NCBI RefSeq assembly: GCF_003334315.1
Contig: NZ_QOWR01000047.1
Source of the DNA: Escherichia coli
GTDB taxonomy: Bacteria; Pseudomonadota; Gammaproteobacteria; Enterobacterales; Enterobacteriaceae
Strand: one strand, 5' to 3'
Length of the DNA stretch: 37,104 bases
Shown: one piece after another, positions 1 to 37,104 of the stretch
Numbering within the stretch: position 1 is the first letter of the stretch
Layout: the number at the start of each line of letters is the position of its first letter
Made by a program: the position numbers and the translations under genes
The notes under the pieces: model-generated
Told to the model about the DNA's origin: nothing
The model's database searches: none
What the model saw: the letters and a program-made list of their open reading frames with translations, nothing else

Positions 1-108
1 AGGCAGCACCTGGCACGGCTGGGACGGAAGTCGCTGTCGTTCTCAAAATCGGTGGAGCTGCATGACAAAGTCATCGGGCATTATCTGAACATAAAACACT
101 ATCAGTAA
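1..108 (+). CDS. insB: IS1 transposase InsB, C-terminal fragment (5' partial)
   Basis: Frame 1 from position 1 translates [35 protein letters not shown]-stop, which I recognise as the InsB C-terminus; stop codon at 106-108. Confidence 0.75.
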
Positions 109-123
109 GTTGGAGTCATTACC
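1..123 (+). mobile_element. IS1 insertion sequence, terminal ~123 bp including terminal inverted repeat (element continues off the left edge)
   Basis: Positions 1-123 match my recollection of the IS1 right end (...CTGAACATAAAACACTATCA-TAAGTTGGAGTCATTACC) almost base for base; element terminus ...GGAGTCATTACC ends at 123. No search run. Confidence 0.85.
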
Positions 124-198
124 GAAGGTGCGTTATATTAAACGCGCTTGCTATAAGAATATTTTACTCATGAGTGAGAATCTGGTTATTTATTACCC

Positions 199-438
199 TT
201 AACCATTATCGACCACGATATTGCTTTTACGTAACAGTGGGCAATCTGTTATCCCCAAGAAACCACTTTTAGTGTGCAAGTATTGTACCGTGCTGGTGCC
301 TCTGGCAGTCAGATAGGTACATTGCAAACCTAATCCTGCGGCATTCTCTTTGCTTCCAATCAAAACGCCATATCCGCTGAGTAATAATCCTATCCATACC
401 AGTGCTATCAGCATAACTGTGCGAATGATGAATCGCAT
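199..438 (-). CDS. yobH: small inner-membrane protein YobH (79 aa)
   Basis: ORF track 79 aa, hydrophobic N-terminus (MRFIIRTVMLIALVWIGLLLSGYGVLIG); position divergent from mgrB as in K-12. Confidence 0.8.
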   Translation of the reverse strand: MRFIIRTVMLIALVWIGLLLSGYGVLIGSKENAAGLGLQCTYLTARGTSTVQYLHTKSGFLGITDCPLLRKSNIVVDNG

Positions 439-596
439 TACAACCTCTTCTCTTTTTATGTTCGCTTAATCGTAGCGGCAATATGCGCTGAAGCAAGCTA
501 CTCATTCCGAAAAAGCACGAATATCGACATAGTTAGGCGCTGTTTAACTAACGCATGCTAGTTTAATGACATAAGGTAGGTGAAGCGGAGATTGGA

Positions 597-740
597 GTGA
601 AAAAGTTTCGATGGGTCGTTCTGGTTGTCGTGGTGTTGGCTTGCTTGTTGCTTTGGGCGCAGGTATTCAACATGATGTGCGATCAGGATGTACAATTTTT
701 CAGCGGAATTTGTGCCATTAACCAGTTTATCCCGTGGTGA
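597..740 (+). CDS. mgrB: MgrB, 47-aa membrane peptide, PhoQ feedback inhibitor
   Basis: Manual translation from GTG at 597: [47 protein letters not shown]-stop (TGA 738-740). Below the 60-aa cutoff of the ORF track. Confidence 0.9.
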
Positions 741-814
741 TATCATTTTTTCAGCACTAGATTTTCTTCCTCTCCAGCAGTGGTAGAATAGCGCCTCTAC
801 TCAGAGGTGGTGAA

Positions 815-1102
815 ATGAACGAAGTTGTAAATTCAGGCGTGATGAACATTGCGTCTTTGGTTGTATCGGTGGTGGTTCTTCTTATCGGGCTCATCTTGTG
901 GTTTTTTATCAATCGTGCCAGTTCTCGGACTAACGAACAGATTGAACTGCTTGAGGCGTTGCTGGATCAGCAAAAACGTCAAAATGCACTGTTACGTCGT
1001 TTGTGCGAAGCAAACGAACCTGAGAAAGCAGATAAAAAGACCGTTGAGAGTCAAAAATCGGTTGAAGACGAAGATATTATTCGTCTGGTCGCCGAACGAT
1101 AA
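815..1102 (+). CDS. yebO: small membrane protein YebO (95 aa)
   Basis: ORF track 95 aa with a single N-terminal TM segment and charged C-terminal tail; synteny mgrB-yebO-yobF-cspC. Confidence 0.85.
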   Translation: MNEVVNSGVMNIASLVVSVVVLLIGLILWFFINRASSRTNEQIELLEALLDQQKRQNALLRRLCEANEPEKADKKTVESQKSVEDEDIIRLVAER

Positions 1103-1770
1103 TCCTTCCTCAATCTTGAGTAACCCCGTCGTTGAAGGGTTACTCAATTCATCCTGATTATACGCACTGCCATGGTGCAACTGCTTCAAATTAAAACTCT
1201 GGTCTGACTTCAAATAATTATCATATTATTTATTTGCGTAACGGGATATCAGAAAAAGATATTTTCCTCATTAATTTATTAGGATGTTTACATCGGATTT
1301 GTGATTAAGCGTGGTATTATTTATTAGCGAAATGTTTCTCTCTTGATTTTTTGCTCATTCATCAATTTTTCTTATTTTAAATTTTCAATCCCTTTGGGGA
1401 TTGACTTCTCTTTAGGGTAATTGATAGCCGTTAACTGACTGTTTTATGAGAAAAAGTGATATAACTTTTTATTCATTGCATAGCAAAAAATGTGATATTG
1501 CACGCACTATGTAATAACTTCTCCCACTGGCCTGGAACAACTGAACTTATTGAACTATGTTAGAAACTACGCCAGTTTAAGTATCTGCCTGAACTGGCAA
1601 GGTTAAGCACAATGATATATCGGCGCGTATTCCGTTGCATAAGTGTGCAAAAAAAGTGGAAGACGTATCGAGATTTGTGCGTCTGATCGAGACATGTTTA
1701 AAAATGGCTTGCCATAATTAACGTTGTATGTGATAACAGATTTCGGGTTAAACGAGGTACAGTTCTGTTT

Positions 1771-1914
1771 ATGTGTGGCATTTTCAGTAAAGAAGTCCTG
1801 AGTAAACACGTTGACGTTGAATACCGCTTCTCTGCCGAGCCTTATATTGGTGCCTCATGCAGTAATGTGTCAGTTTTATCTATGTTATGCCTGCGGGCGA
1901 AGAAAACAATCTAA
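1771..1914 (+). CDS. yobF: YobF, 47-aa small protein co-transcribed with cspC
   Basis: Manual translation from ATG 1771: [47 protein letters not shown]-stop (TAA 1912-1914); 12 nt upstream of cspC. Confidence 0.85.
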
Positions 1915-1926
1915 GGAATTTTTCAA

Positions 1927-2136
1927 ATGGCAAAGATTAAAGGTCAGGTTAAGTGGTTCAACGAGTCTAAAGGTTTTGGCTTCATTACTCCGGCTGATGG
2001 CAGCAAAGACGTGTTCGTACACTTCTCCGCTATCCAGGGTAATGGCTTCAAAACTCTGGCTGAAGGTCAGAACGTTGAGTTCGAAATTCAGGACGGCCAG
2101 AAAGGTCCGGCAGCTGTTAACGTAACAGCTATCTGA
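1927..2136 (+). CDS. cspC: cold-shock-domain protein CspC (69 aa)
   Basis: ORF track protein [37 protein letters not shown]... carries the RNP1 motif KGFGFI of the CspA family. Confidence 0.95.
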
Positions 2137-2182
2137 TCGAATCCACTGATCTGAAGTGTGAATACGCTTCAATCTCGCTATA

Positions 2183-2208
2183 AAGCCTCGTCGAATGCGA
2201 GGCTTTTT
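2183..2208 (+). terminator. intrinsic terminator downstream of cspC
   Basis: Hairpin GCCTCG-loop-CGAGGC followed by TTTTT (2204-2208). Confidence 0.6.
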
Positions 2209-2301
2209 ACTATGCTTTATCTTCGCTCCTGGCGTTCGGATATTTGCCCGCCGCGTGATTCGCGTTACACTTGCGGCCTTTAGTATCCTGCCGGAGTTGT
2301 C

Positions 2302-3111
2302 ATGTCTTTTTCCTGTCCACTTTGCCATCAGCCTCTTTCGCGTGAAAAAAACAGCTATATCTGTCCCCAGCGACATCAGTTTGATATGGCGAAAGAAGGG
2401 TATGTCAATCTGCTGCCCGTTCAGCATAAACGGTCTCGTGATCCGGGCGACAGCGCGGAAATGATGCAAGCACGCCGCGCATTCTTAGATGCCGGACATT
2501 ATCAGCCGCTGCGTGATGCAATTGTCGCCCAACTGAGGGAACGGCTTGATGATAAGGCCACGGCGGTGCTGGATATTGGCTGTGGTGAAGGGTATTACAC
2601 ACACGCATTTGCCGATGCGTTGCCCGAAATCACCACGTTTGGTCTGGATGTTTCGAAGGTAGCGATAAAAGCGGCGGCGAAACGCTATCCGCAGGTCACT
2701 TTTTGTGTCGCTTCCAGCCACCGTTTGCCGTTTTCCGATACCAGTATGGACGCCATAATACGTATTTACGCGCCGTGTAAAGCAGAAGAATTAGCACGAG
2801 TAGTGAAGCCCGGCGGCTGGGTCATTACTGCCACGCCGGGACCGCGACATTTGATGGAGCTGAAGGGGCTGATTTACAATGAAGTACATCTTCATGCACC
2901 TTATGCCGAACAACTGGAAGGTTTTACATTACAGCAGAGTGCGGAGTTGTGTTATCCGATGCGTCTTCGCGGTGATGAAGCCGTCGCATTATTGCAGATG
3001 ACGCCGTTTGCCTGGCGTGCGAAGCCAGAAGTCTGGCAAACACTGGCAGCAAAAGAAGTGTTCGACTGCCAGACGGACTTTAATATTCACCTCTGGCAGC
3101 GTTCTTATTAA
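2302..3111 (+). CDS. rlmA: 23S rRNA (guanine745-N1)-methyltransferase RlmA
   Basis: 269 aa; N-terminal Cys4 zinc ribbon (CPLCHQPL...CPQRHQFD) and SAM-binding motif [10 protein letters not shown] visible in the translation. Confidence 0.9.
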
Positions 3112-3674
3112 CCGTGGAAGTGCGTCCAGAGGATCTGGACGCCGATGCCGATCAGTACCAGCCCGCCGAGAATTTCCGCTTTTTTCCCAATAATTGAGCC
3201 GATAAAGCGACCAACCATCATCCCTAATGTTGACATAATCAAGGTTGCACAACCAATGGCCAATGCGGTCGCGATAATGTTGACCTGCAGGAAAGCAAGA
3301 CCAACACCCACAGCCATGGCATCCAGGCTGGTGGCAATCGCGGTGGTTACCAGTAGCCAGAAACCGTGTCGACGGCGCGGCTCTTCATCTTCATCATCTG
3401 CGCCACGAAAACCCTCAATAATCATTCGCCCGCCGAGGAATATCAGCAGCACAAACGCAATCCAGTGGTTCCATTCAAGGACAAACCGGCTGGCTAACAT
3501 GCCCATTCCCCAGCCGATCAGCGGCGTCAGGGTTTCGACGGCACCAAAAATAAGGCCGGTTCGCAATGCTTCAGAAAATTTCGGTTTATGGAGGGTGGCA
3601 CCTTTACCGATTGATGCAGCAAATGCATCCATCGACATACCAAACGCAAGAAGAACAGTAGCAGTGATATTCAT
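3108..3674 (-). CDS. mntP: manganese efflux pump MntP (188 aa)
   Basis: Start placed at the internal ATG (plus 3672-3674) giving [21 protein letters not shown]..., which is 188 aa; the 206-aa track ORF extends 18 codons upstream. Multi-pass membrane protein with an acidic loop ([14 protein letters not shown]). Confidence 0.88.
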
Positions 3675-3689
3675 GACAATGTCCTGACC

Positions 3690-3900
3690 GGGGTATCCAT
3701 AAAACACATCATCGCCCCCAGCAAACATGCATACATGAACAACAAGCCGCGATGGTTTTCGCGTTCATGCAGGCATAGCGATTGATGTGCATATGGTCTC
3801 GCCTGACTGAAAGCATTCAGTCCGTACGTGCCACGTTTTGCAACGAGTATGTTGACACGTACATTTCCGGAATCTGGAAATCGGCTACTCCCCAAATGAG
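3690..3900 (-). promoter_or_regulatory. probable yybP-ykoY (Mn2+) riboswitch in the mntP 5' leader
   Basis: The minus-strand leader contains GGGGAGUAG (plus 3885-3893) followed by UGUCAACAUACUC ... CUUUCAGUCAGGCGAGACC, motifs I associate with this riboswitch class; E. coli mntP is known to carry one. Boundaries are approximate and the fold was not computed. Confidence 0.55.
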
Positions 3901-4037
3901 GGCGCAACCTTAACATATTTTGAGAATATAAAACAACTGTTGGAATATATTATTTCATTGCTTTATTGATAACGATTTACATTTAGATTTATATATCAAT
4001 GAAACGTTAAAATAAATAACAAATAAGGGAAGAGGTA

Positions 4038-4097
4038 ATATAGCCTAAGCTATGTCTGATTATTAAAAATACACTAAACATAGCTTTGGCTAAATTC
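4038..4097 (-). promoter_or_regulatory. two MntR-operator-like palindromes upstream of the mntP promoter
   Basis: ATAGC-CTAA-GCTAT palindrome at about 4038-4055 and AAACATAGC-TTTG-GCTAAATT at about 4077-4097, resembling the MntR operator as I recall it (AAACATAGC...GCTATGTTT). Confidence 0.4.
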
Positions 4098-4102
4098 ATA
4101 AC

Positions 4103-4561
4103 TTATTGAGTTGAAACGAGAAGCTTATAAATTTTTTCCAGATCGTCGATATTTCGAACGCGGATTAACAGCCGACGCTGTTCTAATTGCATCACCAACA
4201 CGCCATCTTCCGACAAGTTCATCGCTTTGATTCGGCTATATTCAATCCAGACATTGGCGAAGAAAAAACCTTTTTGTTTAAAGATGATCTTCGGAACGCG
4301 GATCCAGAATATATAAAAACCCATCAGAGCCAGTGCGCTTAATAACCATGTCGTTATTAACGCACCATGATTCGTGACGTTGTTATAGATAAGAATGACA
4401 ATCAATCCGACGAAGATAACGCTATCGATGCGACCACGCCGGAGCAAAGGAATTGCCAGCAGGGTGGGGCCATTACGGCGGGGCATGATGAACTGATCGT
4501 AGATCGCGAAGGCCAGGAGTGCGGCGATGAAAAGAATCAGTACCAGGTCCGTGATTGTCAT
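4103..4561 (-). CDS. yobD: inner-membrane protein YobD (152 aa)
   Basis: ORF track 152 aa with several hydrophobic segments; sits between mntP and manZ as in K-12. Confidence 0.85.
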
Positions 4562-4573
4562 TAATCCTCCAGA

Positions 4574-4600
4574 TAAAAAAACGGGGCCAAAAGGCCCCGG
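4574..4600 (-). terminator. intrinsic terminator downstream of manZ
   Basis: Minus strand reads GGGGCC-UUUU-GGCCCC followed by a run of seven U. Confidence 0.6.
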
Positions 4601-4615
4601 TAGTGTACAACAGTC

Positions 4616-5476
4616 TTACAGTCCCAGCAGGCCGCAAGCGTAACCAGCGATACCGATGACGAAGAAGCCAACGATGATCCACAGCGGGTTAACTTTTTTG
4701 CGCAGTAGCCACATACAAGCAAAGGTCAGCAGCAGTGGTACCAGGCCTGGCATTAACTGGTCCAGAATAGTCTGGACAGTAGTAACGTGTTCTTTGCCCG
4801 TCTGGTCAGTAATGCGAGAGACAACCAGCGGGATGTTGACATGTGTCCACTTGTTAACCAATGCCCCCATGACAAACAGGCCGAGGATAGACGCCCCTTC
4901 CGTCAGTTTTTGCAGGAAGCCACCACCCATATCTTTAACGATATCGATACCTTTGGAGTAACCATACGCTACGCCGTAGTAACGGGTTGCCAGACGCACC
5001 AGGTTAAACAGGATGAAGAACAGCAGCGGACCTAACAGGCTGCCGCTCATCGCGATACCGGCACCCAGTGCTGCAAATACCGGACGTACGGTTCCCCAGA
5101 AGATCGGGTCGCCTACACCAGCCAGTGGCCCCATCAAACCGACTTTGATACCGTTGATAGCACCGTCGTCGATCTCTGCGCCATTAGCACGCTGTTCTTC
5201 CAGCGCCAGGGTTACGCCGAGAATCGGCGCAGCCACGAACGGCTGGGTGTTAAAGAACTCCAGGTGACGGCGAATAGCTTGTTTACGAGCTTCGTTGTTC
5301 TCAGGGTAGAGGCGACGAATTGCCGGTACCATAGAGAAGCAGAAACCCAGTGCCTGCATACGTTCGAAGTTCCATGAACCCTGGAAGAGGTTAGAACGCA
5401 GGAAGACGCCACGAATATCACTTTGAGTGAGTTTTTTCTCGGTGGTAGTTTGAGTTGTATCAACCATTTCGCTCAC
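4616..5476 (-). CDS. manZ: PTS mannose transporter subunit IID, ManZ
   Basis: 286-aa ORF MSEMVDTTQTTTEKKLTQSDIRGVF...; third gene of the manXYZ order. Confidence 0.95.
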   Translation of the reverse strand: MSEMVDTTQTTTEKKLTQSDIRGVFLRSNLFQGSWNFERMQALGFCFSMVPAIRRLYPENNEARKQAIRRHLEFFNTQPFVAAPILGVTLALEEQRANGAEIDDGAINGIKVGLMGPLAGVGDPIFWGTVRPVFAALGAGIAMSGSLLGPLLFFILFNLVRLATRYYGVAYGYSKGIDIVKDMGGGFLQKLTEGASILGLFVMGALVNKWTHVNIPLVVSRITDQTGKEHVTTVQTILDQLMPGLVPLLLTFACMWLLRKKVNPLWIIVGFFVIGIAGYACGLLGL

Positions 5477-5479
5477 CTG

Positions 5480-6280
5480 TTAGTCCAGTTCGTTATCGAG
5501 ATCGTTGTTACCAGCTGCCTGAGCAGGCGCACCGGCTACGCGGTTGTATTTCGGGCTAAGTTGGATGTAGAGCACTGCCATAACAGTACCAATCACACCC
5601 AGAGCAACCAGGTTAAAGTTGGTGAATGCTGCGGTTACGAAGCCGAGGTAGAAGAACGGCATCAGGTAGCCAGCACGCATCATGTTGATAACCATCGCAT
5701 AACCAACCACCACGATCATGCCACCGGCGATATTCAGACCATTGGTCACCACTTCCGGAATCGCATTCAGCATGTTCTGTACTTCGCTGGTACCAACAGA
5801 CAGCGCAACGATGACGGCCGGAATAGCCACACGCATTGCTTGCAGGAACAGAGAAGAAACGTGGATCCAGGAAATCGCTGTCAGGTTGCCGTTATCAGCA
5901 GCCTTATCCGCAGCGTGCTGGAAAGCAACGGTAATAGTACGAACGATGATGGTCAGTACCTGGCCCGCAGCGGCCAGAGGGATTGCCAGTGCGATACCTG
6001 CACCAATGCTCTGATGACCTGCGATAACCAGAATGGTAGAAATGATAGAAGCCAGAGCGGCGTCAGGCGCAACTGCAGCACCGATGTTCATCCAGCCCAG
6101 CGCGATCATTTCCAGCGTACCACCGATAATAATACCGGTTTTCATATCCCCAAGAACGATACCCACCAGGGTACACGCGATTAGCGGACGGTGAAACTGA
6201 AATTCATCGAGGATTGATCCCATACCTGCGATACAGGCTACGATAAATACCAGCACAATTTGAAGAGTGGTAATCTCCAT
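5480..6280 (-). CDS. manY: PTS mannose transporter subunit IIC, ManY
   Basis: 266-aa polytopic membrane protein MEITTLQIVLVFIVACIAGMGSILDEFQFHRP... Confidence 0.95.
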   Translation of the reverse strand: MEITTLQIVLVFIVACIAGMGSILDEFQFHRPLIACTLVGIVLGDMKTGIIIGGTLEMIALGWMNIGAAVAPDAALASIISTILVIAGHQSIGAGIALAIPLAAAGQVLTIIVRTITVAFQHAADKAADNGNLTAISWIHVSSLFLQAMRVAIPAVIVALSVGTSEVQNMLNAIPEVVTNGLNIAGGMIVVVGYAMVINMMRAGYLMPFFYLGFVTAAFTNFNLVALGVIGTVMAVLYIQLSPKYNRVAGAPAQAAGNNDLDNELD

Positions 6281-6342
6281 TGTACTTCTCCTGTTTACGT
6301 AAGACTTAAGTGTGAAAACTGAGTGATAATCAACACAATACG

Positions 6343-7314
6343 TTACTTATCGATTTTGCTGATCAGATCCATCATTTTCAGTTTCGGATCGGTGGAAACC
6401 TTACGGACTTCCAGCTCAATACCGCGCGCATTCAGTTTCTTGAACGCCTCGATATCTTTTTCATCAACCGAAACCGCGTTATTCACCTGGGTTTTACCCT
6501 GACGGAATGCCATACCACCGACGTTAACAGAGGTGATTTTCACGCCGCCTTCAACGAGACGCTCTACATCTGTTGGGTTGGTAAATAACAGCATTACGCG
6601 TTCGCCAGCATATTTCGGGTTGTTGTAGACGCGAATCATTTTGGCAACATCAACTACGTGTGCTGTTACGCCCGGAGGTGCAACCTGGGTGAGCAGTGTC
6701 TTACGAACGGTATCCGCAGCCACTTCATCACTAACAACAATAATACGGGAGACATTGGTTTCTTTGGTCCAGCGGGTGGCGACCTGACCGTGAATCAGAC
6801 GGTCGTCGATACGCGCAAGGCCAATAACCATGTAGTCGTTTGGCCCCATTGGTTTTGCCGGAGTTGGAGCCGCTTTTGATGCTGCGGCAGCGGGTGCTGG
6901 CGCGGCTTTTTCAACCGGTTTGGCTTTCAGTGCTTTCACGCCTTCACGGCCTGTTTCTACTGCCAGCGCAACCAGTTCATCAAAGCTTGGGTCATCATCA
7001 CGAGCCATTAACGTTTCCACGAGCATTGGAATGTTAACGCCTGCAATGACTTCATAATGCTCTTTGTCGACGACAATGCGGCTGGCAGCATTGAACGGGC
7101 TGCCTCCCCATGTATCAACGAGAAACAGCACGCCTTTAGTGGTGTCGAGTTTTGCCAACTGAGCGTTGTACTTTTCAATCAGCGTTTCGGCATTTTCACC
7201 TGGAACGAAATCGATCCAGCCGACGTTTTCCTGCTCGCCTAACAGCATTTCTGCCGTTTTAAGCAACTGCTCTGCAGCCCAACCATGTGTGCCTATAACA
7301 ATAGCAATGGTCAC
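6343..7314 (-). CDS. manX: PTS mannose transporter subunit IIAB, ManX
   Basis: 323-aa ORF MTIAIVIGTHGWAAEQLL... with Ala/Pro-rich linker (KAAPAPAAAASKAAPTPAKP) between the IIA and IIB domains. Confidence 0.95.
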   Translation of the reverse strand: MTIAIVIGTHGWAAEQLLKTAEMLLGEQENVGWIDFVPGENAETLIEKYNAQLAKLDTTKGVLFLVDTWGGSPFNAASRIVVDKEHYEVIAGVNIPMLVETLMARDDDPSFDELVALAVETGREGVKALKAKPVEKAAPAPAAAASKAAPTPAKPMGPNDYMVIGLARIDDRLIHGQVATRWTKETNVSRIIVVSDEVAADTVRKTLLTQVAPPGVTAHVVDVAKMIRVYNNPKYAGERVMLLFTNPTDVERLVEGGVKITSVNVGGMAFRQGKTQVNNAVSVDEKDIEAFKKLNARGIELEVRKVSTDPKLKMMDLISKIDK

Positions 7315-7776
7315 TTGCTACCTCCTTTATTATCGTTAACACCTCAACGTGCCAGATGTATTTTTGAATCGTCGTCCACAATCGAATCGATTCAGATAAG
7401 GGCTACAACCAAAAACCCCTGCGTTTCGCGATTTATTTTAGATATCGAAAAAATTATTTTATGTGATGAAGATCCGTAATTTAACTTTCGATTAGCAGAA
7501 ATTTCGAAAGGTAAAATATCCTTGTCACATTCGTTTGCAAAGGAAGGTAAATCTTTGCCAAATCAGAGGCGTCTCTGATATGTTTAACTCCCGTTTAACA
7601 ACCATGGAGTATAGGGCAGTAGCCCGCAGTATGGATCGTCACCGACGTCATTTCAGCATCAGGCCTTTTAACGCCTGCCTTTCTGGCACTCTATGCCGCA
7701 CCTTTCGTTTGCATTTTGTCGTTACGCCTGCATTATTTCTGGCGTCGAATAGCTATTCCTTAAGCAGGAGCTTGTC

Positions 7777-9333
7777 ATGGAATTCTTAATGGACCCCTCA
7801 ATTTGGGCGGGGCTACTCACGCTTGTTGTTCTCGAAATTGTGCTGGGTATCGATAACCTGGTCTTCATCGCCATTCTTGCTGACAAACTGCCGCCAAAAC
7901 AACGCGATAAAGCGCGTTTGCTGGGGTTATCACTGGCGCTGATTATGCGTCTGGGGCTGCTGTCGCTGATTTCATGGATGGTCACGCTGACCAAACCGCT
8001 ATTTACCGTCATGGATTTCTCCTTCTCCGGACGCGACCTGATTATGTTGTTCGGGGGGATATTCTTGCTGTTCAAAGCAACAACCGAACTGCATGAACGG
8101 CTGGAAAACCGCGATCATGATTCCGGCCACGGTAAAGGCTACGCCAGTTTCTGGGTGGTCGTCACACAGATTGTCATCCTTGACGCCGTCTTCTCGTTGG
8201 ATGCGGTAATTACTGCAGTAGGGATGGTTAACCATCTGCCGGTGATGATGGCGGCGGTAGTGATTGCGATGGCGGTTATGTTGCTGGCATCCAAACCGCT
8301 GACGCGATTCGTTAACCAGCACCCCACGGTGGTGGTGCTCTGTCTGAGCTTCCTGTTAATGATTGGTCTGAGTCTGGTGGCAGAAGGTTTCGGTTTCCAC
8401 ATTCCGAAAGGTTACCTGTATGCCGCGATTGGCTTCTCGATCATCATCGAAGTGTTTAACCAGATTGCGCGTCGCAACTTTATTCGTCACCAGTCGACTT
8501 TGCCGCTGCGAGCGCGTACTGCCGATGCCATCCTGCGTTTGATGGGCGGGAAACGTCAGGCCAATGTTCAGCACGATGCCGATAACCCGATGCCGATGCC
8601 GATCCCGGAAGGTGCATTTGCCGAAGAAGAACGTTACATGATTAACGGCGTACTGACGCTGGCGTCGCGTTCTCTGCGCGGGATCATGACGCCGCGCGGT
8701 GAAATAAGCTGGGTTGACGCTAATCTCGGGGTCGATGAAATCCGCGAGCAGCTGCTCTCCTCACCGCACAGCCTGTTCCCGGTATGTCGCGGTGAACTGG
8801 ATGAAATCATCGGAATCGTACGTGCTAAAGAACTGCTGGTGGCGCTGGAAGAGGGCGTTGATGTGGCGGCGATTGCTTCGGCGTCTCCGGCGATTATCGT
8901 CCCGGAAACCCTCGATCCGATCAACCTGCTGGGCGTGCTGCGTCGCGCTCGCGGGAGCTTTGTTATCGTGACCAACGAGTTTGGTGTGGTACAAGGCTTG
9001 GTCACGCCGCTGGATGTGCTGGAAGCCATTGCGGGTGAATTCCCGGACGCTGACGAAACGCCGGAAATCATTACTGATGGTGACGGCTGGCTGGTAAAAG
9101 GCGGTACAGATTTGCATGCCTTGCAGCAGGCGCTTGATGTTGAGCACCTTGCCGATGACGATGATATCGCGACGGTCGCGGGCCTGGTGATCTCGGCAAA
9201 TGGTCACATTCCCCGTGTGGGCGATGTGATTGATGTAGGGCCACTGCATATCACCATCATTGAAGCCAATGATTATCGTGTTGATCTGGTTCGCATTGTT
9301 AAAGAGCAACCGGCGCACGATGAAGATGAGTAA
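7777..9333 (+). CDS. yoaE: TerC-family membrane protein with CBS and CorC/HlyC domains, YoaE
   Basis: 518-aa ORF; N-terminal polytopic membrane domain plus soluble C-terminal half; divergent from manX as in K-12. Confidence 0.9.
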
Positions 9334-9336
9334 GCG

Positions 9337-10935
9337 TTAACGTAACGGCATAATGGGCGTGATATGTCCATTATGCCGGGCGGGCGGCGGTTGGCTGCCC
9401 GCCAGCCATTTGGGAAAATCACGTAGCGGCATCGGCTGTGCGTACAAATACCCTTGCAAAATATGCACGCCATGACGGCGCAAATACTTCGCCTGTTCTT
9501 GCGTTTCCACGCCCTCCGCCACCAGTTCAATATTCAGTCTTTGCCCCAGCGCGATGATGATATCGGTCACCGTCGAGTTAACCGCGTCAGAACCTATAGC
9601 TGCGGTAAATGACTTATCAATTTTCAGCACGTCAGGACGTAATGTTTCAAGCCAGGAAAATGAACTGTTGCCGGTGCCGAAGTCATCAATCGCCAGTTTG
9701 ACGTTTTTACGATGTAGCTCGCGGGCAATCCGATAATCAACATCCAGTAAGGCATCGCGTTCGGTGATTTCGAGGATCAGTTGCTGAATCGGGTGAGCGC
9801 TAAACCAGTACTGATTGAGATCTTTTATCAGCACACCACGGCGAAAATGGCTGGGTGCGACGTTAATGCCAACATGAAACTGACTACTCATCGGGAAAAC
9901 ATGGCGCTGACGAATGGTTTCTGCCATCACATAGCGGGTCAGTGGCACAATTAAATGATGTTCTTCCGCGATAGGAATAAACACATCCGGTGAAATCCAG
10001 CCCTGACGCGGATTGTTCCAGCGCAGCAAAATCTCTACACCAATACATTGCTGGCTGCGCGCATTAAGCAAAGGCTGACAGAACAATTCGAACTCATGTT
10101 GCGCCAGGCCCAGATTGATTTCGCGGGAAAAGCTCATCCGGTAAGCGGTCGCCAGCCAGGCGATGTAGCCCACCAGTAAACTTAGCAGCACCGCCAGCGG
10201 TAATTGTGTTGGAAGATAGTGCCATGCCAGCGCCGTAGCCCCCGGACCATTAACGTTAATGGTAAAAGGAAAGCGTTGCGAAGAAACCTGATAGTTTTCA
10301 TTGTCTTCAGGTTGCGGAAGGGAATCTACCAGCCCATTACCATAGAGCAAATGCCGTTTGTCCACCGTCAGGCTGGCGCTACTGATTTGCGGCAGTTGTG
10401 GCTCAAGGAGCATTGCCGTCAGTAAGTCGATGTTAATCATCTCCATGACCCCAGCATTGCTACTGCCCGCTGCAGGCGTCCATTGAATCAAAACCGGACT
10501 GCCTTTAATCAGGGCACGGTCGATCGTCAGGCGTAAAAGTGGTTGCGGTGCAGGAAGTTCAGCCAGAATGTCCACGACGGGCACATTGCGATAACCAAAA
10601 ATGCTGGAGCAATAGAGTGTGCCGTCTTGCACCAGGCCAATGGATCGCACAGTTTGGAGTTTTGCCGCCTGTTTACGTAATGGCAAATGGGCGACAGAGC
10701 AGGGCAGACCAATCAGCGGAAGCAAGACTTCGCTACCTGCCTGTAGGGGAAGCAGTACTTTATCTAATTCCTCTACAGCGTGATTGGCGAATTGTACTAC
10801 CCGTTGTTGATTTAAGTTACGCTGTGAAATAAATCGCACGCTCAGGGTCGAAGCGAGCGTAACGAGTGCGCAAATCGTACAAACAATCATTCGATTACGG
10901 CGATAGGTTTTAATGATCCGTTGTGCTTTTTGCAT
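9337..10935 (-). CDS. pdeD: c-di-GMP phosphodiesterase PdeD (YoaD), membrane sensor with EAL domain
   Basis: DDFGTG motif (LAIDDFGTGNSSFSWL) typical of EAL domains; start placed at the second in-frame ATG (MQKAQRII..., 532 aa) rather than the 542-aa maximum; start choice is uncertain. Confidence 0.85.
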   Translation of the reverse strand: MQKAQRIIKTYRRNRMIVCTICALVTLASTLSVRFISQRNLNQQRVVQFANHAVEELDKVLLPLQAGSEVLLPLIGLPCSVAHLPLRKQAAKLQTVRSIGLVQDGTLYCSSIFGYRNVPVVDILAELPAPQPLLRLTIDRALIKGSPVLIQWTPAAGSSNAGVMEMINIDLLTAMLLEPQLPQISSASLTVDKRHLLYGNGLVDSLPQPEDNENYQVSSQRFPFTINVNGPGATALAWHYLPTQLPLAVLLSLLVGYIAWLATAYRMSFSREINLGLAQHEFELFCQPLLNARSQQCIGVEILLRWNNPRQGWISPDVFIPIAEEHHLIVPLTRYVMAETIRQRHVFPMSSQFHVGINVAPSHFRRGVLIKDLNQYWFSAHPIQQLILEITERDALLDVDYRIARELHRKNVKLAIDDFGTGNSSFSWLETLRPDVLKIDKSFTAAIGSDAVNSTVTDIIIALGQRLNIELVAEGVETQEQAKYLRRHGVHILQGYLYAQPMPLRDFPKWLAGSQPPPARHNGHITPIMPLR

Positions 10936-11065
10936 GCGGGCCACCCTGTAAGCGTATGGCGACAAACGCCTGACGCAACAGTGGAAGTGTAGTGGGGAAT
11001 ATTACAGCAGACGAGAAAGCGGGTATAAATTCGCCCATCCGTTGCAGATGGGCGAGTAAGAAGTA

Positions 11066-12430
11066 TTAGTCACACTGGACTTTGATTGCCAGACCACCGC
11101 GTGAGGTTTCGCGGTATTTGGCGTTCATGTCCTTACCGGTTTCGTACATCGTTTCGATGACCTTATCCAGCGAGACGCGCGGTGCACTGGTGCGGTGCAG
11201 AGCCATCCGTGCGGCGTTAATCGCCTTCACAGAGGCAATGGCATTACGCTCAATGCACGGCACCTGAACCTGCCCTGCAACCGGGTCGCAGGTTAAACCA
11301 AGGTTGTGTTCCATGCCAATTTCCGCCGCCACGCAAACCTGTTCCGGGCTACCGCCCAGCAGTTCTGCAAGACCCGCAGCAGCCATTGAACAGGCAACAC
11401 CCACTTCGCCCTGGCAACCAACTTCCGCACCGGAAATAGAGGCGTTCATTTTATACAATGCACCAATCGCGCCCGCTGCCATAAAGTAACGGGTATAGAT
11501 GTCCGGGCTGACCGATTCAATAAAGTGGTCATAGTAAGCCAGCACTGCCGGAACGATACCGCAGGCACCGTTGGTTGGCGCAGTTACCACACGACCACCG
11601 GCGGCGTTTTCTTCGTTAACTGCCAGCGCAAACATGTTTACCCAGTCAATGACATTCATCGGATCGTTAGACAGTTTATCGCTGGAAACTAACATCCGGC
11701 GCAGGGCAGACGCACGACGTGGCACGCGCAGCGGGCCTGGCAGTACACCTTCGGTGTTCATCCCGCGATCGATACATGCCTGCATGGTTTGCCAGACATG
11801 CGCGAAATACTCGTCGATCTCTTTCTTGCTGTGCAGCGCCAGTTCGTTCTGCATAGCGAGACCAGACAGCGAATAGCCGGTTTCATTACAGTACGCGAGC
11901 AGTTCGGTGGCAGATTTGAACGGATACGGCACGCTCACTTCGTTGGCAGCATCCTGACCAAAGTGTTCTTCATCGACGATAAAACCGCCGCCGATGGAAT
12001 AATAAGTTTTGCTGTAGACGACTTCATCGCCGTTATAGGCGTGGATTTGCATACCGTTTTCATGCAGCGGCAGGTTGCCGTTATGAAAACGCATCCCGTT
12101 GTCGCGCGGGAAATCCACTTCATGCCGTCCCTGTGCCAGCAGCAGACGTTCGCGCTCTTCTACGTCGCGAATAAAACCGGGAATACTGTCGATATCCACG
12201 GTGGCAGGTTCGTTACCTGCAAGACCCATAATAATGGCGATATCGGTGTGGTGGCCTTTACCCGTCAGCGACAGTGAACCATAAACGTCCACGGCAACGC
12301 GAGTAACGCTATCCAGTAAGCCTTTTTCGACCAGATCATCGACGAACTGTTTACCCGCCTTCATAGGCCCTACGGTATGGGAAGATGAGGGACCAATCCC
12401 CACCTTAAACATGTCGAATAGACTAATCAC
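11066..12430 (-). CDS. sdaA: L-serine dehydratase 1, SdaA
   Basis: 454-aa [32 protein letters not shown]... Confidence 0.95.
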
Positions 12431-12613
12431 GATAATACTCCTGACAAGGTGACTGGACTTCCAGTAACGAACTAATAACAGCGCATAGTGTAAGAGGGAA
12501 CGCGGCGACTGGCTTAACTATTCACATGAATTAAACTAATCAAAAACCGCGATTTAACTAATATTGCGATGATTGTCTCAAGTAGTGTTTTGTAGATGTA
12601 AAGATAAGTATAG

Positions 12614-13192
12614 TCAGGGTTTCACACCAATTTGCAGCGCCAGCTCACGAATTATGCATGCGGTCATTCCCCATACAAAATACTGTTCGTACCAGGACAG
12701 CCATACCCGATGTGAATCGCCACGGCGGTAGATATCTAAAGGGTGATAACGACCCAGATGTAATGCCTGGGCGAGCGGCATTTCAAACACCGCCGAGACT
12801 TCATCTTCACTGGCGCGATACGGCAGATCGGGCGGGATAATGCCGACCACTGGGGTTACCTGATAGCCAGTTACGCTATCGACGGGCGGCAGCACGCCGA
12901 TAACTTCAACGGCGGAAGGCGGTATAGCGACCTCTTCTTCAGCTTCGCGCAGCGCGGCGGCGATAACTGATGCGTCCGTGTCATCGACTGCACCTCCAGG
13001 GAATGCCACTTGTCCAGCGTGTTTACGCAGATGAATTGAACGCTGAGTCAGCAACAACCCCGGTTGCGGTCGACGGACGATGGGGATTAACACGGCAGCC
13101 TGACGATGATTTAGGGTTTCCCGGTTAATTTGCGGGCGCAAAAGTTGAAAGCGAGATAAAAAATCATCAAGCGTCAGGCTACGGTATTCCAC
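12614..13192 (-). CDS. nudL: Nudix CoA pyrophosphohydrolase NudL (YeaB)
   Basis: 192 aa; Nudix box visible ([25 protein letters not shown]). Confidence 0.9.
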
Positions 13193-13195
13193 GTC

Positions 13196-14557
13196 TTACT
13201 TCTCCAGTTGGCGTAATATCTTATTAACTTTATCAAAAGTTTCCTGATATTCCGCTTCTTCCTGGCTATCGGCGACAATTCCACCGCCCGCAGAGCAGTA
13301 TATTTGTCCGTTAATGGCAGTCAGCGTGCGGATAGTAATGCTGGTATCCATGTTGCCGCAAAAGCTCAAATAGCCAATGCTGCCGCACCAGGCATTACGT
13401 CGCTGCGGTTCCAGTTCGTCGATAATTTCCATAGCCCGTACTTTCGGAGCCCCGGTTATTGAGCCACCAGGAAAAGCTGCGCGCAGCAGATCGCTGGCGT
13501 GTAACTGTTCTGGTAGTCGCGCCGTTATAGTGCTGACCAGATGATGCACGGCAGGGAAGGGTTCCACCACGAAGAGCTCTGGTACTTTTACCGAACCGGC
13601 TACGGCAACACGACCGATATCATTACGCATTAAATCGACAATCATCAGATTTTCGGCACGATCTTTCGCTGAGTTCGCCAGTTTTTCTGCTTGTTTGCTA
13701 TCTTCCTGAGGATCGGGCAGGCGTGGTAGCGTGCCTTTAATCGGGCGGGTCTGGATTTCACTATTATCACAAAGAATAAACCGCTCTGGCGAAAGGCTTA
13801 AAATTGCACCCTGTTCAAGACGTAAAAAAGCGCTAAATGGCGCGCGGTTGGCCTGATTAAGCTGAAGGAATGCCTGCCATTCATCGCCAGAATAGGTCGC
13901 ATGAAAACGCTGGGCGAGATTCACCTGATAGCAATCACCGCTGTGCAGATATTCCTGTACCTGGCGAAATTTTTCGCCGTACTGCTCGCGGGTCATATTG
14001 GATTGCCAGTCGGAAGTGAGCGTGAAATCTTCCTGCGGCGAGAATTGCTGGCTTTCCAGCCAGGCCCGACGGGCATTGACATCATTATGACTCAGCAAAG
14101 AAACTGTATGACGCTGGTGGTCGACAATGAGCGCCCAATCGTAGATACCCACTGCCATATCCGGCAGAACGATATCTTGTTCCGCAATTTCTGGCAGTGA
14201 CTCAAAACGGCGGCCCAGATCGTAGCCAAACAACCCCAGTGCGCCGCCCTGAAATGGCAAATCTTCGTTATGCGTTGGGCGAATGTCTGCGCGATCCAGC
14301 ACCTGCTGGAGCACCTGTAGCGGGTCATCAGTGGTCGTTGTGCGTTTTTCGCTTTCACTAACAACGGTTTCTTTACCGAAAGTGGTTAAAGTGCAAATCG
14401 GATCGGCGACCACAATATCAAAGCGGCTATACGGATGATCGGCATAGCCGGAGTGTAAAAGCATCGCCCACGGCAGGTGGCTTAAGCGGGAGAAATAAAA
14501 TTCAGCGGCGTCCTGACGCCAGGGTAAAGTAATCACAGCGGGAGATAACGTCTTCAT
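13196..14557 (-). CDS. pabB: aminodeoxychorismate synthase component I, PabB
   Basis: 453 aa; chorismate-binding motif RPIKGTLPR; 3 nt upstream of nudL. Confidence 0.95.
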   Translation of the reverse strand: MKTLSPAVITLPWRQDAAEFYFSRLSHLPWAMLLHSGYADHPYSRFDIVVADPICTLTTFGKETVVSESEKRTTTTDDPLQVLQQVLDRADIRPTHNEDLPFQGGALGLFGYDLGRRFESLPEIAEQDIVLPDMAVGIYDWALIVDHQRHTVSLLSHNDVNARRAWLESQQFSPQEDFTLTSDWQSNMTREQYGEKFRQVQEYLHSGDCYQVNLAQRFHATYSGDEWQAFLQLNQANRAPFSAFLRLEQGAILSLSPERFILCDNSEIQTRPIKGTLPRLPDPQEDSKQAEKLANSAKDRAENLMIVDLMRNDIGRVAVAGSVKVPELFVVEPFPAVHHLVSTITARLPEQLHASDLLRAAFPGGSITGAPKVRAMEIIDELEPQRRNAWCGSIGYLSFCGNMDTSITIRTLTAINGQIYCSAGGGIVADSQEEAEYQETFDKVNKILRQLEK

Positions 14558-14630
14558 CAGTCCTGACTCTACTGGCTATGTGCCGGGTAGCATGAAATAA
14601 TTAGCGCCAACAATTTAGCAGGAGTTAACA

Positions 14631-14810
14631 ATGTTTGCAGGTTTACCTTCACTCACCCATGAACAGCAGCAAAAAGCTGTCGAGCGGATCCAGGAACTGA
14701 TGGCACAAGGGATGAGCAGCGGCCAGGCAATCGCGCTGGTGGCAGAAGAGCTGCGTGCCAACCACTCCGGCGAGCGAATCGTGGCGCGTTTTGAGGATGA
14801 AGACGAGTAA
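14631..14810 (+). CDS. yoaH: UPF0181 small protein YoaH (59 aa)
   Basis: Manual translation [59 protein letters not shown]-stop; the track shows only an antisense 66-aa ORF here. Confidence 0.8.
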
Positions 14811-14868
14811 CACACTAATCCGTATCGATTTCGTTATAGAAGCCGATGAACATTTGATTGTGAGAAAA

Positions 14869-14901
14869 AGGACGCTTTTTATATGTGATTAAAAGCGTCC
14901 T
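14869..14901. terminator. hairpin between convergent yoaH and yoaC (possible bidirectional terminator)
   Basis: Perfect 11-bp inverted repeat AGGACGCTTTT / AAAAGCGTCCT with U-rich stretches on both strands. Confidence 0.5.
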
Positions 14902-14929
14902 GACCCATTTATGCTGATATAAATTTAAC

Positions 14930-15229
14930 TCAGACCAGTGCTTTTAGTTCTTCCTGCATATATGTTGAAAAGTATTCAGGATTTTTAATCACAGAGCGTT
15001 CACCTGTCTCCATTTTTTTTGCCCATCCAACCATTTTTTCCGTGAACCCAGGGTTCCAGCCTTCCTGGTCAGCTCGCGCTGTAATATCAGCGGCACTCGC
15101 GGGTACTCCCAGTTCTTTTAAATATTTAAAGATTCCCTTCGCCGTGCTTTCATTCATCGAACTTGGTGTTGGCGCTGATACATCCATGGCACCAATGAAA
15201 TCCAGGGCTTTATCTATTACAGCAGGCAT
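14930..15229 (-). CDS. yoaC: DUF1889-family protein YoaC
   Basis: Track ORF is 119 aa; start placed at the internal Met (MPAVIDKALDFIGAM...) giving 99 aa, the K-12 length as I recall it; start uncertain. Confidence 0.7.
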   Translation of the reverse strand: MPAVIDKALDFIGAMDVSAPTPSSMNESTAKGIFKYLKELGVPASAADITARADQEGWNPGFTEKMVGWAKKMETGERSVIKNPEYFSTYMQEELKALV

Positions 15230-15651
15230 ATTCTTATCCTTAAAATTAACCATGTTATCGATAAGACTATATATGACCTTAATTTGCATCTAATATCAAA
15301 GGGATTATAACGATATGGCACGAGTTAACCTGTTGACATTCAGGTGTTTTAAAGGTAGCAGCTCATGGTGTGTTATCCAGTAAGATGGAGAAATTTAACG
15401 GTCAGTCCTCACGCTATAACCAGATTATTCAGCTAAGAAAGAAAACCAGAGTTGCTAGTCAGAGGGCGAACACAACGGCATGGTTATGGTTATTTATATA
15501 GTTAGTTTTATAGATAAAATTGAAATTATAAAAATAAATAATGAATTAGCAGGAGCATCAACAGGTAATATCTTAATCTCTGGTCGATTTATGTTAAACC
15601 GACCAGTATTATCGATAAATTATCGTCTGACTTATTTTGCTTCGATAAAGC

Positions 15652-15996
15652 TTACACCGCAGCCACAATCTTAATTTCAACTTTATACTTCGGGTTCATC
15701 AAACCCGCTTGTACCGTGCAGCGCACCGGCGCATGACCCGCGACAACCCAGGCATCCCACGCTTTATTCATCGCCGCGAAGTCGTTTTTATCGGCCAGGA
15801 AAATGGTGGCATCCAGAATGCTCGATTTATTGCTGCCCTGTTTTTCCAGCACGGCATCAATCTGCGCCAGCGTGTTGGCGGTTTGCTCAAAGGCATCGGC
15901 GTCGAGGTTTTCCGGTACACCAGTGTAGTAGAGCGTGTTGTTGTGGATTACCACATCAGACCAGCGGGCTTCAGCATCGATACGAACGATAGTCAT
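15652..15996 (-). CDS. yoaB: RidA/YjgF-family protein YoaB
   Basis: Start at MTIVRIDAEARW... gives 114 aa; the adjacent in-frame Met one codon upstream is equally possible. Confidence 0.85.
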   Translation of the reverse strand: MTIVRIDAEARWSDVVIHNNTLYYTGVPENLDADAFEQTANTLAQIDAVLEKQGSNKSSILDATIFLADKNDFAAMNKAWDAWVVAGHAPVRCTVQAGLMNPKYKVEIKIVAAV

Positions 15997-16127
15997 CATT
16001 TTGTCCTCATTATCCTTCCATTTTCGTGCTGCAAAGACTGCCACAATGTGAGGTCGCCGTCACCACTTCAACTGGCGAAAGCGCCCTCATCCTGACATAA
16101 TCCCTGTTCAAATCAACAGGGGGTAGT

Positions 16128-18038
16128 GTGACGGACGATTTTGCACCAGACGGTCAGCTGGCGAAAGCGATACCAGGCTTTAAGCCGCGAGAACCACAGC
16201 GACAGATGGCGGTAGCCGTCACCCAGGCGATAGAAAAAGGCCAGCCGCTGGTGGTGGAAGCAGGAACCGGTACGGGCAAAACCTACGCTTACCTGGCTCC
16301 TGCGCTGCGGGCGAAAAAGAAAGTCATTATCTCGACCGGCTCAAAAGCGTTGCAGGATCAGCTCTACAGCCGCGATTTGCCAACAGTCTCAAAGGCATTG
16401 AAATATACGGGCAACGTGGCGCTGCTGAAAGGGCGCTCAAACTACCTCTGCCTCGAACGTCTCGAACAGCAGGCGCTGGCGGGGGGCGATCTGCCGGTAC
16501 AAATCTTAAGCGATGTGATCCTGCTGCGCTCCTGGTCTAATCAAACAGTCGATGGTGATATCAGCACCTGCGTCAGCGTGGCGGAAGATTCACAGGCGTG
16601 GCCGCTGGTCACCAGCACCAACGACAACTGTCTTGGCAGCGACTGCCCGATGTATAAAGATTGCTTTGTGGTCAAAGCACGTAAAAAAGCGATGGACGCC
16701 GATGTGGTGGTGGTAAACCATCATCTCTTTCTGGCGGATATGGTGGTTAAAGAGAGTGGATTTGGCGAACTGATCCCGGAAGCGGACGTCATGATCTTCG
16801 ACGAAGCCCACCAGCTACCGGACATTGCCAGCCAGTATTTTGGTCAGTCACTCTCCAGTCGACAACTGCTCGACCTGGCAAAAGACATCACCATCGCCTA
16901 CCGCACCGAATTAAAAGACACCCAGCAGTTACAAAAGTGCGCTGATCGTCTTGCCCAGAGTGCGCAGGATTTTCGTCTGCAACTCGGTGAGCCAGGTTAT
17001 CGCGGTAACCTGCGTGAGCTGTTAGCTAATCCGCAAATTCAGCGGGCATTTTTACTGCTCGATGACACCCTGGAACTTTGTTATGACGTGGCAAAACTGT
17101 CACTGGGGCGTTCCGCCTTGCTGGATGCGGCATTTGAGCGCGCCACGTTGTATCGCACACGGCTGAAGCGGCTAAAAGAGATCAATCAGCCGGGCTACAG
17201 CTACTGGTACGAATGCACTTCGCGCCATTTTACTCTGGCTCTCACGCCGCTCAGCGTGGCGGATAAATTCAAAGAGTTAATGGCGCAAAAGCCCGGTAGC
17301 TGGATCTTCACCTCAGCAACGCTGTCGGTGAACGACGATCTGCATCATTTCACCTCGCGGCTTGGGATAGAACAGGCGGAGTCGTTGCTATTGCCAAGCC
17401 CGTTTGATTACAGCCGCCAGGCGTTACTCTGTGTGCCGCGCAATCTGCCGCAAACCAACCAGCCAGGTTCTGCTCGCCAGTTAGCGGCAATGCTGCGACC
17501 GATCATCGAAGCTAACAACGGTCGTTGTTTTATGCTTTGTACCTCGCACGCCATGATGCGCGATCTGGCCGAGCAGTTCCGCGCTACCATGACGCTTCCC
17601 GTTTTGTTGCAGGGGGAAACCAGTAAAGGCCAACTGTTGCAGCAGTTTGTCAGTGCCGGTAATGCGCTTCTTGTGGCAACCAGTAGTTTCTGGGAAGGGG
17701 TGGACGTGCGTGGCGATACATTGTCATTGGTAATTATCGACAAATTGCCGTTTACCTCGCCGGATGATCCACTGTTAAAAGCGCGCATGGAAGATTGTCG
17801 TTTGCGCGGTGGCGACCCGTTCGATGAAGTGCAACTACCAGATGCCGTCATTACTCTCAAACAGGGGGTAGGGCGACTGATTCGCGACGCCGACGATCGT
17901 GGCGTGCTGGTGATTTGTGACAATCGGCTGGTGATGCGTCCTTACGGCGCGACGTTTCTCGCCAGTCTGCCGCCCGCGCCACGCACCCGTGACATTGCCC
18001 GTGCGGTTCGTTTCCTTGCGATACCATCCTCCAGGTAA
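16128..18038 (+). CDS. yoaA: DinG-family ATP-dependent DNA helicase YoaA
   Basis: 636 aa; Walker A (AGTGTGKT), DEAH box (FDEAHQ) and Fe-S cysteine cluster (CLGSDCPMYKDCF). Confidence 0.9.
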   Translation: MTDDFAPDGQLAKAIPGFKPREPQRQMAVAVTQAIEKGQPLVVEAGTGTGKTYAYLAPALRAKKKVIISTGSKALQDQLYSRDLPTVSKALKYTGNVALLKGRSNYLCLERLEQQALAGGDLPVQILSDVILLRSWSNQTVDGDISTCVSVAEDSQAWPLVTSTNDNCLGSDCPMYKDCFVVKARKKAMDADVVVVNHHLFLADMVVKESGFGELIPEADVMIFDEAHQLPDIASQYFGQSLSSRQLLDLAKDITIAYRTELKDTQQLQKCADRLAQSAQDFRLQLGEPGYRGNLRELLANPQIQRAFLLLDDTLELCYDVAKLSLGRSALLDAAFERATLYRTRLKRLKEINQPGYSYWYECTSRHFTLALTPLSVADKFKELMAQKPGSWIFTSATLSVNDDLHHFTSRLGIEQAESLLLPSPFDYSRQALLCVPRNLPQTNQPGSARQLAAMLRPIIEANNGRCFMLCTSHAMMRDLAEQFRATMTLPVLLQGETSKGQLLQQFVSAGNALLVATSSFWEGVDVRGDTLSLVIIDKLPFTSPDDPLLKARMEDCRLRGGDPFDEVQLPDAVITLKQGVGRLIRDADDRGVLVICDNRLVMRPYGATFLASLPPAPRTRDIARAVRFLAIPSSR

Positions 18039-18095
18039 TTTGTTACGGAGTATGGTATGATGCGCGCCTTTTTATTGATCTAAGCACGAAGACCC

Positions 18096-18791
18096 ATGCG
18101 AATTCTGGCTATCGATACCGCGACAGAGGCCTGCTCTGTCGCCCTGTGGAACGACGGTACTGTCAACGCTCATTTTGAGCTTTGCCCTCGTGAACATACT
18201 CAACGAATCTTACCGATGGTGCAGGATATCCTGACCACCAGCGGAACTTCCCTGACTGATATTAACGCTCTGGCTTACGGGCGCGGCCCCGGTAGCTTTA
18301 CTGGCGTGCGCATTGGTATTGGCATCGCGCAAGGGCTGGCGCTTGGCGCGGAATTACCGATGATTGGCGTCTCCACGCTAATGACGATGGCGCAAGGGGC
18401 GTGGCGCAAAAACGGCGCAACCCGCGTGCTGGCAGCCATTGACGCGCGAATGGGCGAAGTTTACTGGGCCGAATATCAGCGTGATGAAAACGGTATCTGG
18501 CACGGTGAAGAAACCGAAGCCGTACTCAAACCCGAAATCGTCCATGAACGAATGCAACAGCTTTCCGGCGAATGGGTGACGGTAGGGACGGGCTGGCAAG
18601 CTTGGCCGGATCTCGGTAAAGAGAGCGGGCTGGTTTTGCGCGATGGCGAAGTGTTACTGCCTGCTGCTGAAGATATGCTGCCGATTGCGTGTCAGATGTT
18701 TGCTGAGGGTAAAACGGTGGCGGTGGAACATGCCGAACCGGTTTATTTACGTAACAACGTCGCATGGAAGAAACTTCCGGGCAAAGAATGA
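18096..18791 (+). CDS. tsaB: tRNA t6A37 biosynthesis protein TsaB (YeaZ)
   Basis: 231-aa [24 protein letters not shown]..., the inactive Kae1/TsaD paralogue. Confidence 0.9.
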
Positions 18792-18830
18792 ATCTTAAGA
18801 GTATGCCCTGAGAAAAAAAGGAGTCGCACC

Positions 18831-19412
18831 ATGGCGGTTCAAAAGAATGTTATCAAAGGCATACTGGCAGGTACGTTTGCGCTAATGCTGAGCGGTTGTG
18901 TCACTGTGCCGGACGCCATTAAAGGCAGCAGTCCCACGCCGCAACAAGATTTAGTTCGGGTGATGAGTGCGCCGCAGCTGTACGTTGGTCAGGAGGCACG
19001 CTTTGGTGGCAAAGTGGTTGCGGTACAAAACCAGCAAGGGAAAACTCGCCTGGAAATTGCTACCGTACCGCTGGACAGCGGAGCCAGACCGACGCTGGGA
19101 GAACCTTCTCGCGGTCGCATTTATGCCGATGTGAACGGTTTTCTGGACCCGGTGGATTTCCGTGGACAACTGGTTACGGTAGTCGGGCCAATCACTGGTG
19201 CGGTTGACGGCAAAATCGGCAATACGCCCTATAAATTTATGGTGATGCAAGTAACGGGTTACAAACGTTGGCATTTAACCCAGCAGGTGATTATGCCGCC
19301 TCAGCCGATTGATCCATGGTTTTATGGCGGTCGTGGCTGGCCCTATGGCTACGGCGGATGGGGCTGGTATAATCCCGGCCCCGCGAGAGTACAAACAGTT
19401 GTAACTGAATAA
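18831..19412 (+). CDS. yeaY: Slp-family outer-membrane lipoprotein YeaY
   Basis: 193 aa; lipobox LMLSGC near the N-terminus and Gly/Trp/Tyr-rich C-terminus. Confidence 0.85.
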
Positions 19413-19433
19413 TTGCTTGTTTTTAAAGAAAAA

Positions 19434-19458
19434 GAAACAGCGGCTGGTCCGCTGTTTC
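19434..19458 (+). terminator. weak hairpin downstream of yeaY
   Basis: GAAACAGCGG-CTGGT-CCGCTGTTTC stem-loop, but with a poor U-tract. Confidence 0.35.
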
Positions 19459-19527
19459 TGCATTCTTACGGTAAAGATAAAAATAAATAGTGACGCGCTT
19501 CGCAACCTTTTCGTTGGGTAATTATCA

Positions 19528-19544
19528 AGCTGGTATGATGAGTT
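19528..19544 (+). promoter_or_regulatory. FadR-operator-like site in the fadD promoter
   Basis: AGCTGGTATGATGAGTT, about 70 bp upstream of the fadD start, resembles the FadR consensus as I recall it (ANCTGGTCNGACNTNTT). Confidence 0.45.
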
Positions 19545-19616
19545 AATATTATGTTAACGGCATGTATATCATTTGGGGTTGCGATGACGACGAACACGCA
19601 TTTTAGAGGTGAAGAA

Positions 19617-21302
19617 TTGAAGAAGGTTTGGCTTAACCGTTATCCCGCGGACGTTCCGACGGAGATCAACCCTGACCGTTATCAATCTCTGGTAGATATG
19701 TTTGAGCAGTCGGTCGCGCGCTACGCCGATCAACCTGCGTTTGTGAATATGGGGGAGGTAATGACCTTCCGCAAGCTGGAAGAACGCAGTCGCGCGTTTG
19801 CCGCTTATTTGCAACAAGGGTTGGGGCTGAAGAAAGGCGATCGCGTTGCGTTGATGATGCCTAATTTATTGCAATATCCGGTGGCGCTGTTTGGCATTTT
19901 GCGTGCCGGGATGATCGTCGTAAACGTTAACCCGTTGTATACCCCGCGTGAGCTTGAGCATCAGCTTAACGATAGCGGCGCATCGGCGATTGTTATCGTG
20001 TCTAACTTTGCTCACACACTGGAAAAAGTGGTTGATAAAACCGCCGTTCAGCACGTAATTCTGACCCGTATGGGCGATCAGCTATCTACGGCAAAAGGCA
20101 CGGTAGTCAATTTCGTTGTTAAATACATCAAGCGTTTGGTGCCGAAATACCATCTGCCAGATGCCATTTCATTTCGTAGCGCACTGCATAACGGCTACCG
20201 GATGCAGTACGTCAAACCCGAACTGGTGCCGGAAGATTTAGCTTTTCTGCAATACACCGGCGGCACCACTGGTGTGGCGAAAGGCGCGATGCTGACTCAC
20301 CGCAATATGCTGGCGAACCTGGAACAGGTTAACGCGACCTATGGTCCGCTGTTGCATCCGGGCAAAGAGCTGGTGGTGACGGCGCTGCCGCTGTATCACA
20401 TTTTTGCCCTGACCATTAACTGCCTGCTGTTTATCGAACTGGGTGGGCAGAACCTGCTTATCACTAACCCGCGCGATATTCCAGGGTTGGTAAAAGAGTT
20501 AGCGAAATATCCGTTTACCGCTATCACGGGCGTTAACACCTTGTTCAATGCGTTGCTGAACAATAAAGAGTTCCAGCAGCTGGATTTCTCCAGTCTGCAT
20601 CTTTCCGCAGGCGGTGGGATGCCAGTGCAGCAAGTGGTGGCAGAGCGTTGGGTGAAACTGACCGGACAGTATCTGCTGGAAGGCTATGGCCTTACCGAGT
20701 GTGCGCCGCTGGTCAGCGTTAACCCATATGATATTGATTATCATAGTGGTAGCATCGGTTTGCCGGTGCCGTCGACGGAAGCCAAACTGGTGGATGATGA
20801 TGATAATGAAGTACCACCAGGTCAACCGGGTGAGCTTTGTGTCAAAGGACCGCAGGTGATGCTGGGTTACTGGCAGCGTCCCGATGCTACCGATGAAATC
20901 ATCAAAAATGGCTGGTTACACACCGGCGACATCGCGGTAATGGATGAAGAAGGATTCCTGCGCATTGTCGATCGTAAAAAAGACATGATTCTGGTTTCCG
21001 GTTTTAACGTCTATCCCAACGAGATTGAAGATGTCGTCATGCAGCATCCTGGCGTACAGGAAGTCGCGGCTGTTGGCGTACCTTCCGGCTCCAGTGGTGA
21101 AGCGGTGAAAATCTTCGTAGTGAAAAAAGATCCATCGCTTACCGAAGAGTCACTGGTGACTTTTTGCCGCCGTCAGCTCACGGGATACAAAGTACCGAAG
21201 CTGGTGGAGTTTCGTGATGAGTTACCGAAATCTAACGTCGGAAAAATTTTGCGACGAGAATTACGTGACGAAGCGCGCGGCAAAGTGGACAATAAAGCCT
21301 GA
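19617..21302 (+). CDS. fadD: long-chain-fatty-acid--CoA ligase FadD
   Basis: Start placed at in-frame TTG 19617 ([14 protein letters not shown]...) giving 561 aa; AMP-binding motif [12 protein letters not shown]. Confidence 0.93.
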
Positions 21303-21320
21303 GCGTTAAGTCAGTCGTCA

Positions 21321-21347
21321 GACGCCGGTTAATCCGGCGTTTTTTTT
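21321..21347 (+). terminator. intrinsic terminator downstream of fadD
   Basis: ACGCCGG-TTAAT-CCGGCGT hairpin followed by seven T. Confidence 0.6.
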
Positions 21348-21371
21348 GACGCCCACTAAAGAGAAAACAAT

Positions 21372-22499
21372 TTGAATTACCAAATGATTACCACGGACGA
21401 TGCGCTGGCTTCTTTGTGTGAAGCCGTCCGTGCCTTTCCGGCGATAGCCCTGGATACTGAATTTGTTCGTACGCGCACTTATTACCCGCAGCTGGGGTTG
21501 ATTCAACTTTTCGATGGCGAGCATCTGGCGCTAATCGATCCACTCGGGATCACCGACTGGTCACCGCTGAAAGCGATCCTGCGCGATCCGTCCATCACAA
21601 AATTTCTCCATGCAGGCAGTGAAGATCTGGAAGTGTTCCTCAATGTCTTTGGCGAATTACCACAACCCTTGATTGACACGCAAATCCTTGCTGCCTTCTG
21701 CGGACGCCCGATGTCATGGGGTTTCGCTTCCATGGTGGAAGAGTATTCCGGCGTTACGCTGGACAAGAGTGAATCGCGCACCGACTGGCTGGCCAGACCG
21801 CTGACCGAACGTCAGTGTGAATACGCAGCGGCGGATGTCTGGTATCTGTTACCGATCACCGCCAAGCTTATGGTAGAAACGGAGGCCTCCGGCTGGCTAC
21901 CTGCGGCGCTGGATGAATGCCGCCTGATGCAAATGCGTCGTCAGGAAGTCGTTGCGCCGGAAGATGCCTGGCGTGATATCACCAATGCCTGGCAATTACG
22001 CACACGCCAACTGGCCTGTCTGCAACTGTTAGCCGACTGGCGACTGCGCAAGGCGCGAGAGCGCGATCTGGCGGTGAACTTTGTCGTGCGTGAAGAGCAT
22101 TTGTGGTCGGTAGCGCGTTATATGCCGGGAAGTTTAGGCGAACTGGACAGCCTGGGTTTATCCGGTAGCGAAATCCGCTTTCACGGTAAAACGCTGCTAG
22201 CGCTGGTGGAAAAAGCGCAGACATTGCCGGAAGATGCCTTACCGCAGCCGATGCTTAACCTGATGGACATGCCGGGTTATCGTAAAGCGTTTAAAGCGAT
22301 TAAGTCGCTGATTACTGACGTGAGCGAAACGCATAAGATCAGCGCCGAATTGCTGGCATCGCGTCGGCAAATCAACCAACTGCTGAACTGGCACTGGAAA
22401 CTGAAACCGCAGAACAATTTGCCGGAGCTGATTTCCGGCTGGCGTGGTGAGCTGATGGCGGAAGCATTACACAATTTATTGCAGGAATATCCGCAGTAA
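21372..22499 (+). CDS. rnd: ribonuclease D
   Basis: 375 aa beginning at TTG 21372 (MNYQMITTDDALASLCEAVRAFPAIALDTEF...); DEDD-exonuclease ALDTEF motif; rnd is known to use a UUG start. Confidence 0.9.
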   Translation: MNYQMITTDDALASLCEAVRAFPAIALDTEFVRTRTYYPQLGLIQLFDGEHLALIDPLGITDWSPLKAILRDPSITKFLHAGSEDLEVFLNVFGELPQPLIDTQILAAFCGRPMSWGFASMVEEYSGVTLDKSESRTDWLARPLTERQCEYAAADVWYLLPITAKLMVETEASGWLPAALDECRLMQMRRQEVVAPEDAWRDITNAWQLRTRQLACLQLLADWRLRKARERDLAVNFVVREEHLWSVARYMPGSLGELDSLGLSGSEIRFHGKTLLALVEKAQTLPEDALPQPMLNLMDMPGYRKAFKAIKSLITDVSETHKISAELLASRRQINQLLNWHWKLKPQNNLPELISGWRGELMAEALHNLLQEYPQ

Positions 22500-22505
22500 A
22501 ATCTT

Positions 22506-22548
22506 CCGAAGCCGGACTGGGCGCGCTCAGCGCCACATCCGGCTTCGG
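22506..22548. repeat. REP-like palindrome between convergent rnd and yeaX
   Basis: CCGAAGCCGGA ... TCCGGCTTCGG perfect 11-bp arms around a GC-rich loop. Confidence 0.4.
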
Positions 22549-22552
22549 CAAA

Positions 22553-23518
22553 CTACAAATCCAACACCAGGCGTTTACCCTTCGCACGCGAACAACAGAT
22601 CAACATACTTTGCTGGCTGGCACGCTCTTCATCGCTAAAATATTGATCCCGATGGTCAGCTTCACCTTCCAGTATTGCTGTTTCGCAGGTTCCGCATACC
22701 CCTTCACGACATAAACATTCCACTTTCGCGGCTTTATTATTTTCAATAACCTGCAAAATAGTCATCTCTTCCGGCACCACAAACTCTTTTCCGGAACGGG
22801 CAAGCACCAGGGTAAAGGCATCGCCGGTTTTGTCTTCGATAGCAAATTGCTCAAAGTGCAGCGTATCGGCGGCGATGTCCAGACGCGCAGCTTCACTTCT
22901 TACCGCTTCAATTAGCGCCTCGGGGCCACAGGTATAAACGTGTGTGCCAGGTTCGATATCCGCCAATAATCGCGCTAATTCCAGTCGTGTTCCGGTTGAT
23001 GAGTGATGCAAGTGAACTTTCTCAGCCTGCGGATGCTGGACTAGCTCATCACGAAATGCGCAACTTTCTGGATTTCGCGAGCAGTAATGTAGCTGCCAGT
23101 CGACGTCGCTGTGTTGCAGCTCTGCCATGTGCGACAGGAAAGGGGTGATACCAATACCGCCCGCGATAAACAGATGCTTTCTGGCTGAGGGAATTAGCGC
23201 AAACAGGTTATTAGGCGTTGAAATCGTTAACCGATTGCCCACTTTTACCTGCTGATGCAAAAAGCGGGAACCGCCGCGCGAGTTTTCCTCCAGCCGAACG
23301 GCAATCTGATAACAAGAGGTGTCATGCGGCGAACTCAGTAGTGAATACGCATTGCTGTACTGGTTATCACCATCGCTCATCTGCACAATGACGTGACTTC
23401 CTCCGGTAAACGCAGGTAATGGTTTGCCATCGGTTGCCACCAGCGTGAAGCGTTTCACCTGTTCGGTAAGGGGTTCAACCTGGCTCACCTGTACTTCAAA
23501 CATTTGATAGTCTGACAT
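22553..23518 (-). CDS. yeaX: carnitine monooxygenase reductase subunit YeaX (CntB-like)
   Basis: 321 aa; C-terminal plant-type 2Fe-2S ferredoxin motif CREGVCGTCETAILEG. Confidence 0.88.
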   Translation of the reverse strand: MSDYQMFEVQVSQVEPLTEQVKRFTLVATDGKPLPAFTGGSHVIVQMSDGDNQYSNAYSLLSSPHDTSCYQIAVRLEENSRGGSRFLHQQVKVGNRLTISTPNNLFALIPSARKHLFIAGGIGITPFLSHMAELQHSDVDWQLHYCSRNPESCAFRDELVQHPQAEKVHLHHSSTGTRLELARLLADIEPGTHVYTCGPEALIEAVRSEAARLDIAADTLHFEQFAIEDKTGDAFTLVLARSGKEFVVPEEMTILQVIENNKAAKVECLCREGVCGTCETAILEGEADHRDQYFSDEERASQQSMLICCSRAKGKRLVLDL

Positions 23519-23573
23519 TGCTGTACTCCATCAAAAATCAGCCCAGCGGCGGAAAATACCGCCGCCGATGTCA

Positions 23574-24698
23574 TTAGTCCTTAAACACCTGCGCCAGCAG
23601 ATTATGGAAATGGGCGATACCATGTTCGGAAATGCCACTACCGCTACTGTCGGCCATGATGCGCCCCTGACCACGATAGCCACGCGATTTCAGCCCTTTC
23701 TGTACGCTTTCAACCAGACGTAAATCTTCCGGACGGAACACATCGCGATACCACTCAATCAGCGATTTTTGCTCGTCGGTTAACTCTTCATTGGTGAAGT
23801 AAATATCGTAGTTTTGCAGGGTAGTTTCAGAATCCACCGGGAATTCATAAATGACCGTCATCATCCCTTTGATCGGGGTGACGTTCAGCATCGTGCACGG
23901 CCACAGCCAGAAACCGTGGAATGCCGCATCCGTACCCTCTTCAAATTTAAACGACTGTTCGGACGGTTTGGCGAAACCGTATTGCAGCGTCCAGTTACCG
24001 TGCATGGTGTGCCAGTAACGATCAACCTGTACGGAGTCGGAGAAACCTGGATGCGCCGGACCACAGTGATAGCACTCGAGATAGTTATCGACAATGTTCT
24101 TCCAGTTGGCAGGCGTGCGGGTGGTAAAGCGGGCCGCCAGTTTCAGATCGTGGACTTCCGGGCAGGCTTCCAGCACTTTCGCGCCCAGGCCGGGTAATTG
24201 ATCTTCTACGCTGGTGGCGTTGGGGTCCATGTTGATGAAGACGAATCCGGCATATTCTTCCAGACGCACCGGAACCAGTTGCGCTTTGTCGCTATCGAAA
24301 TTGGCGACGTTTTCGCAGTTACGTGCATGGGCCAGGTTGCCATCGAGTTTGAATGCCCATGCGTGATACGGGCAGGTAATCACATTTTTTGCTTTTCCTT
24401 CACCGCTCAACAACTGATGACCACGGTGCGGACACACGTTATAGAACGCGCGCAAAACCTTATCACGACCGCGTACCAGCACGATGCTTTCGCCAATGCT
24501 CTCACGCGTCACATAATCATTGGCATTCGCCAGTTCGCTGCTGTGAGCGACGCAAATCCAGCTTTTGGCGAAGACGTTCTCTTTTTCGTGTTCAAACGCG
24601 TTCTGATCGGTATAAAAACGGGCAGGAATGGTCCACGCCTCTTGCGGGTTAGCGCAAAAATTTTCGGGTAGTACAAAGTCAGGGCTCAGATTGCTCAT
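23574..24698 (-). CDS. yeaW: carnitine monooxygenase oxygenase subunit YeaW (CntA-like, Rieske)
   Basis: Rieske motif CPHRGHQLLSGEGKAKNVITCPYHAW; start at the internal ATG (MSNLSPDFVLPENF..., 374 aa) rather than the 414-aa maximum. Confidence 0.88.
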   Translation of the reverse strand: MSNLSPDFVLPENFCANPQEAWTIPARFYTDQNAFEHEKENVFAKSWICVAHSSELANANDYVTRESIGESIVLVRGRDKVLRAFYNVCPHRGHQLLSGEGKAKNVITCPYHAWAFKLDGNLAHARNCENVANFDSDKAQLVPVRLEEYAGFVFINMDPNATSVEDQLPGLGAKVLEACPEVHDLKLAARFTTRTPANWKNIVDNYLECYHCGPAHPGFSDSVQVDRYWHTMHGNWTLQYGFAKPSEQSFKFEEGTDAAFHGFWLWPCTMLNVTPIKGMMTVIYEFPVDSETTLQNYDIYFTNEELTDEQKSLIEWYRDVFRPEDLRLVESVQKGLKSRGYRGQGRIMADSSGSGISEHGIAHFHNLLAQVFKD

Positions 24699-24729
24699 AG
24701 GGATACCTTTATCGTTAGGATGATGGCGC

Positions 24730-26175
24730 TCAGTTGTCGCCTTTGAATACGGTTCCCGCAGGGAGCACTGGCGTTTTTTCCAGGGCTTCAACCGGTGTCT
24801 GCGGGAGATAATGTTCAACTTGATGAGCCGGAATGTCGGCGTAATCCTGTTTCAGCCAGCGAATAAACCCGCCGACTTTCACCAGTAAAATGACGAGGAA
24901 GGGAAGGGCTGTGAGCACGACGGTGGTTTTCATCGTTTCCAGCGAAGCACCGGTAAACAAGATGGAAAGCGGGATCAGAGTGATCACCACGCACCAGAAA
25001 AGACGCAGCCCACGGTCAGGATCGTCACCTTCCTGGAGATTACGCGTACTGGTCGCCGCCATGGTGTAGGCCACTGCATCCATATGCGAGGCAAGGAAAA
25101 TAATCATCACGCCCAGGTATGCGGCGAGGAACAATTTACCGGCTGGCAACGACATCAGAACTTGCTGTACAGCTGTTTCGCCGCCCAGTGTTTCCAGCAC
25201 CTGTGGGACGTTGATTACGCCATTGATAAACTGATGAATGGCATAGCTTTCCATTACGCCAAAGAAGAACCAGCAACCGACGGTGCTGCCGAGGATCAGT
25301 CCCCAGATAACTTCTTTAATCTTACGACCGCGGGAAACGCGGGTGACAAACATTGCTACGCCAGGGGTGTATGAGATCCACCACAGCCAGTAGAAAACGG
25401 TCCAGTTGCGGGTAAATGAACCATCGCCAAGCGGATCGGTGAATAAGCTCATTTGCAGGAAGTTTTGCGTGGTCAGGCCGATGGCATTGATGATGCTGTT
25501 GGTAATAAATTCGGTTGGGCCGACAATCAGCACCAGTAATGGCAGCAGGAACGCGCCCCAGCCAACCATTTTGCTCAGACGTTGCAAACCGTTGTTGATA
25601 CCAATCCACGAGCTTAGGCAAAAAATGCCGCCGGAAAGCAGGATCACAAATGCCTGCACGGTGAAGTTATCGGGTAAACCGGTCAGCGCGGAAAGCCCAC
25701 GGGTAAAGGTTGCTGCGGTAACAACAAGGGAAATGGTCAGTGCGCCGACAGTGGCGATCAGGAACATCAAATCGACCAGTTTTCCCCATGGGCCTTGCGG
25801 GCGAACGCCGGTAATAGCAGCAATAATGCCGGAAAGGCTCAGACCTTTGTTTTTCCGCACATGAAAGTGATAAGCCATGATTAATGAGGCCAGCGTATAA
25901 GTTGCCCAGGCGCTGATGCCCCAGTGGAAGAAAGAGTAGGGAACGCTAAATTCGAGTGCCTGTTGTGAACGCGGTGCGATATTTAATCCAGGCGTTTGAT
26001 AATAATAGGCCCATTCAGCAACCCCCCAATAAAGCGTAGAAGAACCTAAACCGGCACAAATAAACATAAACAGCCAGGAGAGCGTGCTGTATTCCGGTTT
26101 TCCTTCGCCAAGACGAATATTGCCGTATTTACTGGTGGCTAAATAAATCACCAGTCCCATTGCCAGCAAAACCAA
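24730..26175 (-). CDS. yeaV: BCCT-family transporter YeaV
   Basis: 481 aa; the segment [22 protein letters not shown] aligns with the CaiT/BetT region I recall; the first codon is TTG (plus 26173-26175) with a stop 16 codons upstream. Confidence 0.85.
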
Positions 26176-26319
26176 TACCTGTACGGCGGAACCTAACGTA
26201 CGCGTAACAAAATTTGCATGTTACATAAATTAAACAATTAAGAATACGGAAAGCCATAAAACACGAAACGGAAACAATAAAAGGTGAAATGACGCAGGTT
26301 ATTTACTGCAAAGAACGAA

Positions 26320-26346
26320 TAAAAAAACCGCGTCAGTGACGCGGTT
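26320..26346 (-). terminator. intrinsic terminator downstream of dmlA
   Basis: Minus strand reads ACCGCGT-CACTG-ACGCGGT followed by seven U. Confidence 0.55.
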
Positions 26347-26365
26347 CAAATAAACTGGTTTGACC

Positions 26366-27451
26366 TTAACGCAAAATAATTTTGCAAATCGCGTCGGCAA
26401 CCTGTGGCGTGGTGGCATTGCCTTTCATATCAGGTGTTTTCGGCCCGTGAGCAATCACTTCTTCAATTGCTGCCAGAATACCGTTATGCGCTTGCTGGAA
26501 ACGCTCATCGCCATTGCCGAGAAAATCGAGCATCATTGCCCCGGCCCAAATCGTGGCGATAGGGTTAGCAATATTTTTCCCGTAGATATCCGGCGCGGAA
26601 CCGTGGACAGGCTCGAAGAGCGACGGGAAAGTGCGTTCCGGATTCAGGTTGGCGGATGGGGCAATGCCAATGGTGCCGGTGCAGGCCGGGCCAAGATCGG
26701 AAAGGATATCGCCAAACAAATTGGACGCCACCACCACATCGAATCGTTCCGGCTGCATCACAAAACGCGCGCAGAGAATATCAATATGCTGCTTGTCCCA
26801 GCGGATCTCCGGGTAATTCTCGGCCATTGCTTCCACTCGCTCATCCCAGTACGGCATGCTGATGGCTAAACCGTTCGATTTAGTGGCAGAAGTTAGCGTC
26901 TTACGTGGGCGGCTTTGCGCAAGTTCGAAGGCATAACGCAAAATGCGATCGACACCACGACGCGTAAATACCGATTCCTGAATGACGACTTCATGCTCTG
27001 TACCTTCATTCACTCTACCGCCGAGCGAGGAATATTCGCCTTCGGTGTTTTCCCTGACCACGTAAAAATCGATGTCGCCAGGCTGTTTTCCCGCCAGCGG
27101 GCAGGGAACGCCAGGAAAGAGACGAACCGGGCGCAGGTTGACGTACTGGTCGAATTCACGACGAAATTTCAGCAGCGAACCCCACAACGAAATATGGTCC
27201 GGAACGGTATCCGGCCAGCCGACGGCACCAAAATAGATGGCGTCGAAACGGCTAAGTTGCTCATGCCAGTCGTCCGGCATCATTTTACCGTGATGGCTGT
27301 AATACTCGCAGCTCGCCCACTCCATTTGCTCAAAACTCAAGGCGAAGCCCCAGCGCTCAGCGGCAGCCTGTAACACGCGAATCCCTTCAGGAAGGACTTC
27401 TTTGCCAATCCCGTCTCCCGGGATCGCAGCAATACGCATCGTTTTCATCAT
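26366..27451 (-). CDS. dmlA: D-malate dehydrogenase (decarboxylating) DmlA (YeaU)
   Basis: 361-aa ORF MMKTMRIAAIPGDGIGKEVLPEG..., isocitrate/isopropylmalate dehydrogenase-like N-terminus. Confidence 0.9.
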   Translation of the reverse strand: MMKTMRIAAIPGDGIGKEVLPEGIRVLQAAAERWGFALSFEQMEWASCEYYSHHGKMMPDDWHEQLSRFDAIYFGAVGWPDTVPDHISLWGSLLKFRREFDQYVNLRPVRLFPGVPCPLAGKQPGDIDFYVVRENTEGEYSSLGGRVNEGTEHEVVIQESVFTRRGVDRILRYAFELAQSRPRKTLTSATKSNGLAISMPYWDERVEAMAENYPEIRWDKQHIDILCARFVMQPERFDVVVASNLFGDILSDLGPACTGTIGIAPSANLNPERTFPSLFEPVHGSAPDIYGKNIANPIATIWAGAMMLDFLGNGDERFQQAHNGILAAIEEVIAHGPKTPDMKGNATTPQVADAICKIILR

Positions 27452-27553
27452 TGGGTTCTCACTTCCTGACCATCAAAATTGACAACATCACCATCCTATA
27501 ATTGACTGAAAAGGAATTAATCCCCGTAACTGGTGAAACATAAAACACGAATC

Positions 27554-28477
27554 ATGAATAATTTACCGCTGCTGAATGATTTGCGCGTCTTTATGCTGGT
27601 GGCTCGCCGGGCTGGTTTTGCCGCCGTGGCGGAAGAACTGGGCGTTTCACCGGCGTTCGTCAGCAAGCGCATCGCCTTGCTGGAGCAAACGCTAAACGTG
27701 GTGTTGTTACACCGCACCACCCGCCGCGTCACCATTACCGAAGAAGGAGAGCGGATTTATGAATGGGCGCAGCGGATTTTGCAGGATGTCGGTCAGATGA
27801 TGGACGAACTTTCTGACGTGCGTCAGGTGCCGCAGGGGATGCTGCGTATTATCAGCAGCTTTGGTTTTGGACGACAGGTGGTGGCTCCGGCGTTATCAGC
27901 GCTGGCGAAGGCGTATCCGCAACTGGAATTACGTTTTGATGTGGAAGACCGACTGGTCGATTTGGTCAATGAAGGTGTCGATCTCGATATTCGCATTGGC
28001 GATGACATCGCCCCTAATTTAATCGCCCGCAAACTGGCGACCAATTACCGTATTCTCTGCGCGTCGCCGGAATTTATTGCGCAACATGGCGCGCCGAAAC
28101 ATTTAACCGATCTTTCTGCATTGCCGTGCCTGGTCATTAAAGAGCGCGATCATCCTTTTGGTGTCTGGCAATTACGCAATAAAGAAGGCCCCCATGCGAT
28201 TAAAGTCACCGGCCCACTGTCGTCTAATCATGGAGAAATTGTCCATCAGTGGTGTCTCGATGGGCAGGGGATTGCTCTGCGTTCCTGGTGGGATGTTAGC
28301 GAAAACATTGCCAGTGGTCATTTAGTGCAAGTGCTACCGGAATATTACCAGCCAGCGAACGTCTGGGCCGTTTATGTTTCAAGGCTGGCGACGTCAGCGA
28401 AAGTGCGGATAACGGTAGAATTTTTACGCCAGTATTTTGTCGAGCACTACCCGAATTTTTCACTGGAGCATGCCTGA
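27554..28477 (+). CDS. dmlR: LysR-family regulator DmlR (YeaT)
   Basis: Start at ATG 27554 (MNNLPLLNDLRVFMLVARRAGFAAVAEELGVSPAFVSKRI, an HTH) giving 307 aa; divergent from dmlA. Confidence 0.85.
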   Translation: MNNLPLLNDLRVFMLVARRAGFAAVAEELGVSPAFVSKRIALLEQTLNVVLLHRTTRRVTITEEGERIYEWAQRILQDVGQMMDELSDVRQVPQGMLRIISSFGFGRQVVAPALSALAKAYPQLELRFDVEDRLVDLVNEGVDLDIRIGDDIAPNLIARKLATNYRILCASPEFIAQHGAPKHLTDLSALPCLVIKERDHPFGVWQLRNKEGPHAIKVTGPLSSNHGEIVHQWCLDGQGIALRSWWDVSENIASGHLVQVLPEYYQPANVWAVYVSRLATSAKVRITVEFLRQYFVEHYPNFSLEHA

Positions 28478-28534
28478 TTAATGATTCAATTATCGGGTTG
28501 ATATCAGGTTAAAACCTGATTTTCTCCTTTCTAA

Positions 28535-29242
<708 letters not shown>

Positions 29243-29323
29243 TGCTTTCAGCCCGCGTTGTCGCGGGCTTCCCATCTATAATCCTCCCTGATTCTTCGCT
29301 GATATGGTGCTAAAAAGTAACCA

Positions 29324-29348
29324 ATAAATGGTATTTAAAATGCAAATT
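29324..29348 (+). promoter_or_regulatory. NsrR-operator-like inverted repeat upstream of yeaR-yoaG
   Basis: AAATGGTATTT-A-AAATGCAAATT approximates the 11-1-11 NsrR site as I recall it; yeaR-yoaG is a known NsrR/NarL target in E. coli. Confidence 0.35.
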
Positions 29349-29414
29349 ATCAGGCGTACCCTGAAACGGCTGGAATAAACCGTTTTCAGCGCATTCACCG
29401 AAGGAGGGAAAAGG

Positions 29415-29774
29415 ATGCTTCAAATCCCACAGAATTATATTCATACGCGCTCAACGCCTTTCTGGAATAAACAAACTGCACCTGCCGGAATATTCGAACG
29501 TCATCTTGATAAAGGAACGCGCCCGGGGGTTTACCCACGCCTTTCCGTTATGCATGGGGCGGTCAAATATTTCGGCTACCCTGATGAACACAGTGCAGAG
29601 CCTGATCAGGTGATCCTTATCGAAGCGGGGCAGTTTGCGGTGTTCCCTCCAGAAAAGTGGCACAACATTGAAGCCATGACTGACGATACTTATTTCAACA
29701 TTGACTTCTTCGTGGCTCCTGAAGTCCTGATGGAAGGTGCGCAACAACGGAAAGTCATTCATAACGGGAAATGA
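29415..29774 (+). CDS. yeaR: DUF1971 protein YeaR
   Basis: 119-aa ORF MLQIPQNYIHTRSTPFWNKQTAPAGIFERH... Confidence 0.85.
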   Translation: MLQIPQNYIHTRSTPFWNKQTAPAGIFERHLDKGTRPGVYPRLSVMHGAVKYFGYPDEHSAEPDQVILIEAGQFAVFPPEKWHNIEAMTDDTYFNIDFFVAPEVLMEGAQQRKVIHNGK

Positions 29775-29777
29775 ATC

Positions 29778-29960
29778 ATGGGCAAAGCAACGTATACCGT
29801 GACCGTCACCAATAACAGCAATGGCGTTTCTGTCGATTATGAAACAGAGACGCCGATGACTTTGCTGGTGCCAGAAGTGGCGGCTGAAGTGATAAAAGAT
29901 CTGGTGAATACCGTACGTTCTTATGACACGGAAAACGAACATGATGTTTGTGGTTGGTAA
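29778..29960 (+). CDS. yoaG: DUF1869 small protein YoaG (60 aa)
   Basis: 60-aa ORF starting 3 nt after the yeaR stop. Confidence 0.8.
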   Translation: MGKATYTVTVTNNSNGVSVDYETETPMTLLVPEVAAEVIKDLVNTVRSYDTENEHDVCGW

Positions 29961-30107
29961 TTATCACTGATCGTTGATGGCGCAATTTCTGCGCCATCGC
30001 AAAAAAAACCTCCGTGATGCTCGTCACAAATCTTGCCCTCCCGATGTTGTGCTATGCTTTTTATCAGCGACTAACCCGCTAATGCAAAACAGATAAGTGA
30101 GGAAACA

Positions 30108-30356
30108 ATGGGCATTCTGTCATGGATTATTTTTGGGCTTATTGCCGGTATTCTGGCGAAGTGGATCATGCCAGGTAAAGATGGCGGTGGATTCTTTATG
30201 ACTATCCTGCTGGGGATAGTCGGTGCCGTAGTCGGCGGATGGATCAGCACGCTGTTTGGCTTTGGTAAAGTCGATGGCTTCAATTTTGGCAGCTTCGTGG
30301 TTGCCGTTATTGGTGCGATTGTCGTGCTATTTATCTACAGGAAGATTAAAAGTTAA
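30108..30356 (+). CDS. yeaQ: GlsB/YeaQ/YmgE-family small membrane protein YeaQ
   Basis: 82 aa with Gly-rich TM helices (MGILSWIIFGLIAGILAKWIMPG...). Confidence 0.85.
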   Translation: MGILSWIIFGLIAGILAKWIMPGKDGGGFFMTILLGIVGAVVGGWISTLFGFGKVDGFNFGSFVVAVIGAIVVLFIYRKIKS

Positions 30357-30369
30357 CGCTTAAATTGCA

Positions 30370-30405
30370 CAAAGGCTGCACACAGGCAGCCTTTGCTATT
30401 TTTTA
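30370..30405 (+). terminator. intrinsic terminator downstream of yeaQ
   Basis: CAAAGGCTGC-ACACAG-GCAGCCTTTG stem-loop followed by TATTTTTT. Confidence 0.6.
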
Positions 30406-30414
30406 GAGGTGACG

Positions 30415-30489
30415 TTACCACCATCCCAGCTCAGTGCCGAGTACGACAATAATCGCCACACCCATCATAATAATCGTTGTTTTTTTCAT
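30415..30489 (-). CDS. yoaJ: YoaJ, 24-aa hydrophobic peptide
   Basis: Manual minus-strand translation MKKTTIIMMGVAIIVVLGTELGWW-stop; too short for the ORF track. Confidence 0.7.
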   Translation of the reverse strand: MKKTTIIMMGVAIIVVLGTELGWW

Positions 30490-30491
30490 CT

Positions 30492-30590
30492 TTATGCTCC
30501 CGGGGCAGCATAGCCGCCAATAAAAAACCATGCTAAAAATACGACCGCTGTAATGAAGATTACAACCGGAAAAATAATACCGATTCGCAT
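30492..30590 (-). CDS. yoaK: YoaK, 32-aa hydrophobic peptide
   Basis: Manual minus-strand translation MRIGIIFPVVIFITAVVFLAWFFIGGYAAPGA-stop, immediately upstream of yoaJ. Confidence 0.7.
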   Translation of the reverse strand: MRIGIIFPVVIFITAVVFLAWFFIGGYAAPGA

Positions 30591-30622
30591 GTTATCACCA
30601 ATCAAAAGGATGTGAATACGCC

Positions 30623-31648
30623 TCAGGAATGTAGCGCTGGATGCGCGACAAAAGGTGTTTTCTGTTTGTGTTTTTTCTCCTGATACATCGCAATATCGGC
30701 AGCATGCAGGGCACTGTCTGCATCGGTTGTTTCAGGATCGACTTCTACTATGCCAAGACTGGCACCGGGATAATACAAATCAACATCACCTAAGTGATAT
30801 TCTCCACGTATTTGCTGCTGAATGCGTTCTCGCAGCGACGAAATATCCGCATTCTCGTTGTTTAGTGAAACAACTAAAAACTCATCACCGCCGAGACGAC
30901 CAATAACTTCGCCATTTTGCTGGAGCGTATTAAGGCGCTCGCCAACCTGAATGAGAAACAGATCGCCACTATTATGACCAAAACGATCATTGATTAATTT
31001 GAAGTTATCCAGATCGATAAACGCGATCATTATCTTATGGTTAAGATGCCGGGCGAGGGAAAACAGTGTCGTCAGATTTTCAAAAATCGCCCGCCGATTC
31101 GGTAGCCCGGTTAACGAGTCGGTATACGATTGCGCAATCAGCGCAGCATTGGCTTCGCGCAGCTGTTCAACCAGTGCCTCTTTTTGAATATATTGTGCAA
31201 TCAGTCCGGCGAATAACTGTAAAACCTGTTCCGCGCGTTCACTCCACTGGCGCTTCTCACTGCTGGCGGCGCAAAGCGTGCCATAGAATGATCCATCCGG
31301 TAAGTGAATTGGCGTGCTCAGAAATGTGGTGATGCCAAGATTGCGTGCCGCAATACAGTCACCCCAACGGTCGGGGACTTCATCGCTGAAAAAGCAGTTT
31401 TCATCAATGGCGCGTTTGCATAACGAGTAATCCCACGAGACGGTAAAATTCTCCGGGATGTGCATTTTCTGGCTGTTACGGGCAAACATAATATGCTGCA
31501 GGCGCGCTTCGACATCCACTTTGGTCAGGTAGGTTGATTCCATATCAGTGACCATTTCCAGCATCTCCAGAAGCTGTCGGACCAGACTTTCCAGTGACTG
31601 TTCTTTGGCAAGGGATTGCGAGACGCGGGCGATAATCTGATCTGACAC
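30623..31648 (-). CDS. dgcP: diguanylate cyclase DgcP (YeaP), GAF-GGDEF
   Basis: GGDEF motif (RLGGDEFLVVSL); start placed at GTG (plus 31646-31648) giving 341 aa rather than the 384-aa maximum. Confidence 0.85.
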   Translation of the reverse strand: MSDQIIARVSQSLAKEQSLESLVRQLLEMLEMVTDMESTYLTKVDVEARLQHIMFARNSQKMHIPENFTVSWDYSLCKRAIDENCFFSDEVPDRWGDCIAARNLGITTFLSTPIHLPDGSFYGTLCAASSEKRQWSERAEQVLQLFAGLIAQYIQKEALVEQLREANAALIAQSYTDSLTGLPNRRAIFENLTTLFSLARHLNHKIMIAFIDLDNFKLINDRFGHNSGDLFLIQVGERLNTLQQNGEVIGRLGGDEFLVVSLNNENADISSLRERIQQQIRGEYHLGDVDLYYPGASLGIVEVDPETTDADSALHAADIAMYQEKKHKQKTPFVAHPALHS

Positions 31649-31830
31649 GGAACAACTCCAGGATACGGCGGGTAAATGCTGATTATTTAATCTTTGCAGG
31701 CATGATAAAACATCATCAACAAAGATGAAACAAGACGTAATATGTTTTGAGTGAATGTAATAAAAATAGTGCTGCAAAACAAAACGATACCGCGATACTC
31801 TAATCTTGGATAAATATGTGAGATCAATAA

Positions 31831-32085
31831 ATGAAAATTATCAGTTTTGTTCTGCCTTGCTTGCTGGTCCTGGCTGGTTGTTCAACCCCTTCTCAGCCAG
31901 AAGCACCTAAACCGCCGCAGATTGGTATGGCAAATCCGGCGTCGGTCTATTGCCAGCAGAAGGGCGGGACGCTCATTCCAGTGCAGACAGCGCAAGGGGT
32001 CAGCAACAATTGCAAATTACCGGGCGGTGAAACGATTGATGAATGGGCATTGTGGCGGCGTGACCATCCGGCTGGTGAAAAATAA
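31831..32085 (+). CDS. yoaF: DUF333 lipoprotein YoaF
   Basis: 84 aa with lipobox LVLAGCS. Confidence 0.85.
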   Translation: MKIISFVLPCLLVLAGCSTPSQPEAPKPPQIGMANPASVYCQQKGGTLIPVQTAQGVSNNCKLPGGETIDEWALWRRDHPAGEK

Positions 32086-32106
32086 CCGCCGGATGCTGTA
32101 CTAAAA

Positions 32107-32454
32107 TCACAAGCTACGTAGCCAGTCGGCCAGCACCAGCGCATGGTTCTGCGTGGTGTTTTTTGCTGAGTAGAGCAGGGTCAGCGGCTGTTTTTTGGCG
32201 ATGTCCGCCAGCCGCTTTCCTTCTTGCTCGTGTTGCGCCAGTTCTGCAAGATATTGCTCGCGAAAGGTTGCATAATCGACGACTTCGCCGTGAAAGGCTT
32301 TGCGCAGTTCCGTTGACGGCGTGATTTCTTTATCCCACTCATCAAGGGCTAAATCGGTTTTTTTGATACCGCGCGGCCAGAGGCGGTCGACCAGTATGCG
32401 ATAACCATCGCTCTGTTCAGCCGGATCATAAACGCGTTTGCACTGAATATTCAT
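32107..32454 (-). CDS. yeaO: DUF488 protein YeaO
   Basis: Start at the internal ATG (MNIQCKRVYDPAEQSDGYRI...) giving 115 aa. Confidence 0.85.
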   Translation of the reverse strand: MNIQCKRVYDPAEQSDGYRILVDRLWPRGIKKTDLALDEWDKEITPSTELRKAFHGEVVDYATFREQYLAELAQHEQEGKRLADIAKKQPLTLLYSAKNTTQNHALVLADWLRSL

Positions 32455-32508
32455 CGTGTTTGTTCTCCCTTTCACGCATGATTTGTTACGTCACTATAGC
32501 ACCGGATA

Positions 32509-33690
32509 TTAGCGAATTTCTTTGTCTCTCCCGGCGCAAAGTCCGAAAATCGCCATCAGTAGTGAAAGTATGGCAACACCCATAAGTGGTACAGACCAGT
32601 TACCGTTAGCATCGTGTATTTTACCCATCAGCGGCGGCCCACAGGCTGCCAACAAATACCCGACGGATTGTGCCATCCCCGAGAGTGCCGCCGCCTGATG
32701 CGCAGAACTAGCCCGCAGACCAATGAACGTCAACCCCAGTATCATTGTTGCGCCGGAACCAAAACCGAAAAGCAGAGTCCAGGTGATCGCGTGCGCTGGC
32801 ATAAAGCAGAGCCCAACCGCGCCCACTGCGCACATCAAGGCAACGAACGCTGCAATACCACGCTGATCTTTCACATGATGTAAGAAAAGTGGGATCAGCA
32901 AACCGGGTGCTGCTGTGGCTAGTTGCAGCAAACCATGCAGTGAACCCGCCTGTGCTTCGCTATAGCCGTGACTGATGAGGATCGCCGGAAGCCAGCCAAT
33001 AATCACGTAATAGACCAGTGAGTTGATCCCAAGAAACAATGTGACCTGCCAGGCAAGCGGCGAACGCCAGATACCCCGAGTATGTAAGGCGCGCGAGGTA
33101 CTCAAATTTGCATGTTGTTGACTTCGCCACTGTGGCAGCCATAAAAAAAGAGCCAGCAGAGGAAAACACATCAGCATGAGCAACGCGCCTTGCCAGCCAA
33201 AACCGTTCAAAGCCAGCGGCACGACCATAGCCGATCCCAGTGCCGCTGCAGCTCCCATTGTCAGGGAATATGCGCCGGTAAGTCTGGCGACGGAATGAGG
33301 GAAATCGCGTTTAATTAATCCTGGCAGTAAGACATTGCCTAATGCAATCCCACCGCCAATGACCGCTGTACCGCCAAATAATAAGTAAGGCGAAGGGAGA
33401 GAGCGAATTGCGATACCAGCACAGATCAAAAGTAACGCGGCAAACAGGCTACGTTCCATACCAAAACGTCGCGCTACCGGGGCAGCCAAAGGTGAGATTA
33501 GCGCAAAGGCCAATAATGGCAGGGTGGTCAATAAGCCGGTTTGCGCTGTCGTCAGCGAGTAAGCGGAACGAATCGTATCCAGTAACGGTGCTGCGCCGGT
33601 AAAGGTGACGCGTAATGTTGTGGCAATCATCAGAATGCCAGCGATAAGGACAATCCTGTTTTTGCCGCTTAATGAAGTTGAACAGGTCAT
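32509..33690 (-). CDS. nimT: MFS transporter NimT (YeaN)
   Basis: 393-aa polytopic ORF; divergent from the AraC-family gene as in K-12. Confidence 0.88.
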   Translation of the reverse strand: MTCSTSLSGKNRIVLIAGILMIATTLRVTFTGAAPLLDTIRSAYSLTTAQTGLLTTLPLLAFALISPLAAPVARRFGMERSLFAALLLICAGIAIRSLPSPYLLFGGTAVIGGGIALGNVLLPGLIKRDFPHSVARLTGAYSLTMGAAAALGSAMVVPLALNGFGWQGALLMLMCFPLLALFLWLPQWRSQQHANLSTSRALHTRGIWRSPLAWQVTLFLGINSLVYYVIIGWLPAILISHGYSEAQAGSLHGLLQLATAAPGLLIPLFLHHVKDQRGIAAFVALMCAVGAVGLCFMPAHAITWTLLFGFGSGATMILGLTFIGLRASSAHQAAALSGMAQSVGYLLAACGPPLMGKIHDANGNWSVPLMGVAILSLLMAIFGLCAGRDKEIR

Positions 33691-33786
33691 ATGCTTCTCA
33701 TTGTTACAAACGAGGCTGTACCTTACCGTTTTTATTGTTATGTTGAATCAAGCTAAAATGACAAATTATCGCTAAGTTCGGACAAA

Positions 33787-34608
33787 ATGATGCACAGGTT
33801 GAATCTCAATGGCTATGAACCCGACCGACACCATGAAGCCGCGGTCGCATTTTGTATTCACGCCGGAACGGATGAGTTAACCAGTCCTGTACATCAGCAC
33901 CGCAAAGGACAGCTGATACTGGCGCTACATGGTGCAATTACCTGTACGGTGGAAAATGCTTTGTGGATGGTGCCGCCACAATATGCGGTTTGGATACCGG
34001 GCGGGGTGGAACATAGCAATCAAGTAACAGCTAATGCTGAACTCTGTTTTCTGTTTATCGAACCCAGCGCAGTGACAATGCCGACAACATGTTGCACATT
34101 GAAAATATCGCCCTTATGCCGGGAATTAATTTTAACCCTGGCAAACAGGACGACGACTCAGCGTGCTGAGCCAATGACCCGCAGATTAATTCAGGTCCTG
34201 TTTGATGAACTCCCTCAGCAGCCACAACAACAGCTGCACCTGCCCGTTTCTTCTCATCCTAAAATCCGCACGATGGTGGAGATGATGGCGAAAGGGCCTG
34301 TCGAGTGGGGGGCATTGGGGCAATGGGCTGGCTTTTTTGCGATGAGTGAACGCAATCTTGCCCGACTGATAGTAAAAGAGACGGGGTTGAGTTTTCGCCA
34401 GTGGCGTCAGCAGTTACAGCTGATTATGGCGCTTCAGGGATTAGTGAAAGGCGATACTGTACAGAAAGTTGCTCATACGCTGGGGTATGATTCAACAACG
34501 GCCTTTATTACTATGTTTAAGAAAGGCCTGGGGCAAACGCCAGGCCGATATATTGCGAGATTAACTACTGTTTCCCCACAATCAGCGAAACCAGACCCGC
34601 GGCAATAA
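33787..34608 (+). CDS. nimR: AraC-family regulator NimR (YeaM)
   Basis: 273 aa; cupin-like N-terminal half and C-terminal AraC-type HTH region. Confidence 0.88.
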
Positions 34609-35011
34609 GCGGCCCAACCGGTACGCCGCGAAACAGCGCTACGCCTAAAACAGTGCCTACCAGCAGCCCGGCGACCAGTTGCGGCTGGCTGCCCATTAAC
34701 GTCACGCCGCGCCCACCCAGCCAGGAGACAATCACGCCTACTGCAATCGCCACCAGTGATTTCCAGTTCAGAAACGAGTGAATCAAGGTTGAGGGCGGTA
34801 GCGTCCCGCTGGCGATGGGGGCCATAACGCCAATCGTCAGAATGATTATCCCGATACTTAGCCCCTGTTTTTCAATCCACGGAAAAAAGGTGCTTAACGG
34901 TGTGACGCGGACAATGATTAACACCAGAATTGAAACGGCGACAGTGGTGTTATGACTGATAAAGCCCAGCGCAGCTAACCCGAGCAGGATCAGCAAAGTG
35001 ACATCAAACAT
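34565..35011 (-). CDS. yeaL: UPF0756 membrane protein YeaL
   Basis: 148-aa polytopic membrane ORF; its 3' end overlaps the 3' end of nimR by 44 nt. Confidence 0.85.
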
Positions 35012-35112
35012 CGTGGTTTCCTTGCCAAAAAATAATAAGCCTGCTTACTTTACGCTTGCTGCAGGAAGGAAGTAGAAAATCTTTACGTTTTTTGCATAAA
35101 AAATCAGGCGAA

Positions 35113-35130
35113 CTGTCATCAAACTGCCAT
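35113..35130 (+). promoter_or_regulatory. Pho-box-like direct repeat upstream of yoaI
   Basis: CTGTCAT-CAAA-CTGCCAT, about 50 bp upstream of the yoaI ATG, approximates the PhoB box as I recall it (CTGTCAT-A(A/T)A(T/A)-CTGTCA(C/T)). Confidence 0.4.
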
Positions 35131-35180
35131 TTGTGCACGCTAACAATAACGTGAAAACAGCTATCTCCCGGGGGCATGCT

Positions 35181-35285
35181 ATGAACGATCAAATGTTTGT
35201 CGAGACACTGATTATCACGTCATCGTTTTTTGCCATTGCTGTTGTACTGGTTTTGTCCGTTCTTCTTATCGAACGGACCGGCTAG
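35181..35285 (+). CDS. yoaI: YoaI, 34-aa hydrophobic peptide
   Basis: Manual translation [34 protein letters not shown]-stop (TAG 35283-35285). Confidence 0.7.
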
Positions 35286-35789
35286 TTACGCAGTGCGGCG
35301 GAAATTGACCAGTTCTGGTTGCGCAATGCGCAAATAATCCGCGGTTTTCAAAATAACGGATTTATCCAGCATGCCTGCATTGAAGGCGATTTCATCAAAT
35401 CGTTCGAAGAGTAGAGGGTCGGCAACCAGTTTGAGTTTTGGATGGAAGCTGAAAGGGGGGATCGCGCCGAAGACACAGCCTGTGAGTTCATCGACTTCCG
35501 CCGGGCTGGCCAACGAAGCGCGTAATCCGCCTATATGGCTGGCGAGTTGGCTCAGATCGGCCTGTTGATCGGCTGCGAGGATCGCCAGAACATGTTGATT
35601 TACGCCATTGCCTTTGACTTTACATACCAGTGCCTTAGCACCCTGGCCTAGAGCGGTGCCACGAATTTCTGACACCGCTTCACATTTACCTACCGCTTCA
35701 TGGGTAACGACGCGGAAGTCAGCACCTTCTTGTGATAATAAAGCGATTAACCGCTGATGCGTCACGCTTCCTTTAGCCATTTCAGTCAT
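35286..35789 (-). CDS. yeaK: YbaK/ProX-type aminoacyl-tRNA deacylase YeaK
   Basis: 167-aa ORF; its stop codon abuts the yoaI stop. Confidence 0.85.
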   Translation of the reverse strand: MTEMAKGSVTHQRLIALLSQEGADFRVVTHEAVGKCEAVSEIRGTALGQGAKALVCKVKGNGVNQHVLAILAADQQADLSQLASHIGGLRASLASPAEVDELTGCVFGAIPPFSFHPKLKLVADPLLFERFDEIAFNAGMLDKSVILKTADYLRIAQPELVNFRRTA

Positions 35790-35831
35790 TTCACGCTCCT
35801 GAGATTACAAGCAAACAACCACAGAAGGTTA

Positions 35832-37027
35832 TCATGAACGGCTGTTTTTGTTCTGCTTATTGACATATAAACGCTCATCGGAAGCTTTATACGCATCATG
35901 TAACGTATCGTTTTCTTTCATCGCGTAAATACCGGAAGAGAAGCCGATCTCTTTCTGCGGCGCGATATGTTGCAGACGTTTTTCGATACGTTCAGGCAGT
36001 TGTGCTGCAATTTGCGGCGTCGAATCGACAAGAATGATGCAGAATTCATCGCCACCGAGTCGGATGGCATAATCACTTTTACGAATCGACTGTTTAATCG
36101 CCTGAGCTAATAACGTAATCGCTAAATCCCCCTCCTGATGACCGAGGGTGTCATTTATTTGCTTTAACTTGTCCATGTCAATAGCAATAAACATCACCGA
36201 AGAACCGGATTGCACCAGTTTCTGCAACCGCTGCTCCAGTTCAGGGGTTAAAATTTTGCGATTATACAGTCCAGTCATCGCATCACTAATATTTTCTCGC
36301 GACACATTTTGGTATAAACGGAAGTGCATCCGCACCATATTCAGCAAAATTAACGCCGTCAAAATCCAGAACAGAACGCTTTTCCACGAAGACGTGATAA
36401 AGTAAAGAATATCAATGGATAACGAGACACGAATGCCGCCCGGTAAGTCATGGACGTAACTGACATACTGGAACAGATTATCTTCGCTCTGGTTGATGAT
36501 AATGTCGCGCCCCGAATCGGTATCGGTTAGCGTGACATTGAGAAAACGCCAGAGGAGAGGGCGGTCATGAGTATAAAAGATATTCCGCAGATTGTTTTTG
36601 TTAATATCCAGCAGCACAATCCCTTTTAGCTGCCCTGCGACATATACCGGCGTCAGCAAACTCATCACGTTCTGTTTAGTACGCTGATCCTGGTAAATGC
36701 TCGACAATACGGTACGCCCGGTAAATACCTTTTCAATATCTTTGCGATCGATGCCAATACTTCCTGACTGCAGGAAGGACCAGTTATTCATCGCAAAGTA
36801 TTCAACATTAACCGGCTCATAAAAATAGACATAGCGGTCATTGAGATCGAGATAATAGTGAAATTTCTCTTCGGCCATCCCAAGACCTGAACCGTAATCA
36901 TCCTGGTGGCGGTTGCCTTCCACTGCCTGATCAAAAGCGGGTAATAGTGCTGCAGCTTCCACAATTGTGTCGCAGTCAGTGGATGCGGTTTGTAGTGTGC
37001 CGCGTAAGCCCGGGTATTTATGGGCAG
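35832..37027 (-). pseudogene. dgcJ: diguanylate cyclase DgcJ (YeaJ), 5'-truncated by an IS insertion
   Basis: GGDEF motif (RLGGDEFCIILV) and one TM segment. The ORF cannot extend upstream: stops occur in all three minus frames within 37039-37067, and the first 12 codons of the 410-aa track ORF are IS-derived. About 398 native codons remain versus about 496 aa recalled for K-12; a periplasmic-type sensor region with no upstream TM or signal peptide. Confidence 0.7.
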
Positions 37028-37104
37028 TGGATTGGCCCCTATATTTCCATACACTTTTTATCACTTAACCCATTACTGGTTCGCCGCCGCAGATATTCCC
37101 GTGG
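37028..37104 (-). mobile_element. IS3-family (IS2-like) insertion sequence, terminal 77 bp (element continues off the right edge)
   Basis: Minus strand reads ...PREYLRRRTSNGLSDKKCMEI-stop then GGTTAAGTGATAAAAAGTGTATGGAAATATAGGGGCCAATCCA, close to the IS2 OrfB C-terminus and right inverted repeat as I recall them (roughly 85% similar by eye, not identical). Terminus at plus 37028. Confidence 0.75.

Follow-up and report, generated by a model that had tools for sequence, protein, structure and literature searches.

The analysed window, which comprises 37,104 nucleotides in its full length, represents the leuE-yeaR-yoaG region of the chromosome of Escherichia coli. Of 5426 complete E. coli genomes, 5418 contain the 351 bp surrounding the operator described below, annotated there as leuE and yeaR, and the RefSeq annotation of K-12 MG1655 gives the gene order dmlA, dmlR, leuE, yeaR, yoaG, yeaQ. 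The intergenic region between leuE and yeaR has a length of 172 bp and contains an NsrR-type 23-mer, which is located 67 nt 5' of the yeaR ATG (29415). The promoter block of 55 bp around this 23-mer (29314-29368) is 100% identical in K-12 MG1655. The coordinates of the features are summarized in Table 1. Minus-strand ORFs of 40-47 aa also overlap the region; the sequence crossed by them is unconserved between genera. Further downstream, the ORF of dgcP (30623-31777, minus strand) comprises 384 aa from a TTG start, compared to 341 aa (1026 nt) in the RefSeq annotation of K-12. This difference in length consists only of an upstream extension to an earlier in-frame start.

Table 1. Features of the leuE-yeaR-yoaG region; positions are counted from the first letter of the window, and negative numbers are relative to the predicted transcription start.
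Feature	Position	Strand	Basis and remarks
leuE, end	29242	+	ORF list
NarL 7-2-7 activator site, TAACCAA-TA-AATGGTA	29318-29333	.	published site, centred at -43.5
NsrR operator, 11-1-11 inverted repeat AAATGGTATTT-A-AAATGCAAATT	29326-29348	.	centre 29337 = -32; spans -43 to -21
-35 hexamer TTTAAA (predicted)	29334-29339	+	-35 to -30; 4/6 to TTGACA; wholly inside the NsrR operator
-10 hexamer TACCCT (predicted)	29357-29362	+	-12 to -7; by arithmetic from -43.5; 3/6, with T-12, A-11 and T-7
Transcription start +1, G (predicted)	29369	+	16-mer centre between 29325 and 29326 = -43.5
yeaR 5' leader, 46 nt	29369-29414	+	5'-terminal hairpin 29369-29390; Shine-Dalgarno AGGAGG 29402-29407
yeaR CDS, 119 aa, DUF1971 protein	29415-29774	+	ORF; RefSeq annotation of the identical K-12 region
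yoaG CDS, 60 aa, DUF1869 protein, second gene of the operon	29778-29960	+	ORF list; K-12 annotation

In the first-pass annotation, an NsrR-like operator of the 11-1-11 type had been proposed within 29324-29361, and the sequence given for it, AAATGGTATTT-A-AAATGCAAATT, is present exactly as written and lies inside this interval. The complete 23-mer reads AAATGGTATTTAAAATGCAAATT, and 8 of the 11 positions agree between its two arms when one of them is reverse-complemented. A matrix for NsrR was built from the 16 distinct 11-1-11 sites that were positive in ChIP-seq (PMC5320621, Table 4) and palindromised, with the yeaR site excluded. Determined with this matrix, the yeaR 23-mer scores 20.9-21.0 bits, compared to 12.9-31.0 bits for the training sites with a median of 18.0 bits. 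The weight-matrix scan for NsrR, which had been named as a check on the operator, consequently places the site at 21 bits and above threshold. The runner-up 23-mer in the whole 37-kb window reaches 9.0 bits, by which the yeaR site is ahead by 12 bits. The probability of the yeaR score per position amounts to 4e-8 for a uniform background, 9e-8 for the intergenic composition and 8e-7 at 70% A+T, so at most about 1e-4 matches at this score are expected in the intergenic region; among Markov-1 random windows, 1 of 200 equalled it. Both half-sites contribute, with 11.5 and 9.8 bits compared to a training median of 9.9 bits. The A at 29346 in the right arm is the sole strongly disfavoured position of the 23-mer (-5 bits). 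Altogether, the scores confirm that the match of the 23-mer to the NsrR motif is far beyond chance.

The same 23-mer was listed verbatim by Mehta et al. 2015 as the predicted NsrR site of yeaR (Table 4 in PMC5320621), where it showed a PatSer ln(P) of -17.05 compared to the authors' threshold of -14.28. The operator proposed upstream of yeaR-yoaG is thus backed by its score of 21 bits as well as by an identical published site. In the same work, NsrR is described as an [Fe-S], NO-sensitive repressor and yeaR as 'known to be regulated by NsrR', with references to Filenko 2007, Pullan 2007 and Lin 2007. In cultures that were grown with nitrate and produced NO, expression of yeaR and yoaG rose about 160-fold, which places both genes among the most strongly induced ones (PMC5320621). 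The yeaR locus was also reported to be under NarL and NsrR regulation by Conover et al. 2016 (PMC4959519). The nitrate/NO control of the operon, likewise put forward in the first-pass annotation, is therefore supported by the NsrR match together with the literature (PMC5320621, PMC4959519).

The published NarL site of the yeaR promoter is the 7-2-7 sequence TAACCAATAAATGGTA. It is centred at -43.5 and was resolved in a cryo-EM complex at 3.2 A, and it is described as lying 'just upstream of the -35 element', with the yeaR -35 being 'intrinsically weak' (PMC10853779). According to Ruanto et al. 2020, a single 7-2-7 site suffices for the activation of yeaR (PMC7419079). This NarL site and the NsrR operator share 8 bp, with which the former ends and the latter begins. 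Compared to the NarL consensus, the site shows only 5+5 of 14 matches, which is chance level, as 73 such 7-2-7 pairs were observed and 71 are expected per 37 kb. Counting of consensus matches cannot tell real from chance NarL sites and was not used as positive evidence. The assignment of 29318-29333 to NarL is instead based on the published structure and genetics (PMC10853779, PMC7419079) and on the strong conservation described below. The best match to the NarL 7-2-7 consensus in the window (13 of 14) is TACCGCTTCATGGGTA at 35691-35706, which lies inside the yeaK coding sequence, as calculated by the offset from the K-12 annotation. By our own estimate, about 0.3 chance matches of this kind are expected per 37 kb, and this match is probably fortuitous.

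With the centre of the NarL 16-mer at -43.5, the predicted transcription start falls on G29369, which fits the de novo RNA starting with G in the cryo-EM scaffold (PMC10853779). The assignments of -10, -35 and +1 depend on the published NarL coordinate of -43.5 and not on sequence. The resulting spacer between the hexamers comprises 17 bp, which agrees with the 16-18 bp expected for sigma-70, and A-11 and T-7 are present as well. A scan for consensus promoters and terminators in 29150-29500 with a threshold of 9/12 found none, which can be explained for the promoter by a total of 7/12 for the two hexamers. Such weak hexamers are in line with a promoter that needs an activator and whose -35 is 'intrinsically weak'. 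In these coordinates, based on the published NarL centre, the NsrR operator is located within the promoter and overlaps core elements including the predicted -35. Its centre at -32 agrees with the position that was reportedly given for the yeaR NsrR operator in the 2007 abstract of Lin, Bledsoe and Stewart, who are also said to have mapped this operator by mutation.

For a comparison across genera, one genome per species was scanned, and 26 yeaR loci could be used. They come from Escherichia (coli, albertii, whittamii and others), numerous Citrobacter, Salmonella enterica subsp. arizonae and diarizonae, and Silvania. The alignment covered the 175 nt preceding the ATG, and the identity fractions refer to the 21 non-Escherichia sequences compared to the window. 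The alignment showed a single, sharply bounded conserved island at 29318-29362 with diverged flanks on both sides. The mean identity was 0.89 for the NarL 16-mer, 0.82 for the NsrR 23-mer and 0.89 for the -10 hexamer TACCCT. In the flanks it was lower, with 0.25 in the 45 bp upstream and 0.35 in the leader. Each of the 26 loci had the top NsrR match of its 181-nt upstream region at the aligned position, with scores from 11.4 to 24.2 bits, and only the site of S. diarizonae (11.4 bits) was below the training minimum of 12.9 bits. The spacer to the -10 hexamer comprised 17 bp in 26 of 26 orthologs. In the 25 orthologs from Escherichia, Citrobacter and Salmonella, T-12, A-11, C-8 and T-7 of this hexamer were invariant, and variation was confined to positions -10 and -9 (TACCCT, TAACCT, TACTCT).

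Within E. coli, the 55-bp promoter block was 100% identical in 4767 of the 5426 complete genomes, compared to only 1387 genomes with an identical and only 2033 with a detectable copy of the adjacent 55 bp. Two variant strains that were sampled showed SNPs at 29317, 29318, 29360 and 29367, which leave the NsrR 23-mer unaffected.

The NarL 16-mer was identical in 20 of the 26 loci, carried one substitution in 2 and was replaced in 3 Citrobacter. In these three, which belong to the Citrobacter sedlakii/amalonaticus group (L006, L010, L023), TAACCAATAAATGGTA is exchanged for TGCCCCTTTTGGTGTA, aligned to 29318-29333. The new sequence fits the NarL consensus slightly better (6+5 matches), and the overlapping NsrR site stays at about 21 bits. 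From these sequences, the replacement looks like an activator-site turnover within a fixed repressor site. In Silvania hatchlandensis (L026), an NsrR-type site with 23.2 bits (AAGTCGCATTTTAAATGCATTTT) was found upstream of the yeaR homologue, and no NarL-like 7-2-7 sequence adjoins this NsrR site (3+4 matches). This pattern suggests that the Silvania lineage may be under NsrR-only control. Since a site of 23 bits is present there without a NarL-like 16-mer, the conservation of the NsrR site does not merely follow from that of the NarL site.

The heptamer TACCCTG had been considered a possible NarL half-site in the first-pass annotation. It is present downstream of the operator at 29357-29363, reaching 2 nt past the end of the interval proposed at that time, and its interpretation as a NarL half-site was not supported. 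A function of this heptamer in nitrate control, either beside the upstream site or replacing it, is highly improbable, although 5 of its 7 positions fit the NarL heptamer consensus TACYYMT, as many as in each heptamer of the genuine NarL site, and although the hexamer TACCCT is kept across genera. A match of this quality is at chance level: 3322 heptamers with at least 5/7 were counted on both strands of the window, which corresponds to one per about 11 bp, and ACGGCTG as the 7-2-7 partner of TACCCTG shows 4/7 only. Such counts do not prove that TACCCTG is free of NarL, but nothing supports its binding. Furthermore, TACCCTG extends from -12 to -6 on the -10 hexamer. Activation-compatible positions lie upstream of the -35 or abut it, and NarL bound at -12 to -6 would hinder open-complex formation instead of activating. 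The conservation likewise follows a -10-like pattern, with T-12, A-11 and T-7 being invariant and the C at the third position of the would-be TAC core changed to A in 8 taxa. In addition, a single 7-2-7 site at -43.5 was published as sufficient for full activation (PMC10853779, PMC7419079). Position, conservation pattern and literature agree that TACCCTG is most likely the -10 element of the promoter and not a NarL half-site. The NarL assignment was thus misplaced, as the published site is found at 29318-29333 and its promoter-proximal heptamer had been taken only as part of the left arm of the NsrR operator. A different promoter would result from TAAAAT (29336-29341) inside the operator, which with 5/6 matches to TATAAT is a far better -10 than TACCCT; in this case NsrR would cover the -10 and not the -35. 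We regard this arrangement as the least probable of the readings considered here and extremely unlikely, since 17 bp upstream of TAAAAT only AAAAGT is found, which is no plausible -35, and the promoter scan was empty. It would also move the NarL centre to about -22, which is incompatible with activation, contrary to the published numbering and the cryo-EM complex, which place NarL at -43.5 (PMC10853779), and the conserved downstream block GCGTA(C/A)CCT would stay unexplained.

Another explanation concerns the NsrR operator itself. The conserved A+T-rich block could owe its conservation solely to NarL binding, the -35 and Fis binding, with an indirect effect of NsrR on yeaR. In favour of this, NsrR ChIP-seq in aerobically grown CFT073 gave no yeaR peak, which its authors suspect to be a probable false negative, and the K-12 ChIP-chip targets of NsrR listed there do not include yeaR (PMC5320621). 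The title of Squire et al. 2009, cited in PMC10853779 and PMC7419079, names a Fis-dependent repression competing with NarL at the yeaR promoter, and the conservation of the left arm is ambiguous, as this arm overlaps the NarL site. In contrast, the right arm does not overlap the NarL site and falls largely in the spacer, which normally drifts, and yet it showed an identity of 0.78 in the 21 non-Escherichia sequences. The variants observed in the right arm move towards the NsrR consensus, as for example AAATGCATATT and AAATGTATATT in Citrobacter. The probability of the full 23-mer is about 1e-7, Silvania carries its 23-bit site at the same place without a NarL-like 16-mer, and the operator was reportedly mapped by mutation in the 2007 study mentioned above. 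Regulation of yeaR by NsrR has moreover been reported by several groups (PMC5320621). An indirect effect of NsrR is consequently very unlikely. The missing ChIP signal is the main weakness of the direct reading. The conservation data rather argue that it may be caused by the conditions or by competition and not by an absent site, and the footprint across genera provides independent computational support for direct binding of NsrR despite the ChIP-seq without a peak.

Altogether, we assume with high confidence that 29318-29369 is the promoter core of yeaR-yoaG, a compact composite control region activated by NarL and repressed by NsrR. The NsrR motif is present, significant and conserved across genera, and it overlaps the NarL site. 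The best-supported reading of this geometry is a competitive switch between activator and repressor on a weak promoter. A weak sigma-70 promoter (TTTAAA, 17-bp spacer, TACCCT, +1 at 29369) would need phospho-NarL at its only 7-2-7 site. In the presence of nitrate or nitrite, phospho-NarL recruits RNA polymerase via the alpha C-terminal domain, a step which is shown by structure (PMC10853779). NsrR bound to its operator would cover the promoter-proximal NarL heptamer, the entire -35 and half of the spacer. Since the operator overlaps the -35 and the proximal NarL heptamer, holo-NsrR should block sigma region 4 and exclude NarL at the same time; occlusion and competition are deduced here from the geometry. 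It is known that NO inactivates the DNA binding of NsrR. Accordingly, nitrosylation of the iron-sulfur cluster by NO would release NsrR, by which the promoter would be de-repressed. A Fis footprint reportedly overlaps the NarL site in the work of Squire et al. 2009, and going by the title of that work, competition of Fis with NarL would add a growth-phase repression.

The occurrence of a strong NsrR site in every genus examined, including Silvania without a NarL-like 16-mer, leads to a reading in which NsrR control is the ancestral, invariant layer and NarL activation was added later on top of the left NsrR arm, with the exchange for TGCCCCTTTTGGTGTA at a retained NsrR score in one Citrobacter subclade. 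We consider this layering a tentative proposal that is rather doubtful at present. If it were true, the relief by NO would be mechanistically upstream of the activation by nitrate.

The leader of yeaR contains a hairpin with 7 bp, GCUGGAA[UAAACCGU]UUUCAGC, which begins exactly at the predicted +1 (29369-29390) and has a folding energy of -8.7 kcal/mol. The leaders of Citrobacter and Salmonella (L006-L025) are unrelated in primary sequence, and each showed a hairpin starting 0-4 nt from the predicted +1 in single-sequence folds. RNAalifold on the MAFFT-aligned leaders gave no consensus structure. The hairpin may represent a 5'-terminal stabilising stem-loop, and a conserved 5'-terminal hairpin of the leader would possibly add a post-transcriptional layer to the control. 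On the DNA level, an inverted repeat AAACGG / CCGTTT with a gap of 10 nt (29364-29385) straddles the predicted +1. It is nested in CTGAAA / TTTCAG (29361-29389), is Escherichia-specific and overlaps the leader hairpin. The repeat at 29364-29385 could equally be a protein-binding palindrome.

At the other end of the intergenic region, a G+C-rich hairpin, AGCCCGCG/CGCGGGCT, was observed at 29250-29269, 8 nt past the leuE stop, with -16.4 kcal/mol and a z of -4.5. Across genera this hairpin persists, although both of its arms have changed (GCCCGC/GCGGGC, ACCCGC/GCGGGT). The U-tract behind it is poor (UUCCCAUCU), which explains why the terminator scan missed the hairpin. Probably this hairpin is the leuE terminator, which insulates the yeaR promoter. 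An Rfam scan of 29200-29460 on both strands identified no family; its only hit, a CRISPR repeat, remained below threshold and is a chance match (17 bits compared to a gathering score of 45, E 0.76).

The NsrR operator and the control by nitrate and NO are already known and were published for this exact sequence. As the yeaR-yoaG promoter is a characterised case of overlapping NarX/NarL nitrate and NsrR nitric-oxide control, the results matter little as a discovery. The useful outcome is the correction of the NarL site, which is 29318-29333, interleaved with the left arm of the NsrR operator, and not TACCCTG. Due to this interleaving, activator and repressor should compete for the same DNA. Whoever mutates one site, or employs this promoter to sense nitrate or NO, will consequently affect the other site, too.

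Compared to the published yeaR-yoaG promoter of E. coli K-12, the locus and its sequence are the same and the control region shows no differences. The NsrR 23-mer corresponds letter for letter to the one in Table 4 of PMC5320621 and the NarL 16-mer to the one in PMC10853779, and the only departure was the placement of NarL on TACCCTG instead of TAACCAATAAATGGTA in the first-pass annotation. Like the NsrR operators of hmp, ytfE, hcp and ygbA, the yeaR operator has the 23-bp 11-1-11 geometry with an ATTT-N-AAAT centre and outer AA/TT, and it overlaps core promoter elements. With 21 bits it exceeds the median of 18 bits of the ChIP-positive sites, while its palindrome is less perfect than that of ytfE, with 8 of 11 symmetric positions and the disfavoured A at 29346. 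Unlike hmp, ytfE, hcp and ygbA, the yeaR operator is interleaved with a NarL site and gave no ChIP-seq peak in CFT073. No mention of an NsrR operator at the ogt promoter was found in the cited literature on NarL and NsrR promoters. In its activation, the yeaR promoter resembles that of ogt, where NarL also activates alone and does not need Fnr, its 7-2-7 site lying directly next to the -35, and where Fis likewise competes with NarL (PMC10853779, PMC7419079). Contrary to ogt, which requires two 7-2-7 sites at about -44.5 and -77.5, yeaR requires only one (PMC10853779, PMC7419079).

Follow-up and report, generated by a model that had tools for sequence, protein, structure and literature searches.

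The yoaK and yoaJ genes of Escherichia coli, which stand in tandem behind the diguanylate cyclase gene dgcP, are almost certainly real, co-expressed genes for small membrane proteins and correspond to the pair already known in this species. They were recovered from a 37,104-nt stretch of DNA (contig NZ_QOWR01000047.1, assembly GCF_003334315.1), referred to below as the window, to which all positions refer unless another record is named. Across the family, YoaK genes are placed behind two kinds of genes, namely chromosomal diguanylate cyclases (GAF-GGDEF and MASE5-GGDEF) and the repressors of lambdoid and Rac-like prophages.

Layout and Identity of the Locus

Read along the minus strand, the locus consists of dgcP, a 32-nt spacer, yoaK, the dinucleotide AG, yoaJ and a 10-bp hairpin (30395-30370), followed by the convergent yeaQ gene. 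Its main features are the following.

30108-30356, plus strand: yeaQ, convergent with yoaK-yoaJ
30370-30404, both strands: hairpin and T-run with a 10-bp stem (30370-30395), common to both converging units
30415-30489, minus strand: yoaJ coding sequence (24 aa, ATG...TAA) encoding MKKTTIIMMGVAIIVVLGTELGWW, which begins with MKK, ends with GWW and has one transmembrane helix
30490-30491, minus strand: 2-nt spacer AG between the yoaK stop codon (30494-30492) and the yoaJ ATG (30489-30487)
30492-30590, minus strand: yoaK coding sequence (32 aa) encoding MRIGIIFPVVIFITAVVFLAWFFIGGYAAPGA, with a single transmembrane helix and the short C-terminal tail GGYAAPGA
30623-31648, minus strand: dgcP (RefSeq), a GAF-GGDEF diguanylate cyclase gene (TIGR00254 GGDEF, 126 bits) with its stop codon at 30625-30623, 32 nt upstream of yoaK

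An earlier, sequence-only reading of this DNA had described two minus-strand micro-ORFs separated by 2 nt, and its coordinates, lengths, strand and gap proved exact upon ORF reading and translation. The neighbours are also those that it had named, the pair being located between dgcP and yeaQ, just past the yeaQ terminator hairpin. It had further predicted one transmembrane helix per peptide; the best 19-residue Kyte-Doolittle values amount to 1.95 for YoaJ and 2.79 for YoaK, and the prediction holds since each peptide has the hydrophobicity for one helix and lacks the length for a second.

The window belongs to the E. coli chromosome. Indeed, an 801-nt stretch around the pair is found at 95-100% identity in 5419 of the 5426 complete E. 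coli genomes, in which the pair is present as a single copy at a fixed position. In strain ATCC 8739, the sequence of which is identical at the locus, RefSeq places yoaJ, as "protein YoaJ", and yoaK, as "YoaK family small membrane protein", at the very same positions. Both peptides score above the cut-offs of the NCBIfam equivalog models over their entire length, YoaJ with 60.4 bits against NF011343 (cut-off 54, residues 1-24 of 24) and YoaK with 69.1 bits against NF033821 (cut-off 32, residues 1-32 of 32). The names yoaJ and yoaK, given from the letters alone, are thus right. Exact copies of the peptides are present in the public protein collection as YOAJ_ECOLI and YoaK, and the comparison with YoaK (NF033821, PF28021) and YoaJ (NF011343, YOAJ_ECOLI) of E. 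coli K-12 reveals the same locus with zero differences. With the RefSeq annotation, the model scores and the exact database copies, both genes are therefore already known and annotated; their recovery is a rediscovery, and there is nothing new in the pair itself.

Several published observations bear on the two peptides. An HA-MBP-YoaJ fusion displays integral membrane association according to PMC4597795, which also cites Fontaine et al. 2011 as confirming an N-in/C-out topology of YoaJ. The MKK N-terminus of YoaJ, followed by its hydrophobic core, is consistent with such a single-pass topology. Diamide treatment of the cells raises YoaJ (Hemm 2010, cited in PMC12542507). Immunoblots detect chromosomally tagged YoaK, an "uncharacterized" protein that belongs to the more weakly expressed members of the first small-protein set (bioRxiv 10.1101/511675). 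Both YoaJ and YoaK are listed as RseP class II substrates, cleaved in some assays and not in all of them (PMC10470546). In a RyhB ribosome-profiling screen, yoaK changed about 2-fold and figures as a novel candidate that is not marked as verified (PMC4666370). DgcP is counted among the relatively strongly expressed cyclases and is under vegetative control (PMC5635695). Both YoaJ and YoaK are classed as small membrane proteins, and PMC9769844 states that their functions "remain unknown". The literature search yielded no paper linking YoaK to phages or to cyclases.

Conservation of the Two Reading Frames

Relatives of the locus were collected with YeaQ as anchor (80 loci, one genome per species) and searched by tblastn with both peptides. 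Both were found in 30 of these 80 loci, which makes 31 loci with both frames open once the E. coli reference is included. At least five genera are represented, among them Escherichia, Citrobacter, Salmonella (arizonae), Enterobacter and Leclercia, together with some MAGs, and the pair lies in tandem on the strand opposite yeaQ in every one of the 31 loci. All but one of the 31 loci have a yoaK of 32 codons, the exception having 33; yoaJ has 24 codons in all 31, with an ATG start in 23 and a GTG start in 7. In Citrobacter sedlakii NBRC 105722, A6 replaces A7 after the yoaJ start, which leaves the ATG out of frame with KTTLIM...GWW. This is either a homopolymer sequencing error or a real loss or alternative start.

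Variable alignment columns at the first, second and third codon positions number 13, 7 and 30 for yoaK and 14, 9 and 21 for yoaJ, the third position being dominant in both genes. Pooled Nei-Gojobori dN/dS is 0.049 for yoaK (28 distinct sequences) and 0.162 for yoaJ (30 distinct sequences), and these values are approximate because dS is near saturation (pS about 0.65) and the pairwise sums are not phylogenetically independent. Shifted-frame controls over the two alignments range from 1.2 to 4.9, with 2.7 and 4.9 for yoaK, and the contrast between true and shifted frames is unambiguous despite the approximate ratios. The synonymous-site pattern, on which the sequence-only reading had made its proposal depend, is thus present in related genomes. 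At the protein level, 19 of the 32 YoaK residues are invariant among 21 distinct proteins. In YoaJ, M1, K3, T4, T5, A12, G18, G22 and W24 are invariant, and W23 nearly so.

Translation Signals and the yoaK-yoaJ Junction

A Shine-Dalgarno sequence stands before each gene, a point that the sequence-only reading had left for checking.

30594-30599, minus strand: yoaK Shine-Dalgarno sequence GGTGAT, 3 nt before the ATG; predicted duplex with the 16S 3' end of -8.8 kcal/mol, in the top 5% of window ATGs
30497-30501, minus strand: yoaJ Shine-Dalgarno sequence GGGAG, 7 nt before the ATG; predicted duplex of -6.6 kcal/mol, ranking within the top 14% of window ATGs

The motif GGTGAT, GGTGAA or GGTGGT precedes yoaK in most of the 31 loci, and the yoaJ Shine-Dalgarno sequence is embedded in the yoaK codons for P30, G31 and A32. 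From the yoaK stop to the yoaJ start, the distance is 2 nt in 15 loci, 0 nt (TAAATG or TAAGTG) in another 15 and -1 nt in one. Three further loci found outside the yeaQ-anchored set (L084, L091 and L092) display a 4-nt overlap (ATGA or GTGA), so that the distance remains between -4 and +2 nt in all 34 loci carrying both genes. Such a spacing fits the usual geometry of termination-reinitiation, and translational coupling of the two genes may be inferred from it, in agreement with the location of the yoaJ Shine-Dalgarno sequence within yoaK.

Transcription Context

The hairpin between the converging units folds with -17.4 kcal/mol on the plus strand (z = -4.4) and with -18.9 kcal/mol on the minus strand. 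On the plus strand, it is followed by a T-run ending about 10 nt short of the yoaJ stop codon and, owing to this T-run after the stem, it is a clear intrinsic terminator of yeaQ. On the minus strand, the stem lies 19 nt past the yoaJ stop and is followed by no more than a weak U tract. A hairpin with A- and T-runs on both sides is also found at the same position in other genera.

Upstream of the pair, a terminator scan detected no minus-strand terminator between dgcP and yoaK, and 30 of the 31 yeaQ-anchored loci have dgcP or another GGDEF gene ahead of the pair on the same strand, at a distance of 11-47 nt, or of 32-47 nt as counted for a DgcP-like GAF-GGDEF gene. A yeaP(dgcP)-yoaK-yoaJ operon is also predicted from RNA-seq data in OperomeDB (PMC4620388). 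The three genes probably form one operon with dgcP as its first gene. The exception is Salmonella enterica subsp. arizonae, which lacks dgcP and has kept yoaK-yoaJ, with yoaF divergent 196 nt upstream; the last ~30 nt of dgcP, including CTTTTGTCG, still stand in front of the pair. In this locus, the pair has thus survived the loss of the cyclase gene.

A candidate for an additional start of transcription lies within the 3' end of dgcP.

30626-30655, minus strand: candidate internal promoter upstream of yoaK, CTTTTGTC(G/A) followed by a TAT(T/G)CT or TACACT-like element

The CTTTTGTC...TATTCT element aligns across the 31 loci and is kept in S. arizonae without dgcP. It could be an internal promoter, and it is treated as a candidate only since the hexamer spacing is poor in E. 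coli and the promoter scan does not exceed chance (2 matches found for 3.9 expected). In Salmonella, the element may be a mere relic of the dgcP 3' end. The one minus-strand match of the scan, at 30616-30589, was set aside as it runs across the start codon of yoaK and occurs in E. coli only.

YoaK behind Chromosomal Diguanylate Cyclases

Searching 1.84 billion representative proteins with a profile of 21 YoaK sequences gave 51 matches (E <= 1e-3). Many of them are the same gene called with a frameshift or from a wrong start, and several are true divergent homologues. Many cluster representatives of the large library are frameshifted or read-through forms of yoaK, some of them fused in frame to yoaJ (P0017-P0020, P0029, P0032, P0037, P0048-P0055 and P0066). 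These entries probably stem from assembly errors in T- and A-rich stretches, and they make the family look more diverse than it is.

Among the chromosomal YoaK copies found outside the yeaQ-anchored set, all those flanked by enough sequence come after a GGDEF gene, at no more than about 60 nt from it. The cyclase genes located directly before YoaK in these loci are given below with their positions in the respective sequences.

L084, 1740-2525: GGDEF gene
L086, 1883-3135: MASE5-GGDEF gene, with no YoaJ in the locus
L091-L093, 1969-3144: GAF-GGDEF gene of the DgcP type
L151, 1430-2600: GAF-GGDEF gene of the DgcP type

The last of these stands for 25 IMG/VR contig ends (L151-175); their YoaK peptides are all identical, and they represent host flank beside a prophage integrase. 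A YoaJ-like ORF follows YoaK in L084 and in L091 and L092 (MRKTTIIMLIVAVVAVAGTQLGWW and MKKSTILMIIIAVIALAGVQFGWW), and no such ORF was found after YoaK in L086. The YoaJ copy of L091, which has a Klebsiella-like neighbourhood, reaches 43.5 bits and stays below the NF011343 cut-off of 54.

These loci (L084, L086, L091-L093 and L151) have no yeaQ nearby, and the constant partner of the family on chromosomes is thus the cyclase gene and not yeaQ. Conserved synteny, put forward in the sequence-only reading for a pair flanked by dgcP and yeaQ, is therefore kept on the dgcP side, whereas yeaQ is not the constant neighbour. The absence of the pair from Klebsiella, Serratia and Yersinia, as suggested by the yeaQ-anchored scan, turned out to be partly wrong, since the pair adjoins dgcP in loci without yeaQ; the apparent absence in Klebsiella-type genomes is an artefact of yeaQ anchoring, and the pair travels with dgcP. 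The L086 locus, with YoaK and without YoaJ, also suggests that YoaK can act alone and that a hetero-oligomer of both peptides is not obligatory.

YoaK behind Prophage Repressors

A second branch of the family is carried by lambdoid and Rac-like prophages, in which YoaK-like ORFs (31-36 aa) follow the gene for a CI/RacR-like repressor at a distance of 3-48 nt, opposite cro/cII or ydaS/ydaT. A scan of IMG/VR for YoaK returned 89 contigs.

L094 (HK106), L083, L085, L087-L090, L096-L150 and L177: phage loci with a YoaK-family ORF
NC_019768 (HK106), 30470-30568, complement (L094 2492-2590): YoaK ORF between cI and hicAB/PL

The 32-codon ORF of HK106 encodes MRIGIVFPILVFIVAMGFMAWFIIDGYATPSG, which is identical to E. 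coli YoaK at 20 of 32 positions (62%). The same ORF is found in mEp234 and mEp506, and it is unannotated in the records of all three phages. In 51 of the 61 phage-type loci, a repressor-like ORF ends at most 172 nt upstream on the same strand. These repressor-like ORFs fall into four sequence classes, all of which match PHROG families of transcriptional repressors or regulators. Toxin-antitoxin or defence-like genes are often found next to them, HicAB and a HipA-like kinase being examples.

The phage copies evolve under purifying selection, with dN/dS values of 0.07 and 0.06 in two sub-branches and above 2 in the controls. They exceed the cut-off of the NCBIfam YoaK model, with 46.7 to 67.8 bits, and PGAP labels phage-type copies in six E. 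coli genomes as "YoaK family small membrane protein". P8, A15, W21, F22, Y27 and A28 of YoaK are invariant across the phage and chromosomal branches, the pattern of the family being FP...A...WF..GGYA.P. No YoaJ partner was found in the phage YoaK loci, nor was a GGDEF gene found next to the phage-borne copies, and none of the PHROGs and PADLOC models matches phage YoaK.

The position of these genes can be compared with that of rexAB in lambda. Phage YoaK genes of HK106, mEp234 and Rac-like prophages likewise lie between cI and PL in the same orientation, and they likewise encode predicted membrane proteins; however, phage YoaK has no sequence similarity to RexB. Unlike genes of the lambda rexAB type, the yoaK gene of the window is not in a prophage.

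Proposed Mechanism and Alternative Explanations

In the chromosomal setting, the pair would be transcribed with dgcP and possibly also from an internal promoter. Ribosomes ending yoaK would re-initiate on yoaJ, by which the two peptides would be made together in fixed proportion. YoaK and YoaJ, with their basic N-termini (MR- and MKK-, respectively), would each insert as one N-in/C-out helix, in parallel. The most conserved residues would be located at the periplasmic end of the helix, in WFFxGGYxxPG of YoaK and GTxLGWW of YoaJ, with clustered invariant residues W21, F22, G25, G26, Y27, P30 and G31 in the former and G18, G22 and W24 in the latter. With the conserved residues of both peptides at this same end, the likeliest arrangement would be a small hetero-oligomer in which YoaK and YoaJ lie next to each other. 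This unit would then bind a larger partner, either residing in the inner membrane or recruited to the membrane, and tune it in the manner of MgrB, AcrZ and MgtS.

MgrB-PhoQ, AcrZ-AcrB, MgtS-MgtA and CydX-CydAB are examples of small inner-membrane regulator proteins of E. coli and their partners, and CydX and KdpF are co-transcribed with theirs. Like MgrB, AcrZ, MgtS and CydX, YoaK and YoaJ have fewer than 50 aa, a single transmembrane helix and an ORF led by its own Shine-Dalgarno sequence; they differ in being two different peptides in tandem and in having a partner that is only a candidate. Judging from the gene neighbourhood, the DgcP c-di-GMP pathway may tentatively be named as the leading candidate, owing to the recurrent GGDEF neighbour. 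This link is weakened by S. arizonae, which keeps yoaK-yoaJ without dgcP, and by the phage YoaK copies, which have neither a GGDEF neighbour nor YoaJ. DgcP carries GAF and GGDEF domains and is not known to have a membrane segment. A wider proposal, covering both branches, is that YoaK is a mobile one-helix module. The host YoaK (with YoaJ) would control a membrane-linked c-di-GMP step of the DgcP type or a shared membrane target, and the prophage YoaK, expressed from the lysogen repressor operon, would act on the same target for lysogenic conversion or superinfection exclusion. This proposal is doubtful as a whole and is offered as a possibility.

The phage branch and the Salmonella locus indicate that YoaK can work without an adjoining cyclase gene and without YoaJ, which makes a cyclase-independent role a serious rival. 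According to this explanation, YoaK would be a stand-alone membrane peptide apart from c-di-GMP, serving for example in superinfection exclusion or in protection from envelope stress; YoaJ would be an enterobacterial add-on and the site behind dgcP a convenient means of expression. A large branch of YoaK indeed lies directly after the prophage repressor, in the position of rexAB in lambda, which is where exclusion genes expressed in the lysogen usually sit. The repressor-like ORFs within 172 nt in 51 of 61 phage loci, their four classes, the toxin-antitoxin and defence-like neighbours (HicAB, HipA-like kinase), the purifying selection on the phage copies (dN/dS 0.06 to 0.07) and the retention of yoaK-yoaJ in Salmonella without dgcP all point in the same direction. 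On the other hand, matches to PADLOC defence models and to PHROG families amount to zero, and the presence of GGDEF genes of two architectures before the chromosomal copies is hard to call a coincidence. Altogether, such a role is possible and rather unlikely.

The size and hydrophobicity of the peptides resemble those of Hok, Ldr, Ibs and TisB, and the pair might accordingly be read as a type I toxin-like locus, in which membrane-damaging hydrophobic peptides would be silenced by an antisense RNA. Several Hok toxins are cleaved by RseP, as are YoaJ and YoaK in part of the assays (PMC10470546), and a promoter-like match lies antisense to yoaJ at 30443-30471. This match, however, is within chance (2 found for 3.9 expected), and no antitoxin RNA or other RNA family of Rfam is detected at the locus. 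As neither Rfam nor the promoter scan at the locus provides the antisense RNA of a type I toxin-antitoxin system, the pair was not assigned to this class. The ordinary Shine-Dalgarno sequences, the operon behind an enzyme gene and the occurrence as one copy, always in the same place, in 5419 of 5426 E. coli genomes also argue against toxins, as does the over-production of HA-MBP- and 3xFLAG-tagged YoaJ and YoaK in RseP studies, the available portions of which do not mention toxicity (PMC10470546, PMC4597795). A toxin locus is thus very improbable. It is extremely improbable that yoaK is a mere leader or upstream ORF controlling yoaJ or the dgcP mRNA, or that both frames are chance ORFs of an AT-rich spacer. 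Such tiny, closely spaced ORFs are admittedly common here, 21 ORFs of at least 20 aa overlapping a 700-nt stretch, but the conservation data refute both versions. The amino acids of YoaK themselves are conserved (19 of 32 invariant, dN/dS 0.049), homologues exist without a downstream yoaJ, phage homologues are up to 62% identical to E. coli YoaK, and the tagged YoaK protein accumulates (bioRxiv 10.1101/511675). Membership among leader peptides was likewise rejected, the peptide being highly conserved, the spacer reduced to 2 nt and no structure being found between yoaK and yoaJ.

Other Features of the Window

Besides the pair, the window displays several known elements. Positions 10-124 are 97% identical to the terminal 115 nt of IS1, in reverse orientation, and the window thus seems to start within an IS1 copy that lies upstream of mgrB. 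In ATCC 8739, an IS1 is found in manX instead, and the window lacks that copy. Two known RNA features were recognized by Rfam models above the gathering score, and other catalogued small-protein genes were located through the annotation of ATCC 8739 and the offset of the alignment, which gives approximate positions.

1751-2211, plus strand: cspA-type thermoregulator element over yobF-cspC, 135.7 bits
21261-21346, plus strand: small RNA sroD, 115.2 bits
about 597-740: mgrB
about 1771-1914: yobF
about 7633-7791: yoaL
about 35181-35285: yoaI

Among the small proteins encoded in the window, MgrB is the regulator of PhoQ and YoaI is a membrane protein of 34 aa.

Significance

Genes of only 24 and 32 codons can be recovered from the reading of raw sequence. 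The family-wide contexts of YoaK, after a GGDEF gene on chromosomes and after the repressor gene in prophages, offer a modest, testable lead towards its function.

Follow-up and report, generated by a model that had tools for sequence, protein, structure and literature searches.

The nimR (yeaM) and yeaL genes converge and share 44 nt at their 3' ends. With a probability of about 85%, this is a genuine annotated tail-to-tail overlap that was formed by a 3' extension of nimR into yeaL and that contains no engineered dual-coding element. One base change would suffice, which in YeaL is the conservative substitution I145V and in nimR turns the stop at codon 265 into CAA (Gln). The pair lies in a 37,104-nt stretch of DNA that was analysed as a whole and is referred to here as the window. 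The features that define the overlap are as follows.

33787..34608, plus strand: nimR (yeaM) CDS, found as an ORF and annotated in RefSeq, encoding an AraC-family regulator of 273 aa, with the stop TAA.
34565..35011, minus strand: yeaL CDS, found as an ORF and annotated in RefSeq, encoding a DUF441 (PF04284) membrane protein of 148 aa, with the stop TAG.
34565..34608, both strands: the tail-to-tail overlap of the nimR and yeaL coding sequences, 44 nt.
34579..34581, plus strand: nimR codon 265, CAA (Gln), a stop-codon site in most other genera.
34606..34608, plus strand: the nimR stop TAA, complementary to Leu135 (CTT) and Ile136 (ATT) of yeaL.

The 44-nt overlap was described by an earlier note made from the sequence, and it was recovered at the same coordinates both in the ORF listing, where the yeaL stop TAG appears as CTA on the plus strand at 34565-34567, and in RefSeq. 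In each gene the overlap takes up the stop, 13 whole sense codons and 2 nt of one more, corresponding to residues 261-273 of NimR plus 2 nt of codon 260, and to residues 136-148 of YeaL plus 2 nt of codon 135. The first codon positions of the two genes face each other, and the second position of either gene faces the third of the other. Furthermore, the 1.4-kb nimR-yeaL region was found in 5,407 of 5,426 complete genomes, and RefSeq gives an 822-nt nimR, a 447-nt yeaL and the 44-nt overlap in all six of the complete E. coli genomes inspected, which were picked across 97.4-100% identity. It could be argued that the overlap is an artefact of annotation or sequencing, the true nimR or yeaL being shorter and its end displaced by a frameshift or a mis-called stop. 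In its favour, NimR is shorter (264 aa) in most genera carrying nimR, and many long convergent overlaps in databases were reported to be 3'-extension misannotations (PMC2478687). Such an artefact is scarcely credible here, since stops, unlike starts, need no prediction, nimR first meets an in-frame stop at 34606, the same two ORFs occur in six independent genomes, the 273-aa form is common to 13 Citrobacter-type loci, and YeaL matches DUF441 through the last position of the model. The earlier proposal that a non-conserved C-terminal extension would imply a shorter true ORF therefore fails, the stop being unambiguous and identical across the E. coli genomes inspected; a non-conserved tail does not mean a mis-annotated ORF.

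The origin of the overlap was traced through codon 265 of nimR, which is read from two codons of yeaL. The first base of codon 265 pairs with that of yeaL codon 145 (GTG, Val), and its second and third bases pair with the final two bases of yeaL codon 144 (ATT). When these two yeaL codons are xTT or xTC and then ATN (Ile145), nimR codon 265 is TAA or TGA. The comparison covered 80 yeaL loci across Enterobacteriaceae, one genome per species, about 55 of them with a convergent nimR; YeaL orthologues were thus taken from 80 loci and NimR orthologues from about 55. Residue 145 of YeaL was Val wherever the overlap was 44 nt (15/15 loci) and Ile wherever it was 17 nt (27/27 loci), a perfect correlation of Val145 with loss of the nimR stop at codon 265. 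The ancestral-type state would have been a NimR of 264 aa with a 17-nt overlap and a stop opposite yeaL codons 144/145. With that stop lost, translation runs nine more codons to the TAA at 34606-34608. There, codon 135 of yeaL is CTT or CTC in 15/15 loci of the 44-nt group, which this stop itself defines, and the nimR stop is correspondingly TAA or TGA; the TGA form, from CTC at codon 135, occurs in Citrobacter. The Ile136 codon of yeaL in this group is ATT, with ATA in one locus. A related case is the C. amalonaticus group, in which a synonymous change of yeaL Leu143 from CTG to CTT makes a nimR stop one codon past 265.

NimR lengths were obtained by translating each locus from the start to the first stop, and the overlaps were distributed as follows.

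17-nt overlap: NimR of 264 aa (263 aa in four Leclercia/Silvania loci); 27 loci.
44-nt overlap: NimR of 273 aa; E. coli and 13 Citrobacter-type loci.
20-nt overlap: NimR of 265 aa; the C. amalonaticus group.
21-nt and 0-nt overlap: NimR of 265 and 258 aa; Salmonella diarizonae and arizonae, respectively.
6-nt overlap: NimR of 258-263 aa; Trabulsiella.
45-nt overlap: NimR of 276 aa; Yokenella.
No overlap, 5-nt gap: NimR of 262 aa; Buttiauxella.
No overlap, gap of 122-181 nt: NimR of 266-270 aa; three further loci.

One further value, -1 nt, occurs among the compared loci. The 17-nt state was found in Klebsiella, Enterobacter, Raoultella, Kluyvera, Leclercia, Lelliottia, Huaxiibacter, Silvania and Pluralibacter, and also in 'E. 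coli E69', whose NimR is 89% identical, and in C. youngae ATCC 29220. From this taxonomic distribution, which is unrooted, we infer that the change went from 17 nt to 44 nt; the presence of the 17-nt state in the last two genomes indicates that the change occurred or reverted more than once. Overlaps of 119-281 nt that were at first obtained for Leclercia, Kluyvera, Lelliottia and others were rejected, tblastn having aligned through stops, and the real value is 17 nt. In Citrobacter werkmanii NBRC 105721, NimR is 257 aa long (...GRYLS*) and ends 4 nt short of yeaL; the sequence past this early stop still aligns with the 273-aa form, and the short nimR is probably due to a recent nonsense or frameshift change. 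The contig labelled 'Chryseobacterium sp. 18061' and the MAG labelled 'uncultured Raoultella sp.' carry Citrobacter/Pluralibacter-like yeaL-nimR of Enterobacteriaceae, which suggests that these assemblies are mislabelled or contaminated.

The overlap at the end of yeaL does not depend on nimR. In genera that lack nimR, an unrelated convergent gene for an amino-acid ABC-transporter permease overlaps the yeaL 3' end over 17-21 nt, as found in Kosakonia, Phytobacter, Cedecea, Dryocola, Entomohabitans and others (13 loci, around 3427..3447 of each), and the permease tail ...RRxxLPAN(Q)* is likewise read from the yeaL antisense strand. Since an unrelated permease also overlaps yeaL, the overlap is attributable to how tightly genes are packed where yeaL ends, and not to NimR. 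Within Escherichia, nimR-nimT is absent from E. albertii, E. whittamii and two other lineages; in the one of these that was inspected, yeaO follows yeaL on the same strand after 60 nt. Escherichia sp. MOD1-EC7003 retains a nimR remnant (2432..2616) in which residues ~2-42 are joined to 250-273, and this remnant still overlaps yeaL.

Of the two partners, YeaL is the constrained one. Its DUF441 domain spans residues 7-145 and model positions 1-139 of 139 (E = 3e-44); since the domain reaches residue 145, the overlapped codons 135-148 fall within a conserved membrane domain, and the last 14 codons would encode the final transmembrane helix. The YeaL C-terminus, ending in [IFL][IV]GK[QS], is almost invariant throughout the loci compared, and in the 44-nt group its amino-acid entropy over the overlap codons is 0.00. 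The facing of the codons places the yeaL wobble base opposite the second position of nimR, so that every synonymous change in yeaL alters a NimR residue. In agreement with this, the NimR-tail residues of the 44-nt group vary where the yeaL wobble bases vary. A test for dual coding gave no depression of synonymous variation in yeaL, the synonymous codon entropy being 0.74 in the overlap vs 0.83 in codons 1-120, and 0.74 corresponds to the 18th percentile of 14-codon yeaL windows. In the last five yeaL codons, synonymous diversity was 0.44-0.55 with nimR vs 0.98 without it, in a small and phylogenetically non-independent sample, and this lower diversity, the sole hint of a constraint from nimR, could reflect a weak constraint by NimR residues 260-264 or by the stop. 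Overall, YeaL is the constrained partner and the NimR tail its passive mirror. A practical consequence is that synonymous recoding of yeaL codons 135-148 would change the length of NimR, and that a C-terminal knockout or tag in either gene damages the other.

NimR was described as a single-target regulator of nimR/nimT with 273 aa (PMC5934670). Pfam places an AraC_binding/Cupin_2 domain at residues 22-147 and HTH_18 at residues 180-257, the latter being encoded just outside the overlap.

34324..34557, plus strand: region of nimR coding for HTH_18 (residues 180-257), ending 8 nt before the overlap.

A model made by AlphaFold2 from 21 orthologues has a mean pLDDT of 84.7 and a last helix at 252-260, and its block-mean pLDDT falls to 47 over residues 261-270 and 37 over 271-273. 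These low-pLDDT residues, 261-273, are precisely those encoded in the overlap. The model thus places the end of the functional fold at about residue 257-260 and predicts 261-273 to be a low-confidence tail read from the yeaL antisense strand. When the translations to the first stop were aligned, NimR was conserved across loci through ...GQTPGRY and diverged beyond that in both sequence and length, with SAKPVPPQ as the tail in some loci and other sequences elsewhere. A check of both C-termini for conservation, as the earlier note had proposed, therefore gave a divided answer: the YeaL end is almost invariant, and the NimR extension varies across genera.

Selection of the tail for a protein function of NimR, in residues 265-273 or in the whole of 258-273, as a degradation tag, a contact for RNA polymerase or part of a ligand response, is very unlikely. 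The 273-aa NimR does persist in most Citrobacter and all through E. coli, its stop is kept as TAA or TGA, and the only triplets seen at yeaL codon 135 are CTT and CTC, the preferred CTG being absent. However, the tail is outside the Pfam domain and of low confidence in the model, it is absent in most genera, and its residues in the 44-nt group vary exactly with the yeaL wobble bases. No locus reads past the Leu135/Ile136 stop, beyond which the next in-frame nimR stop is 32-73 codons on; retention of the Leu135/Ile136 stop shows only selection against an extension of that length, and use of the 15/15 count at codon 135 as evidence for selection was rejected as partly circular. The stop at this position fits ordinary selection against a long antisense-encoded tail. 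Its lack of conservation across genera shows the NimR tail to be an evolutionary by-product.

Neither the length nor the occurrence of the overlap calls for a special explanation. With 8 stops in the nimR frame over the 149 codons antisense to yeaL, 14 open codons in a row are unremarkable and close to the chance expectation. Three of the ten convergent junctions in the 37-kb window overlap (by 4, 23 and 44 nt), and two more have gaps of 0-3 nt. The nimR/yeaL overlap is routine, and its length is not above chance. Convergent overlaps were reported to make up ~7% of the overlaps among well-characterised genes in 338 genomes; stop-codon loss with subsequent 3' extension is the established model of their origin (PMC2478687). 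The other close junctions of the window are listed here; altogether a gap of 3 nt or less was found at 5/10 convergent junctions.

3108..3111, both strands: convergent rlmA and mntP, 4-nt overlap.
15652..15674, both strands: a hypothetical ORF (15480..15674) convergent with yoaB, 23-nt overlap.
9333..9337, both strands: convergent yoaE and pdeD, 3 nt apart.
35181..35285, plus strand, and 35286..35789, minus strand: convergent yoaI and yeaK, 0-nt gap, the stop codons abutting.

The window itself is bounded by insertion sequences. Its first 122 nt are an IS1 end (100% identity), which at 1..122 replaces the kdgR 3' end of a reference strain, and its last ~78 nt (about 37027..37104) match the IS3-like element ISEc36, by which dgcJ is truncated to an ORF of 410 aa (35832..37064) compared with the full gene of 1,491 nt. 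At the Rfam gathering threshold two known features were found: the cspA thermoregulator model over yobF-cspE (1751..2211, 135.7 bits), and the sRNA SroD at the fadD 3' end and fadD-rnd spacer (21261..21346, 115.2 bits); the scan of the window returned nothing at the nimR/yeaL locus. In the closely matching reference strain L6-21, the annotation gives yeaV as a pseudogene that lacks its N-terminus and has an internal stop (24730..26211 of the window by L6-21 coordinates).

At the RNA level, each mRNA must include its own stop, so that the complete mRNAs share a complementary stretch of at least 44 nt. The earlier statement that the transcripts must overlap is thereby borne out, and the pair has been published as overlapping: yeaL-nimR is among 165 convergent overlapping-transcript pairs of MG1655 found by ExcludonFinder (NAR 2025, PMC12288877), which examined 58 MG1655 data sets and lists the pairs with overlapping RNA-seq transcription units in at least 50% of them. 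The same list contains yeaK-yoaI and yeaO-yoaF (PMC12288877); the gap between yeaO and yoaF is 21 nt (32085/32107). A literature search naming both yeaM and yeaL returned gene lists only, and the Term-seq supplements of Adams et al. 2021 and TERMITe 2025 had no entries for yeaL or nimR. The following sites bear on where the two transcripts begin or end.

34546..34517, minus strand: candidate intrinsic terminator of yeaL inside nimR, a hairpin followed by TTTCTTAA.
34609..34780, plus strand: untranslated stretch past the nimR stop with C in excess of G, antisense to yeaL.
35176..35203, minus strand: promoter-like site upstream of yeaL, TCGACA-16-TAGCAT, 9/12 consensus matches.

Promoter-like matches of the last kind were no more numerous than in shuffled sequence. 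The candidate terminator shows that the earlier claim of there being no room for one was too strong, for the hairpin with its TTTCTTAA begins 19 nt past the yeaL stop; a CDS overlap does not exclude a terminator, which can sit in the partner ORF. Its stem, GGCCTGG/CCAGGCC at 34546..34525, has 7 bp (6 GC) and an 8-nt loop, with a folding energy of -13 kcal/mol. All its pairs are kept in Escherichia, most Citrobacter and Salmonella; in the remaining genera the stem is degraded. Covariation is weak, with 80.5% of cells paired and one pair with double changes in 45 sequences. In a null of synonymous recodings, 5.9% gave a site equal to or better than the observed one, which is not significant, and 35% gave a hairpin site of -8 kcal/mol or better; the corresponding value for overall folding energy was 0.43. 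In this AraC-family motif, the Lys-Lys and Gly/Pro codons favour a structure of this kind on the antisense strand. As a selected yeaL terminator the hairpin is a candidate only. If yeaL ended at this nimR-embedded hairpin, the complementary stretch would extend to ~92 nt (34517-34608).

On the plus strand, no hairpin plus T-run was found from 34561 to 35300 under relaxed criteria, and no terminator-like site from 33600 to 35300. Nor does the yeaL hairpin have the form of a bidirectional terminator, since on the plus strand it is followed by GATATATTGCG, with no U-run. Over 34540-34780 the GC skew is -0.12 to -0.28, and the stretch at 34609..34780 is a possible Rho loading region. With no intrinsic terminator candidate, nimR transcription would probably end by Rho action or by polymerase collision within the yeaL antisense region; head-on collision of RNA polymerases has been described at convergent gene pairs (bioRxiv 10.1101/2022.10.23.513370).

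These transcripts raise the possibility that the overlap was selected as an excludon, in which the two convergent transcriptions repress each other, through colliding polymerases and a 3' duplex cut by RNase III, so that inducing one gene would silence the other. Such selection is unlikely. The presence of the pair among the 165 convergent excludons in at least 50% of the 58 MG1655 RNA-seq sets (PMC12288877) speaks for it, as do the overlap of the yeaL 3' end being kept in many genera (17-44 nt with nimR and 17-21 nt with the other partner), the lack of an intrinsic terminator candidate for nimR, and the possible yeaL terminator inside nimR, 'overlapping terminators' being taken by ExcludonFinder as a functional sign. 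However, the overlap length drifts from 0 to 45 nt, with no overlap in Buttiauxella and others, and nimR-nimT is missing from several Escherichia lineages with an unchanged yeaL. The hairpin is matched by 5.9% of synonymous recodings and its covariation is weak, half of the window's convergent junctions are equally tight, a sign of general genome compaction, and no report of reciprocal expression or RNase III cleavage at yeaL-nimR was found in the literature. A broader proposal, that the yeaL 3' end is a conserved 'landing pad' forcing antisense coupling on its partner, with a terminator in the partner ORF, reciprocal tuning and a coding-sequence excludon, is likewise unlikely; if true, the partner would be nimR in Escherichia, Citrobacter, Klebsiella and Enterobacter, or the ABC permease gene in Kosakonia, Phytobacter and Cedecea. 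Under the preferred reading, a 3' extension of nimR by stop loss, any antisense or excludon interference would be a side-effect, whether used or not.

Part of this picture is already known, as the CDS overlap is in standard annotation and the transcript overlap in a published list. What is new is the exact substitution, yeaL I145V being nimR stop265Gln, together with a pre-existing 17-nt overlap. The locus offers a worked example of how an overlap originates, in which a conservative I145V change in YeaL lengthens NimR by nine disordered residues.

Three known systems can be compared with nimR/yeaL. The excludon (Sesto et al. 2013, as cited in PMC7154746) has as its hallmarks reciprocal expression and processing by RNase III. 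nimR/yeaL resembles it as a convergent pair with no intergenic terminator, whose transcripts are reported to overlap and which is itself listed as yeaL-nimR. It differs in that excludons are defined by overlapping UTRs and reciprocal expression, whereas nimR/yeaL is a CDS overlap listed on the grounds of transcript overlap. Bidirectional terminators with programmed collision of RNA polymerases (Wang, Watters, Ju and Liu, bioRxiv 10.1101/2022.10.23.513370) likewise have a stem-loop at a convergent junction, and the stem-loop of nimR/yeaL could position head-on collisions. However, this hairpin lies inside nimR with a T-run on one side, the plus strand continuing with GATATATT, and its action on that strand would stop nimR ~60-85 nt before the stop codon. 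The closest likeness is to the 3'-extension convergent overlaps formed by stop-codon loss (Rogozin et al. 2002, as cited by Pallejà et al. 2008, PMC2478687). In both, two real and independently conserved genes are joined when one loses its stop and the next in-frame stop falls within the neighbour; the overlap is shorter than 60 nt and confined to close relatives, and one partner is constrained while the other is free. Every tested criterion of this class was found at nimR/yeaL, which is not essentially different from it, its particular feature being the earlier 17-nt overlap that pre-existed the extension.

Follow-up and report, generated by a model that had tools for sequence, protein, structure and literature searches.

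The stretch of DNA analyzed here (the window, 37,104 bp of Escherichia coli sequence) contains the small gene yoaI between its divergent neighbor yeaL and its convergent neighbor yeaK (Table 1). A 169-bp intergenic region separates yeaL from yoaI and holds a Pho box, the end of which lies exactly 50 nt from the yoaI ATG (35181). Over 501 bp around the Pho box, the sequence is 100% identical to the yeaL-yoaI-yeaK region of E. coli K-12 MG1655, and this region was found in 5,412 of 5,426 complete E. coli genomes, where it is annotated as yeaL / yoaI / yeaK. The 86 bp bearing the promoter were present at an identity of at least 99% in 3,143 genomes. In MG1655, yoaI is b1788 (NC_000913.3, 1874078-1874182, minus strand), and the window corresponds to the reverse strand of NC_000913.3 from approximately 1872259 to 1909362, such that subtracting a window coordinate from 1909363 gives the reference coordinate. 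A PhoB ChIP peak assigned to yeaC (1861798) was also considered; it lies outside this interval and so is not in the sequence analyzed.

Two further observations were made around yeaL. The gene nimR/yeaM (33787-34608, + strand) and yeaL overlap at their 3' ends by 44 bp (34565-34608). An Rfam scan of positions 34400-35900 returned only a subthreshold JUMPstart match inside yeaL (20.9 bits; gathering threshold, 35; E = 0.13), which was dismissed.

Table 1. Features of the yeaL-yoaI-yeaK locus in window coordinates
Feature	Position	Strand	Evidence
Pho box, one PhoB-dimer site	35113-35130	+	Sequence reading, matrix score, conservation, published site
Half-site CTGTCAT	35113-35119	+	Direct reading
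A-rich spacer CAAA	35120-35123	+	Direct reading
Half-site CTGCCAT	35124-35130	+	Direct reading
10-bp spacer TTGTGCACGC, Pho box to -10 hexamer	35131-35140	+	Distance as in pstS, phoA, and phoB
Putative -10 hexamer TAACAA	35141-35146	+	Geometry; TA-initial hexamer at the same offset in most orthologues
Putative transcription start, ~7 nt past the -10	35152-35155	+	Inference only
Shine-Dalgarno-like GGGGG, 6 nt 5' of the ATG	35170-35174	+	Direct reading; conservation
yoaI CDS, 34-aa single-pass membrane peptide	35181-35285	+	ORF, MG1655 annotation, NF041475 match
yeaK, mischarged aminoacyl-tRNA deacylase, convergent with yoaI	35286-35789	-	167-aa ORF, MG1655 annotation
yeaL, DUF441 membrane protein, divergent neighbor of yoaI	34565-35011	-	ORF, MG1655 annotation

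The Pho box and the yoaI promoter

A preliminary description of this DNA, made from the letters without database searches, had placed the repeat CTGTCAT-CAAA-CTGCCAT about 50 bp before the yoaI start and called it a near match to the PhoB consensus. Both statements were borne out, as the repeat is read on the + strand at the expected place and differs from the consensus CTGTCATAWAWCTGTCAY at two positions. It was the sole match to this consensus with three or fewer mismatches in the 37,104 bp. The expected number of such matches in the window is 0.09, and at least one match was present in 9 of 100 shuffles. The second half-site, CTGCCAT, departs from the consensus by having C for T, which counts against the match.

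For the matrix scan that the preliminary description had proposed, a PhoB log-odds matrix was derived from 58 other ChIP-seq sites published by Fitzgerald et al. (mBio 2023, PMC10294691, Table 1), with the yoaI site left out. Far from scoring below threshold, the Pho box was the best match in the window on either strand, with a score of 16.3 bits for the scored site at 35114-35131. In a leave-one-out ranking of the 59 PhoB ChIP-seq sites it was placed 13th, above those of ugpB, phnC, phoE, and amn. When the whole window was Markov-shuffled 500 times, 63 of the shuffles also reached 16.3 bits somewhere; taken alone, the motif is only marginally beyond chance in a 37-kb window (p ~0.1) and is weak evidence. 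The Pho box is convincing because it lies between genes, within the 169-bp region, and is on the right strand, because a -10-like hexamer follows at exactly 10 bp, and because orthologues conserve it.

The next-best matches to the PhoB matrix in the window were both on the minus strand, at 14075-14092 (AGTCATAATGATGTCAAT, 13.7 bits) and 3672-3689 (GGTCAGGACATTGTCATG, 13.3 bits). No ChIP-seq peak listed by Fitzgerald et al. (Table 1) corresponds to either of them, and thus score alone does not predict binding. No second Pho box or additional half-site was found in the 169-bp intergenic region, where the next-best score was 2.1 bits and the only half-sites with two or fewer mismatches were the two already known.

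The Pho box is followed by the 10-bp spacer and the hexamer TAACAA, and fills the position where a -35 hexamer would be. The best -35 candidate, sought 16 to 18 bp upstream of TAACAA, matches TTGACA at three of six positions, and a sigma70 -35/-10 scan of positions 34900-35900 identified no promoter on the + strand. The one promoter-like match in that scan was on the minus strand, inside yoaI, and at chance level. The lack of both a usable -35 and a + strand sigma70 match is as expected of an activator-dependent promoter. TAACAA is without the conserved final T, which counts against it as a -10. With TAACAA as the putative -10, transcription would start near 35152-35155 and the 5' untranslated region (UTR) would be about 27 nt long.

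The preliminary description had also suggested comparing the site with published members of the Pho regulon, and the pstS, phoA, and phoB promoters were taken from NC_000913.3 for this comparison. The pstS promoter has CTGTCAC followed by CTGTTTGTCC and TATTTT, the phoA promoter has TTGTCAC followed by GGCCGAGACT and TATAGT, and the phoB promoter has CTGTCAT followed by AAATCTGACG and CATAAT. The spacing from the box over 10 bp to the -10 is the same in yoaI as in all three.

Conservation of the Pho box with yoaI

YoaI itself is too short for a protein search, and orthologous loci were instead anchored on the neighboring YeaL, giving 80 loci from species-representative Enterobacteriaceae genomes. 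Using tblastn and a small HMM, a yoaI orthologue was identified beside yeaL in 32 of the 80 loci. Together with that of the window, 33 yoaI promoters were thus available, from the genera Escherichia, Citrobacter, Salmonella, Trabulsiella, Enterobacter, Kosakonia, Yokenella, Pluralibacter, Cedecea, and Pseudenterobacter. In 29 of the 33, a box scoring 12 bits or more was present on the sense strand, 44 to 61 bp before the start, and shuffled 220-nt upstream regions of the yoaI orthologues reached 12 bits at a rate of 0.6% per sequence. On the antisense strand of the same 33 upstream sequences there was no box of at least 12 bits, the highest score being 10.9. Degenerate boxes of 7.8 to 11.7 bits were found in two Kosakonia, Dryocola, and Cedecea sulfonylureivorans and count against strict conservation.

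Most orthologues have a TA-initial hexamer at the same 10-bp offset from the box, with variants that include TATCAA in Citrobacter, TAAAAA in Enterobacter soli, and TATGAA in Kosakonia. A GGGG or GAGG element at the Shine-Dalgarno position is also kept in most of them. In an alignment of the 135 nt upstream of yoaI from 15 species, the flanks could not be aligned and, besides the start codon, invariant columns were confined to the half-sites.

The remaining 48 yeaL loci, which are without yoaI, include the Citrobacter freundii group, Klebsiella, Raoultella, Kluyvera, Buttiauxella, and Leclercia. In none of the 48 was a box of at least 12 bits found on either strand within 400 bp upstream of yeaL. 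As the box is missing wherever yoaI is missing, it is to be assigned to yoaI rather than yeaL. In the six groups named, about 140 bp separate yeaK from yeaL, and this spacer contains no yoaI and no Pho box.

Other conserved or rearranged sequences were noted in the same region. A palindrome, TTTTCAGGC-N4-GCCTGAA, is conserved between yeaL and the Pho box in Citrobacter, Salmonella, Pluralibacter, and Kosakonia, lying approximately 60 to 80 nt upstream of the box in seven loci. E. coli is without this palindrome and has a different conserved block, AAGCCTGCTTACTTTACGC, beside the yeaL start. In E. coli SL124 (NZ_CM194971.1, 334432-335526), the IS5-like element ISKpn26 and an associated deletion were found at the yoaI locus. 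Part of nimT is gone, as are nimR, yeaL, and the Pho box of yoaI, and homology resumes at the position corresponding to 35140 of the window, before the -10. Judging from this arrangement, yoaI of SL124 should have lost PhoB control.

The YoaI peptide and the junction with yeaK

The identification of yoaI as a gene for a 34-aa membrane peptide in the preliminary description agrees with the 34-codon ORF, with a full-length match to an established family, and with a hydrophobic segment in the product. Against the NCBIfam equivalog HMM NF041475 ("small membrane protein YoaI"), YoaI scored 79.8 bits (cutoff, 45) and was matched over positions 1 to 34 of 34. Residues 12 to 30 have a mean Kyte-Doolittle value of 2.7 and form a single hydrophobic transmembrane segment. 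Near the C terminus, the motif SVLxLE (S26-V27...E31) is retained in most of the 32 orthologues; the exceptions are CVL in two Kosakonia-like loci and a change of E to D in Dryocola and Cedecea sulfonylureivorans. Residues S26, V27, and E31 have been reported as invariant (Vellappan et al., Sci Signal 2025; preprint PMC11429745), and the same work describes YoaI as a membrane protein that binds and activates EnvZ through Glu31, an account repeated in a 2025 review (PMC12648545). Low Mg2+ raises the amount of YoaI protein with transcription unchanged and independently of PhoQ (PMC11429745), and the Pho box therefore cannot account for all regulation of YoaI. The putative 5' UTR and early coding sequence (35154-35230) folded no more stably than shuffled sequences (z = +1.0), and thus offers no structural clue to the published posttranscriptional control in low Mg2+.

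At its 3' end, yoaI directly abuts yeaK, as had been noted from the sequence: the yoaI stop codon TAG (35283-35285) touches the yeaK stop codon TAA (the complement of 35286-35288) with a gap of zero, the junction reading ...GGC TAG|TTA CGC.... In the 29 orthologous loci that also hold yeaK, the stop-to-stop distance ranged from about -4 to +18 bp. No intrinsic terminator was found on the + strand in positions 34900-35900, and the 115 nt after the yoaI stop (35286-35400) folded no better than shuffles (z = -0.6), giving no sign of a hidden terminator. With abutting stops and no + strand terminator, yoaI transcripts would have to run antisense into yeaK. Judged across the 29 yeaK-containing loci, the absence of room for a terminator before yeaK is a conserved feature.

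ScriptSeq is a directional library kit. The RNA-seq libraries of Fitzgerald et al. were made with it, and in their Table S1 yeaK has 389 and 413 reads in the wild type versus 709 and 655 in ΔphoB, and is hence about 1.7-fold lower when yoaI is on (PMC10294691). The difference (log2 -0.8, q = 0.0115) just misses the q < 0.01 used by those authors. This drop fits a modest interference from PhoB-driven antisense transcription, and could equally be an indirect effect. Both yeaK-yoaI and yeaL-nimR are listed among 165 convergent overlapping-transcript pairs of MG1655 identified from RNA-seq coverage (ExcludonFinder, NAR 2025, PMC12288877). The pair thus resembles convergent excludons in being cataloged as having overlapping transcripts, in this case with neither intergenic space nor a terminator; the sole hint of lowered expression of the partner is the yeaK change given above. 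It is conceivable, though rather unlikely, that PhoB-driven transcription of yoaI acts as an antisense or collision brake on yeaK, triggered by phosphate starvation. If so, a translational-fidelity factor, the mischarged-tRNA deacylase YeaK, would come under indirect Pho control. A literature search found no paper tying the yeaK-yoaI overlap to the Pho regulon or to altered yeaK output.

PhoB control of yoaI and comparison with known systems

The preliminary description had proposed that yoaI is controlled by phosphate limitation. The matrix score, the promoter geometry, and the cross-genus footprint agree with this proposal, which had already been demonstrated experimentally (PMC10294691, PMC11429745). 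The center of a PhoB ChIP-seq peak is at 1874218 of NC_000913.3, which corresponds to position 35145 of the window, 15 bp away from where the box ends, and the MEME site reported under this peak, TGTCATCAAACTGCCATT, is exactly the box described here (PMC10294691, Table 1). Expression of yoaI is not Pho independent, as its RNA level is 12,266 in the wild type versus 28 in ΔphoB (log2 8.8, q = 7e-210); by the same measure, the effect of PhoB on yoaI lies between those on pstS (log2 9.6) and phoA (7.6) (PMC10294691, Table S1). Occupancy by RNA polymerase (RNAP) within yoaI is PhoB dependent, sigma70 occupancy is lower in ΔphoB, and the PhoB site is conserved in related species (PMC10294691). The reporter fusion that the description had put forward as a check is likewise in print: a PyoaI-YFP reporter was induced in low phosphate only with phoB (PMC11429745). 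In E. coli O157:H7, phosphate starvation induces Z2828/YoaI on arrays (Chekabab et al. 2014, PMC3978041), and Fitzgerald et al. cite this study and Yoshida et al. (2012) for earlier O157:H7 evidence. The feature is therefore a known, experimentally validated promoter of the Pho regulon, and the interpretation made from the sequence was correct and not new.

The regulatory effect at yoaI is very large, yet ChIP enrichment there falls in the lowest class, 1 (PMC10294691), which counts against the PhoB reading. Occupancy and output are thus mismatched at 35113-35130, with a ChIP score of 1 (pstS, 38) beside an RNA change of approximately 440-fold that is among the largest of the regulon. The PhoB used for ChIP in that study was tagged and partially functional.

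Whether the box could be a chance look-alike with no regulatory role, yoaI being driven otherwise, was weighed. Approximately 13% of shuffled 37-kb windows hold an equal-scoring site and the consensus was matched in 9 of 100 shuffles; in addition, the majority of E. coli PhoB ChIP sites are transcriptionally inert and the ChIP score at yoaI is just 1 (PMC10294691). However, a look-alike would not be expected to lie at an exact 10-bp spacing from a -10 with no -35, or to be kept in 29 of 33 yoaI promoters although the flanks have fully diverged, and the published 440-fold PhoB dependence, RNAP and sigma70 occupancy, and reporter activity refute it (PMC10294691, PMC11429745), leaving this reading a negligible probability. 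Slightly less improbable, yet still very hard to sustain, is that the box serves the divergent yeaL, or both genes, and not yoaI alone. It does lie in the intergenic region shared by the two genes, and the ChIP peak is named "yoaI/yeaL" (PMC10294691), but its orientation and spacing suit the + strand -10, 102 bp separate it from the start codon of yeaL, the RNA of yeaL is not PhoB dependent (36 versus 67, q = 0.28; PMC10294691), and a box of at least 12 bits was present in 0 of 48 yeaL loci without yoaI.

The identity of the product was also considered, as a GTG ORF at 35133-35285 is present in the same frame as yoaI and could specify 50 aa from GTG 35133 (or a product from GTG 35151) in place of the 34-aa YoaI. 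GTG 35133, however, lies upstream of the putative -10 and so would be outside the mRNA, and the N-terminal extensions are entirely different between genera. The 34 positions of NF041475 are matched end to end and GGGGG lies 6 nt before ATG 35181, and published ribosome profiling of initiation sites and tagging take YoaI as 34 aa (PMC11429745). A longer product is accordingly given next to no weight.

In the sequence at 35113-35285, the E. coli gene yoaI is preceded by what is almost certainly its own PhoB-dependent (class II-like) sigma70 promoter. The present analysis gave the motif and its score, the geometry of the promoter, and the findings that the motif is conserved and occurs together with yoaI, and PhoB occupancy, PhoB-dependent RNA, RNAP and sigma70 occupancy, reporter activity, membrane localization, and the EnvZ interaction were taken from the literature. 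Under the proposed mechanism, phosphate limitation would lead PhoR to phosphorylate PhoB, a dimer of which would bind the two 7-bp direct repeats head-to-tail. Positioned in place of the missing -35, 10 bp before the weak -10 TAACAA, PhoB would recruit sigma70-RNA polymerase, and the outcome would be the approximately 440-fold switch in yoaI mRNA. The short mRNA, with its putative 5' UTR of ~27 nt, would be translated from ATG 35181, giving an inner-membrane peptide of 34 residues with a single pass. In the published work, YoaI binds EnvZ via Glu31 and raises EnvZ-OmpR output, and thereby links the phosphate and the osmotic/envelope signaling systems.

As the site, its occupancy by PhoB, the regulatory effect, and the function of the EnvZ-activating peptide are all published, little new knowledge is added here. 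The locus serves as a positive control, in which a reader without tools recognized a genuine, validated Pho box and a small-protein gene from sequence alone. Two modest points are contributed. The Pho box co-occurs strictly with yoaI in the Enterobacteriaceae, which assigns it to yoaI and not to yeaL, and the conserved stop-to-stop abutment with yeaK, together with the small PhoB-dependent drop in yeaK RNA, points to possible transcriptional interference.

Compared with canonical Pho promoters, that of yoaI shares with pstS, phoA, and phoB an 18-bp box in which two 7-bp direct repeats are phased at 11 bp, a box that ends exactly 10 bp before the -10 and replaces the -35, and a strong PhoB dependence of transcription. 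It differs in having one box where pstS has two in tandem, in its weak ChIP enrichment (score of 1 versus 38 at pstS), and in driving a 105-nt monocistronic small-protein gene and not a phosphate-acquisition operon. At the level of its product, yoaI resembles the small-protein connectors between two-component systems, namely, MzrA acting on EnvZ, SafA on PhoQ, PmrD on PmrB/A, and MgrB on PhoQ (PMC11429745, PMC12648545). Connectors have in common that their transcription is under one two-component system and that the small protein binds a sensor kinase or regulator belonging to another system and modulates it (PMC11429745, PMC12648545). YoaI, at 34 aa, is unrelated in sequence to MzrA, SafA, PmrD, and MgrB and links PhoR-PhoB to EnvZ-OmpR, and its abundance is also raised posttranscriptionally in low Mg2+ (PMC11429745).

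Follow-up and report, generated by a model that had tools for sequence, protein, structure and literature searches.

The window, a stretch of 37,104 nucleotides of Escherichia coli DNA (NCBI RefSeq assembly GCF_003334315.1, contig NZ_QOWR01000047.1), consists of a segment of genomic backbone with a piece of an insertion sequence (IS) at either end (Table 1). Between positions 124 and 37028 it is colinear with E. coli K-12 at 99.62% identity and with no other large indel, and the best matches to this backbone are wild human and animal isolates, which are closer to it than K-12 is. Descent of the window from a K-12 laboratory strain was rejected on both grounds, an identity below 100% and the nearer wild isolates. 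At the left end, the terminal part of an IS1 gives way at 123/124 to the intergenic region of the convergent genes kdgR and yobH, 67 nt past the kdgR stop codon and approximately 500 bp from mgrB; the same kdgR-yobH site is empty in K-12. At the right end, the 3' part of the diguanylate cyclase gene dgcJ adjoins the terminus of an IS3-family element. With IS pieces bounding both of its ends, the window looks like a whole short-read contig that was broken at repeats, and a contig bounded in this way would imply that the source genome has at least two copies of the IS2-group element. A k-mer size of 77 is in common use by short-read assemblers. The overhang into the right-hand element measures exactly 77 nt but the overhang into IS1 measures 123 nt, and the match to the k-mer size may therefore be a coincidence.

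The remnant of dgcJ is 1,196 nt long and lies on the minus strand at 35832-37027. Its identity as dgcJ is given by its sequence and by synteny with K-12, with which the window is colinear and which includes the downstream neighbour yeaK. A megablast of positions 35700-37104 against 5,426 complete E. coli genomes matched 35700-37028 to K-12 with 100% nucleotide identity and matched the same stretch at 100% in many further E. coli strains, while the final 76 bases of the query were covered by no record. Alignment to the K-12 gene (L001), which is 1,491 nt long, places the break directly behind nt 295, so that the window copy lacks 98 codons and 1 nt. The last native base of dgcJ is 37027; the BLAST match extends one base further because the T at 37028 is common, by chance, to native dgcJ and to the IS end. 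The first-pass annotation had set an IS-like terminus against dgcJ at 37027/37028 and had estimated that some 100 N-terminal codons were lost from the window copy. Both statements hold, the former on alignment to K-12 and to reference IS copies and the latter on translation of the remnant, which reproduces residues 100-496 of K-12 DgcJ exactly. Its description of the gene as 5'-truncated is correct for the copy in the window, which ends 77 nt into the element, so that the far side of the IS lies outside the sequence covered.

Full-length DgcJ has the architecture TM1 - GAPES1 - TM2 - GGDEF, which is not complete in the window copy. A Kyte-Doolittle scan identifies a single transmembrane segment in the remnant, corresponding to residues ~308-334 of the full-length protein (TM2), and finds TM1 (residues ~7-32) in full-length DgcJ only. 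Pfam models match the remnant over positions 70-274 of 274 for GAPES1 (E = 2.7e-111) and over positions 3-160 of 161 for GGDEF (E = 3.8e-40), and the GGDEF domain is intact, including its RLGGDEF motif. The earlier account of the remnant as a sensor region, one transmembrane helix and an intact GGDEF domain without TM1 is thus borne out, with the refinement that the GAPES1 periplasmic sensor is cut as well and has lost its first 69 model positions. Judged by its sequence, the window copy is a gene fragment and would not constitute a functional member of DgcJ.

Table 1. Features at the ends of the window and lesions of dgcJ in other E. coli genomes; positions refer to the window, or to the dgcJ gene where marked nt.
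Feature	Position	Strand	Basis or source
IS1, terminal 123 nt	1..123	.	Alignment; 124 onward is the kdgR-yobH intergenic region
dgcJ, 3' part (nt 296-1491 including stop)	35832..37027	-	100% identity to K-12 dgcJ
Hybrid ORF, 410 codons, GTG at 37064	35832..37064	-	ORF list and frame analysis
Predicted 5-bp target site, GGCAG on the plus strand, CTGCC in gene sense (dgcJ nt 296-300)	37023..37027	.	Inferred from the repeat AGAAT of L002
IS3-family element, IS2 group, ISEc27/ISEc36 type, terminal 77 nt (IRR side)	37028..37104	-	77/77 identity to L002, L003 and L037
IS1 in dgcJ	nt 991-999		MG1655-type genomes
IS5 in dgcJ	nt 359-367		EP91B
ISKpn26 in dgcJ	nt 694-697		Strain 63-2
IS1 in dgcJ	nt 238-246		Other assembly (an IS1 case, GCA_964046385.1, is among the dgcJ lesions)
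Another IS in dgcJ	nt 319-328		Other assembly
Recurrent deletion in dgcJ	nt 313-379		L017, L024, L049
Deletion in dgcJ	nt 157-376		L016
Duplication in dgcJ	nt 266-318		L040

The 77 nt beyond the remnant are identical at every position to the end of full-length IS copies (E ~1e-31) and form the transposase-distal end of a 1,331-bp element type. The reference copies are annotated by RefSeq/PGAP as 'IS3-like element ISEc36 family' on the E. coli plasmid pEC21Z147-62K-mcr1 (L002) and as 'ISEc27 family' in L003 and in APEC BEN2908 (L037), and the transposase CDS of such identical-ended copies is annotated with 'programmed frameshift'. On the minus strand the IS end reads ...PREYLRRRTSNGLSDKKCMEI-stop, comprising the last 21 transposase codons plus the stop at 37104-37039, and the stop codon itself (37041-37039) lies 11 nt in from the end of the element, which is also its place in the annotated CDS of the pEC21Z147-62K-mcr1 copy. 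The transposase is therefore co-directional with dgcJ. The terminal repeat ends ...CCAATCCA at 37028, from which position the element end reads TGGATTGG..., showing the TG...CA termini of the family. The plasmid copy, which is 1,331 bp long, has matching ends, TGGATTGG...CCAGTCTA, and is flanked by the 5-bp direct repeat AGAAT, and the left end of the element starts TAGACTGG in both reference copies. The copies labelled ISEc36 and ISEc27 show no difference in the 98 nt nearest to this end and diverge further in, and for this reason the 77 nt in the window cannot separate one from the other; assignment to ISEc27 alone or to ISEc36 alone was ruled out, as both are matched equally.

An IS3-family, IS2-group transposase C-terminus with a terminal repeat had been recognised in the last 77 nt by the first-pass annotation, and the identity to annotated copies confirms this. 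The stops that it reported in all three minus-strand frames of the IS end are likewise present: frame analysis locates them at 37041-39 in the transposase frame, at 37067-65 in the dgcJ frame and at 37075, 37063 and 37060 in the third frame. Its remark that the terminus resembles IS2 but diverges from it stands too, with 67/77 nt in common and 6/21 residues of the transposase C-terminus different, but the proposed 'variant or related element' can now be named as a catalogued type, and a new IS2 variant was rejected on the strength of the complete match. Like IS2 of E. coli K-12, the element type belongs to the IS3 family, is 1,331 bp long, has TGGATT...CCAGTCTA ends and, in the relative examined, is flanked by a 5-bp duplication; unlike it, the whole reference element is only ~81% identical to IS2. 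The ISEc36 and ISEc27 reference copies, in contrast, agree with the window in all 77 terminal nt and in the last 21 transposase residues, this end being the part of the element that the window contains. The 'ISEc27 family' copy of BEN2908 is itself a mosaic (L037:2501-3832 compared with L002:2501-3831 and L038:301-1631), in which 848 nt, counted from the transposase-distal end, match the ISEc36 type at 99.6% identity and the other ~483 nt match IS2 at 99.0%, a composition suggestive of recombination among elements of the IS2 group.

The frame of dgcJ remains open across the junction as far as the GTG at 37064, and the resulting hybrid ORF places 12 IS-derived codons (MIKSVWKYRGQS) in frame with DgcJ from Thr99 on. 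It is best regarded as a mechanical reading frame, the expression of which would be hypothetical. Automatic gene calling could yield an apparently intact GGDEF protein from this ORF. The possibility that a hybrid promoter had formed at the junction was rejected, since a consensus scan of 36700-37104 detected no sigma-70-like promoter on either strand.

Both sides of the insertion were looked for in sequence collections. The right junction, between dgcJ and the IS end, is absent from the 5,426 complete E. coli genomes, and exact searches of species-representative genomes (genome_contigs) and of metagenome_contigs returned no match to it. The left junction predicted for a simple insertion had no exact match in genome_contigs or metagenome_contigs either, a search that was made with the 5-G pattern only and which the 4-G form seen in BEN2908 would escape. 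At the protein level, an exact look-up of the 410-aa hybrid product in a public gene collection found none on record, and shorter gene calls of 348, 376 and 363 aa led to hundreds of unrelated contigs with dgcJ lesions, none of which carries this IS end. The C-terminal products of 348 and 376 residues alone are represented in ~500 index blocks each. An exact N-terminal DgcJ product of 100 aa occurs in 91 index blocks, compared with 46 and 37 for control products of 95 and 105 aa, respectively. The contigs that encode it were rejected as the partner junction on account of these controls and because ten inspected examples from unrelated samples (L006-L015) end in native dgcJ at nt 300-302. The 100-aa records are background from fragmentary assemblies. 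The approximately 2-fold excess of the 100-codon product over the controls may be noise or a breakpoint in a mixed population. The dgcJ junction described here is a new allele of a lesion type that is already known.

DgcJ is the specific source of cyclic di-GMP (c-di-GMP) for the glycosyltransferase NfrB, and its loss blocks infection by phage N4; both dgcJ::IS1 of MG1655 CGSC 7740 and a dgcJ deletion confer resistance to N4, sensitivity returns when dgcJ is restored, and some strains have dgcJ or nfrB disrupted by an insertion element, a deletion or a premature stop (Sellner et al. 2021, PMC8669472). NfrB is bound directly by DgcJ, which also has a share in the inhibition of motility in a pdeH mutant; loss of DgcJ relieves this inhibition in part (PMC8669469). 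The closest precedent for the present allele is the dgcJ::IS1 of MG1655 CGSC 7740 (U00096), in which the same gene is interrupted by an IS and from which the same outcome, no activation of NfrB and resistance to N4, would be expected by analogy. The two differ in agent and position: the K-12 lesion is a 768-bp IS1 with a 9-bp duplication situated between the sensor and the GGDEF domain, whereas here an IS2-group element is found at nt 295/300. Public assemblies (L016-L052) contain other natural E. coli lesions in which the same gene has been inactivated independently, at positions and by agents that differ from the present ones (Table 1); frameshifts and 1-nt indels in dgcJ occur as well, and some of the indels may be sequencing errors. 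Many of the independent lesions are concentrated in the 5' third of dgcJ. The present event is one among many such lesions and is in this respect ordinary.

The IS end is uncommon in E. coli, being found in 78 of the 5,426 complete genomes, and 77 of its 96 places in these genomes are on plasmids. It is widespread on plasmids of Klebsiella, Enterobacter and Escherichia, and ISEc36 is known from the literature on mcr-10 and blaIMI plasmids. Because Enterobacteriaceae carry the element type mainly on plasmids, a plasmid is the most likely source of the chromosomal copy.

The most likely reading of the locus is the simple insertion of a complete IS that gives rise to a null allele of dgcJ, for which the probability is put at roughly 0.8. 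It is proposed that a full-length element of the ISEc27/ISEc36 type, ~1.33 kb in size and most likely of plasmid origin, transposed into codon 99-100 of the chromosomal dgcJ in a commensal-type E. coli with a backbone 99.6% identical to K-12. The right end of the IS adjoins dgcJ nt 296, with the transposase oriented as the gene is. On the far side, the model would place the rest of a full-length element, a 5-bp duplication and the dgcJ promoter together with the first 300 nt of the gene. The target site GGCAG would be duplicated on that side, and the left junction would then read …CAGGGG(G)CCAGTCTA followed by GGCAG and TCAGGTTTAAGCCATGG. In gene sense, dgcJ nt 1-300 would be followed by the left end of the IS, the first bases of which are TAG, and this TAG would stop the N-terminal fragment immediately after residue 100, at a length of exactly 100 residues. 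The assembler would have been unable to resolve the repeated element, and the window would for that reason stop 77 nt into the IS. A null allele is predicted because the 3' part of the gene is cut off from its promoter and start codon and lacks TM1 and the beginning of GAPES1. Extrapolating from work on K-12, the loss of DgcJ would deprive NfrB of its local supply of c-di-GMP; cells lacking the surface glycan made by NfrB would be resistant to phage N4, and c-di-GMP-dependent braking of motility would be slightly relieved. Resistance to N4 is thus the phenotype to be expected of the present allele by analogy with these mutants.

Since the window ends inside the IS, its far side is unconstrained and might join another locus altogether, in which case the 5' end of dgcJ, and possibly cdgI, yeaH and sequence beyond, would have been deleted or inverted, either when two copies of the element recombined with each other or through an adjacent deletion. 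The contig break, which implies at least two copies, would supply the substrate for such recombination, and internal deletions of dgcJ do occur in other assemblies (nt 313-379 and nt 157-376). Transposition of IS3-family elements, however, results far more often in a simple insertion. Every other IS-interrupted dgcJ that was inspected has both halves of the gene flanking the IS with a target duplication, and nothing observed speaks positively for a deletion, which makes an IS-associated deletion or rearrangement unlikely. An artefact of assembly, with the 77-nt tail representing a chimeric contig end and dgcJ being intact in the real genome, would account for the coincidence of the tail with a common assembler k-mer size and for the failure to find an independent sequence with this junction. 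However, dgcJ meets the IS precisely at the outermost base of the element (TG...), which is where a true transposition junction lies, an overhang of k-mer length into a repeat is the normal sign of a real junction in de Bruijn assembly, and the left end of the window repeats the pattern with IS1; an artefact is accordingly extremely improbable.

The consequence of the insertion could also differ from a simple loss of function if read-through from the transposase, or an outward promoter in the IS end, led to expression of the 410-codon hybrid or of a shorter product, and so to a deregulated, N-terminally truncated DgcJ. IS2-group ends are known to contribute promoter elements, transposase and dgcJ are co-directional, the dgcJ frame is open from the GTG at 37064, and the intact GGDEF domain with its RLGGDEF motif makes residual activity conceivable. 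Against this, the scan of 36700-37104 gave no sigma-70-like promoter on either strand, and no convincing ribosome-binding site was found ahead of the GTG on reading the sequence. Without TM1, moreover, the GAPES1 remnant of ~200 residues would either be cytoplasmic or depend on TM2 inserting alone, so that both topology and contact with partners would be doubtful, and dgcJ::IS1 acts as a null for N4 infection, though at another site. Expression of a deregulated product is very unlikely on this balance. A further reading, also unlikely, is that the insertion was a selected event in which an IS typical of antibiotic-resistance plasmids silenced the DgcJ-NfrB glycan pathway and thereby conferred on this natural isolate resistance to N4-like phages or a gain in motility, or alternatively that the IS drives a constitutively active GGDEF fragment devoid of its sensor.

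With simple insertion as the preferred reading, the strain is best recorded as dgcJ-negative, and the gene remnant (35832-37027) is best annotated as a pseudogene and not as a diguanylate cyclase. The importance of the finding lies mainly at the level of annotation, and it makes no open question testable. The allele adds one further independent IS hit in a gene whose inactivation recurs in laboratory strains and in natural E. coli, and serves as an example of a plasmid-associated IS type colonising the chromosome. The recurrence is in line with published work that regards the DgcJ-NfrB pathway as costly or as selected against by N4-like phages.
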